This document shows, piece by piece, positions 1 through 64,000 of a DNA stretch of 64,000 nucleotides. Position numbers and translations under genes: made by a program. This DNA is from Epithemia pelagica (taxonomy: Eukaryota; Protista; Bacillariophyta), in assembly GCA_946965045.2 (NCBI GenBank), contig OX337228.1, positions 3,162,001-3,226,000 on the forward strand. Reading direction: 5' to 3'. How positions within the stretch are numbered: the stretch's first letter is position 1; each line of letters starts with the position of its first letter. Below the pieces are notes generated by a model that saw nothing but the letters and a program-made list of their open reading frames with translations, was not told the DNA's origin and did not search any database.

Positions 1-1
1 C

Positions 2-3000
2 GCCGCGGATGATGGGAACCACCCATGGAACCAACCAAGGCCTCCACCACCGCCACAACGCCCACAGCAAAACCAAGACACACCGGCTGGGATGGCAGTG
101 CCCCCACCTCCACCTGGATCTGCTGAAAATACTATTGTATGGCAGCAAGACCAACAACAACAACAACACCCAGCGGATCCCTGGATGAACTCGTCTCCAT
201 CATCGCCCTGGAACCCGGCGGATGGATACGATCCTCAACCAGACGATGCCTTCCATTACTTGCAAAGAGATTTAGAAGCGTCCTTGCAACGTGAACATGA
301 CTTGGCTATGCGGCTACAAAATGCTTCAGACACCTTGATCGGTATGGAACAGCGAGAAGAATTGCACGTGCGGCAGCTGGATGTATTGACGGAACGAGTC
401 ATGGATGTCGAAGCACAGGCGGCAGAAGAACACAATCAACTACTGGAATATCAAGCCAATTGTTCGGAATTGGATTTGGAGATTGCTGAATTACAGGGAC
501 AAGTCGATGACTGGAAGGAACGCTGTCTCCAGTCCGAAGAACGGATATCCAAGCAAACGACGGACTATACCAAGCTTGAAAAGAAACTCACCAAGGCCAA
601 ACGGGAAGCAGAAAATCTCGCCACATTGGTCGAACGAAATCGTTTGGAAGACTTGAGAGAATCCTATCAGGACCGTAAGAAGACACAAAAGGCTTCAGGT
701 GGTTTGTTTGGTTGGATCTTTGGACGAGTAACCACTCGGGATGATGCCGAACTGGAAAAGTTGCGTGACATGGCCAAAGCTACCTTACTTAATGCGCTTC
801 GAACCGAACGCAAGAGCGTAGAAGAGCTGGAGGCGGCTGTATCTACGTTGGAACAGAACAATTCCATGATTGCGGTCCAAATACAGTCGCGAGATGAAAT
901 TATTGATCAGCTCAATGAGCGCGTGGCTGTCTTTGAGGAGGATAAACTGGTCTTGAAGGCGGCACTAAAGCAGTTGCAAAAAGAAATGACCGAAGAAGCT
1001 CCCAAAACACAAAAGCTCATTCAGGACTTGGAAGAAGCACAAGCCGAGATAGAACGGCTGGAAACGGAAATGGAGCAATTGATCATCACGCAGCAAAAAG
1101 AGATAACCTCCCTAGAAGAGATCATTGCCACAAAGGAAGAAAAGATTGCTGAAACAGAAGCCAATGTGACCATGATTGGCGAGTATGTGGACAAGCTTGA
1201 AGAGCGCCTTGCGGACTTTTCCTTGGCCAAACGAGAAATTGAAAAACGGGAAGAGAATTGCCGAGATATTGAGTTGAAGAGTGAACAAGTGGAGCAGGAG
1301 TGTGTATCCATGCGCGAGCAAATGCAACGGCAAGAACGCGAACATGAGGAAGTCAAGGCCTTGTTAGGTGAATTGGTCGAGGAACGCACCAAACTCCAGA
1401 TTCAGATTGCCCAACTGTTGGCCGATAAGGAAACAGCTGACAGCGAAGTAGAGCGGCTTCGCTCCTCGGTTCAAGCCTTGCAGAGCGAAACTCTTCATCT
1501 GCAGCAGCAACTGGAAAAAGCTCCTTCTGGACAAGAGTGGGATGCGAGGGTGCATGAGTACGAAACTCGGTTGGCCACTCTAACGGAGGAGCATACCAAA
1601 ATGCAAGAAACGACCCAGACCTACCGTGACTTGATTGCCGATATGGAACAAAAGATGCAAGAAATGGCGATGACGCGACAGGAATTGCAAGCCTTGCTGG
1701 ACGATACTCAATCTACGAAAAATAGTATGGAGACACGGTTGAGTGAGGTCATTGAAGCACAACGGATGGCGGAATCGAAAGTGCAGGAACAAAGCGAACT
1801 GTATCAAGCTCAATTAGCGGAATCTCAAGCGCAAGCCGAAGCGCATGTTCAAGAACAACAAAGATCGTTAGAAATTCAACTCATGCAGGAACGACAAAGG
1901 TTTGAACAGGAACTTGTCCAGGAAAAAGAACGAGTTCACGCCTTGCTACTACTGCTGGAGGAGGAACAGCAAAAACAAAGTCAGGTAAACAGTCAAACAC
2001 CAGCAGAGACGGAAGAGGAAACAGAGCGCGACACGTCTCTTGTATCTGAAGTGGATGGATTGGAAGGCACTGATGATGAGCCAGAGTCGGAGAAAGAGGA
2101 GGATGAAAATCAGGACGAAACATATCATCAAGAACCCGACATAAATGAAAATGTTATCATGGAGAAGGATGAAATCGATAGCGAGGACCTTTTCGATTCC
2201 GATAAAGATTCAGAGGAACCAGTAGAACTGGAGGCCGAGGATGCCGTGATAAAAGACGACGAGGACGACTTTCAGAGCACTTCTTCTGATGACGTTTCGA
2301 CTCTGCCTTCACAAGAATTAGCCCATGAACCCGCAGGTCTTGAAGAAGTTGAGGAGGAGGACGCAGATGCTGACCAGGAAGGTGAACACGGCAATTTGCC
2401 CGCACTGGAAAATAACAACCTGGATGATTCTTTGACTACGAGTGAAGGTGGAGACAACGATTCATTGACCCTTGGCGAGCAGGAGCATCCAGCTGTGAAT
2501 GACAACTCGGATGAAGGTGAGCAAGGAACATTCCAAAGTACAGGTACGATCACAAATACAACAGAGTCCATTGGAACCAATATTTCGACGGATATTCTTA
2601 AGGGGGTGAACTCCAATATGACTCCCTCAATACCTGATCGAAGAAACAACACAGATCCTCCTGGGAATCACACTTCAGGTAAACTGGCATCACGGAAAGG
2701 CAAGCTTGTGCCAAGATCAGAACAGAAATCTTCTTTGACACGTTCCACCCGAAAACTTTTCGCCCGAGCTACCGGTTTCCACGGATTCTTTTCCCAAAAG
2801 TACAAGCGTCCGACCAAGTCGAAGAAACAACAACTACCACCAGCGTTTGTGACTCGTCCTATCAATGCCACCAGACGAGCACCACGACTTCGTGGTCCAC
2901 CTGGAGGATTACCCAGTAACCAGAAACACCCATTGCTCGGTGAGGGCAACTCTACCAACCGACCTCCTACTGCACACCAAGAAGGAGGCCCGCCACAAAA

Positions 3001-3160
3001 GATATGGCCACCCAATACCGTTCCTCCTCATGCGCGTGGACAGGATCCTCCAGGTCATAGTGTAATGGGACCGCCGCGCGACAGATACGGGAATTATGGC
3101 TTTCGTGATGTTGAGAACCCTCCACATATTCGCCCCCAGCCGCCAGCGAAAAATCCATAG
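2..3160 (+). CDS. Long coiled-coil protein with acidic middle and Pro/Gly-rich C-terminus; 5' end lies outside the window
   Basis: 1022-aa ORF from 92; the same frame is open back to position 2 (AADDGNHPWNQPRPPPP...). E/Q/K/L heptad-rich about aa 55-630, then a D/E tract and a P-rich tail. Confidence 0.8.
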   Translation, partial: AADDGNHPWNQPRPPPPPQRPQQNQDTPAGMAVPPPPPGSAENTIVWQQDQQQQQHPADPWMNSSPSSPWNPADGYDPQPDDAFHYLQRDLEASLQREHDLAMRLQNASDTLIGMEQREELHVRQLDVLTERVMDVEAQAAEEHNQLLEYQANCSELDLEIAELQGQVDDWKERCLQSEERISKQTTDYTKLEKKLTKAKREAENLATLVERNRLEDLRESYQDRKKTQKASGGLFGWIFGRVTTRDDAELEKLRDMAKATLLNALRTERKSVEELEAAVSTLEQNNSMIAVQIQSRDEIIDQLNERVAVFEEDKLVLKAALKQLQKEMTEEAPKTQKLIQDLEEAQAEIERLETEMEQLIITQQKEITSLEEIIATKEEKIAETEANVTMIGEYVDKLEERLADFSLAKREIEKREENCRDIELKSEQVEQECVSMREQMQRQEREHEEVKALLGELVEERTKLQIQIAQLLADKETADSEVERLRSSVQALQSETLHLQQQLEKAPSGQEWDARVHEYETRLATLTEEHTKMQETTQTYRDLIADMEQKMQEMAMTRQELQALLDDTQSTKNSMETRLSEVIEAQRMAESKVQEQSELYQAQLAESQAQAEAHVQEQQRSLEIQLMQERQRFEQELVQEKERVHALLLLLEEEQQKQSQVNSQTPAETEEETERDTSLVSEVDGLEGTDDEPESEKEEDENQDETYHQEPDINENVIMEKDEIDSEDLFDSDKDSEEPVELEAEDAVIKDDEDDFQSTSSDDVSTLPSQELAHEPAGLEEVEEEDADADQEGEHGNLPALENNNLDDSLTTSEGGDNDSLTLGEQEHPAVNDNSDEGEQGTFQSTGTITNTTESIGTNISTDILKGVNSNMTPSIPDRRNNTDPPGNHTSGKLASRKGKLVPRSEQKSSLTRSTRKLFARATGFHGFFSQKYKRPTKSKKQQLPPAFVTRPINATRRAPRLRGPPGGLPSNQKHPLLGEGNSTNRPPTAHQEGGPPQKIWPPNTVPPHARGQDPPGHSVMGPPRDRYGNYGFRDVENPPHIRPQPPAKNP

Positions 3161-3274
3161 GAGTCTAAGGGTTGCTTTTTAATGTTGATACCAATATCTA
3201 TGAAATGATTATACCACTTTGTTTGAGCAAGCTTTTCCGTTATGTACATTCTATTCATATGAGGAGGGCAATGT

Positions 3275-3787
3275 TTACATAGCATAGGCACCCCCGAGGC
3301 TCTTCCCTTGTGAGTTAGCCTTTGGTAATTCACCCCCAGTCTCCTTCACTCGTTTGCAGGCCTCTCCCCGAGCTGCTCCCGACTGACCATACTTGCAGAG
3401 TGCTTCGTCGGCAGAAAGCTCTGGTGCACACTTGGGGTCCCTTTTGGGGTCACAATTTTTGGTATCGGATTCGAGTTCGCTGTTCATGAAAGCATCCATG
3501 TCCAATTCATTTGCATTGTTATTGTTGCTCTTGGCCACAAACGAAAAAGAGCCACCTGCAAAAACAGCCAACGCCTTTCGCCTTCCATAGAGCACCTCTG
3601 CCTGTTTCTTTTCGGAATCCTCGTTAGCAGATACCGGAACAGTTCTTGGTAGAACAGAGTGAAGCTTGCTTGAGCGACCAATACCAGGTGTTGATACTGT
3701 GCTCGTTGCACTCTCTGGCGCCAAGCTCTCAGATTGGGACGTGAACGAAGTCACAAAGAGGAAGCGCATCAATTCAACGTGTCTCAT
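3275..3787 (-). CDS. Small putative plastid (thylakoid lumen) protein of unknown function
   Basis: ATG at 3787 or 3769; SES-LAP resembles the diatom ASAFAP site; RRKALAVFAGG resembles a Tat signal; mature part has 4 Cys (CDPKRDPKC...LCKYG...ACKRV). Confidence 0.6.
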   Translation of the reverse strand: MRHVELMRFLFVTSFTSQSESLAPESATSTVSTPGIGRSSKLHSVLPRTVPVSANEDSEKKQAEVLYGRRKALAVFAGGSFSFVAKSNNNNANELDMDAFMNSELESDTKNCDPKRDPKCAPELSADEALCKYGQSGAARGEACKRVKETGGELPKANSQGKSLGGAYAM

Positions 3788-4360
3788 CGTTTTGTGTCTC
3801 ACAAGCGCAATTCGCCAAATATGATATGATCCTGCTCAATTTCTGAGACGGAAAAGTGAGAATGTGAGTTGAAGGTTATTGAGTGGCCATTGGCAATTAC
3901 CTTTTTTGCGCTCTGCGTCACTTCAAGGCTGCATACATCATGGGGTAGTCATGGACGGTCGTGGTTTTGTGATGTGGGTTTTTGCATCAGATCGCGCGAG
4001 GGTGTTGGCATCTACGTCATTTTGTTAATGATGACTATTGAAAACCTCAGCGCACAACTCTTAAACCACCAAAGCTAGTACTTGTAGGAGGTAGGAGTAC
4101 TCCTTACATGGTATAGACGGGACTACTAAAGGTAGATTGGCCGACAATGCCAATCAAATGCTACGGAGCATCAGAAACGCACACGAACGGGTAATCCTCC
4201 GATAGTTAGGAGTACTTAAAAGCAAAATGCAATACCAACATAGGAGTAGACGGATGACAGACCAAGATCACAGGTTGACAGCAGATTCATCGTGCTGGCG
4301 AAAATGGCTAGGGGCAGATAAAAGCTCATTAGCACCGTGTGACGATTCCACCAAAATCGT

Positions 4361-6657
4361 TTATTCGATCATGCCCATTGTTGCCTCTGGATCCAACTGG
4401 AGGAGTTCCACTTGACTACCACTGCCTTCGAGGGCCATTTCGTCGTGTCCCCTTGGGCTTTGTCGCTGTCTCTGATTTGCTTTGGTAGGAGTAATGGCGG
4501 CACTCGCAGTCGCTGTTGGATGAACCACGGCGTATTGGCCCGACTGTCCCAAGGACCCCGGTACAACGACGCGACATTCACCGTAGGTTTCATCCAGTAA
4601 GGAGGAGGAGGACCATCCCGTTGCTCCATCCGCACCAAAAGCCACAACGAGACCTGTCGGCAAGGGATAAAGCCGCATGGCGTGATCATAGTTCCAATAA
4701 ATGGGAGTGTTGCCGCCAGGGACAAGATGGCCTTGATCGAGCATGGTCTTGATCAAACGCAGCGAACACGAGTCTAAATCGTGAACGTCATCTTGTCGGG
4801 TGGATTCTTGGGGTTTGCTGGGGGACTGCGACAGAGTTTCCAAAGCTCGATTGTGTGGACTGCCCCACACTTCTTGCTGTTGTTGCGGAAGGGAACGGAA
4901 CAATACCCATTCTTGGTCATTCCAATATAATCGAGTGGGATTCGTACCTAAAACCAAGTTTTGTATTCCTGGAATCTGCACTTTTCGGTGATATATGGAT
5001 GACTTTCGTAGATGATGCGGTTGATCTTGTCCATCCGGAGTTGACGAGCCATGGAGCCCACGAGGCAAGGTCCAAGGCAAGACGGCCGAAGGAGGAACGT
5101 CGTTCGGACCTGGAACTAACACAAAGTGAGCTTCTTGAGCCAAATAGGGAAACTTTCGTAGGATTGTCGCCAGTTCATTAAAGAGGAGAGAGTGCAAATA
5201 GGATGCAGCATGTGGTGTGTTTGTAGTAGCACGGGTGCTGCTGCCACCTCCTCCGTTACCCACCATGCTTTTGGCATTGGTAGTTCCACTGCCCCCAGAT
5301 TGGGTTGAAAGGTTGCCCATTAAACAAAACAAGGGCACAATGTTTCGTTGGGACTCGTACGAGGCCAATAGACCTTCCAAATATTGGAGCGTTTGTGGTT
5401 GATCCAAATGGACGTCCGACAGAATCACCAACGGGTGATTTTGGTCTGGGCCAGCTGTCTTGTTTGAGAAGCTAACGGGAAGATGAGAATGGCGATGGTG
5501 GAGACTCGAAGGCGCTAGAAGCTCGTGTTGAATTTGTTGACGAATGGCTGAGAGTGAGTCTTGACGCGTCTCCAAAAGAGGGGGTCCCAGGCGAATGACG
5601 CGTAAGGTGCCGTCGTGCCATAAGCCTTCGACCAGGTAGATAGAATCTTCCGATAAGACCATATTTTCTGGATCGGACAATTGCGCATCTTGTAGGTCAA
5701 TGGGCACCAAGCCCGCTGGGTCTTCCAAGCAGTACACATGTTCGACTTCTCGCAAAACACCCAAAACAAGAATGGATTTCGCAGTGTTGTCTTCGTGGCG
5801 CATTTGTCGCTGTCCCAATAGTTGTTCCAGCGGCGTCAAATGAAACTGCACCATTTCCTCTGGGGCATCCGAAGAATCTTCCTCGTTGCTGCTATAGTCA
5901 TCCTCCATGGCAGGGTCCGTTCCATCACGATCCCGGCTACTTTTACTTTTATGTGCATGAGAATGGTGCATCAAACGAGTCGGTCGAAATCGTTTGTGAC
6001 GTAGAATGCGTTGATGAATCATGGCGTAGCGCTGTGCAAACATTTCCACCTGTCCATTTATTTTTCCGTGACGTGAGAAGGGGAATTTCAACATGTTCTT
6101 TGGGCAGAACCTATTAGGAACAGACAACTCACCTTTTCTTCTGCGGTTCCAAACAAGGTCCACTCTTTCTCTTCTACTCGAAATTGTTGACGCATCGGAT
6201 TGTATACCAGCCTGGGTTGATGAAATGCGGTGACGATGTGTAGATTGTTTGCGTTCCAAAAATTAGTGCTGCTCTGAGACCTTGATCCGTGACGAACGAC
6301 AGCTTGACGGTCCATGGATCGTTGCTCTTTTGTTAGTACCACTCTCTTATTCTCGATATCGTGTTGTCGGCTCCGTTTGTCGGGTGATTCTGGCTGGAAC
6401 GACTCCATTGCTCGGCAGCATTGTTCCCAAACCTCATTGGTGATCGTCCGCTTCGACATGGCCACCATTTCCGGTTCCACCCATTGCTCAAGAACTTTGG
6501 CAGGGACAATGAGGTCTTGTCCTTTACTTTGTTGATATTGTTGGAGAATTCGTACCACCATGTCTTCGAGAGGTCCAGGTTGGATGGTCCATCCTTTGGT
6601 TTTACACGAGCGCACAATCTGGCGTCGCAACAAAGCTTTCGGCGGAGAAGGAGCCAT
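4361..6657 (-). CDS. POLE2: DNA polymerase epsilon subunit 2 (Dpb2); exons 6657-6133 and 6049-4361
   Basis: Motifs VILSDVHLD, FVLVPGPND, TNPTRL, KTMLDQGHL, PIYWNYDHAMRLYPLP. An 83-nt GT-AG intron (6050-6132) joins EEK|VEMFAQRY in frame. Confidence 0.9.
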
Positions 6658-7895
6658 GTTGCGCGTGTGTGTCTACGGAAATCTAGTTTCACTTCCTTTG
6701 GGTATCATTCACAGTGCGAAGTCAAAGACTGCAACGACAATCACTCAATCGTTTTGGTTCGAGCTTCGAGCTGTCGTCTGAGATGTGCTGTTGTTGTATT
6801 GTGTGGCAACACCGAGTGTGGCGGCTATGGCGGGAAGACATCGACCGGCGTGAGACTGTACGAATCCTTAAGTATCTTTCGCGCACCTCGGCTTTGACCT
6901 TGTAGCGCGCCATTGACTTCGCGAGCCGCGTGAGGCGAAGCCAACACGAAGCAACTTAAACGAGATGCACACATCTTTTGGCGGATGAGCGTACGGCGTA
7001 CTTTGTCTAGCGAATGGGTGTCACCAAAATGGAAGGAGGAGGCCCTTTCCACTCTACACTCGCACGTTGCGAAGTAAGAGCTCGCAAAGGGTGGAAATAC
7101 TGTACTACATGAGTTGTTCTGCCATGTATTCATCGGATGAATCTTCTAAGAGACGCATCTCTGTCCCAGTCAGCTTTCGGGCTAAGTTCACAGGCTATCG
7201 AAAGAAGCATGTTCGCCCGCCCAATCGAAATCAACAAGTTTCACAGCTCCATCACTGCCGACCAAAACGTTCTTCCGAATCTTCTTTCCGCTGTCTAGTC
7301 CATGCACAAGTGCGTCTCGTATGGTGCACCTTGTTCAAAGTCCATCGTTGCTATCCTGAATGTATGCTCTGTCTGGATAGCATGAAGCTTGGGGGCTATT
7401 GCCATATCTGACAACTTGCGATAGACTCTCCATAGAATTCTAGGAGTACGACCTTCACATGTATGGTATTGGTTTCGGCTCCTACTGGCTTGGCGGCAAG
7501 AAACACACAACGAGCTGCGCCTTTCAAGTGCTACTCATATTGAAATGCAATTTCTTTTCCAGTAGCATCAGTGTATGTTCGAGCATATATGGAAACTGTG
7601 CTTGATCATTGTATTTGCTTCACACTGGATCCTTGTACCATCGCGAGATCAGCGTAGCACCTACCAGTTGGAGCATGAAGAAATGGAACATTGCATCTCA
7701 AAGGCTGAAAACAAGGGAAACCAGAACATGACTCCTGTGCTCAATCTCGCGCAGGAATCTTTCGGCGACTCAACCACGTATGCAGTCGCGTCTGAATCAG
7801 ACGACCTCTTTTTTCAACCCAGTTATTGCCGTCTCAAGTCTCAAGTCTTCTTGTCTTCTTGATTGTTGAACTCAGGGAAAGCAAAGTGGCCAAGA

Positions 7896-9917
7896 ATGGT
7901 TGCAGCAGAACACCAGCAGCCACAGCCGAATGGCGCTGGGTCAACATCAGGCGGGCCTGCTTCCGATATGGGAGACGCGACGACAAGAGTGGCTAGTGCA
8001 TCACTCCCTTCGTCGGTATTGCTATCTTCATCGAAATCAAACTATGCTTTGGCTGTGTCACACATTGTACAAGAATTGATTCGTTGCTACGAAAAAGGCG
8101 AAGCCTGTAATTTGACTCGTCTCAAAGGGCAGGCATGTAAACAGTATGGTCTCAAGGGCATCGTGCGTCAAGCCGATATCTTGCAGGGGTTGCCCCTGTC
8201 GTATCGCAAACCGCTGTGGCCATTGCTAAAGACGAAACCGGTCCGAACGGCTGCCGGTGTGGCCGTGGTAGCTGTAATGAGCAAGCCACATCGGTGTCCT
8301 CACATTGCCTATACGGGTGGCGTCTGTGTCTATTGTCCGGGTGGATTGGATTCCGATTTCGAATATTCGACGCAAGCCTATACGGGTTATGAACCTACCA
8401 GTATGAGAGCTATCCGGGCACGATATGATCCATATAGCCAAGTCAAGGGTCGAGTACATCAGCTTCGTGCCATCGGACATACAGTGGATAAGGTCGAATT
8501 CATTGTGATGGGAGGAACCTTCTTGTCCTTGGATAAGGAATACAAAGACTACTTTATTCGAAACTTACACGATGCCTTATCAGGACACCATTCACATTCT
8601 GTTCAGGAAGCCGTGCGCTATTCAGAACAGGCCGTCACCAAATGTATTGGCATTACTATTGGTAAGTCAAGCGAGAATCATGCTCTGATTGGTGTTGCTC
8701 TTGCTTCGTCCTTTGGTGGTTTCTGCGTGTCGATACAACGAATCCCTCATCTAGGAAACTCTCGTCTTTTTTCATTTTCTTGTTTGTTTTCATACAATTT
8801 GTGATCTTTAACATTTTTCGTTCGATAGAGACACGTCCGGATTATTGTTTGAAACCTCACCTGGAGGAAATGTTATCGTATGGTTGTACGCGGATTGAAA
8901 TTGGAGTGCAGTCAGTCTACGAAAGCATTGCTCGAGAAACCAATCGTGGCCATACCGTGTCGGCCGTGTCGCATTCATTTCATTTGGCCAAGGATTGTGG
9001 GTTCAAAATTGTGAGCCATTTGATGCCCGATTTACCGAATACAGGATACGAACGAGATTTATTGGGCTTTGAAGAATACTTTGAAAATCCCGCCTTTCGC
9101 AGTGACGGTGTCAAATTGTATCCGACCCTAGTGATTCGAGGTACGGGTTTGTATGAACTGTGGAAGACAGGAAGGTATCAGAATTACACACCACAACAAT
9201 TGATTGAATTGACGGCCCACATCCTGAGCTTGGTGCCGCCCTGGACTCGGTTGTATCGGATTCAACGTGATATTCCCATGCCCTTGGTTTCTTCCGGTGT
9301 GGAACATGGTAACCTGCGTGAATTGGCACTGGCCCGTTTGCGCGAACACTTCAACGTCCCCTGTTTAGACATTCGATCACGAGAAGTGGGAATGAAACAA
9401 ATCCATGCCAATGTCACTCCCGATCAAGTTGAATTGCTTCGTCGCGATTATACGGCGAATGGAGGATGGGAGACTTTCTTGTCCTACGAAGATCCCAAAC
9501 AAGATGTACGTTCAGCCATAGTTGTCAGATTATTTGTTGGTTCTCATGTATGATTTGTCTTTTGAATTAACTCTCATCCACTTTCTTTTTTTGTTTGTAT
9601 AGATATTGGTGGGTATGCTTCGCTTACGAAAATTGACAGACGCCGCATGGTTGCCCGAGTTGACAAAGGAAGCTTGTTCCATGGTTCGGGAATTGCACGT
9701 GTATGGAACCGCTGTGGCTGTATCGGCCCGAGATCCTACCCGGTTTCAGCATCAAGGCTTTGGAATTTTGCTCATGGAGGAAGCGGAACGGATTGCTCGT
9801 GACGAACATGGATCCACCAAGATATTGGTAATTTCCGGTGTTGGCACACGACATTATTACAGGAAAATGGGATACTCATTGGATGGACCCTACATGTCCA
9901 AGTCACTGGTACTGTAG
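7896..9917 (+). CDS. ELP3: Elongator complex protein 3 (radical SAM + KAT); exons 7896-8661, 8829-9505, 9603-9917
   Basis: KPHRCPHI...[38 protein letters not shown]. Introns 8662-8828 and 9506-9602 restore CIGITIETRPD and [11 protein letters not shown]. Confidence 0.97.
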
Positions 9918-10834
9918 CAGGAGTTCACGTACAAGGACACCAACCTTCATTGACTCAAAACCATGATGCAGCCGTAACCACCACGGACTTGAGTTTGCCC
10001 CTCTTTTCACATTCCCCGTCATTGTGGTCGTCTTCTCTGTTTGTTCATGTTGTCTCGAAGGGACAGGCCACCAGGCTTTGAAACCTGAAATAGCTTCTGA
10101 TTTCTCATCCCTTCTAAGGTATGAATTGGACGTTGCATTGGTTTGTGGAACACGATTCTGAAGGATGGTTGGATCGACGATGTATCCCTTGTGGAGGGAG
10201 CTTATTGTGGACCGTTCACATGATAGATGACAATAAATCGTCTCTCTCTCTCTCTCCTTTCTCTCTTTGTTAATGGTCCAGGAGTTGCCCCGACCTCTGA
10301 CATAGATGAACTACCTATTCCTTTAGGAGGAAGGTCAGTGGAACAGATAAGAATCTTGATGGACGTTTCATTTTAAAATACTCTTCCTCTGGTTTCGTTC
10401 TAGGTAGGTAGTCCTCTAGTTACTCGCAACCATCACCATGTGGGGAGAATCCGTTACCGAGCGTTAAACCCAGACCATATTGTACGAAAAGCATGCACGA
10501 CCTGCGTTTCTATTGGTCTTGCGCGCCGGAGGAGTTGTGGCGCGATTTAACAGATTTCGGCGCTCAGGTCGTGTGGCAGTCGCAGCACATCAGCAAGCCA
10601 TTTCTTACTGACTGTTCATGTTGGGTTGATGACGAGGATTGTTCCTTGTTTGAGGATAAAGGTTCGATGGTAGTGATTGTAATCGAACCTTAATTATTAC
10701 GAACTCCTTGAGGAATTCATATCGAAAGCCTGGTTCTGTCGGGGAAACCATCGCTTGGAACACAAGAAACAGACGAGCGGTTGCGTTGTGCTTCATTGCT
10801 GACGGTGGCTTTCCCTGGTCGGCAGTCGGCAACC

Positions 10835-13800
10835 ATGGATGACAATGACAACGATGTCTTATTTCTCGACAATTGGAACAACAGTCAGGGGGATGACAGT
10901 TTGCGTATGTTAATCTTCGGTGCAACCAGTGGTGCAACATCGGCTGATGCCGGTGCTATTTCGACGGCATCTGATTCTGCCACTGAGAATACGGACAGCC
11001 GCAATCACCCTGATTCCTCACAACACGAATCTGGGAGACAGGGGTCACGGTTGTCCGCGTCCGCTGCTAGTTCAAGATCTGTCCAACGGAAGGGGGCAGA
11101 ATCCACACCCGGTCAACTTGGACCATTTCCTGATGAATACGATCCAGACTCGGCCGAAAGAATTTCCTTCGCATCTTTGTACGGAAACTCGAGCGGCCTT
11201 CCTACTGATCGATCGTTAGTCCGATCGTCGGGGAACGTGGTCAGCCCTGGCGATTCCGATCATTCTCCATCCATGCAACGACAGCCACGACAGGATGCCG
11301 TCGTTCCGGACAACTCCTCTCAGGAACAAACTTTGAATCGAAAGCGGAAAGCGACACAACCACGTCCAGAACTAGAAGCGCACCAGAAACGACGCCAGCA
11401 AATAGTGACGAGATGGAAACGACGCAGGTTCGACCTCCGACAGGAAACCGATTGGTGTGGAGCCATCCGAAACACTGTTCAGCGTTTTGCCATGCATCGA
11501 ATCCAACCACCGACAGAAAACAGAAACAGCCGCACGAGAGGGCAGAGAAGAGACACAATAGACGACAACGGAAATTTTCCAGAGGAATCGATGGCTCAAG
11601 ACGACGACGACAAAGAAGAAACCGATGATGACGCTGGCGATTCAAATGATACCTCCGACGACGATGACCAAGCAGCCATTATGAATCGTCTTTTGTTGAA
11701 CTCTCAAGAAGCCCAAACATCAGATCCCTTGAATCAGAACGATCCCAGCTCGGCTCGGGTCGAAAATGAGTTTTGGGAACAAGGATTGACCATTCCACCA
11801 AAGATGAAGTATCTACTGGATAAATACAATGACCATGTGTTTCAAAGTCTGGAACAGCCCTTACCACTACAACCATCGGCCGTTCCAAGCGCTACGACGT
11901 CCTCTGATCAAATGGAACTGGTGGAAGAGGTGGATGGGACCTTAACGTTCGTTGCACCTCCCAAACCTGATGACAAAACTCGTGGTCTGGTTAGTTTACA
12001 GGAAGTTCCACCTTACCATGAAGCTAATATAGCTGAGGTCAGTGAATTCTTTCCTTCCTCGCATCTTTTTTCTCCTCACACTGTTAAAGATGACCGCGTG
12101 CACCAACGTCAACTGTTGCGCTTGGCGGCACGCCATGTCATGACCTCCTGCTCGGTCGAAGGGTCAACGCAATGGAATCGCAATGACCAACTGATTGGTC
12201 TATTATGGACAAGCGATCTGTTGTCAGCGTATTGGAAAGCTATAGTCTTGTATCAAGCCCGTTTGAATTGTCGACGATTCAATCGATTTGCCACATTGGC
12301 CTCTAAACAACAACAGGTACCACAGAACGAACTTGCGGACTTTCTGGGTGTATCATGTACTCGACAAGCCTATGGCCCCATTCACCAGATTGGAAACTCT
12401 TTGATCGTCGCCGAACCTACGACTATTCGCACACCGAAGGGTCTTGAGCCAGACAAGAACGTACATTTTGCGGCGGTACCGGGCACCGTTCCGCCAACAC
12501 CAAGCTTTCCATTGAATGCAACGGGATGGATATGGGGACCTGTCGATCGCAATGCGTACATGGACCATGCATCACCAATTGATGAACCAACTCATTTGTT
12601 GACACTTTCGTTACTGCTGGGACGAAGGCAATTCGAGTTTAATGCCGGTATGCATACGTCTCGTGACGAGACGATTCGTTCCTTTGTCACCCAAGCAGTC
12701 GAACTAGCTTCGAAAAAAATTCACAATATTCCCCGAAAATCATTACCCAGGTCGGTAAAGTTCGACCGCTCGCCGTTGGTTGCCTTGAATGAGGCACTTC
12801 TCCTTTTTGCAAGTGTGCATGCCAATCTCGGTACTCACCAAAGCCGAAGCAGTGACGAGGATGAGGAAAATCACAGAGACAATGACGAGGAGGACAATGA
12901 TGCCCTTTCTTCTTCTACTAAAGCCGTGGCGAAATTGATTCATCAAACTCTCGAAACCAACTTTGATCGCAGTAGTCTATTCCCCTTTGCTCGGTTGAAA
13001 ATTTTGTTTGGCTTGAGTCAGATATCCAATGCGGTACCCGACAGCGGGGCTGCATTCTTGAGCCGGTCCTTTGACGACATTTCATTGCGAACTCCATTCG
13101 ATCACATCAAGGCGCTCCTTGTCCATTTGGAGAACAATAGATACATAGATGGCTACGACCACGACAACGATGTGTCGCTGTCCGTTCCAGTATTGGAATT
13201 TGCCTTTTTCCAGGCTGCTTCCTCCTTTCATTCCGCAGTTGAAATCAACCCAACCGACCCTTTTTATCATTCCTGGCATATAGCGGCCCTTGCTGCCTGT
13301 CTTCTGCTTTGTTCGGGAAATCGAATTGACAATGTGGCACGAGCCTTTCCTTCTCGTCGACAAGAGTATCATTTTGAAGAGGCCGCAGCAGCTTTTGGCG
13401 ACAATGTGGACCTTCTTCCTTATGAAGTTCGTATCAAGTTGAGCAAATTTGAGGATCTCCGAACAAAGATTGCAGCTGCAATAGACCTTCTTTTAGACCT
13501 GGCCAGGCACCAGAAAAGTTGCCGTGCCTCGCTCGCCATCGTCTCCTTGCTTGAATGGAGACAAGTTATGGCTCTGGTGCTGCAAGACTTGGGCACGGAA
13601 ACTTGTGCCACAGTTCGAACTCTTCATTCTTCTTACGCAATACAATGGGCAAGCCTGGACCAATCCAACATTGCTAAGGAGTACTTGAGTCGCATAGAAC
13701 TTTCCCAGAGTGATCTGAAGGTGTTTCTTTCTGAATCCTTGGAAAACAACCCCGAAAACATCAGAAAATGGAGAGCCCTGGTAGAACATCTTGGCCCACT

Positions 13801-14824
13801 GCCGCAAAGGGAAGAACAACAGCAAGTTGGCTCCGAACCCCACGCCGTTGCATCGGATTGTTTATCGAAAAGTATGGATTCAGAAGCAAAGTGGATGAAA
13901 GGGCGATTTGCGCATTGGGAAACAGACATCTTGGCCAGTGGTATACCCGAAGGTCTGAGTTTGGACGGCAAGGACAAACACCTGCTACGACAGGAGATGG
14001 AGAATCTTTTGAAAGAGTGCCAACGTGAAGAACGGCCCATTGACTTATCTGACAGTGTTTCTCGATCGTTGGCGAAGAATCATAAGAATACACCCGTCGG
14101 GTGGTTCAAATGGGTTGCAGACAACAACACAGAGGGCCAACCATCCATGTCTGACCGAGAAAAAACGTACGACAATGACCTTCCTCGTGAGTTCACCACC
14201 ATTTTAGATGCCGAACCAGTGGGAACAACAGGTTCACTCTTTACGGGTACCCTCTTAGAGGCTGATGACGTTGGTGAAGATTTGGAAGTGTTATGCTACA
14301 AATCTCTGATTATTGGGCACCTGTTGGGACAAGAAAAGAGCATCATACATCCCATAAATGAGAGGATTTGTACATATCTGGCCACACGATGTTGGGATAA
14401 GGAAAGCCAGTCAATTCAGGAGGACAGTCTGGAATGGAGGTGTCTTGTTTGGCTGCAGGTCAAGGGAGTGGACGTCGTAGGAACATCAAAGATATCAGCC
14501 AACCTGCGGTCGACACACCACGCAGAACCACCTCCACCTCCCTCAATGGACAAAGCAGAACCAAAACGCCCACGTAGTCGACGAGGAACCTTGGGACTCT
14601 ATCCAAAAGAAATGCAAGATGCTGTTGTTGCTGGGATGGAACGTTACGGCTTCATGAAATGGTCATTGATTCAGAAGAACAATCCCGATATTTTTCAAGG
14701 TTATAGAACAGGAAAGGCCAAAAGCTGTTATCGGCGAATGGTTCGAGTCGGGGCCATCCCGCCACATCCCGAAGATGTTGACGCAAGCTACAAGCGACGC
14801 CATCTATTACGGAGAGTCGATTAG
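10835..14824 (+). CDS. Large uncharacterised protein with a C-terminal TRF/telobox-like Myb domain
   Basis: Uninterrupted ORF of about 1330 aa; C-terminal YPKEMQDAVVAGMERYGFMKWSLIQKNNPDIFQGYRTGKAKSCYRRM matches single-Myb spacing; basic NLS-like stretch RKRK...KRRR. Confidence 0.7.
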   Translation: MDDNDNDVLFLDNWNNSQGDDSLRMLIFGATSGATSADAGAISTASDSATENTDSRNHPDSSQHESGRQGSRLSASAASSRSVQRKGAESTPGQLGPFPDEYDPDSAERISFASLYGNSSGLPTDRSLVRSSGNVVSPGDSDHSPSMQRQPRQDAVVPDNSSQEQTLNRKRKATQPRPELEAHQKRRQQIVTRWKRRRFDLRQETDWCGAIRNTVQRFAMHRIQPPTENRNSRTRGQRRDTIDDNGNFPEESMAQDDDDKEETDDDAGDSNDTSDDDDQAAIMNRLLLNSQEAQTSDPLNQNDPSSARVENEFWEQGLTIPPKMKYLLDKYNDHVFQSLEQPLPLQPSAVPSATTSSDQMELVEEVDGTLTFVAPPKPDDKTRGLVSLQEVPPYHEANIAEVSEFFPSSHLFSPHTVKDDRVHQRQLLRLAARHVMTSCSVEGSTQWNRNDQLIGLLWTSDLLSAYWKAIVLYQARLNCRRFNRFATLASKQQQVPQNELADFLGVSCTRQAYGPIHQIGNSLIVAEPTTIRTPKGLEPDKNVHFAAVPGTVPPTPSFPLNATGWIWGPVDRNAYMDHASPIDEPTHLLTLSLLLGRRQFEFNAGMHTSRDETIRSFVTQAVELASKKIHNIPRKSLPRSVKFDRSPLVALNEALLLFASVHANLGTHQSRSSDEDEENHRDNDEEDNDALSSSTKAVAKLIHQTLETNFDRSSLFPFARLKILFGLSQISNAVPDSGAAFLSRSFDDISLRTPFDHIKALLVHLENNRYIDGYDHDNDVSLSVPVLEFAFFQAASSFHSAVEINPTDPFYHSWHIAALAACLLLCSGNRIDNVARAFPSRRQEYHFEEAAAAFGDNVDLLPYEVRIKLSKFEDLRTKIAAAIDLLLDLARHQKSCRASLAIVSLLEWRQVMALVLQDLGTETCATVRTLHSSYAIQWASLDQSNIAKEYLSRIELSQSDLKVFLSESLENNPENIRKWRALVEHLGPLPQREEQQQVGSEPHAVASDCLSKSMDSEAKWMKGRFAHWETDILASGIPEGLSLDGKDKHLLRQEMENLLKECQREERPIDLSDSVSRSLAKNHKNTPVGWFKWVADNNTEGQPSMSDREKTYDNDLPREFTTILDAEPVGTTGSLFTGTLLEADDVGEDLEVLCYKSLIIGHLLGQEKSIIHPINERICTYLATRCWDKESQSIQEDSLEWRCLVWLQVKGVDVVGTSKISANLRSTHHAEPPPPPSMDKAEPKRPRSRRGTLGLYPKEMQDAVVAGMERYGFMKWSLIQKNNPDIFQGYRTGKAKSCYRRMVRVGAIPPHPEDVDASYKRRHLLRRVD

Positions 14825-15233
14825 TTCCTGCTTTGGTAATGGAAGAATCTCTCGGACGAACAAGTGCCCATCTTCTTCATCTTCTTTCTCAATGGCCGAT
14901 CGCTCTTATCTGTTTGATTGGTTAAGTATATATTGCCCTTTTCTCCAGTGAAAGTTCTTCGTGAACACTAAAGACTAGACTCTAGCCTGTCGAAGACTTT
15001 TCAAGTAGTTCTGTTTTGGCTCTTGAGTTATGACAAAGACCGAAGGTTCAGAACGAATAAGCAACAAGAACCCAACTACGAGGAATGAAACATTCAAGTG
15101 AATTTGCTGAATAATGCCATATTATGCTACTCTTTATCGCTCCTTCTAAAACCGCCAAGTTATCATCCTCATGCTAAAGATTCAAACCGAAGTCAGGAAC
15201 CGGAGAACGCATGCTCGACTCATTCACTGAATC

Positions 15234-16193
15234 CTACCGATCTTTGTAGTGCCGTTCGGTGTTGGCAGTGTAGTAGCCAAAAGCTTTACTCGGGCCATTA
15301 CTTCCGCTTTTCTCCTGTTGTTGTTTCCGTTGCTTGCTCCGCATGGCTTTGTCCACCTCATGAGTTCGAATGACAAACAAGATCATTTCAATAAAAAGCA
15401 TAATAACACCTGATAAGACACTAACAATGACACGTCGAATGTCCACAGTTGCTTTCGCCGTAGCATCCATGGGGTCGTCAATTTTAGGGAAAATCCACCC
15501 CAACAAGTTCCCTGAAAAGTAATACATGAAACATCCAAAACTCAGGGGTGCCACAATCATGTTGAGACCGATTGAGGCGGCATATGTCATTGACTTCGTA
15601 TTTATTTCATCTTGTTGTTGATGGAGTTTGGGATCGAGGACGTTGTGAGTCAACTTGGTATATTTGAACTCCTCTTGCTTCAGACGTAACCGTTTCAAGC
15701 GCTCTTGAAATTTTTGTCGTTCTTGCTTGCTTTTGTCATCATCGAATGCACTACCGGTGACATACACCAAGGATGTGTTCCCTCGAATAGCTCTGTCCAA
15801 TGTCGAAGCTCTGTCGTTAGTTGGCGATTGATCTTGTTGAAAGATAATGGCGACGGCGCACAGAACGGGAATTGGAACGAAATGAGGTGACTGATCGACT
15901 GATCCTTGAGTGTCATTCTTCGAAACGAGTTGTTCCTTCCCATTTTGGTTCTGTTGCCACTTTTTATAGTCCATTAAAAGAGTAACAGCTTCGGAAGTCG
16001 TCCTGGGCGTCTTCATTGCTGCAAAGGGCTGAGATTGCCCTACCTCACTGTTGTCATTGTTGTTCTCGGTTCTGCTCGGGTCGTCGAGTTTGATTCTGGA
16101 AGCCAATGCGATCGCTTCCCCCAGCAAAGATTCGATTTCGTTCGTTGCATTAATACCAGCCAGTTGTTTGGTGTTGAGCGATGAAGCATTCAT
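15234..16193 (-). CDS. TMEM199: V-ATPase ER assembly factor Vma12/TMEM199-like
   Basis: ATG at 16193; charged helix ERLKRLRLKQEEFKY followed by two TM segments (SIGLNMIVAPLSFGCFMYY; VIVSVLSGVIMLFIEMILFVIR), as in the Vma12 family. Confidence 0.65.
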   Translation of the reverse strand: MNASSLNTKQLAGINATNEIESLLGEAIALASRIKLDDPSRTENNNDNSEVGQSQPFAAMKTPRTTSEAVTLLMDYKKWQQNQNGKEQLVSKNDTQGSVDQSPHFVPIPVLCAVAIIFQQDQSPTNDRASTLDRAIRGNTSLVYVTGSAFDDDKSKQERQKFQERLKRLRLKQEEFKYTKLTHNVLDPKLHQQQDEINTKSMTYAASIGLNMIVAPLSFGCFMYYFSGNLLGWIFPKIDDPMDATAKATVDIRRVIVSVLSGVIMLFIEMILFVIRTHEVDKAMRSKQRKQQQEKSGSNGPSKAFGYYTANTERHYKDR

Positions 16194-16374
16194 AGTATCA
16201 CAGCAAGGCCAGAGCTCAGAGGGGTGACAATGATGAGGGATTTTGCAATAGACAGTTGGAATGGGAATCGAGAATGATGCACTCCGTCCGGCACGCATTT
16301 TTTCCGCGGTGGATCTTGTTTTGAGAGAACAGTCGCACAAAATCTGCGTCTGCCTTTTTCGCCAGACCTTCTGA

Positions 16375-16572
16375 AAGGAAAGGGCAAAATACACCGAGAC
16401 TGAACCCCCGACGAACGGAAAGGGCAAGGGATACGAACCACCTGCCAAGGGTAAGGGATACGATTCTGACAAGAGCGATACGAGTGGAATGAAGGAAAAG
16501 AGCGACAAGAGTGAGAAAAGCGACAAAAGCTACAAGAGTGGAAAGAAAGACAAGAGTGATCGATTGCGCTAA
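16375..16572 (+). pseudogene. Start-less Lys/Ser-rich silaffin-like reading-frame fragment
   Basis: Translates to ...YTETEPPTNGKGKGYEPPAKGKGYDSDKSDTSGMKEKSDKSEKSDKSYKSGKKDKSDRLR*; in-frame TGA at 16372-16374; another KGKGK unit just upstream is frameshifted. Confidence 0.45.
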
Positions 16573-16973
16573 AAACTCATGATGGTGAGGGTGTGAACGA
16601 AAACATAGCGATCAAGCTCAACAACATTTCGTTTGGTCGTTCGGCTACAAGCTACCTACCTCGAGACGCTCATTGTGGCATTGGTTGTACTATCGGGTGT
16701 TGGGATATTGGCCCTTATAAATCAATGGGGACTGCTCTGTGATCCCATTTACCAATGCTTAGATCCATCCGCTCTCCTCCAATAGGAGTAATTTAGAACA
16801 GCTTGTATTGTTTTTGTATTCTCTGGCGACAACTACCATATTTCTCGTAGACTCGTATTGTTAGCGATTTTGCTCATGGTTATGAACTCGGAAGCAGATC
16901 CTCCGTGCCACGGCCAGGCGATGGACTCTCAACCACTGAAAAGAAATATGATCACATTTTTTTGTTTTCCCTA

Positions 16974-19244
16974 ATGGAGTCAGTCACAAGAAGCCGGCAA
17001 GGAGCTGAATTCGCTCGTCCAAGACGTCCGAACCTTGATACTATCGCTTATCTGAAGTCCCTTCCGTTGGTCGACGATGTGGCTCGTAACGAAATTGCCG
17101 CGTTTTGCGATCGCCAGCAATGGAACGCAGACGGCTCACAAAGCCAGACAAGTCAGGGGTCGACCGAGTTTCCTGCTTCGCTAGCTGCTGCCTTGACCGC
17201 CTTGGAAGAGATCGGGCAAGAAGTTGCATCACTTGCAGGCGATGAGCGAGGTGCAGAAATGCTGGAAGTGTTGGTGAAGATCACTGCTCCATGTTCGATG
17301 ACTGCAGCCTACAAATGGTTGAGTGCATGCCGTGGCTACGCTCACCATCTTGCCCTTCACCGATATGGATCACATGTACTGCAAACTATTTTGGAGCAGT
17401 GCTTTCTCTCTTCGAATCCCACTTCACATAAATCTGATGGAATGGAACTTGACTTGGCGTTGCACTCCGAATCTCCTGTTTCACAGAGCGATCCGTCAGA
17501 CAATGATAACGAAAGGCGGGTCACCAAGGACGATCTGTGGGAAATTCTACAGGATTTGCAAGAAGAATTACTGCCAGCAGTTGGTCAATTGAATACCCAT
17601 ATGTGTGCCACACATGTCTTGCGAACACTCTTTTTCATTTTGGCGGGTATTGAATGTCATAGTCTCCAAGCTCCAAAGCCTCGACGAGGAAAACCAAAAT
17701 CTAAAAAGCATGGGAAGTTCTCTGCTCTAGGTAATGAGTCTGGATCAAGTGCAATAGGAAGCACAATACAGTATTTGAATCCAATGCATCGCCGACCGTC
17801 CAACAATGAAAAAGCAATCAAGTCCCTGGATAACTGGGCAGATACCTTTGCACCGAGCACAAATGGTGGGCGACCTGGTGAATTGCAGGAGCTCGCCTGC
17901 GACCCTTCAGGAGGGCCCCTTCTCATGGCATTGCTAAAGTCACTAACATACCGAGACAAAAGAAATACAGTCATCCTGCCCTCGGCAAAAGAAATCGATT
18001 CGTCTTTTCGGAGCTTGGGCAAATTACCAGATGAACCAAAATTTGAAAAGAATTCAAAAGCCTGTATGCTTACCACACGCATTCTTTGTTTGCAAGACGA
18101 GGAGGAGCAACATGCCAATACACAAGCAGAGAACGCTGTGTATGGATTGGCAGGGGACCCCCGAGGTTCTCATGTTTTGGATACGATTTTCCGCCTGTGC
18201 CACGATGAGATGCATACAGATATAGTTGACCTCGGAAAGTTTGTTTGCTCCATACAGGAGTACGTGGAGCATGATGTCAGCAACTTTGTAGTGCAAACCA
18301 TTTTAGCGACTGTACGCAGTCCAGATGTTGCTCAACGCTTCATCGACGCATGTGTGCCATTGATCGAATCTGGCTTGATTGTGGACGCTGCCAATCGACG
18401 ACGTGGTATTTTATGGAGGTTGTCTGAAATGGCAGTCAAACTAAATGTGGGACAAGCCGTGATACTTCAAAGTCTCCACCTGCAGTTTCATCGAAAGAAA
18501 TTAGCAGGACTGCTTTTAGATCCAAAGCGCAACTCGGAGAACGACAATCGTCTCTTATTGAATGTTGAAGGTTCAAGATCTCTCATGTATTTGCTGCAGT
18601 TTGATTGTCCCGGAGCCGACGAGGTAATCCACGGCGTTGTGGACATGTCTGTGGACGATCTCATGTCACTGGCTCGTGATGGATTGGGAAGTCGTTGTGT
18701 ATGGGACGCTTTGTTGAAGGGAGACCACGATGGGAACGACAAGGATGCGAACAAAACGGCGCCTTTGAAGAAGGTAAGAAATAAACTATTGACAAAACTC
18801 AAAGGTCGATGGACATCCCTGGCGATTGATCGGGTTGGGCATCATGTAGTCCGAAAACTTTTCCTTGCTCTTCCGACTATGAAAGCCCGAGAAGATCTGG
18901 TGAGAGAACTGGCTCAAGGGCGCGATCGCTTGCGTGGGAACGCAATGGGACGATGCGTTCAAAGCGAATGTGAGGTTGATCTATACTGGAACCAAGGTGT
19001 GGACGAATGGAAAGCAAAGATACAAAGGAAACTAGAGCAAAAGGAATGGCTGATGGAGCTTTCCTCCTCTGCTATCCATCCACAGAATGCATATCCCAAT
19101 GCAATGCAAGAGGGAGCAAAAACGTCATGCAAGAACGCAAAGTCTGCGACGAAGCGACCAACGGCTACTCTGACTGTTGATTATATTTTTGATGCTTTTA
19201 CACTTCCCAAGAAAGAGAGGAAAAAGCGGAGAAAGTCTGGCTAG
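16974..19244 (+). CDS. NOP9: Nucleolar protein 9 (Pumilio/PUF repeat)
   Basis: PUF-like repeats HRYGSHVLQTI, HMCATHVLRTL, DPRGSHVLDTI, HDVSNFVVQTIL, DRVGHHVVRKL; basic C-terminal tail. Confidence 0.85.
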   Translation: MESVTRSRQGAEFARPRRPNLDTIAYLKSLPLVDDVARNEIAAFCDRQQWNADGSQSQTSQGSTEFPASLAAALTALEEIGQEVASLAGDERGAEMLEVLVKITAPCSMTAAYKWLSACRGYAHHLALHRYGSHVLQTILEQCFLSSNPTSHKSDGMELDLALHSESPVSQSDPSDNDNERRVTKDDLWEILQDLQEELLPAVGQLNTHMCATHVLRTLFFILAGIECHSLQAPKPRRGKPKSKKHGKFSALGNESGSSAIGSTIQYLNPMHRRPSNNEKAIKSLDNWADTFAPSTNGGRPGELQELACDPSGGPLLMALLKSLTYRDKRNTVILPSAKEIDSSFRSLGKLPDEPKFEKNSKACMLTTRILCLQDEEEQHANTQAENAVYGLAGDPRGSHVLDTIFRLCHDEMHTDIVDLGKFVCSIQEYVEHDVSNFVVQTILATVRSPDVAQRFIDACVPLIESGLIVDAANRRRGILWRLSEMAVKLNVGQAVILQSLHLQFHRKKLAGLLLDPKRNSENDNRLLLNVEGSRSLMYLLQFDCPGADEVIHGVVDMSVDDLMSLARDGLGSRCVWDALLKGDHDGNDKDANKTAPLKKVRNKLLTKLKGRWTSLAIDRVGHHVVRKLFLALPTMKAREDLVRELAQGRDRLRGNAMGRCVQSECEVDLYWNQGVDEWKAKIQRKLEQKEWLMELSSSAIHPQNAYPNAMQEGAKTSCKNAKSATKRPTATLTVDYIFDAFTLPKKERKKRRKSG

Positions 19245-19920
19245 AGTTACAACTAAAGCGCAAAAGTAACTAAATTTTGTTGTTTTTTATCGCGCCGTAA
19301 CGAAAATGGCATTGGCATAGGAGGGTATCCCGTGCTATTGCTCATAAGCTACTCCTATTCGACTAGGAGTATTCGACAGTTGAGACTTCAGACAATAGGG
19401 AGTAGGAGTAACCTTGTATGAGTAGATTTTCGCTATGTGGATACAGAGGGGATACGGGATACGGGACCCCGTTCACAGGAAGATTCATCCGCGACCTTTG
19501 GTGTCCGATGTCCGATGAGACGAGTTGATCGTTGTCCGACAGTCACCAGACATGGTCCAGAACCCTGGAAGGTTGATTTCCAGCGCTACATGCCTTTGAT
19601 TATTGAAAGAACTTATCACAAGAGCTTTCGTAAACGATGGAAATTGGGCATAAGCGTCTTGAGACATTGACCAGAACTCCCCTGCCATGTTCAATACTCT
19701 ACAGCGAGAAGACGATTTCTCTCTATATCTCAGTAGAACGATAAAACAACTGGGAAGGCTGAAGTGTTTTATGCGGAGAACGTCCCCCAAGCCCCACTCG
19801 CGCTGGCCAGTCCAAACTCGTAGAACAGCATCAAAAAGGACACACGGCGCACTACTTTAGATTTGGGGTCTCTCAAGTTTTGTGAGAGAAGCTAGCTTCT
19901 TTACGATCGTTAACAAGACC

Positions 19921-22628
19921 ATGGCGCCTTCGAAATTACCGATATTGTGTTCGCAAGCACCTTATGGTCAAGATTGCTGTTGCTGTCAAAGATGCGGCGT
20001 TGGAGGATGCGATGTTAAAGTGCTTCCATGTGGATGCTGCATGCACGCAGTACGTTCGCCCCTCATTTTGTTTATGTGATTGCCTTGTCTCATTGCTGAC
20101 TCGATGCTGTCTTTATTATTTGATGATGTTTAACGAATGTATTGATGCAGAGATGTTGCCCGCTCTCACAAACTAAATTGATAGAGATATGCCCAATATG
20201 CGGCGAACCAGCGACAGGTCTCCATTTGATTCCTCTTGCCTTTGATGAAATTGATCAGGCAACAGCAGAGGCCGCCCAAACAAGTCTCACTAACAAGCGT
20301 GGTAAAAAGAGACAAAATGCTACAGTTGCTCGTCTGAATCCATCTCTTCAGAATTTATCATCTTCAACTTCGGCCGTCAATGAAGAGGGGGCATCTGCGG
20401 CAGTTGGAGAATTGAGTGAACTACGAACTGGTCGGTGGACACCGGAAGAAACAGCGTATTGTGACAAACTTATTTACTGCTTCGAACAAGGGTATTTGCC
20501 CATACCGGACAAAATGAAGCTAAATGACTTCTTATCAACTATGCTCAAGAGTAAGCAATCCAGACTAACCAAGAAAATGAAGAATGCAAAACTTTCTGCT
20601 AAGCAGTACAAGCGCAATCATTCGGTGATCATGAGCGAAGAGGAGGCCCGAGAACTTTCGAAACTGGAGACGGATTTGTTTGCATCAATAAAGTGCCGTA
20701 TGGAGAGGTCAGAACTCCGATTTCACATGCAAAAGGTCTGGCGTGACATGTTCACTCATTTCTGTTCCACTATTGGCCAGAAGCTGGAGCTTGAAGGATG
20801 GCTGCGAAGTGTCGAACAGATGGAAAAGCGTACATCGGAGGCGATGAATGCCGCCCGAAGAGCTCGGAGAAAGGCAATGGTAGGATACGCGTTAAACGAA
20901 GATACGAAGAATGCTCAGAGTGGTGTGCTCATTGACCCGAACGTTCGTGTCGATCGAACAAGCAATGTTGTGTTTGATCAAGGCGGAGAGTACGGTGACG
21001 TTGGATCTGAATCTGACTCCGTTGGAAACTGCTCTAATAAGAGACCACGAACTAGTTCATCAGGTGCAACATCTCGAGCCCGGTCATCATCGTTTGTGGC
21101 TAGAGTGATGCATTATGTTCAAATGCGCCAGGTACCGTTTGAGCACGTGGACGTATGGGTTCCCTCGGCTGGAAGCAGTGTTGTTGGCGGTGATAGTAAT
21201 CAGGTGCAACGACTTGCCTATGGGGGATGCGCTACGGCAGACTCTAAGATTGTCCCACAGGCGTCTCGGTCGGCGCCCCTCACGACAAAGGAGCAATATG
21301 ATCTTGTTTCTTTTGGAGAGTACAGCCAACGGTTCTCCTTCAACGTCGGATGCGGTCTTCCTGGACGAGTGTTCAGCTCCGGAATCCCTTCCTGGGAACA
21401 AGGTATCAAAAGCGCTCCCTCGACGTTGTTTGAGCGTTGTGGTGGAGCGCGACAGTGGGGAGTCGAGACGGCCGTGGGAATGCCAGTCAGTAGCCCCTCT
21501 GTTGGACGAATTGTAGTCGTTCTGTACTCTATCTTTGACCGTCCACGAGACGAAGAAATGGTCGTTCGAATGACGGATGAGTTGTCAAGGTTGTTGCCAA
21601 TGCCGAGATGGAAGCTTGTCGTTGATGTTGGGGTGGATGTTGGGACCGACGCACCTTTTTCTGTAGATATGGCGACGAATGATTCGCGTGCGACTGACTT
21701 GAAAAGTCTTCTGCAAAGCCTCATGGGTAGCCATGATGGGTCTTCTCAGCAGATTGCAGGCCTTGGACCACTTTTTTGCATGCTTGCGAAAGAAAACTGT
21801 ACAAATGCTGAAAACGATCTTCTCCAAGATGCTTTACGGAATTATGAAAATTACAAGCGACAGGGGAGAGCAGACACTGAAGTTGCATGGTTGACCTGCC
21901 GTGACTTCTTACTGAAAGAAGCTCTCCTTAACAAAGTTGATGCAACCAAAGCACCAGCGCAGACAGGTGTCGGGCTTCCCATGAATGCACCTGTACCGGG
22001 AGCGGACAAAGTGTCGAATTCGTGTGGAAAGCTTTTAAACAATGGAGCTGTTTCGTCTGAAATTCAAAATAGCGACTGCTGTCCCGGAACAACTCAACAG
22101 TCCAATGGATGTTGTCCTCAGCCTGTTCAGCCGTCCAGTGGCTGTTGTCCTCAGCCTGTCCAACAGACTAGTGGATGTTGTCCACAACCGCTCCAACAGT
22201 CCAGTGGCTGTTGTCCATCTTCAAGGACGAACACGGCCCGTGGATGCTGCCCATCCCCCACTATTGCTTCTGGTTGTGCCAAGCTGCTGAACTCATGTGC
22301 GGCTTCCAGAGCATTCTGTACTGTACAGCAAAAGGGCTGCGTTGCAGATAGGGGCTGCGCACTCAATAACTCTTTAGCAGGTCGAATGGCAAGCGTCAAG
22401 GAAAGTGGGGGACACCAGGCACTCAATAGAGATCTATCAGTCCCAGACACGCTCGTTTTACCAACTGCCCTTGCGAACTTACAACAGGATGGGTCTAGTC
22501 TATATGGTCTTGATGACTCATCGGAGTTGGACGCCAGTGCCGTAATCAATGGAAGCATGGACTTGGGCTTGACGGCCGTGCAGCTAGCCCAACTTCTTCA
22601 GAGTGAAGCTGGTGCTTTTCATGGCTAA
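19921..22628 (+). CDS. RING finger + stramenopile Myb-like + NLP-type GAF protein, copy A, with Cys-Cys repeat tail; exons 19921-20049 and 20151-22628
   Basis: Intron 20050-20150 joins CQRCGVGGCDVKVLPCGCCMHA|RCCP...CPIC (RING-like); RTGRWTPEETAYCDKLI...LNDFL...KSKQSRLTKKMK; GAF-like FSFNVGCGLPGRVFSSGIPSWE. Confidence 0.8.
22101..22220 (+). repeat. 33-bp coding tandem repeat (about 3.6 units) encoding (S/T)(S/N)GCCPQP(V/L)Q(Q/P)
   Basis: Units start at 22101, 22134, 22167 and 22200 (partial); flanking degenerate CCP units at about 22076 and 22245. Confidence 0.9.
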
Positions 22629-22989
22629 AAGTATTTGTTGGATTACGTGCTTTCAAGAGTATAGTCAATTTGCGCGACAGTTTCTTTATTATGAAAGATC
22701 CATTCAATTGTATGTTTTTGTCGCAAGATTATAAGGCATCGCTCTGATTCAGGTCTACGAGAACATTGAAGATGGGGTTAGGAGAAACACCAACAGATAT
22801 CCTAACAAGCTAGTGGTCATTTAAATCTACAATACCCGAAAACGGGAGACCAGAAGGTACACCCCCTTTGGTTTTTTTTGTACATATCACGGGATGTTGT
22901 ATGCAAAACATAGGCATGAAATCAGAACGCAGAAAGCTGCGCCGTCCACCAGACCAGCCATAAACCTCCACTGCGACGGGAGTTCAGCT

Positions 22990-25606
22990 CTAAGAGTTAG
23001 AGACGACAGACATCGAATCGTTAGTTCCCGGAACCGGGATTGGAGCAAGAGCTGGCGAGTTCTGAAAGGTTGAGTTGGTGGACGGCAGACCAAAAACCGG
23101 AAAACCTGAGTTTGCTGTGTTTGATCCTTGAGATGGCGCCATAACACTGCCATCAATAGAAAGTTGGAGTTGCTGTTGTTGACTCATGAACAGAAAGTCA
23201 CGAGCGAGCATCACAGCAATATCCGATCTCTGTCTACCGTTAGCACTGTACGAGGAAAACGAATCAAGCATGGTTCTCACAATTTCGTGCTCCTCGCGTG
23301 ATTGGGACTGACGGAGAAGAAGTAAACGTAGCGACATAAATCCTGGTAGAAAAGGACCCCAGCTTGACTGAGCGTCCGACGGCATGAATTCCGCCAAGAT
23401 CGAGAGGACTTCATCGAGCCTTGGATCTCTCTTCGACTGAGTGGATAATCCAGCCACCGATGAGGATACCTCTGCCGGAGTTTCTGTAACTTCAGAAACC
23501 GACGATCCTGCATTCGGCCTGGTCCCTTCCTGTACTGCTCCTGATCCCTGCTCTGTTTTCTCTTGAGTGGCACCAGGTGTTGTCGTTGTCGCAGTCGAAG
23601 TAGTTGCCGATGAGCCCGCGTTAGTGGCTTGGACACTGGTCGATTCACTCTCGTCACCAATATCAACCACCAGCTTCCACTTCGGAGATGGCATAAGCTG
23701 CAACGAAAACTTAGTTAGAATTTTGGAAGCCATGAGAAAATGAATTGATCAGTTGGGACTTACCCTCGTGAATTCTTCTGAAAGACGCCCAACCAGCTCT
23801 TCATCTTTGGACCGATCTAGACATGAATAAAGAGTTACGACGATTCTACCGACGTTCGGGCTGGCAATGGGAATGCCAACAACCGTCTTCACTCCCCACT
23901 GCAATGCTCCGCCACATCTTTCGAAATGGTTGCTAGGGGCATTCTGTACGCTTTGTTCCCAAGTTGGACGACCGCTTTCGTAAACGCGTCCGGGAAGACC
24001 ACAACCGACATCGAACGAGAACTTTTGACTGTAGTCACCAAAAGTCATGAAGTTAAAGGTCTCTTCTGGAGAAATGGCTCTGCATTTGGAACCATCTTCT
24101 GGGACGACGCACTCCACAGTTGCGCTTCCAGCGTAGCACAAGCGGCAAACCGGATCCTGGTCACTGTTTCCACTGGGAACAAATGAAGGCACCCAGAGGT
24201 CTACATGCTCAAATGGAACATTGTGTCGCTGTATGTACGCAATCGCCTTGGAGAGGAACGGTGCCGAATGCAGGAGGCTGCTTTTCCCGTTCAGGTCCAC
24301 AGAATTATTGTTAGACTTCTCTTCGTTCAGAAAAGCTAGAATCTCATCCATCTCCCTGTCGTCACTTTCGGTATTCGTGAGAGCTGCACGTTCTTCTGCA
24401 ACTGTTTTCTCAATGAAAACACCCGAGTCAGGATTACGAGCATCCGTTCTGAGGGCAACACCCATCATCATCTTTCGTTTTGCCATACGTGCGGCATCTT
24501 TCGCCTTGGACGCCCTCCGGTCCATTTCCTCCACACTACTCAACCAGCTGTCTGCGTCGAGCGGTTGACCCAGGGAAGCACAAACGCGGCTGAATTGTTC
24601 ACGCCACTCTTTCTGCATGTGGAATTTAATCTCAGCGCGCTCCTGGAGATCTGTGATAGCTGTGAAAAAGGATTCCTCGAGCTCCGAAAATTGCCTGGCT
24701 TCTTCCACAGTGCCAAGACAACCCGTAGTTCGACGAAAACTTCTGCTCGAAAGCTTCGCGTTCTTCATCTTTTTCGTAAGACGAGACTGCTTCGACTTGA
24801 GCATGGCTCCAAGAAACTCGTTCAGCTTCACACCATCTAGTACAGGTAGCTCTCCGGTTCCAAATTTTGCGATCAGATTATCACAGAGAGTCATTTCCTC
24901 ATTTGTCCAGCGACCCGTGCGACGCTCCGATATGTAAGTTCCACTTTCTTCCATTTCCGACGGCGTCTTGCGCTTCCGTCCACGATTTTTGTCAGTGCCT
25001 GGTATAGCAGCGGGTCCTGCTTTGTGGGCATCATCGATCTCTCGAAATGACATGGGGAAAAGGACAAGGCCTTGGCATGCTTTCCCGCAGATAGTACAAG
25101 TTCTTAGAGGACCGGTAATGTCAAGTGGCAAACATCTCTGTCATAGAAGCATGAGTTATCGATAGTGTGTTAGAGATAAAGGGGGAACAGGCGGTATTTA
25201 TGCGAAAAAGCGAAACAGGCCGTACGATGGATCTTTAGCGACATCGACACCTTCCACCACACACTATAGTCTCATGTGCTATGACGTGAGAGAATGATCA
25301 AGGCAGTTCCGCTTTGGCAATGAGAAGAAGATCCTGTCCTTACTTGAGATGAAGGAAAACTAGCCGTACCACAATTGGGATCGGCATGCGTAGAATCTAC
25401 GTAGAACTCAGTACACGGCGTATCTTTCCGGAGGAGCCACTTACCGCATGGACTGTGCATCCACAACCGGAAACTCGAACATCACAGCCTCCAAAGCCGC
25501 ATTTGGCGCAACGAACGTATTCATCTCCGTCCATTGCCAACGAACTGAATGCGGCTTGGGGGATGTTGCCAAGCCCCAGGTCGAATGTCCCTAACGATGA
25601 CGCCAT
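22990..25606 (-). CDS. RING + Myb-like + NLP-type GAF protein, copy B; exons 25606-25445, 25137-23764, 23697-22990
   Basis: CAKCGFGGCDVRVSGCGCTVHA|RCLP...CTIC; RTGRWTNEE...KSKQSRLTKKMK; FSFDVGCGLPGRVYESG. GT-AG introns 25138-25444 and 23698-23763 keep the frame (EFTR|LMPSPKWKLVVD). The start could instead be ATG 25534. Confidence 0.8.
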
Positions 25607-25959
25607 GGCGAAAAGATGCCACTTGCCCACCAACCTCCAAGAATTTGTGGCCGGTGTGATAGAAGTTGGGCGAATCCACTTAGAAAAGCTCTCTAGCGCT
25701 CGTGAGTCAAAGATAGCTCTATCGCTAACCGTCCATATAACAGAAGAACCCTGGGAAATATGATGACAGTCGAAAGTGACTAGTTGGACCCGGACCCGGA
25801 AATGACGCATTCTTTTGAGTAGCTAGAGAGATAGTAGGAAAAAGCCCCGTACTATCTACTCTTATACTGGACGAGGATTGAGCTAGACAGTTCGAGAAGT
25901 TTTCATAGACCTATTGAACTTACTCAAGGATTCGGGATTTCGGAAGAAACTACGAATAT

Positions 25960-27268
25960 TCCCTCGGTATCAGTGTCCACTGCTTAGCTGTTTTTTGTCT
26001 GTGCCACCTTCACAGGTTCCCAAGTGGACACAGACAGCATTTTTCGTTTTTCGTCTGTCTGTCTAACCATTAAAATTCCTCAGGGTTGAAGCAAGGCCAG
26101 CGTGCAAGTGACAGTTGACGGTTGGTGGTTGTCCTCGCCGGGTCACCACGATTCAAATTTGGGATCATCTCGACACCTGTCACAAAAACCCAAAACCGAG
26201 CCAAACGCTTGACCATGACGTGGGTGAGTACTTATCTTGTTGTCTCTTTTCCCTTTTTCTCACGCATCACTACTGCAGCTGTCTTTCCTATTGTTCTTGC
26301 ATGATCCTTTACTTTTGTCTCATTTCGTACGAGTAGATGACAAGCCGCCAGATGTCAACTGGAATATCTTTTCCTTGCCGTAATTGTTTGTTGTTTGATT
26401 GTTTTTTGGCTACTGTCATAAGCTCTATAGGATAGATTATTCTCTCTCGTCTCTCATCATAGCATCATTTCTCAACGATGTTGTTTTTGCATCAAATAGA
26501 TGGGAAGCCATCTTGCCACACCCTACTGACCAATTATCATATCCTACCTAGGTAGTCGACACCGAGTGCTCAAAGTGAGCGGTACAAGCTTGTGAGAGCT
26601 GTTCTGTTGTGTTTTCAGAGCGAAACTGAGGGTCATCGTCGTGCTCACAACAAAGAACAAAGCTGCAACAAATTCACGAATTCACAAGGCTCAAAAGTCT
26701 CATGGATGACAAGCACTGGCGTTCTACTACTAGTAAATAAACAAAAGAATGTCTAGAGTATAGAGTTATGGCGCTCAGCAATCAAAGTTATGGCGCTCAG
26801 CCAAAACCAGTCATTTCTGTTCGACAAGAATGAACAATGAGAGTAATGAGCTGCCCAACGACTAAACAGATGAGTAGCGTCTCCCACGAGCAGAGCAAAC
26901 AAAAGTGGCAAGTGGCAGTGAGCATGAGTGATGTCATTGACAACATGGCAATTGGCAATGGATCAAGCTCACCTGGAAAGCCAGTAACATTCGTAAGCAG
27001 TAAGTACGATGTGCTTTGGCAAAAGAAAAGAGAATTGTGAGCTTGCCCCGAATTATGCAACAACCAACCGTCATCCACGCAGGGGACGCTTGCAGGGCTT
27101 GCGTCCGTTTCAAACGTCGAAAAATTCAGCTGGGCATGCGTGCCAATTTGCAATTTGATAATTTCTATTTGCATCAAAAGCGAAAAATGCTGTCTGTGTC
27201 CACTTGGGAACCTGTGAAGGTGGCACAGACAAAAAACAGCTTAAGCAGTGGACACTGACGCCGAGGGA
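25960..27268. mobile_element. Putative non-autonomous TIR element E1 (about 1.3 kb) with 87/88-bp terminal inverted repeats
   Basis: 25960-26046 is the reverse complement of 27181-27268 with 2 mismatches and 1 indel; no transposase ORF; no clear TSD. Confidence 0.6.
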
Positions 27269-27668
27269 TCATAAACGTACCAGAAAGAATTTCTGAGGCG
27301 CGTCATTAGTCATTAGACCGCTCTCCGCTCTGTTTACTTTTTTCTTTTTTCCAATCCCTCTGATTGCAGGGGTACCTCCCGTCTGTTCTCTATACGGCTA
27401 TTACCAAATTTTCGAAGAAAATCTAAAAACTATCTCAGTCAAATTTCTTCTGATTTTGCAAAAAAATATAACGTCCAAACCAACTGTAATAACTGGATTC
27501 GATGTAGCCGCTTCCGCACCTGCATGGGAACTTTGAGCAAAGAAATCTACGAGTCGGATTAGTACTCTGTAGTCTAAACTACCTCAGCAGCGAGTACTCT
27601 TCATGGTGCAGTGGCTCAAGCTTCACGGAACAATCGCAAATCGCACACCCCAACCATGAAATACAAAC

Positions 27669-28894
27669 ATTCGCCATTAAATCCCCTCCATTTTGGTGAG
27701 GCGGCCAGACCAAATTCGGTCGCGTGTCCTGGACACGTGCTTGGAAGAGCTTGCTCTCAAATGGGTGGCTTTGCCAGCTCTCCAACTGCCTGCAAGCGGC
27801 CCTGCGTGGATGACGGTTGGTTGTTTCATAATGTCGGACAAGCAACAAGCACATCCTTTTCTCTTGCCAAAGCACATCGGATTAATGGCATTCCAGGTGA
27901 GCTTGATCCATTGCGGATTGCCATGACAATTACATTGCTCATGCTCACTCACACTTGTCTCTTTTGCTTGCTCTGCTCATTGGACGAGCGTCTGCTCATC
28001 TGCTGTGTCTCTGGCTCAGCAGCTAATTACTTGCCATTGTTCATTTCTGTCGAAATGAGTCCATAACTTTCATTGCATTCATCCACAGACTATAAACCTT
28101 TTTTCTTTATTCACTAGAAATAGAACTCATGTGCTAGCCATCTATAGAGTTAAGTGCCTTCTGTATTCGTGTTGTACATCTGTTTTCTGTTTTGAGCACG
28201 TCAATGACCCTCAGTTCCACCATGAACATACGACAGAGCAGCTCTTACACGCATCTACAGCTACGAATTGAATCATTCGCTGTATGACTCTAGATCTAGG
28301 TGCTGATAATTGGAAAGTAGGGTGTGGAAGCAAAAACAACAACATGTTTGGTCGTTGAGAAATGATTGAGAATGATCTATCCTACAGAAGACATAAAAGT
28401 AACCAACCAGCCAACAATCAAACAACAAAAGAATTGCAACAAGGGGAAGGGGATAGATATTCCACTTGACCACAAGCAGCTTATACCGACTAGTCTACGC
28501 GTACAACATGAGACAAAACCAAAGGATTATGCATGAACCAAAGGAAAGATTGCAGCAGTGATGGTGATGAGTAAGAAGAAAGAAAAGGAGAGAAGAAGAT
28601 TAGAACTAAGCAGCAGTAGTTAGAAGTTAGAAGCGATTCCGCCCAGCATGATTCGTCCATGGTTCATACCTCATGTCATGTGCCTCGGTTTTGGGTTTTG
28701 TGAGAGACGAGGATTCGTCCTAAACAAGAAACCAAATCCGAGGAAGCTGGACGCAAGCCGACCTTGATGTAACGGTGTTGGCAATTAGAGATACTTAGAG
28801 CTAACTGGAGCAGTGGCGGGCGACATTGAAAAAAGGATAGGGTTGGGGATTTGTCTGGCCGCCTCACCAAAATGGAGGGGATTTAATGGCGAAT
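27669..28894. mobile_element. Putative non-autonomous TIR element E2 (about 1.2 kb), related to E1 and inverted relative to it, with perfect 42-bp IRs
   Basis: 27669-27710 is the exact reverse complement of 28853-28894; about 27787-28894 aligns in patches, in reverse, to about 26067-27097. Confidence 0.55.
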
Positions 28895-29892
28895 TTGATG
28901 CTTGGCAATGCACCTACCAACGAAAGCTCCTGGCACTTTGTCTATGGCTAAGATGAAGGCATAGTCCACATGCTCCTAATATCTTTCTACTCTTTTTAGT
29001 TAAGGCTTCCTGGGCTTCTCCATAGCAGGATGAAGCTGTCCTTCGTTTGACTTCGTCGTCCGAACTTCATTGCAGTGGTTGATTGTCATGTTCTCATCCT
29101 TCCTTTGATGCATGCCGCGTTGACTTGTGATCTAGGAGGATTCTTTTGGCCACAAAGTTGTCACTGTGGTCGGTCATCCGGCTGGATTGTTTTCTTTTGG
29201 TTTTTGGTGTGGCCATTGTGGTCTTTCATGGTGTTGCTCGAAAAGTGAGACGATTCATGCCACCAATAACCAATACGATTGGGGCGTGACCGACGTGACA
29301 GGCGCGTCGATTTGGAACGATTGAAGTCAGGCTGGCGTTTTGACACGGCTGGCGCTTTGGGAAAAAATACTACAGACAATTTTTTACTTTCGGATGACGG
29401 ACGAACAAAGGTACCCCCCCAATCACACCCTATTATCATATATCCCCATTCTACCACGAACCGCACTACGCACGCACCCCTAGCCCCTAGATTATCCCCT
29501 CTACCTCTCTAGAGGAGTATTTTGTTGTTGCTGGGAGTACGTGCTATATATATTGATACAATTCTCCTAGGTAGGTATGGCAATGAACATTCATCGCCTT
29601 TAGATCTGATAGAGCCAACTCTGATTGCCCTACGAGGACCACTCTTCATTCTCGTAGCTCCTACCAATACAAGAGTATCTTGCTGCTCGATACTAGCTAG
29701 GAGTATAGGAATAGGACGGGGGGATTCTCACAATTTTCTCTGAATCACCAGCATGGCTCGGGAAGACATCATAGCGTACCGACTCTGGACCCAATTTAGC
29801 CCACATGTTGCCCAGTATGCCTTATCCACAATTTCCGAGGTCCCTCCACTCTAGCTCCATGAGTTCGTTGCAAACTTGATGGTATGTGCTCT

Positions 29893-31764
29893 TTACACGA
29901 GAGATGTTGATCTCATGAGCTCCAAATCCATTGTATTCAAGTTGTGAGGTGTGACTGTCTTAGTATTCCTTCCTCGTATTTGTGTTAACATGGAACTAGG
30001 AGATACCAAGTCCCGAATGGCTGGATCTTCTGAATTCATGGCATGATTCATCAAACCAACTGTTGTTTCCAAGTGTTTTGTACTCTGGGTCATGGTTTTG
30101 ACAGGTCGGGACGTTTTGTTGTTAGATTTCGGTGTTCTGTTGTTGTGTCGTGGTGTCCCAGGTTGCCTCACACGCGGGGACCTTGGTGATCTGGCTGATC
30201 GTGGTGGTGTGGTGCTGTTGTTGCTGTATAACGCCGACGAAGGAGGGGCCGTTCGGACCGATGGAGACAGAGATGTACCGCTACTCGTGTGGCTTCTTGT
30301 AGAAGGAGAAGACGACCTGACGGCGGATACCGCCGTCGCCGTCGCCGTTGCAGCGGCTTGCTGTGCTTGCGATACAAGCTGCTTTTGCACTTCTAGTTGT
30401 TGTTTCAGCTCTCGAACTTCGTTTTCCAGATAGTTCTCCCGTTTTCGAGATTCGGCAATTGTCTCGTCTTGTTTGGACATGTACCGATCTTTACGCTCAT
30501 TGGCTTTCTCAAGCAAATCGACTGTCTGCGAGAGCATCCCCAACATACCCTCCAATGCCGATTGCGATGATTGAACTTCACCGTAGTCCCCCTGAGCTTG
30601 CGCCAACGCAGCTGCAAAGCTGGTCGCAAACAATAAGCTGTCGACGCAATTCACTTCTGAGTGTAACGAAACGCTGTGACCCAAATACTCATTCATGGCG
30701 CCATCGACGGCAAAATCGCTCCATCCGTACTCCTTGACCACAGTTTCCGCGCAGCGCCGGCACAGCCGTACAAGCGGATCCCACTTTGTCTTTGCATCTT
30801 CTGGTTTTAAAGACTTGATGATTGCGGTAAAGCCAATCGCAGCTTCAGGGGCAATGTATGGGACAAGCAGATTGTCGGTCAGCTCGAGCAATATAGCTGC
30901 AGTAACAATATTACGGTTTTTCTCAAGGTACCGGCAGACGACTTCACTCAGGAAGAAACTGGTGTTCTTATCGTCCTCCTTTATAGATTCAAAAGATCGT
31001 ACAAGGATACGGAATGTGGGATATGGTAGCTTTGTAAGGTCTTTTTTGTCGAGCTGTGTGAAATTGTCCAAACACAGTCGATTTGCAGATTGAAAGAGTC
31101 GTGCGTCCTGATACTCGTTGGCCGAAACAAGATATCTCAGGGCGTTCTCCACGTTTAAATCTTTTTGAATAAACCTCGTCACAGCCAGGGTAAGAGATTC
31201 CACTTCAAATATTCTTGCCAGATGACGAAGAGACACGGCATTCCCCGCATTGATTAGACCCTCCCCTGCTGCTGATTGATTTGACATATCGTCTGTTGAG
31301 GAAGTAAATGACATTGTTGAGTTGGCAGTGGCAATGGTGCCATTACTAGAAATACCAACATTGGATGTGGAGTACATAAAATCCAGCAAAACAGGAAAGT
31401 TGCGAACATCTCTCTGGTCAAGTTCGACCTTCGTTGAAGGCAGCATGTTCTTGTTGGATCTGTGATTTTGCTTGTCGATTGCCTTTGGAACAACCCTTCT
31501 GAAGAAACCACTGTTTCGACCTCCAAAACACAACACGCTTCGATGAACATGATGCGTATATGATTGGAGCTCATTGGTAACTACCACTATGGTGAAGTCG
31601 GCTAATGTTGCCGAAGGGTCGCCTCTCCATGTCAATCGCTTTGACCGGTCCGTATATGCGACTCCGTCACTCTCCATCATCTCGTCAAACGTCCCGGATG
31701 CTTGTATTGCAAGCGGTGATTCCATTCCATTGTGTTGACTCAGCTGATGTTTCTTCATTCTCAT
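29893..31764 (-). CDS. BTB/POZ (plus BACK-like) domain protein with coiled coil and Ser/Pro-rich tail
   Basis: DFTIVV...HHVHRSVL...FPVLLDFMY...AVSLRHLARIFEVESL...NALRYLVSA. Confidence 0.8.
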   Translation of the reverse strand: MRMKKHQLSQHNGMESPLAIQASGTFDEMMESDGVAYTDRSKRLTWRGDPSATLADFTIVVVTNELQSYTHHVHRSVLCFGGRNSGFFRRVVPKAIDKQNHRSNKNMLPSTKVELDQRDVRNFPVLLDFMYSTSNVGISSNGTIATANSTMSFTSSTDDMSNQSAAGEGLINAGNAVSLRHLARIFEVESLTLAVTRFIQKDLNVENALRYLVSANEYQDARLFQSANRLCLDNFTQLDKKDLTKLPYPTFRILVRSFESIKEDDKNTSFFLSEVVCRYLEKNRNIVTAAILLELTDNLLVPYIAPEAAIGFTAIIKSLKPEDAKTKWDPLVRLCRRCAETVVKEYGWSDFAVDGAMNEYLGHSVSLHSEVNCVDSLLFATSFAAALAQAQGDYGEVQSSQSALEGMLGMLSQTVDLLEKANERKDRYMSKQDETIAESRKRENYLENEVRELKQQLEVQKQLVSQAQQAAATATATAVSAVRSSSPSTRSHTSSGTSLSPSVRTAPPSSALYSNNSTTPPRSARSPRSPRVRQPGTPRHNNRTPKSNNKTSRPVKTMTQSTKHLETTVGLMNHAMNSEDPAIRDLVSPSSMLTQIRGRNTKTVTPHNLNTMDLELMRSTSLV

Positions 31765-32090
31765 GACATGGGATCCGATACCCGTCTTGATTTCATCGAT
31801 GCAGACGGTTCAAAAGAAGCGAAGGACCCGCACGATGAACGATTGTGAGCCCACCAAAGGATCGCTAAAAACTGAGCAATCCCCCGGCGCAAAAGAGAGA
31901 AAGGGCTTATATCATGATTCGGAAGAAAACAGTGGCATGCGCGAGAAATCCCGCACGGCCGGCTGAGGGAAGCATGTACTACTGACTGTAATGCGACCAA
32001 CAGCTGTCGCAGATTGGTCTTTCATTTTTTGGGGTTCCTATTTCTATTGATTGTGGCCTTCTGTCAAATGTCCAGAAAACAGAAGTGAAG

Positions 32091-33366
32091 ATGGCGAGTA
32101 CCATAGTGATTGCAAGCATTGCTCGCACACCAATTGGGAAGTTTTGTGGCTCGTTAAGTGGTCTGTTGGCTCCTGAACTGGGAGCTCACGCCATCAAAGG
32201 CGCATTGTCCAGTTTGCCAACGGATGTGAAGATTCGAGAAGCTTATCTCGGAAATGTGGTGTCCGCAGGCATTGGGCAAGCACCGGCTCGACAAGCTGTC
32301 AAGGGGGCTAAATTGCCGGATTCCACAATATGTACCACCGTTAACAAAGTTTGTGCATCAGGCATGAAAGCCACTACTTTGGCAGCCCAAACTCTTCAAT
32401 GCGCTGGCTCATCGTCCTCTGCCGGATTTGCCATGTTATCGGGAGGGATGGAGAGTATGTCAAACGTACCGCACTACTTGCCCAAGTCACGATCTGGAAC
32501 CACTCTTGGGCATGCCAAACTGCTTGACGGTGTCATTCACGACGGCTTGTGGGATGTGTATGGTGATCAGCACATGGGGATGTGCGGAGAGAAGTGTGCC
32601 TCTGATCACGGATTTAGACGAGAGGACCAAGATGCATTCGCGATGGAATCTTATAAACGCGCTCAAGCAGCCGTCGCAGGAGGATTCTTTACAGAAATCT
32701 CACCTATCACGATACCACCCAAACGGAAAGGTGGCGATCCTTTGTTGGTCGACAAGGATGACGAACCAGACTCGGTAAATCTGGACAAGTTGTCGAAATT
32801 GAGGCCCGCATTTGACCCTCTGAATGGAACCATTACAGCGGCCAATGCTAGCTCTCTCAACGATGGAGCGGCGGCGATGGTTTTAATGACCGAACAAGAT
32901 GCAATGGATTGGGGCGTTGCACCACTGGCACGAATTCGAGGCTTTGGCGACGCCGAGCAGGATCCAATTAATTTTCCGACATCTCCATCCTTGGCTGTAC
33001 CAGTTGCCCTTGAGCATGCTGGATTGGAGGCGTCTGATATTGAATATCATGAAATCAATGAGGCTTTCTCGGTGGTGGCACTGTACGTTCCAGATGATGC
33101 TCGTGATATGAACGAGAAGAAGCTCTCAATCTGACCACTTTTCTCTTTTGTGCAGAGCGAATATGCGTCTATTGGGGTTGGAACACGACCGAGTGAATGT
33201 TTTCGGTGGAGCTGTGGCCTTGGGACACCCCATAGGCATGAGTGGAGCGAGGATCATTGGAACACTACTTGCGGTATTACGAGCCAAAGATGCCACTTTC
33301 GGCTGTGCCAGTATCTGCAATGGAGGTGGCGGAGCGTCGGCAATTATCATTGAACGAATGAACTAG
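32091..33366 (+). CDS. ACAT: Acetyl-CoA C-acetyltransferase (thiolase II); exons 32091-33082 and 33156-33366
   Basis: NKVCASG, GGMESMS, NASSLNDGAAA, HEINEAFSVV, GGAVALGHPIGMSG, CNGGGG; 73-nt intron 33083-33155. Confidence 0.95.
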
Positions 33367-33446
33367 TAGAAGTGATCGATGCGAATACAAACAAGTCAAA
33401 TAGGTGGAGCATAATTTGTCCTGCATTAAGACGGTGTTTTGGTGTG

Positions 33447-34835
33447 CTACGAGAGGGGCTTCCAAAAGCCCCAACATTGTCCTTCACAAACCTCTATAGG
33501 TTTTGAACATGATCGACATCTTTTCTTGGCGTTCCGATCGACTGCCAGGGCCCCCTCTTGAAGTTTAGCAATGTGGGCTTGAATCTTGTCCATTTGTCGC
33601 AACAATGTACGCCGAACATTCTTACTAGTGCTCTTCTCTCGTAGAACAGAGAGCTCGTTGTACTGAACTTGCAACTCACTCTGATCGAACACCTCCAAGA
33701 ATGTGAAGTAGCAGCTCTTCCATGATTGATGCCGTCCGCAGTGGTATTCTCTCAACACATTGGTACAATCCGGACAGACGAGAACTAGAGTACGACATAC
33801 TGTGCACAATTTTGACCCTGAAAGCTGTTCGAAGGGACTGAAGCATTCAATGCATTTTCCGACAATTTCATGGGATTCCTTAGAGATGTTCTCCATGTCT
33901 CCCAGGCGACAGTCCGAGGGCCGGACGGCAACTCGTTGGTCAAACACAAAATTCAACCCACGGAAAAGGCCATGATCCCCATATTCCTCCAAGTATCGAT
34001 GTATCCCTCCTTTCAATTGCGAAACATCTTTTACCCCTCGTTTCTTCAGCATGACCGAAGCCTTCTCGCAACGAATTCCACCGGTGCAGTACATCAGCAC
34101 CTTCTTATCCCGCAAAGAGTCTGCATTGTGAGCGCAGAATGTGTCGTCAAAGGAGCTGAACGTCATTGTATTTGGGTTGATTGCTTGGTGATTTGTGTTA
34201 GGATTGACAAAATGCCCAATGTCGTACTCAAAAGTATTCCGAACGTCAAGAAGTACCACGTTGTCATTCGCCAAGATTGCATCATGGAACTCAGAGGGAG
34301 ATAGATGTGTGCCCCCAAGTTTTGGGATATCCTCCACAGGTATCGAATCGTTGGTGCTGATTATTTCCTTCACCACAGCTATTTTCAGATCTGGAAAGGG
34401 CTCAATCGATGATCCAACGCCAACGGTGGATCTTTTCCAATCAATATCAACGAACAAATATTCAGTGGCTGAATCCGCGCCCGATGGATGCTCAACTCCA
34501 TCGGGGACTCCAAACTCACGCACAAGTTCAAACTTTTCAACTTCGTCAATGTATCTTTGCAGACCGTCTGGGGATGCAGCTGAAAGGTTGCCGTTGACTC
34601 CTTCGCGAGAGAGCAAGATTCGTCCTTTCAATCCGAGTCGTTCACAAAGACCTCTTTGATAGGACTCAAGTCGCTTTTCATAGTACGATGCATAAAGATG
34701 TAACAAAGGATACTGGCTGGGGAGAAAGTACTTGTAGAACAGTACGATGGATGAATGAAATGTCGGACCATCTTGCTGGACTGGAAGTTGTTGTCGATTG
34801 TCGTTCATGGTCGAAAAATGTGGTCTGACCGACAT
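33447..34835 (-). CDS. Rhodanese-domain protein, TrhO/YceA/TSTD2 (UPF0176) family
   Basis: LFYKY, LKGRILLSREGVNG, LLDVRNTFEYDIGHF, LMYCTGGIRCEKAS, QLKGGIHRYL, FVFDQR, Cys-rich C-terminus. Confidence 0.88.
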   Translation of the reverse strand: MSVRPHFSTMNDNRQQLPVQQDGPTFHSSIVLFYKYFLPSQYPLLHLYASYYEKRLESYQRGLCERLGLKGRILLSREGVNGNLSAASPDGLQRYIDEVEKFELVREFGVPDGVEHPSGADSATEYLFVDIDWKRSTVGVGSSIEPFPDLKIAVVKEIISTNDSIPVEDIPKLGGTHLSPSEFHDAILANDNVVLLDVRNTFEYDIGHFVNPNTNHQAINPNTMTFSSFDDTFCAHNADSLRDKKVLMYCTGGIRCEKASVMLKKRGVKDVSQLKGGIHRYLEEYGDHGLFRGLNFVFDQRVAVRPSDCRLGDMENISKESHEIVGKCIECFSPFEQLSGSKLCTVCRTLVLVCPDCTNVLREYHCGRHQSWKSCYFTFLEVFDQSELQVQYNELSVLREKSTSKNVRRTLLRQMDKIQAHIAKLQEGALAVDRNAKKRCRSCSKPIEVCEGQCWGFWKPLS

Positions 34836-35152
34836 CCGACCACTGGATACGGATACCCTTAGGTAGTAGTGCTAGCTACTCGATCTACCATAGCTACAAG
34901 TTCACAGGGATTAGGGATGTTTCTATCGCAACACAATCCAAAAGTCCACGTCCTTCCTACTCCTACGAAAATTCGACAATACAACAACAGAAGATACTAT
35001 TTTCATGTTGTTATGGATGCCCTCGTTTGAAATGGTTCACAAGTGCTGAGAGCAAATGTGCATATAAGAGTTACATGCGACAGTCACACGACCAACCCCA
35101 CTTCCAGTTCCAGCAGCTAGAGTAGGACTTCAAGTTTTCATCGAGCGAACGC

Positions 35153-35694
35153 TTATTTCTTGGTGAATTTGTTTAGTGGAGAGAATGGTTCCGGCACCCA
35201 GCGGTTCGATAAGTAGACACTCTCTCCAACTTTCCATCCAGGAACATCTTTCATAGTTTCTCGTTCGAATGCCAAAGCTTTTTCCTTCTGTGCAATATAC
35301 GCTAGGTCAGACTCTGCCTGGAGAAATGGCACCATTGTAATCCGCGCTTCACGTTCAAGGAAATTTTCCTTTGAGATTCGGGTATTTTCGTTGGTAATCA
35401 TCCAATAACCGTATACCGTTGCAAATATACCAGCTCCCCACATCATTCTAGCACTTGGTCCACGGGCTCTGGCTTTTTCGAAAAAATTGATCTGTTAAAG
35501 AGAGATATTTTCATTGCGTTGATAAAAGAACCAAGTTCGGGATAAGACCTAATAGACCAGATTGTGGCAGAAACAATGTGTGTGTGCGAGGAAGTGTCGA
35601 CCGCTTCAGCACCTTGTTGTCAACTCACCTCAGGGAAACCTCCCGGTGGAGGCATATCCTGCTTGTAATTCTTAAATTCGGGGCGGAAACTCAT
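35153..35694 (-). CDS. NDUFA13: NADH:ubiquinone oxidoreductase B16.6/GRIM-19; exons 35694-35629 and 35491-35153
   Basis: KQDMPPPGGF, ARITMVPFLQAESD, MKDVPGWKVGESVY; 137-nt intron 35492-35628. Confidence 0.93.
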
Positions 35695-36071
35695 GGTGAT
35701 GAAAACGGATTCAACAAACTTCGATGACAAAGAGTACGCCTCCTTTGGATGGGTCCATCAACAACATGAACATGAGTGTGGATGATGTGCGGGTGTGGGA
35801 CGCCGTCGCGATGGTACAAAATACCTGTATAGTCATATTGATTACCTTATTATATTTACTCTGAATCCTATAGTAATCTTTTGTGGTCAGTGTCTGGTCA
35901 TGGCAAATGGCAACGCCCTACCTCTAGCTCTAGCTAGAGCCCCACCATCGCGACATCATGTGAGCCACAAAAAATTTGGAAAAAATGAGACCTTTAGATT
36001 TCAGACGAACCATACAATCTTTGGATATCTTTGAGTGAGAGCATCACAAATAATCATATCGAACGAAGATC

Positions 36072-37622
36072 ATGCGACACGGTCCCGTGATACGTGCAAT
36101 GACGAAAGCGGCCTTGACGTCTTCCACCACCACCAGGAGAGACGTTCCGATCGATGACATGCTACAGAGCCAACCAGTGCCATGTCAAAGCAGAAGCCAA
36201 CGTGTGACGAGGAGCAGTCTGGCCGTTGGACTGGGAGATACAACTAGTAGCGTCCCAGCAGATGGAACCATATCAGAGACTGTGATTCCCGTTCCCGTGC
36301 CTGAAGAATCCGCACTGTATGCCATTCCATCCAATCTTTCTCCCATCTACCGTCGGATTCCGACACTTGCAAATTTGGGGATATGGACGGCATCATTATC
36401 GTTGTCAGCTCTCTCTTCGTTCAGAAAAATTGAATGGATGTGGATCCGTTCCCTTGTTGCTCTCCGTACGAACAAAGTACAATGGAGCAAGGTTCTCAAT
36501 TTTGTGGTCAAAACAGTTGTCTTGGCACTGGCCTTTTCCGTGACAATTCAAGAAACCTTGTTGCCACCCTCTAGAATATCGACCGAGCAGCTCGTGCAAA
36601 AGTACTTCTTGCCCTCCAAGTTTTCACTGTACGAGCCAATCGGATTTGAAGCAAAGCAGGGCACAGATAGCACGTTGACATTGGGAGTCCACCATTTGGT
36701 GTGTCCAGCGGAATCCATTTCGGTCAATCAAACTGGATTGATTTATTTGAATCATGGGTTTGGAGCCTCCTCCTTGTCTTGGCTTCCGGCTATGAGACCC
36801 CTGGTAGAAAGGCTTGGGTATCGCTGCGCTGTGGCCCACGATGCACCAGGGTTTGGTTTCACGGCTCGTCCCGATCCCCGGGGTCATGAGAATGGACTGG
36901 AACCCTATACATCGCGAGGTTCCTCGGCGATTGGATGTCATCTTGTTTCCAAATTCCAAAAAGATCCTGCGGAACGACTGGTTCTCATGGGGCATTCCAT
37001 GGGTGCCGTCACGACGCTTCGTATGGCACTGCAACTACCGGATCATGTGGAAACACGCATCGTCTTGGTAGCGCCCGCTTTGGGTCTACGACCAAGCAGC
37101 AGAACAAAGAGGAGGTCACGTACTTCAACAACAACAACTTCACGAGCAATGGCGGTAAGACGGCATGTATCGACCCTGCTTCAACGAGTGACGGATCCGA
37201 TTGGTGCCTATGTATTGCGTCGCGCCGTGGGTCGACGGGGATTTTGGAGGGCAGGATTGCAAGTGGCGTGGGGAAGTGCTGGGAAGGTATCGGATACCGA
37301 TGTCTTGAGATTTCAATGGCCCTCCATTGTACAAGGTTGGGATCGGGGGCTGATTACCTTTTCTCGAGCTCAATTTGTTCCTATGGAAGAGACAGACCAA
37401 GAGTTGCTTCAACAGGTCCTGTCTCGGCCCAATACAACGATTCATGTCATTTACGGGGACCGTGACCGCGTTGTACCACCCCGTACCATTCAAAGCTTTT
37501 TCCAGTCGCATGCCCCAGCAGTTACATTGACAGAACTACCAGGGCTGGGACATGACCCTTTCGAAGAAGACGTTCCTCTCTTTGTGGATACTGTAATGCA
37601 ACTATTGCAGCCGACCGCGTAA
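36072..37622 (+). CDS. Alpha/beta hydrolase fold protein
   Basis: HGFGAS oxyanion motif, DAPGFG, GHSMG nucleophile elbow, GDRDRVV, GHDPFEE. Confidence 0.88.
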   Translation: MRHGPVIRAMTKAALTSSTTTRRDVPIDDMLQSQPVPCQSRSQRVTRSSLAVGLGDTTSSVPADGTISETVIPVPVPEESALYAIPSNLSPIYRRIPTLANLGIWTASLSLSALSSFRKIEWMWIRSLVALRTNKVQWSKVLNFVVKTVVLALAFSVTIQETLLPPSRISTEQLVQKYFLPSKFSLYEPIGFEAKQGTDSTLTLGVHHLVCPAESISVNQTGLIYLNHGFGASSLSWLPAMRPLVERLGYRCAVAHDAPGFGFTARPDPRGHENGLEPYTSRGSSAIGCHLVSKFQKDPAERLVLMGHSMGAVTTLRMALQLPDHVETRIVLVAPALGLRPSSRTKRRSRTSTTTTSRAMAVRRHVSTLLQRVTDPIGAYVLRRAVGRRGFWRAGLQVAWGSAGKVSDTDVLRFQWPSIVQGWDRGLITFSRAQFVPMEETDQELLQQVLSRPNTTIHVIYGDRDRVVPPRTIQSFFQSHAPAVTLTELPGLGHDPFEEDVPLFVDTVMQLLQPTA

Positions 37623-37793
37623 GCATATCCATAAATAGCTGCTCCTATCCGTCTCACTTTCTACTACAATCTTTACAATTGGCTTTGATCTTGAACGAGT
37701 CTCGTTTCGAATTGGCCGTTACCTTCTTTCGCTTATACATGTCATTACCATTACCTACTACCTATTCCTAAAAGTACAGAGTGTGGGGGTTTC

Positions 37794-39175
37794 TTATTGA
37801 TGGGATGAAGGCGCCACAACAATGGGGTTCTCATGCGTCCCTTCCACAGCCGTGACTGAATTCTTGTCATTTGGATCTTGTTGTTCTTCTGGAGGGTCCT
37901 CCTTGGACTCGGCGGCCATGAGTTCCAACATTTCTCGTTCGGTTGCCTGCAACAATTTGTCAAATAGACACAAGAACAATTCGTCACATAGACACAAGAA
38001 AAGGTGAGAGAATCCTGTACAGTTCACAACACGACAAGGAATACTTCACGACCCACCGCGACAGCAACGATCCTTACCTGTCCAGTAAACCACAATACAG
38101 CTCTCGGACAGACTTCTCCTCGCAGAGCTTGGGCAATCTCAAAGTCATCGGTGAATTGTTCTTCCATTTCCTCCACTTCTTCTTCGTCCATGGTTTCAAT
38201 GTTTTGATTGGTTGGCATGGGAGGTGGCGTGAACCAATGAAAGAAGGACTCTTTCTTTTCTGTTTTCGTCACGGTTCGAATCTGCCCCGCTTTCTTACCC
38301 TTGCCCCGTTGTTTCTTTTGAAAGCGACGAAAGGTCAAACAATGTTCGTCGTCCCGCCAATCAATAGTACAGCCAGTCACGTGTTTCAACAAGGGTTCAT
38401 CGGACAGGAGTAAGTTGGGAACTTGATATGTTTTAGTCAAGACAGTATTGGAAAAGTAGGGATTGGATTGAAAGTGAAAAGAAATGCAAAATCCCTGTCC
38501 CTTGTCGTCATCGACACAGGTCACATCCTGCAAATGTTCCAAGCAATCGACATCGTCTTCGGTAATGATTTCTCCCACTGTATCGTGATTGGATAAGGCT
38601 GTGACCCAAAAATGAGGAATTCCTGCAACAGCAACTTCCTCATCGGGTGCAGCTACTGCGGCTCCATTGGACCCTGCTGCTTCGCCTTCTTCCCGCTGGT
38701 TGCCAGGTGAATCGGTGGCAGGTTGGTCTGGATGTTGTTGTTGTTGTTGTTGTTCAGAGTTGCTATCAGTATGGTTTCCATTGTAAGTGGTAGCTCTCTC
38801 CGTAGTGTCATTGTCGTCCTGTCCTTGAACAATAACCTTGCGCTTTTGGTAGAGAGGTTCAAAGAGTTTTGCATAGCGACGTTCCAGTACGGCTCGTTCT
38901 TGAGTGTATTGCTCCATGATACTTTCCCGTTCTTTATCCAAAGCTTGTAACTCTTCGACGCGTTTCACAACAGGGGCTGGCAACCGACTCATGATATTCT
39001 CTTCGTCCTCATCATCGTCGTCGTCCTCCTCCTCCTCGTCCTCGTCATTGGTTTCATTGTCTGGCTCATCCTCTTCGTCCTCCTCTTTGTTTTCGGGATA
39101 TTCGACAACTGCTTGTTCTTGGGTATCATTCTTTTTGTCTTCTGCCTCTTCAGGCGATGCCGATTCGGGTGCCAT
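37794..39175 (-). CDS. NAP1: Nucleosome assembly protein; exons 39175-38078 and 37946-37794
   Basis: GIPHFW, NPYFSNTVLTKTY, GCTIDW, SFFHWF, AVLWFTG; acidic tracts; intron 37947-38077. Confidence 0.92.
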
Positions 39176-39379
39176 GATCGAATCCTTTTAGTAGAGATAC
39201 TGAAAAGAAGCGCTCTCGAATGTAAAATGTAGCGCCATTGTGTTGTTGGGGTTGGGAGACGCGCAGGCGTCCAGCAAATGAATACGAATACGGATAGGCA
39301 CACACATTTTTCGCGATTGCTCTTTGTCGTGTACTTCCGAATCGCACCATATCATAGCGCGTCTCATCTGCGACCTATC

Positions 39380-41374
39380 ATGAAAAGATTTTCCCATAGC
39401 CATCACCATCACCTCCCAGCTTGTCGTTGGACTGTTGGAATGATGAGGACCATGATGATGATGAAAAGGGGCCCCATGCTCTCCTTGCTTTGGGGCTGTG
39501 GAACCCTGATGCCGTCCGTTTCATTATCTTCCTCTGCTTCTCAATCGGAGAGTCCTGCTGGTCGGCGTGTTCCTCCGATTGTGTATACGATTGCCGGCTC
39601 CGATTCGGGGGGAGGAGCCGGCATTCAAGCGGATTTGCATGCCATTCACAGCATGGCCTGTCATGGATGTTCGGCCATTACCTGTTTGACAGCACAAAAT
39701 TCACAGGGTGTGACAGAGGTCCATGCTCCCCCGTCGTCCTTTCTGGGACAACAATTGCAAACCTTGACGGACGATTTGCCCCCTCGCGCCGTCAAAATTG
39801 GCATGTTGGGGACCCGAGAACTGGCGCAACAAGTGGGAACCTTTTTGCAACACCAACAAACCAAAAATCATGAAAAACAAAATGTATGGGTTGTTTTGGA
39901 TCCTGTCATGATTTCGACTTCGGGTCATCGGTTGATTGAAGACGACGCGCAAACGGCCATGGTACAATCTGTCTTTCCTCATGCCAATGTCATTACACCC
40001 AATTTGTATGAAGCTCAGGCATTCTTGTTGTCATCATCATCATCCTCTAAATCATCGTGGTCGACACGCCGCGAGATAGAATCGGCCGCTCATGACTTTT
40101 TGACGAAATACGAGAATGCAAAAGCGGTTTTGATCAAGGGAGGACACGTCTTGTTTGACCAAGACAAAAACGACAAGGACACTGCAGATCCTAGCTCAGC
40201 ACCGCCACATCGAAAAGCTCTTGATTACTTCTTGGCCCGAAATACTGACAATAGCAACCAGGAACCTCGTTTGTGTGATGGACATTTGGGTATCTGGCTC
40301 GAATCCAACTGGTTCGATACCGTTCATACCCATGGAACAGGGTGTACCTTGTCATCCTCCATGGCGGCAGCCTTGGCCTTGGGCGAAGAAGCACGACAAC
40401 AACAAGAATCACCCAATGCGGTTGTGAACAATTCACCGCCCTTGTTTTCGTCGGGCGCCATGCAAGCCATGGATTGTGTCGATGCCTCTTGTTTGGCCAA
40501 GGCCTATGTGACATCCGGCATTCAACAATCGGTGGGTTTGGGACAGGGACCAGGGCCAGTAGCACATACCGGTTTTCCATCCTCCCATGAAACCTTTCCC
40601 TCTATTCGGATCGTTCCCTGGAATCCTCTTGAGAAACAAGAGCAACCGTCTGGAACCTTTACTCCGCTACTATCATATTTTGCATCCCAGACAGAGTCTC
40701 AAAAAAAAGCACAGGATCCGTCCAAGGACGAGGTAATGGGTCGTATCTATCCTATTGCGGATAGCGTGGAATGGGTACACCGGTTGTGTCAAGTACCGGG
40801 TATTACCGATATTCAATTGCGTCTCAAGGGTGAAACGGACGATGCTCGGATTGCCGAATTGGTCCAACAAGCCCAAGACTTTTGTACAGCAGCGTCCAAA
40901 GCTAAAGAACAAGGTAGGATTCGTTTGTGGATAAATGATTATTGGCAAGCAGCTATCCAAGCCAAGTGTTTTGGAGTTCATTTGGGACAAGAAGATTTGT
41001 ATCAGTGTTGGAAACAGGGTGGTTTGGCTCAATTACAAGAGTACAACATGGCCTTGGGTGTATCGACGCATTCATACGGAGAATTGGCGGTGGCGTTGGG
41101 TCTCAAGCCCAGTTATGTCAGCTTGGGACCCATTTTTGGAACGCAAAGCAAAACGGTTCACTTTGGCCCGCAGGGACTGGAAACGATTACCCAATGGCGA
41201 CAGTTTGTTCCACCCCGTGTTCCGTTAGTAGTAATTGGAGGGATTGGCACACCCGGACTTGCCAAGGCTGTCCGACAAGCTGGCGCCGATAGCGTTGCCG
41301 TCATTGGAGCCGTGACAAACGCACCCAATGTACCGGATGCCGTCGACGCACTCCTACAAGCCATGGAAACATAA
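39380..41374 (+). CDS. TH1: Bifunctional HMP(-P) kinase / thiamine-phosphate synthase (ThiD-ThiE fusion) with N-terminal extension
   Basis: TIAGSDSGGGAGIQAD, VKIGMLG, DPVM, VLIKGGH, HTHGTGCTLSS; ThiE part IQLRLK, INDYW, GVHLGQED, GVSTHS, VVIGGI, AVIGAV. Confidence 0.92.
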   Translation: MKRFSHSHHHHLPACRWTVGMMRTMMMMKRGPMLSLLWGCGTLMPSVSLSSSASQSESPAGRRVPPIVYTIAGSDSGGGAGIQADLHAIHSMACHGCSAITCLTAQNSQGVTEVHAPPSSFLGQQLQTLTDDLPPRAVKIGMLGTRELAQQVGTFLQHQQTKNHEKQNVWVVLDPVMISTSGHRLIEDDAQTAMVQSVFPHANVITPNLYEAQAFLLSSSSSSKSSWSTRREIESAAHDFLTKYENAKAVLIKGGHVLFDQDKNDKDTADPSSAPPHRKALDYFLARNTDNSNQEPRLCDGHLGIWLESNWFDTVHTHGTGCTLSSSMAAALALGEEARQQQESPNAVVNNSPPLFSSGAMQAMDCVDASCLAKAYVTSGIQQSVGLGQGPGPVAHTGFPSSHETFPSIRIVPWNPLEKQEQPSGTFTPLLSYFASQTESQKKAQDPSKDEVMGRIYPIADSVEWVHRLCQVPGITDIQLRLKGETDDARIAELVQQAQDFCTAASKAKEQGRIRLWINDYWQAAIQAKCFGVHLGQEDLYQCWKQGGLAQLQEYNMALGVSTHSYGELAVALGLKPSYVSLGPIFGTQSKTVHFGPQGLETITQWRQFVPPRVPLVVIGGIGTPGLAKAVRQAGADSVAVIGAVTNAPNVPDAVDALLQAMET

Positions 41375-41586
41375 AAACCGGCATGCTTCGTAAATAGGTC
41401 GAGCAGAACATTAATGCAAACCTAAGAATCAAATGTACAGCATCTTTGCGCTCTTTCGGAAAGAGTCAAAGATATCTTTTACAACACTCTTACTTCGTCA
41501 TACTAAAGGTAGACACCATACTAGCTATTCCAAAGTAGCCAGATTCTTACCGACTACCACATTTTGCCTCACTCTCGTTTGGTAGG

Positions 41587-42647
41587 TTAGTTCCCTTTTT
41601 TGCGTTTTCCAAACAAATCTTCTAAAATCTTTTTGGAAACATCACCAAACTGATACTCGTCTTTCCCTGTGAAATTGGCGAGTGCCTTTTTGGTGATATC
41701 TCCAAACTGGTAATTAGCTGCCGCTTCTTCTCCGAGAAACTCCTTGACCCAGTTTTGCCGGTGTTCTTCCACCTTTCTGGAAATATCACCAAACTCGTAG
41801 GGTTGACCGGTGAATTCTTCGACACGATTCATGACCCGAGAGGCCACTGCTCGACTCAAGTCACCTGGTTCGTATTCGTCCTTGCCTGCGAATTGTGCCA
41901 CGGCCGTCTTGACTCGATTATCCAATTCGATGCTCAAATCACCAGCTTCATAGGGTTTGCCTGTCAATTCTTCCGTCATTTGTTTACTCGCCTCATCCAT
42001 GGCCAAGACAAAGTCACCCAGTTCATCTATGCTCCCATTGGGCCAAAAACAAGCAAAATGACAGAAGGAGAAAACAAGACAGACAAAAGAAGATGGAAAG
42101 TGAGTCAATTTGCATTGTGATTGAGAAGAGACACCTCTGGATGTTCCACAAGACGACTGAAACACCCAACCCAGTTTCTCTTTGAGAGATCTCTGTAAAA
42201 GAGTAGTAGTACTCGGCACTTACAGTCATCCTTCCCTCTGAATTTGGCAACTTCTTCCTTGACCTTGGTATCCAGTTGCTTGCTGATATCACCCATTTTG
42301 TAGTCATCCTTTCCCAGAAATTCACGGGCATTCTTTTTCAAATCTTCCAGAACGGCCACCCGAACGACTTCGGAGAGTTCCATAGACACGCCCATCCATT
42401 CATCATCAGCCACCAAGTTTCCCACGGCTTCTTTCTTGGCATCTTCTGATTCAAATTGAATGACATCATCGCCGTCGGTATTGCTGTCCGCCGCGTCAAA
42501 GAGTCGCATGGAGGAGAAAGGACCCCGCCATGAGTGGTGAGCTGGAGTGGCGGGAGTGTTCCTGAAGCAAGAAGGACTCCAAGCTTCAATGACAATCCAT
42601 TGCATTAATATTGTTGTAAACAAAAAGGAACAAGGTGCTTTCATCAT
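41587..42647 (-). CDS. Putative plastid-targeted protein with seven GK(DD/DE/P)Y-x-x-GD repeats; exons 42647-42224 and 42026-41587
   Basis: Signal peptide ending EAW-SP; intron 42027-42223 restores GKDDYELGD; spliced length 288 codons. Confidence 0.75.
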
Positions 42648-43073
42648 GGTGATTGTTAGAAGATGATGGCTTTGAGAGTGACAACAAGAAAACAAACTGA
42701 TGAGTCAATCTTGACATTGAAAGATTCGATGTGCAAGAAAAACAATTGTGAGAGAAGGTGTAGATTTCGTTCCCATGAGGTAGCCTTGTTGTGCGATTGC
42801 GCGAGCAAGTCACGCCACGAAATACCACGTGGCATAGGTCAGTCGCTCGGTTCAAGTTCCCCGTGGAAGTGGAAATGTGAGGGTGTTTCGCCGCGCGATG
42901 TGGTTGATTGTTGGCGGATGCATCAGATTCGATCTCCATCCACATGGCAAAGAACACGCAGAGAGATTGAGAGTTGCGGTCGTTCTGATTCCCTCCTACA
43001 CCTCTGCTCCGATTGCCGCTCAAGGGAATCCGCACATTACGCGTGAGATTGCAGAAGGAGAGAAGAAGAGAAC

Positions 43074-46000
43074 ATGCTCGATGTGACTACCTTTTTGATG
43101 AGATGGATGTTTCTGTCGAATTTGTTGAGCAATGTGGCAGACATACTCACGTTTCCGCAACAACATCCTACACATTCGCAACCACCTTTGCCACCATCGC
43201 CGCCAATCCATCATCATCAACCACACTACGTACCAAATCAAAATCCACATTCCCTACACCAAAATCCTACAAGACATCAGCATCACACACCACGTCGGTC
43301 CCATTCCAATGATCTCCGGGCGCACGAACATCATTGGAGAAATCAATGCTTGCAAACAATCCTCAGTTATCCTCCAGGGAATCATCGGTTATTGATCGTC
43401 GATGCCTTTCGAATAGAATTGGTGCAGAGACTAGCTCACAGTCTCAACTTATCGCAGGAATGTTTGAAACGGCATCGACGAGCCTTGCCGCAATCTCACC
43501 AACGGCCATCCCATCCAGGCACGTCGACTCACATGCACACACTCGACAATGGTGCCCACCCCAATGGCGAAACTGAAGAAGTCGATCTCGATACCGACCA
43601 AGGGATTACTGAGACGATGCAACAATCCCGACTAGCGAGAACAACTCCGTCAGAGCCAACATCGACGAGCGATGACACAGGTTCGAGTGACCCTCTACGA
43701 CCAGCCTCGGCCGATACAAACATGTCACAGGAGGTAGGCACGGACAACCATTCGAACAACAATCTGAACGATTTGACGCAACAAGACATTGCTGATAGTT
43801 CGGAGCAACCAACCAATGCAACAATACAATCTCCTGAGCACGCCCTTGTGGAGGATGCATCAATTTCCACTGTACAAATTCCAGGCATTACTCCTCCACT
43901 TGCTAGGGAGCGACTCAAGCAAGTTCGAGAATACTTGCCGCAACTGGTATCGGCTGTCTTAAAGTCTCCTCCTGCTGTAGATCCCACCATTGCCAACCCT
44001 ATTCAGTTGCTGCGACAACTGCTCTTGAATCGATGTTCGCAAGATCCCAGTTGGGGGATTGAATTGTGTTGGCTCCTTGAAGCTGATGTGGGACGTGCGT
44101 GGAAAGCCTTGTTTGAACATCCGCAACAAACAGGAAGAAGACTCTTGGTCATACTGCCTGTTGACAAGGCCGCTGTATTGGCCAAGATTGGGCTCGAAAA
44201 GTCCGATGCCTTTGATCTCTTGCAGGGCGCAGAACAAGCCACTGCCTTTGGATACAACATTCCCGACCAGCAACACGCCGAGTCATTTGCTCATGCCCAG
44301 TCTCCATGCATGATGCAACATGCAAATGTACAACTACCCTCCGAACCTCGTTTACTCTCGAGCTTGAGTCAACGTAGATGTGCTCATTTTGGTGATACCA
44401 TGCACTTTGTTGATCGCCTTACCAAGCTGTCGTTGGATTTGCGAAGTGTCTCACCGTCGGAACGACTGCAACACTTGCATGAACAATTGAGCGAAATGAA
44501 TCGGAGAATAAGAAGGCGTATGGTAACCAAGGGTGAAATAAGTTTGGACATGGACGACCATCATGGTCCAGATGACTGGCCGCATGTCCGCGATCTAAAA
44601 CTCGATATGCTACATCATTCGGTGCATTTCCCACTTTTTCCACAAACCGGAACATGGCCTGCCGCCAGCGAGAAACATGACAAGGTTGCAGACACGGAAG
44701 AGACATTGGATGTTGTTCGTGTACTCAATATTGTCGTATCGGAAAGTCGCTTGTTGTCATCTCGAGAACGATGTCCCTTCCTCGTCCAGTTAGAGGTAGC
44801 CGACACAGGTTTGGAGGGACACGATGCTCGACTATACGCACTTGGTGCGTCCAAGGTCGGTTCCACCGTGGAAGAAGCCTTGTCCATGAATGCTGGTCAT
44901 TTACAATTTCCACAAGACCAATCAACAAGCACAGTGTCGTTGGCTCCAGAGCAAAGGCCACATAGTGCGTCGTATATGATTCCAGATGAACTAATGTCGA
45001 CATCAGTGGCTTCTCCGCCCTCGTCCCATGCATTAAGACATGAGTTTCCCCGAGGCGGATCGTTGTCGCCCGATCAAACATACCCCTATCAAAATGACAA
45101 TGGATATCAGGCTCATCCTCACCACAATCATCATGACGAATACAACAACTACAGTGAGCAATATGCTCAGCAAACAAATCCGCACTACCATTCCCATCAT
45201 CCAGATGACTACAGTCATCCCGAACAAGTAGTCTACCAAGATGGTGAGACTAGTTCATTTGCAGGGTTCCCCCACCCATCTGGTGATCCTCGACAAAATG
45301 AGTTGCGGGAACTCCATCTCCAGCTGCAATCACGGAGGCAGCAACAAAACCAGTATCACCAACAGAATACTTGGCATACTCACCCGTACGCAATGAACCA
45401 AGAACCACTGCAGACACAAGAACATGTCTCCGCAACCAGGGGGAAAGAGCTGTTAGACACGGTTTTTGGTATACCTTGGGCGGAACGGTGCACGGAAATT
45501 AAAGAATCCTCTCCATTTGGCCAGGTAGAGGGATGGCGCCTTGCGTCGTTTATCATGAAAGCGGGCGAAGATATTCGCAAAGAGTCTTTGGTGATGCAAC
45601 TTATTTCCAAGATGCAGAAATGGTTTGACGACGAAATTGAACATGAAATGCGCCCCGTCATGAGACCGTATACCATAATGAGTGTGGGTGGTGACGCCGG
45701 ATTGGTGGAATGTTTGTCTGACGCCAAAAGTGTAGACGAAGTCAAGAAGAAAACGGACCACTTTGAATCTTTGCGGGACTTTTTTATTCGAGCATATGGA
45801 CCTCCGGCTGATGAACGAGGTCAGCATGGACACACCAATACAGAGCCTGGAGAGATGACGTTTGAAAAGGCACAGGACAATTTTCTGAGATCTTTGGTCG
45901 GTTACAGTTTAGTGTGTTACGTTCTCCAGATCAAGGACCGCCACAATGCCAACATACTGCTGGATCGGTTTGGTCACGTCATGCACATTGACTTTGGTTT

Positions 46001-46403
46001 TGTGTTGGGGGACACGCCGAAAATGGGCAAAGTGCCCATCTTTAGTGAACGCGCTCCCTTTAAACTCAGCGCCGAATTTTGGGATGTTTTGGGGGGTTGG
46101 GACACCAATCGAGGTGGCCTGGGTGTTAAGTTTTGTAAAATGTTTGACAAGGCCTTTGCCTGTGTCGCGCGACACGCTGAAGAAGTATGTACTGTAGTGG
46201 AATTGACCATGTTGGGATTGAACTACGACGTTCGGACAGCTCGGATCATGGCCAATGGTGTTCGTTCAAGATTAAGAATGCGGGGACCTCAAGGCTCAAA
46301 GAAACAACAACAATTCATTGTCGAACTTGTCTCAGCTGCAAGAGCGTCATGGGGAACAACGACCTATGATTGGCTTCAAAAGAACATGAATGGATACCAA
46401 TGA
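43074..46403 (+). CDS. PI4KB: Phosphatidylinositol 4-kinase (type III beta / Pik1-like)
   Basis: LSSRERCPFLV, MKAGEDIRKE, LQIKDRHNANILLD, HIDFGF, ERAPFKL, YDWLQ at the C-terminus. Confidence 0.9.
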   Translation: MLDVTTFLMRWMFLSNLLSNVADILTFPQQHPTHSQPPLPPSPPIHHHQPHYVPNQNPHSLHQNPTRHQHHTPRRSHSNDLRAHEHHWRNQCLQTILSYPPGNHRLLIVDAFRIELVQRLAHSLNLSQECLKRHRRALPQSHQRPSHPGTSTHMHTLDNGAHPNGETEEVDLDTDQGITETMQQSRLARTTPSEPTSTSDDTGSSDPLRPASADTNMSQEVGTDNHSNNNLNDLTQQDIADSSEQPTNATIQSPEHALVEDASISTVQIPGITPPLARERLKQVREYLPQLVSAVLKSPPAVDPTIANPIQLLRQLLLNRCSQDPSWGIELCWLLEADVGRAWKALFEHPQQTGRRLLVILPVDKAAVLAKIGLEKSDAFDLLQGAEQATAFGYNIPDQQHAESFAHAQSPCMMQHANVQLPSEPRLLSSLSQRRCAHFGDTMHFVDRLTKLSLDLRSVSPSERLQHLHEQLSEMNRRIRRRMVTKGEISLDMDDHHGPDDWPHVRDLKLDMLHHSVHFPLFPQTGTWPAASEKHDKVADTEETLDVVRVLNIVVSESRLLSSRERCPFLVQLEVADTGLEGHDARLYALGASKVGSTVEEALSMNAGHLQFPQDQSTSTVSLAPEQRPHSASYMIPDELMSTSVASPPSSHALRHEFPRGGSLSPDQTYPYQNDNGYQAHPHHNHHDEYNNYSEQYAQQTNPHYHSHHPDDYSHPEQVVYQDGETSSFAGFPHPSGDPRQNELRELHLQLQSRRQQQNQYHQQNTWHTHPYAMNQEPLQTQEHVSATRGKELLDTVFGIPWAERCTEIKESSPFGQVEGWRLASFIMKAGEDIRKESLVMQLISKMQKWFDDEIEHEMRPVMRPYTIMSVGGDAGLVECLSDAKSVDEVKKKTDHFESLRDFFIRAYGPPADERGQHGHTNTEPGEMTFEKAQDNFLRSLVGYSLVCYVLQIKDRHNANILLDRFGHVMHIDFGFVLGDTPKMGKVPIFSERAPFKLSAEFWDVLGGWDTNRGGLGVKFCKMFDKAFACVARHAEEVCTVVELTMLGLNYDVRTARIMANGVRSRLRMRGPQGSKKQQQFIVELVSAARASWGTTTYDWLQKNMNGYQ

Positions 46404-46599
46404 GATACAGGCACCCGTTGAGATTGAATTCAGACACCCATGACATGAGTCTTTCAAGGAAGATAAGGACAAGAACATTGGAGGCGAACACTTCGTCTAA
46501 TACAAATACAATTCATTGTAAATCACTAACGTAAACTAGAATACAATGTTTTCTGAGAAAGAACGAAGTGCTAGCGATATTCCCGCAAATCATTTGTCT

Positions 46600-48117
46600 T
46601 TACCCATCCACTCCCAAAAGTTCTAGGGCTTGTCGTACTGTCGTCGCATTGCCAGTTTCCAGTTGATGGATTTGCTTCATGAGGCCAGACCCAATCAATC
46701 GCGCCTTGTGCGCCAGAAAACAGGCTTCTATTATAGCTGGCGTTAAGAACAAGGAATCCACCTTCTTTTTCTTTTTCTCACAGGGTGGTTCTCTTGGGAA
46801 AGAACTGTGCTCACCACTCTGTGTCGGATCTTGTTGGTTTGAGTCCTTGTTAGTGTTCTTGTTGTTGTCACGGGAGACGTGCAAAATTTGTTGCATATCA
46901 AAGTCAAAGGTTCTCAGATCAACACCAAGGTGGTACAAGAAGAGGAGAACGCATTGAGTATGCGCTTCACGAGGACGATAATGTCCCGAATGTGGATATA
47001 GGCGTGCGAGGAAACCATGTTCGTTCGTGATGAAAATACCAGCCGCTGCAACGGCCTTGCCACCAAAAAAGGAAGAATGGTGGAAGCGTTCTTTGGTTTG
47101 ATGGTCTTTCACAGAGGTGATCTTTTGACCTCCATACATGCGATTGTCTCGTAGGACAAATATCCAACCATCCGGACCTGTGACGATTGGGTCTCCCGCA
47201 GCATTGACGATTCGCCCACGGGCCTGGTCATCCAGTAATATGGTGAGTGCATACTTTTCCGTCACATCTGGATCGGTAATGTACAGGGCAGTATCAGCAT
47301 CCAATCGCGCTCGGGGACATTCAAGGATATCTGGGAGAGGTTGACCTGCTGATTCTCCTCTGGAATCCAACCAATCGAAAAAGACATTGGTTGGACATCC
47401 CAAGTTTTCCCAGTGTCGATAGTAGAATCGTAGGTTTTTGCCATAGCGATGTGCTGGATCGGATACCTCAAGCCACGCTTTGCGATGAAGTTGAGCATAA
47501 TTGCCTCGCTGTGTGCCACGAAGAACCCTCTCAGGAGGATTGGCTTGTAATCCTTTGTAGACATAACTGTCACTACCATTACATGTACTAGAATGCATTG
47601 CACCAATTGGAGCTCTAGAAGTTGGTGCAGTGCAGCTAGCAGAGGTAGGCATTACTGCTCCGACAATGGGAAGTTGATCCAAGAAACCGCCATGTTGTTC
47701 CGTAGACCGAAGACGACGTTTTCGTTTGGGCGTGTTCGTTTCCGTTCGCATCGGAACAACAAAGGAAAGAGCAGAATTTCTTGTGGAGTCTGTGGCTTGC
47801 TGTGGGACAGGATTCAGCCTAGACGACAAACATCCCACGCCTTCTTCTTCTTCTTCATCCTCCTCTTCCTCATCAAACCTATCATCATCGTCGTCCAATA
47901 TATGAATCTCCTGCGCTACATTGGCATCTCCAACTGCCTCGGCGAATTGCGCCGCTTCACACAGGCGGCGATCCATGCTAGCACTTCGCGGCAGAAACCA
48001 AGTCGCAGTACGACCAGCAGCGGGGGGAACAGCCGTGGTCGAGGGGGAACTCCCAACAACGACTGAAGAGGCACCAAGCTCATGTGGAGAAGGCAAAGGC
48101 ATCTGGCTCGTCATCAT
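46600..48117 (-). CDS. IQM-family (plant IQ-motif-containing-like) protein, copy 1
   Basis: WLEVSDPAHRYGKNLRFYY, FFDWLD, WIFVL, FHHSSFFGG..VAAAG, PHSGHYRP. Confidence 0.8.
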   Translation of the reverse strand: MMTSQMPLPSPHELGASSVVVGSSPSTTAVPPAAGRTATWFLPRSASMDRRLCEAAQFAEAVGDANVAQEIHILDDDDDRFDEEEEDEEEEEGVGCLSSRLNPVPQQATDSTRNSALSFVVPMRTETNTPKRKRRLRSTEQHGGFLDQLPIVGAVMPTSASCTAPTSRAPIGAMHSSTCNGSDSYVYKGLQANPPERVLRGTQRGNYAQLHRKAWLEVSDPAHRYGKNLRFYYRHWENLGCPTNVFFDWLDSRGESAGQPLPDILECPRARLDADTALYITDPDVTEKYALTILLDDQARGRIVNAAGDPIVTGPDGWIFVLRDNRMYGGQKITSVKDHQTKERFHHSSFFGGKAVAAAGIFITNEHGFLARLYPHSGHYRPREAHTQCVLLFLYHLGVDLRTFDFDMQQILHVSRDNNKNTNKDSNQQDPTQSGEHSSFPREPPCEKKKKKVDSLFLTPAIIEACFLAHKARLIGSGLMKQIHQLETGNATTVRQALELLGVDG

Positions 48118-48875
48118 CGTGGAAGGGATAACGGTGTTGGATGGACAGCAGATTCCACCACAATAAGAGCAACAAAGTAATTAGATTCGTGGAGTCGTGA
48201 CCAAATTATGTTGTGGCTGGCACCCTGCGAGGTGCTGTCTTTGATGGTCTTCAAACAGATCCCCCGACGACGAAGATCTTGCGAGAGACCGCAGATTCAT
48301 CCCAAGAGCCGCCGGAAGAATCCAGGCAGACGATTATGCAGGTAGTCTCAGTTGATCGACTTTTGATAATGCACGGGACAAGAATCCTAAGAATCCGATT
48401 TGTCCTTGTCTCTCGTGTCTTACTGCCGGATTGTGATTGGGTTCGGTCTATGCATTATTTCCGTGTGGAAAGTAGAAGATTCGCCCGTGTGAATCAAGCA
48501 TCAGATTCAACCAAACAAAAAGGATTCGTCATGGTCTTTTGCATTGATTTCGTTTCATCATTTATCCATGATTCATCAGATCACTAAGTTTTGTTGATAA
48601 CGTTCAAGCCCTGGTAGTGGAATGGATTGATCGGATCAAGAGGACATGGTCAAACGTCGACATTTGAGATTCCTTCATTAAACGTCCGCCAAAAATGAGA
48701 GATGTCTCATTTGGTCGCACCTTTAGCTACCCCTTAGTTGGATGATGGTAGGAGTAGCAAACCGGAAAGAGTCCCTAGCTGGATTCTAGGAGTAGTAGGA
48801 GCATATCTAGAGAAGAGGGAGGTGCAGTGCTCGTTAACAAAATCTATACCAAAAGCCCGACTTTTCCACAACAAA

Positions 48876-51563
48876 CTAAGAGAATGAACCATTCATGGAT
48901 GGTTGGCGATGATGATGGGGATGGTTGTCAAGATTTTCCCGCTCCAACAAGTCCAATGCTTCTCGTACCGACGTGGCATTGGATTTGCGAATTTGATGGA
49001 TCTGTTCCATTAATCCAGACCCAATCAATCGCGCCTTGTGGGCCAGGAAGCAAGCAACCAACACAGCTGGTGTCAAATACAAGGACTCGACCTTCTTCTT
49101 TTTCTCCACTTTTCCACCACTTTGAGTACTGGAGGCAGTAAATCCGGACGAAGGTTGTGCAGACGGACGGCCTTGGTGCTGTTGTCTCAGCAGTGTCTCG
49201 GACGAGGGAACAACGGACGATTGATGTACCATATCTTTCTCGCGAGCAATGTGCAAGATTTGTTGCATGTCCATATCAAAGGTCCTCAAATCAACGCCTT
49301 GATGATGCAAAAAGAAGAGGACACGTTGCATGTGAGCTTCTCCTGGACGGTAATGTCCCGAATGCGGATACAAGCGCGTAAGACAGCCTTGTTCATTGGT
49401 GATGAAGATTCCAGCCGCCGCGACGGCCTTGCCACCAAAGAAGGAGGAATGATGGAAGCGTTCCTTGGTATGATGTCCCGTCACAGAGGTGATCTTTTGC
49501 GCGCCATACATACGATTGTCGCGTAACACAAAGATCCAACCATCCGGGCCCGTAAAGACCGGATCACCATCAATGTCGACCACCCGACCTCGCCCATTCT
49601 CGTCTCTTAAAAAAGTCAGAGCATAATTAGCCGTAACCTCTGGATCCGTAATGTACAAGACCGTATCGGAATCTAACTGCGTCCGAGGACACTCCTTGAT
49701 TTCTGGGAGGGGTTGTCCAGCAGCTTCCCCCTTGCTATCTAACCAATCAAAAAACATGTTGGTTGGACATCCCAAGCTCTCCCAATGACGATAATAAAAC
49801 CGAAGGTTCTTTCCATAACGATGATATTTATCGGATACCTCAAGCCAAGCCTTGCGATGAAGCTGGGCATAGTTGCCTCGTTGCGTACCCCGTTTGACAA
49901 TTTCCGGGGGATTGGCATGCAAGCCCTTGTAGACGTAATCGCATTGTCCAACTTCTCCTGTTGGCAATTGATCCAAAAAACACTTTTTTCTATTCCGGTT
50001 TGTTGCGAAACGCTTTCGATGATGGCCTTGTAAATATGGGGATGGACGTAGGCCACCACGACCTTTGGGATAAGCGCCCACTGAAGCGGATGAATTAGAT
50101 TTTATAGCAAACTCGTTCGTCACCATGACACCACCTGCATGGGAAATTGATTCTGGGTTATGGCTGATCTGCTCCAAACACAAATTGGACGTGTTCAAAA
50201 CGCCATTCAGAACGTCCTGATCTTCTTTGTCGCTGATTGAAATTCCGTTTAACGATGGGTGCAAAAGGCCATCTGCTTCTATCTCGTTGTCGTTCGTGGC
50301 GCTTGGCTTACTCGGTACTTTGTCTTCACCATTTTCCGTCACATCATCTTCGTCGTCATCATCATCGTCGTCTGAACCATCTTCTTCAAGAATCTGCAAT
50401 TCCGCAGCCACTTTTACATCTCCAATCGCTTGAGCAAATTGAGCTGCTTCCGCCATCCGGCGATCAAGATCCATACTGCTACTACTTGTTATGACATTGT
50501 CAATACTGTTGCCGGCACCTGCATCCACAGAAGAGGAGGATCTATGGATCGCTCGATCTGTTGCAACAAAGCCGGCCGCCGCCATTGGAGCGTCCAAATC
50601 AGGACCAAGCGAAGGCTCCAAGGATTCTGAATAAAAGACTTGCCCTCCCAATGTCGGTCGGCATGGTTGAAGTGGTTCCCGTTGTGGTAACGTTTCGTCA
50701 AGCAGAGTCGGTACAATGAGCACATGATGCTCCGCACTGGACTGACTTGTCATTAACATGGAGCTGTACTCAGAGCATGAATCTTCTTCTTCCTCTTCCA
50801 CTGCCGTCGGGTCAGTGGAATGAATCTCAGTCGCTGCAGCACATGAAGTGGAAGGCAAGAGGGATAAAGATAATCGAGAATTGTTCTTTGTGTATTCATG
50901 AAGGTCCAACGAAGAAGGAGTAGTAGTATGTCGTTCTTGCGAATTGTCCGTGTGAGTGCTGGTGTTTTGGACGAAAGAGTCATCTACCGCAGCTTGGGGT
51001 AACATGAAAGCCTCATCACCCTTATCTTCCAGTTCTTCACGCCCACGATGACGATGGGGGCGACGAGGATGGTTATGTGCTGGCAATTGTAGACCTGGAG
51101 GTAGGAGTGGATGGGTTCGTGGGACATGGTCAGGACGTAAATGCACTCCTAGTGGTTGCTGTTGTTGTCCTAGAAGTATTGAGTTTGGCTGTGTCGAAGT
51201 AAGCCGTGGAGTAGCATCGTTGGGAGGTTGAGATTCTTGTCGTTCCAATATCTCGGCATCCTGCTCTCGCAACAAGGCAGAGAAATCTTCCATGGCCATG
51301 GCTGACAACGATTGCATGGACGAATCGAGTGATATATTCGAGTCCAATTCCTCAACATTTTTGCTACTGCCATTGTTATAGTAGTTCGAACTCTGTGAAA
51401 AGGAAGGAAAGGTTGAAACTTGCTTTATCGATGGAGGCAGACCCGGTGACGAATTGGCCGTTTTCATCAGGTTTGCAGCGTCGGAGGTCACTGGTAATCC
51501 ATGGTTACCAGTGGAGGACTCGATTGACCTTGTCTCACCGCTTGTGTAAATTGGTAATTCCAT
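48876..51563 (-). CDS. IQM-family protein, copy 2, with long low-complexity N-terminus
   Basis: Same core motifs as copy 1 (WLEVSDKYHRYGKNL...PHSGHYRPGE); tandem and same strand. Confidence 0.8.
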   Translation of the reverse strand: MELPIYTSGETRSIESSTGNHGLPVTSDAANLMKTANSSPGLPPSIKQVSTFPSFSQSSNYYNNGSSKNVEELDSNISLDSSMQSLSAMAMEDFSALLREQDAEILERQESQPPNDATPRLTSTQPNSILLGQQQQPLGVHLRPDHVPRTHPLLPPGLQLPAHNHPRRPHRHRGREELEDKGDEAFMLPQAAVDDSFVQNTSTHTDNSQERHTTTPSSLDLHEYTKNNSRLSLSLLPSTSCAAATEIHSTDPTAVEEEEEDSCSEYSSMLMTSQSSAEHHVLIVPTLLDETLPQREPLQPCRPTLGGQVFYSESLEPSLGPDLDAPMAAAGFVATDRAIHRSSSSVDAGAGNSIDNVITSSSSMDLDRRMAEAAQFAQAIGDVKVAAELQILEEDGSDDDDDDDEDDVTENGEDKVPSKPSATNDNEIEADGLLHPSLNGISISDKEDQDVLNGVLNTSNLCLEQISHNPESISHAGGVMVTNEFAIKSNSSASVGAYPKGRGGLRPSPYLQGHHRKRFATNRNRKKCFLDQLPTGEVGQCDYVYKGLHANPPEIVKRGTQRGNYAQLHRKAWLEVSDKYHRYGKNLRFYYRHWESLGCPTNMFFDWLDSKGEAAGQPLPEIKECPRTQLDSDTVLYITDPEVTANYALTFLRDENGRGRVVDIDGDPVFTGPDGWIFVLRDNRMYGAQKITSVTGHHTKERFHHSSFFGGKAVAAAGIFITNEQGCLTRLYPHSGHYRPGEAHMQRVLFFLHHQGVDLRTFDMDMQQILHIAREKDMVHQSSVVPSSETLLRQQHQGRPSAQPSSGFTASSTQSGGKVEKKKKVESLYLTPAVLVACFLAHKARLIGSGLMEQIHQIRKSNATSVREALDLLERENLDNHPHHHRQPSMNGSFS

Positions 51564-52130
51564 GCTATTTCTCCTATTATCTTAATAACGAGGACGTGAT
51601 GCAATAGGTTCTCTTTGCTCTCTCTTGTGCTGGTCTCTGCGTCCCTGTTGGATGGTGTTCTCATGGAGATTCGTCGATGGAGAAACTAGCGAATGGGAAA
51701 TCGAGATGGCCCATACAAGAACTCTTTGTTGAATACACTACTCGTACACGAAAGGGAATACGTATTGAATATTGAATGTTTCGGGGAGGGAGAACGACGA
51801 GCGCGGTCAGTGGTTTTGTTTTTTGCTTCTTCGTACTTGTGGTGGTGATGATTGTCTGTACTGATGTGGAGTGACGTGGCCGATGCTGGCCAGACTCCTG
51901 CGACCGACATCAGAGGTGCGACTGCTCCGCCTCCTCGTCGCGAGGCGAGCATCCGATTTCGTTCCTCTCGGTTCTACGAATTGGATGACTCTTGATGCAG
52001 AGTCGTCGGAGCGTGAGAAGAGCTCACTCTTCTCGGGTTCAGCATCTTTGCAAGCAACGTTACGAGACGAGTACACAGGCAATCGCAAGATCCTAGTTAG
52101 CTTTTGAGTTCTAAACCTTACATCGTTACC

Positions 52131-54968
52131 ATGACTTTCACCGATCTTCCTCCCTTTTTGAAGAATCCTCCCTCTTCCAAAGCAACGAGTTCTGTGGCTG
52201 GTCGTGCCAGTTCCCGTTCTTCGACGCCGATCCCCGGCGATCCGAAAGAGCCGACTGCTTCCTCTCATGGTCCCGACGATGGATTCTCTGACTCCGATAT
52301 CCAAGATCTCGCCTTCCCTCCGAAAGGCAAGACGACATCGGACTCGAAAGGTTCTTTGAAGTCGACAAGCTCCTCCAAGAAAGTTGATTCGACGAAAGCC
52401 GCCCTCAAGGCCGCCTTCACGGATTCGACTCTTCTCTCCGACGATCCGCCTCCTGTCTCTCAAGATGACGACGATACTCCCAAGAAGACTCTGAGCGAAG
52501 AAGTCATCCCCGATGAAACCTTCGACGAAGCTGTCACCCCTTCTGACACTCCTTCTGCGCCTCCACGTCGATTCGAGTTGTACTTTGCCGACGGTTTTCC
52601 TCCTTCCGATGACGATGCCTTTGCTTCTCTGGTTGAAAGCGCTGCCAAGGTCAATCCGGTTGATTGGTGTGACTCTTTCTCCAATCCATTTCACATCTCC
52701 CTTGCTTGTGACAATGAGATTTGGAAACGTCTCTGTTCCTCTTTTGATCGCCTCTCTACTGCACAAGACCTTCATATTTGGTTGTCCTCCAAGATCAAGC
52801 TTAGTTCCCTTGCCTTTTTAGGCGCCTCCCGTTCCGGTCGTCCCTTGGTCCTCCACAACGTCTTCTCCCCTGAAGACTGTGGCACACTTGTCAATCCCAC
52901 GTTGACATTTTATGCCCTTGATCGAAAGACGTTCGATTCTCCGCCCTTCGAGATTCCCCAAGAAGATATGTCCGAGATCATCCGCTCCTCCATGCATCGG
53001 AACGTGCCTACTTTTGAAGAAATCATGGCCCATTGCGTTATTGAGCACAATCCTCCTCTCGACGCGGACCATCCCAATTTCTTCTTCGACCCCGAGAGTT
53101 TGAAAACTCTCCTCCCAGCCTCCCCCTCCAAGCGCGATCAGGAACACACCTTTTCCAGCTCTAGTTGGTGTTTGATTCCACCCGCTCTAGCTGGTTTGAT
53201 TGTTAGGAACTTCGACCCTTCCACCTTTGATCGCGACGAGTCCTGTGGTGCCTTTGCCAGCGACTTATACAAGACAGCACTCTATCACTGGTGGACATTG
53301 ACTCAAGTTGACTCTGCATCCCCCAGTGACAAGAGCGTTCCACTCGACTACCCACTTCTAGCCATTCAAGCCCCCTTGTTTCGCTTTTTGTGGTTGCTGG
53401 AACACAAACGTTCTTCTCTCACGGTGACTCATCCTTCCCTCCCGAACGATTTGAACCGTGCTGTAGATTGCCTTTCCGTTCGAAATACGCACATGTTTCC
53501 GACACTTTTCTCTTTTGTCGAGTCCCCGACTCCGAAACGATCCAACTCAACCCCCAAGCACTCGAATCCCCATCCCTCAACCACCACCACTCCGTCACCC
53601 CATTCGACATCGACCGATTCGACGACTCCCATCCTCGCATCCTCCCCACCGGTTGATTGTTCCAATTCTCCGTCTGGTGTCCGTGTGCTTGATGATGACG
53701 GCAACGTGCATTTCGTGTCTCCGGAAATGTTTCTTCTTTCCAAATGTATAAAAGAAGCCACATCGAAGAAATCCCCAACCGAAGACGATATTACAGCGCC
53801 CGAATCGAAGAGCATGTTTCGCGACATGCCGCTTCATGCACAGAAGCACCTTCGTCTGAGTGTTATAAATCGTTCCCATTCAAGCCTTCCCGACGAATTG
53901 ACCGACATCATAAAGACTGTTTGGAAATCGAAGAACTCTTCTACCTTCTTTGAGTCTTTTGTCGCTGAAGTATTTGATCCCACCGATAACGCCTGTACCA
54001 TTCTACTCGGTCAGTGCGCTGTTATCCAACGCTTGGGACTTTGTTGGAAATCTGAAGCCTCCCCAGGAGGCTTCAGCCCCTTTTCCTTCGACCCTTATGC
54101 CATCCCAGGCATTGACTCGTCCCACACCCTCGACAAGAACATAAGACAACAAATTCACGATGCTTCTCTCTGCCACCTGAACGAGATGAAGCAATCCAAA
54201 GAGATGCAACAACTTTATACAAACCATAATCTGTTCTTCCCTCGAACGGAAGACGAGTTCGAAAAACAACTCCGTTCTTTTTGGTCGTGCTCCAAGGGCC
54301 TTTGTGGAGCCACATCCTTCATCTCTTCCCAGATATTGAAAGTTTTGAATTTTTTCCACCAACATCGATACCTCATCATCGCGAAGATGCAAAGTTCAGG
54401 CAACGAGTTCTACTTCGGCCAAATCCTTTTTGGCGTCGACGAAGCTATCCAAGAGTTTGTGGGAACGTTGAGCAAAGCTCAGCAGATTGACGACATCGGT
54501 TTCGACGATTTGGAGAAGCGCATCAATTGGCTCCTTTTTACCATCAAGACCGGTGCTCCTCTTGGTGGCCTCCCTGCAGCCCTCCAAGCAAAATTCCAAG
54601 CACAACAATCGAAGAACAATTCCTCCAAGAAACGTTCCAACCCTTCCGATGATTCCTCCTCATCCAAGAAGCAGAATCAATCATCGTCCGGCACTTCGAT
54701 CCCCAAGACCGCTACCACATTCGACATTCCCTCCAACTGGAAGATTCCCAAAGGAAAAGCGTACGCCAAGATCTTCAAGCCATCGGTGATAGCCAACATT
54801 CCTTCGATCGAAAAAGACGGAGAACAGCTTCCCTTCTGCAACGTCCTCTTCTCAAAAGGGTGGTGCCGAAAAGGAAAGAAATGTGGCTACTGCCATGATG
54901 ACCCGGCCAAACACGACAAGAAAACCGCCATGGACGAGTATTTCAAGTCGGCTTATGAGACAGCCTGA
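52131..54968 (+). CDS. YR-retrotransposon ORF1, gag-like, with C-x8-C-x5-C-x3-H zinc finger
   Basis: 945 aa from ATG 52131; CNVLFSKGWCRKGKKCGYCH near the C-terminus. Confidence 0.75.
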   Translation: MTFTDLPPFLKNPPSSKATSSVAGRASSRSSTPIPGDPKEPTASSHGPDDGFSDSDIQDLAFPPKGKTTSDSKGSLKSTSSSKKVDSTKAALKAAFTDSTLLSDDPPPVSQDDDDTPKKTLSEEVIPDETFDEAVTPSDTPSAPPRRFELYFADGFPPSDDDAFASLVESAAKVNPVDWCDSFSNPFHISLACDNEIWKRLCSSFDRLSTAQDLHIWLSSKIKLSSLAFLGASRSGRPLVLHNVFSPEDCGTLVNPTLTFYALDRKTFDSPPFEIPQEDMSEIIRSSMHRNVPTFEEIMAHCVIEHNPPLDADHPNFFFDPESLKTLLPASPSKRDQEHTFSSSSWCLIPPALAGLIVRNFDPSTFDRDESCGAFASDLYKTALYHWWTLTQVDSASPSDKSVPLDYPLLAIQAPLFRFLWLLEHKRSSLTVTHPSLPNDLNRAVDCLSVRNTHMFPTLFSFVESPTPKRSNSTPKHSNPHPSTTTTPSPHSTSTDSTTPILASSPPVDCSNSPSGVRVLDDDGNVHFVSPEMFLLSKCIKEATSKKSPTEDDITAPESKSMFRDMPLHAQKHLRLSVINRSHSSLPDELTDIIKTVWKSKNSSTFFESFVAEVFDPTDNACTILLGQCAVIQRLGLCWKSEASPGGFSPFSFDPYAIPGIDSSHTLDKNIRQQIHDASLCHLNEMKQSKEMQQLYTNHNLFFPRTEDEFEKQLRSFWSCSKGLCGATSFISSQILKVLNFFHQHRYLIIAKMQSSGNEFYFGQILFGVDEAIQEFVGTLSKAQQIDDIGFDDLEKRINWLLFTIKTGAPLGGLPAALQAKFQAQQSKNNSSKKRSNPSDDSSSSKKQNQSSSGTSIPKTATTFDIPSNWKIPKGKAYAKIFKPSVIANIPSIEKDGEQLPFCNVLFSKGWCRKGKKCGYCHDDPAKHDKKTAMDEYFKSAYETA

Positions 54969-57900
54969 CACGATACCGGGTTGATTGTTCCGTCTTCCTC
55001 TTCCCCCATCACCACACCTTCATGCGACTCTCAACCCACTAGATCTAATACATTAGTTGTCGAGTCTTCCACCTCTTCGAAGTCCTCGACTCCAGCATCC
55101 ATCGACGTCATCAGACCATCCTTCCTCCCACCCATCGCACCATCCTCCTCATCCATCATGCCAGCCATTCCGTCAACAGCGAATCCGTTCTTCACCGAAC
55201 ACCCCTCCAATCAGTACTCCAGGAATCCAGGATCCATTCGGAAATCCATTGCACCCGCAATCAAGATTTCAGTCCCACCAAGAAACACTCATCACGATAC
55301 AAAATTTTCCCAACGTCGATCCCCCAAGGACCCATCGACACCCTCACATAAAGACTCTACCCCATCCACGACTGCGCAGGGCGAGCAACTCGTCCTCCCA
55401 AGACCCCCAAGTCCCCCAAAACCAGCCTCACATAATGACAGATCTCTTCCAGGAAGTGAAACTGCTATTATCGGCTCAGATTTCTCCGGCCAACCCCTAG
55501 CTCGAAACGTCAGACGTCTCGAACAAGCACATCGCGCCGACAAACAACTATTAGGTGAGTTACAAGTTCTACCGTTCCAGTCTCCTTCCCAGCCGTTCTC
55601 CAAGCTCTACCTTCCAAATGACGTATCCAAGATCTTCTCCACAAGACTACGCCCACCTCCACTCCATCCAGTGACCCATCCCATCGAGCTACCCCTTCTC
55701 CAAGCCATCAGTGATCGCGAAGAGCTTACACCCATGCCTTCCCCATTCCGTCACAGTATCGATCCCGAAGACGTCATCCACAACGCTGAGTTCAACTCCA
55801 GGTTGATTGCCGAATATGACATGGACATGCAAAAACTATTCGACCATCATCCGAACAACATCATCACACCAGGATCCGAATTTCGTCCAGCGGAGATTCT
55901 TCAACCACTTTTAGAAGGACACCCTTACTGGCCTCGACTCCATCGCCTGCTCACCCACGGCGTTGCCTATCCACTCAAGGCAGTCGAGTACGAACCCGCC
56001 AGAAGAGCCGAAAATGACGCCATACTCATGTATGGCAATCATGCATCCGGCAAGAAACACCCGGAGGCACTCTCCAAAGTGCTCAGAAAGGATGCCGCAA
56101 ATGGATTCTCCTTGCCAATCACATTTGATTGTGCGCGCAACATAAAACACAGCCGAATCAGCCCCATGGGTGTAGCACAACAATTCGGTATAGACGCTCA
56201 CGGCGATCTAGTCCCCAAGGACAGACTTACCCACGACCAGTCGTTTTCCTTGGGCCATTGCCCATCTACCAACGAGTTGATTGATCAATCCCAGTTGATT
56301 GACCTCGTTATGGGCCATTGCCTCGATCGAATCATTCACCAAATTGTTGCATTGCGATGGCACTTCCCCACGGACCGAATTTTGATCAGTAAATTTGACT
56401 GGTCCTCAGCCTACCGCAGAATACACGGCGACGGCGACGTCGCAGCCCGCAACATCACGATCGATCCATCCAACGAGTTCGCGCACTTGAACCTCCGGCT
56501 CACCTTCGGCGCCGCCGCAAATCCAGCCGAATTTTCGATCGTCTCTGAAATCAGCATCGATCTCTGCAATGACCTCGCAGATTTCACCGACTGGACCCCA
56601 GCACATTGTGAATCACCTCTGCAAGCCGGCGTTGGCCCACCAGAGTACATCGACTCAGATGACGATCCAGCTCCAGCACACGAACTTGCCGTCGCCGTAC
56701 CCCCACGTCCCCACGGATTTCATGACTCCTATTTGGATGACATGATACAACTCTTTTTGGCCACCCCAGCAAACATCCAACGATGTCCCTCCATCGTACC
56801 GTTGATTGTTCATATGATGACAAGGCCAGTCGCTCCAGACGAACCCATCCGCCGAAAAGAAATGCTCGAAGCCGACAAATTGACTGCCGAGGGCGCTCCA
56901 GCAGAATTGCAACGTGTGTTAGGATGGATGGTCGACACACGTCGACTTCTCCTCAGTCTGCCATCCGAAAAGAAGATTGCATGGACCAAGGAAGTCAACC
57001 ACCTCCTCAAGACCCGACGAACAACCTTCGACGCCTTGCGCAGCCTCGTCGGCAAGCTACAACACTCCATCAAGGGCATCCCCCTGGCCGGGTTTTGGTT
57101 GTCGCGTCTCCGAGAGTATCAAACATTTCTCGAACGTTCTTTCCAACAGAAACAAGCCAAACGACGAAAACTCGATGAGACCAATGACGACACCAACAAA
57201 ACGGACTCCCGTCCTCATCCTCCCACTCGAGACACTCCCCCTCCGTTCTACCGATACACCATTCCGGAATCCCTCATTCCAGACCTCCAAATGTGGCCAT
57301 CCCTTTTGGCACATTCCAATGAAGGTGTCTCCCTCAACCGACTGGTTTGTCGCGTACCAACACATTTGTTTCACGCAGACGCATGCCCTGAAGGGATGGG
57401 CGGTTACTCTGTGCGGTCGGGCCGAGCTTGGCGCTGCCAACTGGACACCACGAAACTTGATGAACTGAAGAACATCGCGGATTGCGATCCTCATCGATCG
57501 AACAATCTCTTCGAATTCATCGCAATTGTTGTTTCCATCTGGGTGGATTGCTGGTTTGGAGAAGTGACTGCCGACGACGCTGTCCTTGCCCTGTCAGACA
57601 ACTCCTCTGCTGTCGGATGGATGCACAAGACATCCTTCGGTTCCGACAAACCACTCCACGTAAAAGTAGCAGACAAACTAACTCGACTTGTTCTCGATCG
57701 AAAATTCGCCCTCCAATCCGAGCACATCCCTGGCAAACAGAACGATGTGTCAGATTTGTTATCTCGTGCATGGCATCTCGACGACAACGAACTCACCTTA
57801 TTTTTGCATGAACACTTTTCGCCGCAGATTCCAAGGAATTTTCACATCAGACCCCTTCCCAGCGAAATTTCATGTTGGATCTGCTCAATCGTGCCAGTGT

Positions 57901-58286
57901 TTCACGAATCTTCTACGGCAAGACCGAAGGATCTCATCAGAAACGCGACCAATGCTGGAAACGGTGGACAGGCCACCTTGAACGAATTGGATTCAACGGC
58001 GACCCCTTCCCCGACTCCCTCCCAGCGACCAACCACAAAATCGCCATCGCATGTTCCTTCCTACAACGTCTCCGCGATGCCGACTTCACGCAGAACCGTG
58101 ACAGCTCGAACCCTCTTCGAGCGAGCACTATTACGCAAGCCATTGGAGACTTGGCATCGAGCTTCCGGCATCACGACCGGCCGAGCCCCTGCCACAGTCA
58201 AGACGGGCGCCTACACCCACTCGTCTCCTCCCTCAAGCGCGCGTGGGAGAATCTCGACCCTCCCGAAAAACGAGAAAAAGCTATAA
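54969..58286 (+). CDS. YR-retrotransposon ORF2, reverse transcriptase + RNase H; first ATG at 55158, frame open from the ORF1 stop
   Basis: RLTHDQS, KFDWSSAYRRI, LTFGAAANP, YLDD, VLGWMVD; RNase H DACPEGMGG, FEFIAI, SDNSSAV, HIPGKQNDVSDLLSR. Confidence 0.9.
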   Translation, partial: HDTGLIVPSSSSPITTPSCDSQPTRSNTLVVESSTSSKSSTPASIDVIRPSFLPPIAPSSSSIMPAIPSTANPFFTEHPSNQYSRNPGSIRKSIAPAIKISVPPRNTHHDTKFSQRRSPKDPSTPSHKDSTPSTTAQGEQLVLPRPPSPPKPASHNDRSLPGSETAIIGSDFSGQPLARNVRRLEQAHRADKQLLGELQVLPFQSPSQPFSKLYLPNDVSKIFSTRLRPPPLHPVTHPIELPLLQAISDREELTPMPSPFRHSIDPEDVIHNAEFNSRLIAEYDMDMQKLFDHHPNNIITPGSEFRPAEILQPLLEGHPYWPRLHRLLTHGVAYPLKAVEYEPARRAENDAILMYGNHASGKKHPEALSKVLRKDAANGFSLPITFDCARNIKHSRISPMGVAQQFGIDAHGDLVPKDRLTHDQSFSLGHCPSTNELIDQSQLIDLVMGHCLDRIIHQIVALRWHFPTDRILISKFDWSSAYRRIHGDGDVAARNITIDPSNEFAHLNLRLTFGAAANPAEFSIVSEISIDLCNDLADFTDWTPAHCESPLQAGVGPPEYIDSDDDPAPAHELAVAVPPRPHGFHDSYLDDMIQLFLATPANIQRCPSIVPLIVHMMTRPVAPDEPIRRKEMLEADKLTAEGAPAELQRVLGWMVDTRRLLLSLPSEKKIAWTKEVNHLLKTRRTTFDALRSLVGKLQHSIKGIPLAGFWLSRLREYQTFLERSFQQKQAKRRKLDETNDDTNKTDSRPHPPTRDTPPPFYRYTIPESLIPDLQMWPSLLAHSNEGVSLNRLVCRVPTHLFHADACPEGMGGYSVRSGRAWRCQLDTTKLDELKNIADCDPHRSNNLFEFIAIVVSIWVDCWFGEVTADDAVLALSDNSSAVGWMHKTSFGSDKPLHVKVADKLTRLVLDRKFALQSEHIPGKQNDVSDLLSRAWHLDDNELTLFLHEHFSPQIPRNFHIRPLPSEISCWICSIVPVFHESSTARPKDLIRNATNAGNGGQATLNELDSTATPSPTPSQRPTTKSPSHVPSYNVSAMPTSRRTVTARTLFERALLRKPLETWHRASGITTGRAPATVKTGAYTHSSPPSSARGRISTLPKNEKKL

Positions 58287-59242
58287 CAATCAAGCATCTA
58301 CGTTTTATGTGGACTATATGCTGTTGTCCCAAGCGCAAGACCGACTCCACCACCATCATTCGCATCGAATTCAATGTTGTCTCCTTCAAAGCATGCACCG
58401 CCGATCTCACTTGCTGCGCCTACTTCTTCGGCTGTCGCAGCTGCGAGTATGTGACGGTCCCCTCTCGAGGGAAAACCAAATTACTCACCATTGGTGACAT
58501 CATCTTCACCACGATGAACAAAAACCACACCATCCCAGCCAACCACCCCCAATTCCAAGAACTCGCACGATTCATCTCCATCACATTCGTCGAACAGAAA
58601 AATAATCATAAAGCAGAAACCCGCACCCAAAGCCGCACCAACGATCCCCTCTTCGACCCCGTCCTCCTCTGGGGACGCGTCGTCCGAAGGATCCTCCACT
58701 ACCGCCCGAACGCCCCACCAACGACACCGGTTAATTGTTGGTTCGATCCAGAAAACCCACAGAAGAAACCACGATTCATCCGTCAAGAAGACGTCCGCGA
58801 TTTACTCCGATCAACTTGCACACAAGGGGGAGGAAAACCAGCTTTCGGCTACGAAGCCATGGACATCGGCACTCATTCCATCCGCTCTGGTGCCGCCATG
58901 GCACTCTTCTTGGCAGACTGCTCGGTCACAAAGATCATGATACTCGGACGATGGAGTTCGACTGCCTTCATGAAATACATTCGTCCACAGGTCCTCGAAT
59001 GGACCACGGGCATGGCACAGCTCATGCTGACCACCCAAGACTTCCGCCACATGGATCACACAACCGCCCAGTCAAGAACGGAATCGTTGGAACGACTTCG
59101 GAACCGCCTTGACAACATCCTTGAACCAGCTCTTCAAACAAACACAGAAACGGCGATGGAATCGCCGGAAGAAAACCTCTTTAACCACAATGGCCAGGGA
59201 CTCATCAACCAGTTCCCCAACATATCATTCCTCGACTTCTAA
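57872..59242 (+). CDS. YR-retrotransposon ORF3, tyrosine recombinase
   Basis: Catalytic set present: GCRSCEY (R), HSIRSG (H-x-x-R), LGRWSS (W), MKYIRP (Y); overlaps the 3' end of ORF2 by 415 nt. Confidence 0.92.
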   Translation: MLDLLNRASVSRIFYGKTEGSHQKRDQCWKRWTGHLERIGFNGDPFPDSLPATNHKIAIACSFLQRLRDADFTQNRDSSNPLRASTITQAIGDLASSFRHHDRPSPCHSQDGRLHPLVSSLKRAWENLDPPEKREKAITIKHLRFMWTICCCPKRKTDSTTIIRIEFNVVSFKACTADLTCCAYFFGCRSCEYVTVPSRGKTKLLTIGDIIFTTMNKNHTIPANHPQFQELARFISITFVEQKNNHKAETRTQSRTNDPLFDPVLLWGRVVRRILHYRPNAPPTTPVNCWFDPENPQKKPRFIRQEDVRDLLRSTCTQGGGKPAFGYEAMDIGTHSIRSGAAMALFLADCSVTKIMILGRWSSTAFMKYIRPQVLEWTTGMAQLMLTTQDFRHMDHTTAQSRTESLERLRNRLDNILEPALQTNTETAMESPEENLFNHNGQGLINQFPNISFLDF

Positions 59243-59769
59243 TAGAAGTCGATCCATAACATGTCAGTCAACCGATCAATGGACAATGGTATGGAGCCAT
59301 TCTCGGTTCTGAGGCCTTCGGCAAAACTGTGTGTCTGATTGTAGTTTCATATCTTTTAGGAAACCTCAACGGACAAAGTTTTGACTGACTTGCGATCTCT
59401 CGGACAGACTCAAAACGACACGTGCTCAGGATGTGTTCGTAGTGTCTCTTCGTGGTGCGATTGGTGATGGCCCAGTCATCGAGTCAGGGGTCTTAGTCAC
59501 GAATCACTGGAAGACGCCACTGAGTCGCGGTAGAATGTTTGAAGTTGACACAAACCCTCCGTCGGTGCCAAAGATACCCTTTGGCTCGACAGCTGCTTCC
59601 GAGGTATCTTGTGAATGACCTTGTTGTTGTAGTCGTTGTTATCATCATCATCTGTCATCTGGTTTCCATTCCAAAAGAATCTCTGCGCTTCTTTCCGCTC
59701 ATTGCTCACACTCTTTGACTGTGCTCATTCTTTGCTTGTTGCTGTTGCCGATCGTTTCGTGTTACCATC

Positions 59770-60027
59770 ATGTCCGGCTCGTCGTTCTTCTTGTTTGCTT
59801 CCATGATTGTGGCCGCCCTCATGACGGCGGCCGCCTTCATGCCGGTTGTCCCTCCTTCGGCTCGCATGGTCACCTCACTCCAACCAAAGTTCCTCAAGGA
59901 TTTGGGCTTTGAAAAGCCTTCGTGGCTTCCCGACTTTGGCAAGAAAGAAGAGACACCGGCTCCCGAAGCCGAAGAAGATTCGACAGAAGAATCCGAAGAG
60001 ACTACTGCGGAAACCACTGAAGAATAA
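59770..60027 (+). CDS. Small plastid-targeted protein of unknown function (85 aa)
   Basis: Hydrophobic signal peptide, AAF-MP (ASAFAP-type) site, transit peptide, core KFLKDLGFEKPSWLPDFG, acidic tail. Confidence 0.7.
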   Translation: MSGSSFFLFASMIVAALMTAAAFMPVVPPSARMVTSLQPKFLKDLGFEKPSWLPDFGKKEETPAPEAEEDSTEESEETTAETTEE

Positions 60028-61766
60028 GATGCTGTCCACCAGGGATTTGCTTATCAGGGAACGAAACTGTGTTCGAAACTAGAAGAACAAATACTATAGT
60101 CGAAACTTATGAGAAAAAAAAAGAAAGAAACAAGACATTAAACAGCCACGAACAAAACGTTACTTCAGAACTCTTTTCTTACGACCTTCATCACTACGTG
60201 AGATTGTTACCTATGATATCATTCTACAATCGACCCTCAAGAGCAGGAAAACAGAGTATGGCTTCCAAATCATCGCGCCACCAACGAGAACAAAGGAGGA
60301 TCACATCGGTACGCATTCAAACCAACAGGCCTTCCATGAATCAACGACCATGACTCAGTCAAGCTCATAATATGCCAAATCACGCGAAAGGGTTTGTTTC
60401 ACATTGCATCTACTTCCTCATCCAGTAAATAGTATTAAAATAACCACTTTCTTAGCGAGGGACAAATCCATTGTTGGCATGATCTTGATTCAATTGCCTG
60501 TTTCGAACCTTTCTGCAAGAAACTCAAGAACTACAAATTTCTACGAGTATGTCTCTTCTTCGTCTGTGCTACCCATGGGAGTGCATATTGGAAGTAACGT
60601 GTCATAGAGCGTCTTTGTCCGTTGTCCTGTGTCTTTTGCTTTTGTGGACGAACAGGTGATAACAATGCACGGAGTCTATGCTCTATACGGACTTGTAGCC
60701 TCCCTCCAGATACCGAGAGGGAGTCGTCTTACGCGGCCAACCGTGATTTTGGCGGGCTGTGAAGTAGAAGAAGCGTTCGAACGTGGACCGAGCAAGTTGC
60801 ACATGAGATGAAATATCGGAGACGCACACATGAGATGCTACGAGCGTGAAGCAGTCGCTCTGCTTTTTCTGAGAAGGTCATGCTCATTCCATATCAATCG
60901 TTGGGGGAATGGAAAGATGGCTTGCGCGTAAAAGATGCCTTGGGTAATATGTATGGCGTTAACTAGACGTTATTGATACATGTGTGTTAATGTGAAAAAA
61001 GAATCGTTCGGATGAGTGAGTGGACTTGCCAGTGTACAAATACTGTATGAAATATGGCGATGTGTGGCGCGCTCAGTGAGCGACCGACAGTATTGTGAGG
61101 GTGGATGCAGACGGCTGATGCTTTGTGTTGCGAGTTGAGGTGCACACTTTCGTGGACGGCCCGGCGGCATTTGGGGAGTATAGTTTGGCTGCGGTGTGAG
61201 TTTTGCAGAGTGGAGTAAAGTAGTGGCGATGCGGTCGGTGGCAGCTCTCTCAGCGAAGAGAAGACGCCTAAAAGAAAAGCAGCGCCACAACAAAGAGGCA
61301 CACCAGAAAACGTGCGCTTGGGAGTTGCATTTAGAGAGTTTAGCGATGGTCTTGCGTTGTTTTTAGTTTCGCTGTCATCAGTTATCTCGATCGACTCAAC
61401 GCTCCCCAAGGAAGGGCCTCCCTTCTCCTGAAGCAACAATCTCCACTTGCCCCGTCTATAGGAAGCCGTCCTTGTTAAGGGACAAGCGGGACCATGACGT
61501 CGAAGGTAAGGAACTGCTTACTTCGTGCCGCAGTTTCATAATCATTTTGAAGTTTACGTGAAGAACAGTCGTGATAACCTGGCACGTCACGTCGCCCGTA
61601 GCCATTGAGTGACCCGCTGTAGTAGCAACTGTGCCGTTTTCCTTGGTGTAGGCAAGCTCAAGGTGACAGTCTTTGCTTCGTCGCTTCATCTCTCAACCTC
61701 TTATTATTCTTCACTTTCATTTGACCGTGTTGTTCGGATCTATTTCATCAGGAGGAGCAGACGGAC

Positions 61767-63200
61767 ATGGAGGAAAAACCCGCTGCCGCGCCATCAGAAA
61801 CTGCGGCAGAGCAATCAAAAACAGAGCAAACGACAGGTGATGCTACCACAACAGAAAAGCAAGATGATGCAGGTGATGATATTGTAGATGCCCCTGCTGC
61901 TGCGTCTAGCGCAGATACCAAAACTGGAGATGAGGACCGAACCAAACGTGTTTATGTCGGAAACCTCGCATGGGAGGTGAGTTGGCAAGATCTCAAGGAT
62001 CACATGAAAACCACCGGGCTGGATGTTGTTCGCGCAAATGTTATGACTACGCCGGATGGGCGATCGAAAGGATGTGGTATTGCCGAGTTTGCATCTGTGG
62101 AAGATGCACGCCAGGCTGTCACTGATTTAAACGAAACCGAGCTCTTTGGCAGGCAAATATTTGTGCGCGAAGACCGAGAAGAAAGAGGCGCTGGTGGAGG
62201 AGGAGGAGCTGCTCATTCACGCCCCGCATCTAGTGGAGGAGGTGGCAGTGGTGGTAGTGGTGGTGGTGGAGGACACCGATTTTCGTCCGGCGAGGAAGCA
62301 AAGAATCGACGAGTGTATGTTGGAAATCTCAGCTGGGATGTCGCATGGCAAGATCTCAAGGATCATATGCGATCGGCTGGTGAAGTGGTCCATGCGGAAG
62401 TTATTACAGAATTTAGTGGCCGTTCCAAAGGATGCGGAATAGTGGAATACGCAACAGAAGCAGAAGCGCAAGAAGCTATATCCTCATTGACTGACACAGA
62501 ACTGAAAGGACGGATGATCTTTGTCCGCGAGGACCGTGAATCCAACCAAGGTGGCCACAGTGGTGGCGGTGGAGTCGCGTCAGGGCGTAGTCAAAACACT
62601 TCTGTATATGTTTGGAATCTTGCTCCAGATGTCAGCTGGCAGGATTTAAAGGATCACATGCGAAAAGCTGGCAATGTGGACTCGGCAACCATTCTAACCA
62701 ACTCCAATGGCGACTCGTTGGGTTGTGGCGTGGTGGTGTATCAGCGCCCTCAAGAGGCTGCACGGGCAATCCGAGAATTACAAAATGTAGAGTTAAAGGG
62801 CCGACCCATGTACGCACGGGAAGACCGTGAAGGAGGTCGCGGTGGATCAGGCCGCGGTTTCGGTGGTCGAGGCCGCGGTCGAGGTCGTTCCGGACGGTCG
62901 GGTTATCACGCCGGCCGTGGTGCTGGTGGCAGAGGTACTGTTGGATCTCCAGATGGCACACAATTGTACGTGGGAAATTTGGCCTTTGAGACTACTTGGA
63001 AAGAGCTCAAAGATCACTTTCGCCAGTGCGGAGATGTCCGCCGTACCGAAGTTGTGTTCGGCCCTGGTGGGCAATCGAAAGGCTTTGGCACTGTGCAATT
63101 CTACAACAAGGAGGACGCAGAAGCTGCGATTAGTCGCCTTAATGGCAGTGAGCTTCAGGGCCGTACTTTGGAAGTGCGGGCCGACCAGAAGCCTCGTTAA
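61767..63200 (+). CDS. GBP2: Gbp2/hnRNP-M-like RNA-binding protein with four RRMs and an RGG linker
   Basis: RRVYVGNL..VSWQDLKDHM repeated four times; SKGCGIVEY; RGG box GRGFGGRGRGRGRSG. Confidence 0.85.
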   Translation: MEEKPAAAPSETAAEQSKTEQTTGDATTTEKQDDAGDDIVDAPAAASSADTKTGDEDRTKRVYVGNLAWEVSWQDLKDHMKTTGLDVVRANVMTTPDGRSKGCGIAEFASVEDARQAVTDLNETELFGRQIFVREDREERGAGGGGGAAHSRPASSGGGGSGGSGGGGGHRFSSGEEAKNRRVYVGNLSWDVAWQDLKDHMRSAGEVVHAEVITEFSGRSKGCGIVEYATEAEAQEAISSLTDTELKGRMIFVREDRESNQGGHSGGGGVASGRSQNTSVYVWNLAPDVSWQDLKDHMRKAGNVDSATILTNSNGDSLGCGVVVYQRPQEAARAIRELQNVELKGRPMYAREDREGGRGGSGRGFGGRGRGRGRSGRSGYHAGRGAGGRGTVGSPDGTQLYVGNLAFETTWKELKDHFRQCGDVRRTEVVFGPGGQSKGFGTVQFYNKEDAEAAISRLNGSELQGRTLEVRADQKPR

Positions 63201-63559
63201 GAAAACCATTTTCCATAAATTGCGCTTTGCGCCTTCCCTGATTGATTAATTGATTGTTGTGTGGCGGGTTGTTCGGATTCTATTGATTGTGCAGTTGCAA
63301 TGAATTATTTATGATTGGATGGCCAATAAATTGTCTCTAACTGGAGAAGCCCGCTTGGACCTTGCTTCGGCCTTATTGATCACCTGAGACCTTAATCCAT
63401 AACTTGACTTAAATTTCCGTTATATTTCTTCGTAAGTACTCTTCTTGAACTAGCATGCGGAGACAGGAGCAAAAGACTGCCGCTACAAATCAGGGGTGTA
63501 TATGACCGAAAATACAGTTCTAAGATTGCAAGTATCTGGACCCTGGACAGCTAATACAA

Positions 63560-64000
63560 CTACTCTTTTTGTTCAGGGAGGTTATTAGATGGTGATGGTT
63601 CCAACAGTTTCTTGTCGCGTTGTTGTTGTTTCTGTACAAAATATTTGAGAGTCTTGGCAAGAAAGTAAAGTGAAAAAGTGCACATTTCAGCACCACGGTA
63701 GAAAGCAAACCCAAGTGGGTAAATGCATTGTCCCATACACACACACATGGCCCATACGCCGATCAGCCCGTTTAGCTGAATAAATGTGGTTCCTGACAAG
63801 CGATTTCGTTCTCCAGCATCTTTGAGGGAATAAATCATTGTGGCCACCATGAACAGGCGTGATACGGCCGATCCGTTCAAACTAACGTCAAACCATGATC
63901 GATGCAAGGCTTCTCGGTATCGGAAATTGAAGTTCCCTTCCATCATATTGGAAAAAATCCCAGCCACAACAAACAATAGACAATTGCGATATCCCAGGGC
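63560..64000 (-). CDS. 3' end of a membrane protein; 5' part outside the window
   Basis: Frame open to the window edge; several hydrophobic segments, then a polar tail. Confidence 0.55.
   Translation of the reverse strand, partial: ALGYRNCLLFVVAGIFSNMMEGNFNFRYREALHRSWFDVSLNGSAVSRLFMVATMIYSLKDAGERNRLSGTTFIQLNGLIGVWAMCVCMGQCIYPLGFAFYRGAEMCTFSLYFLAKTLKYFVQKQQQRDKKLLEPSPSNNLPEQKE

Follow-up and report, generated by a model that had tools for sequence, protein, structure and literature searches.

Two convergent genes, A and B, lie within the 64-kb window (i.e., the whole stretch of DNA that was analysed). We put the probability at roughly 70% that they represent two ancient paralogs within a family of nuclear transcription regulators found throughout diatoms. 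This family, which is very probably RGQ, combines a RING finger, a basic patch, a three-helix domain, a GAF domain and a tail.

Each protein starts with a C4HC3 RING-type finger split by a phase-0 intron, followed by a short basic patch that resembles a nuclear localisation signal and suggests a nuclear location. The near-invariant three-helix domain (GRWT-EE ... SKQSRLTKKMKNAKL) would form, together with the long helices, the DNA-binding and oligomerisation part. Regulatory input, by a small ligand or a partner peptide, may come through the GAF-like domain, which falls into the bHLH-MYC-N / NLP subgroup of plants. A disordered linker and a confidently predicted four-helix C-terminal domain then lead to the tail, Q-rich in B and Cys/Gln-rich in A, which may act in activation.

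Gene models and splicing

Gene A (19921-22628, forward strand, one intron) and gene B (25606-22990, reverse strand, two introns) are arranged tail-to-tail, with their ATG codons exactly at 19921 (+) and 25606 (-), respectively. The spacer between their stop codons measures 361 bp (22629-22989), compared with 258-313 bp between the gene calls of four orthologous pairs. The 3' UTR of gene B extends to at least 22826 (RNA contig 22826-23373). No more copies of A or B were found elsewhere within the window.

Exon 1 of gene B (25445-25606, 54 codons) encodes RING ligands 1-5 from 25510, and the Entomoneis transcript P0004 has a matching N-terminus. Intron 1 (25138-25444, 307 nt, GT..AG) interrupts the RING at the same position as in gene A. 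Metatranscriptome RNA contigs skip it exactly (CT..AC on the forward strand), and the joint 25137/25445 is found in 2 of them. Exon 2 (23764-25137, 458 codons) opens with ligands 6-8 (25137-25087). It is separated by intron 2 (23698-23763, 66 nt, GT..AG) from exon 3 (22990-23697, 235 codons plus stop), which is covered by RNA contigs. One RNA contig breaks at 23698 and resumes in the end of exon 2, and orthologs read EEFTR directly followed by LMPSPKWKL across this junction. Given these intron-skipping contigs, both introns of gene B are confirmed.

For gene A, the 43 codons of exon 1 (19921-20049) encode RING ligands 1-5 (C-x2-C...C-x-C-x2-H from 19984), while exon 2 (20151-22628, 825 codons plus stop) begins with ligands 6-8 (20151-20201). 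The intron (20050-20150, 101 nt, GT..AG, phase 0) is located between the RING His and the sixth ligand. Metatranscriptome RNA contigs cover exon 2 at 21105-21286 and 22001-22289; among them, no read support for the intron was found. Its prediction is supported by the GT..AG ends, the reading frame and orthologs, i.e., an Epithemia A-type gene model reads straight across the exon 1/exon 2 junction and the exon break of A-type genes is at the identical place in six other genomes. The splicing of exon 1 to exon 2, as proposed by the sequence-only reading, is thus borne out, for gene B by RNA contigs.

The small 5' exon that codes for part of the RING is missed in 3/8 named public gene models examined (Fistulifera, Pseudo-nitzschia multistriata and Mayamaea). 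This omission of the first RING exon from several public gene models is apparently a new observation.

The RING-type finger and the three-helix domain

The finger follows the pattern C-x2-C-x11-C-x-C-x2-H-x2-C-x11/12-C-x2-C, which is invariant in 31/31 members. That is, eight invariant ligands (C9, C12, C24, C26, H29, C32, C44, C47) show RING spacing in a C4HC3 order and fit the RING pattern C-x2-C-x(9-39)-C-x(1-3)-[HC]-x(2-3)-[CH]-x2-C-x(4-48)-C-x2-C. A Pro follows ligand 7 in 26/31 members. RING E3s were the only consistent matches of the PDB profile search, all in register (Cbl with E 0.009, BRE1, RNF13, Arkadia). Within the predicted model, the finger reaches pLDDT 92-96, and local Foldseek matches were obtained to the RINGs of BIRC7 (TM 0.60 by target, probability 0.69, E 0.58), cIAP and IDOL. 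Pfam scans of the exons and of full-length orthologs gave no RING above the gathering score; zf-RING_2 was seen in 11/31 members (best E 0.092), and one distant member (P0339) matched RING_XB3-XBAT31 with 24.5 bits, under the 50-bit cut-off. Since UniRef also names the A-type orthologs 'RING-type domain-containing protein', the RING-type finger first noticed by eye holds on ligands, profile matches and naming.

Its proposed ubiquitin-ligase role is a different matter. Within the Cbl-UbcH7 interface, Ile383 and Trp408 of Cbl are E2 contacts. At the position equivalent to Ile383, 26/31 members carry Arg/Lys; that of Trp408 is variable and polar. Because these two canonical E2-contact hydrophobics are absent, E3 activity is doubtful, and we rate it as rather unlikely for the finger. 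This also bears on the idea that A and B act mainly as RING E3 ubiquitin ligases, equipped with a GAF sensor, rather than as DNA-binding factors. While the canonical eight-ligand spacing, the frequent Pro and the exclusive profile matches to RING E3s speak for it, the replaced E2 contacts do not. In addition, the basic patch (KRGKKR at 20295-20312 in A, RGRKRK at 24984-24967 in B) and an invariant basic helix suit a nuclear nucleic-acid binder, and the published family name says 'transcription factors'. We consider a primary role as E3 ligase to be improbable.

The three-helix 'GRWT..RLTKKMK' domain (20421-20597 in A, 24924-24748 in B) is followed by long conserved helices (20598-20900 in A, 24747-24409 in B). 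It has 23 invariant columns of 75 and is found in 1448 representative proteins, with three copies in one oomycete protein. Helix 1 is modelled with pLDDT 90-94, helices 2-3 with about 65. The segment represents a genuine, widely distributed domain to which Pfam has no match. Such a large family is a candidate for the likely DNA-binding part.

The label 'Myb-like', which had been given to this segment, reflects the first-helix motif only and is not upheld by Pfam (SANT_DAMP1_like in just 1/34 members, E 0.065) or by the PDB profile search (c-Myb helix 1 only, E 1.3). Pfam scans of the exons and of full-length orthologs showed no Myb either. Myb was also absent from fold searches with the 285-residue N-terminal model, which barely tested the three-helix part; one of them, the VIA-wide search, was dominated by the long helix 224-267 and says nothing on it. 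An atlas feature search with the Myb-like segment returned no usable match, and a word search with the 75-aa domain yielded only diatom fragments, a result bound by the length window of the search. A bZIP-like basic region within the long helix was considered as well and rejected, as the invariant Asn and Arg and the zipper are absent from the sequence.

The GAF-like domain and the C-terminal part

The GAF-like domain spans 21087-21590 in A (GLPGRV at 21354-21371) and 24267-23764 in B (GLPGRV at 24000-23983). A fold search with its AF2 model retrieved 544 chains at Z >= 5, many generic GAF domains among them, and Foldseek reached E 1e-4. The nearest solved structure is MYC3 (Z 12.9, rmsd 2.8 A over 136 residues, 20-22% identity), followed by EGL3 (Z 10.7) and generic GAF domains (Z 9-10.5). 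The GAF fold postulated beforehand is thus solid.

Its assignment as 'NLP-type' did not stand. Pfam's bHLH-MYC_N (PF14215) matches 38/38 members, whereas GAF_NLP (PF22922) matches 1/38 (E 0.028). Given a bHLH-MYC_N gathering score of 30.2 bits, B scores 29.0 bits, A 22.7, the ortholog P0004 30.5 and the distant member P0339 44.4. Furthermore, the motif F-x-F-x-x-G-x-G-(L/I)-P-G is common to the aligned GAF-like domains of A/B and EGL3. GxGLPG is therefore not an NLP signature, since it is shared with the bHLH-MYC_N family. The reported lack of RWP-RK and PB1, on the other hand, agrees with Pfam scans of A, B and full-length orthologs. A MYC-N-like instead of NLP-like affinity shifts which ligands or partners merit testing.

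These results are relevant for two alternative readings of the domain. According to the first, A and B are NLP-like direct nitrate sensors, i.e., nitrate bound by the GAF-like domain, as in AtNLP7 or NreA, would switch the regulator on. The GAF fold as such is compatible with this, Foldseek also retrieved 9ncu, a nitrate biosensor derived from NreA (E 1.7e-3), and NLP clusters score 0.81 on language-model features. A review (PMC13766177) reports nitrate binding by the N-terminal GAF-like region of NLP7, and RGQs respond to nitrogen status at the transcript level (PMC6779911). We nevertheless regard direct nitrate sensing as quite unlikely given the 1/38 vs. 38/38 Pfam matches, the lack of RWP-RK and PB1, and the fact that the nearest structures, MYC3 and EGL3, bind peptides and not nitrate. 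Moreover, RGQs are only broadly N-responsive and lie outside the highly nitrate-sensitive genes according to Smith et al. 2019, who could not name the nitrate regulator (PMC6779911).

The second alternative takes the GAF-like domain as a protein-docking platform as in MYC2/3 and EGL3, which receives a peptide of a repressor or partner transcription factor, with the RING ubiquitinating this partner or the protein itself. In its favour, sequence and structure both place the domain closest to the regions of MYC3 and EGL3 that bind JAZ and MYB proteins, and each chain also contains a RING. Within the domain, the surface stretch with the highest conservation (GLPGRV...WEQ...HFERCGGA) has a pLDDT < 50. 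Such poor order in a monomer would be expected of a site that folds upon binding, although the low pLDDT may simply stem from a shallow alignment, with 38 sequences that are all from diatoms. MYC3 leads the generic ligand-binding GAFs by only 2-3 Z units, and the RING has not conserved its E2-contact residues. Docking thus appears possible but less than probable.

Downstream of the domain, both genes encode a PxWKLVVD motif (21591-21632 in A; 23697-23656 in B, exon 3) and a C-terminal helical domain (21681-21920 in A, 23427-23182 in B). Gene A continues with six Q-rich GCCP repeats (GCCPQP, 22074-22277), and gene B with a Q-rich stretch and conserved tail (23181-22993) that opens with QQQQLQ; poly-Q is longer in orthologs.

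Paralogy, conserved pairing and relation to known systems

The exon 2 products of A and B share 45% identity over 490 aa (E 3e-140), and the finger, basic patch, RTGRWT..EE...KQSRLTKKMK segment and GLPGRV are present in both. Two word searches found 786 and 563 homologs at E<=1e-3, such that the shared A/B pattern is far beyond chance. Among the matches listed, identity to B is 61-82% across pennate genera; of the named relatives, Epithemia clementina comes closest (82% for exon 2 of B, 73% for the first 500 residues of A exon 2). No Phaeodactylum protein was among the best 120 matches of either search. In full-length orthologs, a single chain contains the finger, the GAF domain and poly-Q. 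Both the paired convergent layout and the divergence of the two paralogs, which is ancient, had been recognised correctly.

The tail-to-tail arrangement is kept in 8/8 raphid pennate genomes examined. This conserved A/B pairing is apparently new and is, for diatoms, a rare instance of a convergent gene order with deep conservation. A speculative and rather unlikely extension would be a functional RGQ-A/RGQ-B two-gene module, coupled via long-helix heteromerisation and/or overlapping 3' ends, in which the three-helix domain would represent an undescribed stramenopile-wide DNA-binding class and a peptide or metabolite would act on the MYC-N-type GAF to gate the module.

Diatoms dominate marine nitrate use and, to our knowledge, very little has been established about those of their transcription factors that respond to nitrogen. 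RGQ, which we take to stand for RING-GAF-Gln with the Gln-rich region as a defining feature, was reportedly found by yeast one-hybrid in Phaeodactylum tricornutum, and RGQ1 is said to be nuclear. The title of Matthijs et al. 2016 (Plant Physiol 170:489) speaks of a diatom "RING-domain transcription factor" family, and its members go by the name "RGQs". Within the accessible literature, we found no descriptive account of RGQ1, RING-GAF or GAF-Gln, the citing papers giving the title only, and 'RGQ' is absent from the supplements of Smith et al. 2019. N-terminal RING-type finger, GAF domain and Gln-rich region are all present in A and B and fit the RGQ family, so the architecture does match a described system, contrary to the initial assessment. 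Since A and B very probably belong to this family, first reported in Phaeodactylum, their architecture is real but not new: they add members to a family that is known, though poorly characterised. The locus yields clean gene models for two RGQ-type regulators, with RNA support for the introns of B. None of this overturns prior knowledge; its use lies in better-focused experiments on a family already described.

The RGQs, which are named transcription factors and respond to nitrogen status, share with A and B the diatom origin, the N-terminal RING, the GAF domain and the Gln-rich tail. At least 3 paralogs per genome were found here, in keeping with the plural 'RGQs'. The RGQ family is that of Phaeodactylum tricornutum, whereas A and B stem from another diatom, and we found no mention of a MYC-N-like GAF affinity, an extra helical domain or a conserved convergent pair for RGQs in the accessible literature. 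With canonical RING E3s (c-Cbl, BIRC7, Arkadia), the fingers share the eight-ligand spacing, the Pro after ligand 7 and the profile alignment in register. They differ in ligands 4 and 5 (Cys, His instead of His, Cys), in very short loops of 11 and 11-12 residues, and in basic or polar residues where canonical E3s carry the Ile and Trp E2 contacts. NLPs (AtNLP7) and bacterial NreA likewise have a GAF-like sensor domain, of the same clan-level fold, in a nitrogen-linked regulator, but NLPs combine it with RWP-RK and PB1. Finally, the N-terminal domain of plant bHLH-MYC proteins (JAZ-interacting in MYC2/MYC3, MYB-interacting in EGL3/GL3) resembles that of A and B in its GAF-like fold, its motif and its occurrence in transcription regulators. 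While the plant proteins join this N-terminal domain to a bHLH, A and B carry it mid-protein, without bHLH, and linked to a RING and another putative DNA-binding domain.

Gene models and conservation of the convergent pair

The convergent pair of spliced paralogs at 19921-25606 was found as the sequence-only reading had claimed, i.e., with both start codons, reading frames and orientations. Gene A (+ strand) starts with the ATG at 19921. Its exon 1 (19921-20049) ends with ...C-M-H-A, and exon 2 (20151-22628) resumes in frame with R-C-C-P after an intron of 101 nt (GT..AG) between 20049 and 20151. Gene B (- strand) starts with the ATG at 25606 and comprises exon 1 (25606-25445, ending with ...T-V-H-A), intron 1 (25138-25444, 307 nt), exon 2 (25137-23764), intron 2 (66 nt between 23764 and 23697) and exon 3 (23697-22990). 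The predicted proteins have 868 aa (A) and 747 aa (B), and their exons 2 share 45% identity over 490 aa (E 3e-140). Upstream of gene A, a NOP9-like PUF-repeat protein is encoded at 16905-19244 (+ strand; Pfam PUF_NOP9, E 4e-53).

Splicing of exon 1 to exon 2, also claimed in that reading, is borne out for gene B by RNA contigs and for gene A by splice sites, frame and orthologs. Both gene B introns are real, since metatranscriptome contigs cross both junctions. That is, intron 1 (CT..AC on the + strand) is skipped precisely in two contigs of one metatranscriptome (X1), one of which differs from the window in 1 of 171 bases, and another contig stops at 23698 and then runs on into the end of exon 2 as its reverse complement. 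RNA coverage of gene A by metatranscriptome contigs is confined to 21105-21286 and 22001-22289. The predicted gene A intron is supported by canonical splice sites and a reading frame kept across it. Furthermore, the A-type model of Epithemia clementina is unbroken across the junction (...C-L-H-A-R-C-C-P...), and the other genomes examined share this exon break in their A- and B-type genes. In both A and B, the intron lies past the His of the N-terminal RING-type zinc finger but before ligand 6; given this common position, it is older than the A/B duplication.

The public models of the B orthologs from Fistulifera solaris (locus L003, 5295-7389), Pseudo-nitzschia multistriata (locus L005, 6001-8103) and Mayamaea (P0070) begin within exon 2 and are without the 5' exon bearing RING ligands 1-5. 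A tblastn search placed this exon upstream of the models, at L003 4861-5007 for Fistulifera and at L005 5682-5858 for P. multistriata.

Using individual exons or full-length orthologs as queries, we obtained 786 homologs of gene B at E<=1e-3 and 563 of gene A. The best 120 of the 786 show 61-82% identity, and those with names are all diatoms (Epithemia, Entomoneis, Seminavis, Nitzschia, Fistulifera, Pseudo-nitzschia, Mayamaea, Asterionellopsis). Among the matches listed for A, Attheya is present and Epithemia is the closest named homolog (73% over the first 500 exon 2 residues). A quick ML tree groups the B-type sequences, including those of the centric Attheya and the araphid Asterionellopsis, in a clade with short branches (SH-aLRT 99); A-type sequences evolve faster than B-type ones.

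A and B are arranged tail-to-tail in all eight genomes listed for pairing (8/8): E. pelagica, Nitzschia inconspicua, Seminavis robusta, F. solaris, Cylindrotheca closterium, P. multistriata (gap of ~1.1 kb by tblastn), E. clementina (adjacent locus tags 016313/016314) and Nitzschia sp. Nitz4 (coordinates within protein names). The spacer measures 258-361 bp in E. pelagica and the four genomes readable from gene calls. Duplication and arrangement therefore predate the raphid pennate radiation.

With regard to the flanks, the three Bacillariales genomes (loci L001, L004, L005) have an acetyl-CoA carboxylase carboxyltransferase gene upstream of B, and two of them also have a D27-like gene past the A gene, i.e., synteny in Bacillariales reaches past the A/B pair.

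The RING-type finger

Exactly eight Cys/His positions of the finger are invariant in 31 full-length members (C-x2-C-x11-C-x-C-x2-H-x2-C-x11/12-C-x2-C); an additional Cys (in GGCD) is substituted in 2/31. The spacing is that of a RING, with Cys as ligand 4 and His as ligand 5 (C4HC3). PDB matches of the family profile are RING E3s only, all in register (Cbl with E 0.009, BRE1, RNF13, Arkadia), and UniRef names the A-type orthologs 'RING-type domain-containing protein'. No Pfam RING model scored above threshold for family members and full-length orthologs. The AF2 model has pLDDT values of 92-96 across the finger and locally resembles the RINGs of BIRC7, cIAP and IDOL with non-significant E-values, as expected for only 57 residues.

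In the established Cbl-UbcH7 interface, Ile383 and Trp408 contact the E2. When aligned with Cbl, 26/31 members carry Arg/Lys in place of Ile383, polar residues of varying identity take the place of Trp408, and the Pro after ligand 7 alone is retained (26/31). Thus, the proposed RING of ubiquitin-ligase type is supported as a RING-type finger by ligands, spacing and profile matches, but a classical E2-recruiting E3 role is uncertain because, judged from the Cbl-UbcH7 interface, the Ile383 and Trp408 equivalents are replaced.

Three-helix, GAF-like and C-terminal domains

The segment GRWT..EE...RLTKKMK, previously labelled Myb-like, is modelled with helices at 108-123, 134-141 and 143-153, followed by long helices up to residue 262. 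It contains 23 invariant columns in a 75-aa stretch, among them R-L-T-K-K-M-K-N-A. The Myb label had to be dropped, as no proper Myb or SANT profile match was obtained from Pfam (1/34 members only, E 0.065) or the PDB (helix 1 of c-Myb only, E 1.3).

Among 1.84 billion representative proteins, a profile search detected this three-helix domain in 1448 at E<=1e-3 and in 306 at E<=1e-10. It occupies many different places along these proteins, the longest of which has 1310 aa. Despite the lack of a Myb match, it is a genuine domain family. Its carriers include Thalassiosirales (centric) proteins with long N-terminal extensions (P0345, P0348, P0366, P0318; 1058-1310 aa), where the domain lies 350-600 residues further from the N-terminus and at least one protein also has a bHLH-MYC_N-type GAF. 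In one protein of the oomycete Lagenidium giganteum (P0342, 651 aa), three separate copies of ~70 aa each occur at 183-250, 337-405 and 469-522 with the pattern R-S/T-G-x-W-T-x-E-E ... L-R-x-F-L ... R-I-S-K-K-L, and these match no Pfam family at E <= 0.001. An ESM Atlas shape search with the three-helix part also led to Oomycota clusters (TM 0.65 by target, 759 members). An apt label is a stramenopile-wide helical domain without Pfam match, for which we infer a possible DNA-binding role.

The domain read as an NLP-type GAF is confirmed in its fold, but its subtype is MYC-N-like rather than NLP-like. The alpha/beta core is confident in the AF2 model (Epithemia B ortholog P0002, residues 300-700). 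VIA-align relates it to the MYC3 N-terminal JAZ-binding domain (Z 12.9, rmsd 2.8 A over 136 residues, 20-22% identity), EGL3 (Z 10.7) and generic GAF domains (Z 9-10.5, 5-13% identity), and Foldseek also matches MYC3 (E 1e-4). Per-member Pfam matches are 38/38 for bHLH-MYC_N, 18/38 for GAF_2 and 1/38 for GAF_NLP; bHLH-MYC_N scores 29.0 bits for B and 22.7 bits for A (cut-off 30.2). Neither is GLPGRV an NLP-specific signature, given that the top PDB profile match, EGL3 (E 7e-4), aligns over the same GxGLPG-type motif (F-x-F-x-x-G-x-G-(L/I)-P-G). The most conserved stretch (GLPGRV ... WEQ ... HFERCGGA) is the domain's least confident part (pLDDT < 50, residues 110-140 of the P0002:300-700 model), which may reflect either a binding-induced element or a shallow-alignment effect.

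After the GAF, the model of the Epithemia B ortholog has a four-helix C-terminal domain (pLDDT 91-98 over most of it), beyond which the gene B tail is Q-rich. The Gln/Pro-rich tail of gene A carries six evenly spaced (11-12 residues) G-C-C-P units at 22074-22277 (+ strand), and 18 Cys lie within the final 225 residues of its product. These repeats are degenerate in the Epithemia A ortholog (CCPNSG, GCCMS, SCCAPS).

Relation to the RGQ family

Taken together, the initial observation is confirmed and its interpretation partly supported. Four points were not found in the accessible literature and may be new: the GAF domain's affinity to MYC-N, the large helical domain family shared with oomycetes that has no Pfam match, the hidden first exon lacking from the models of Fistulifera, P. 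multistriata and Mayamaea, and the conserved convergent pair.

The architecture, in turn, had been thought to lack a described counterpart. We find that the combination of RING, GAF and poly-Q in a multi-paralog family of diatoms fits the RGQ family of Phaeodactylum (which we take to abbreviate RING-GAF-Gln), i.e., the architecture is already described. RGQ1 is reported to be a nuclear protein isolated by yeast one-hybrid screening. RGQs are also named, with Matthijs et al. cited there, among the Phaeodactylum transcription factors with a broad response to nitrogen status (Smith et al. 2019, PMC6779911). With a probability of roughly 0.85, A and B are members of the RGQ family, that is, additional members of a known, poorly characterised family.
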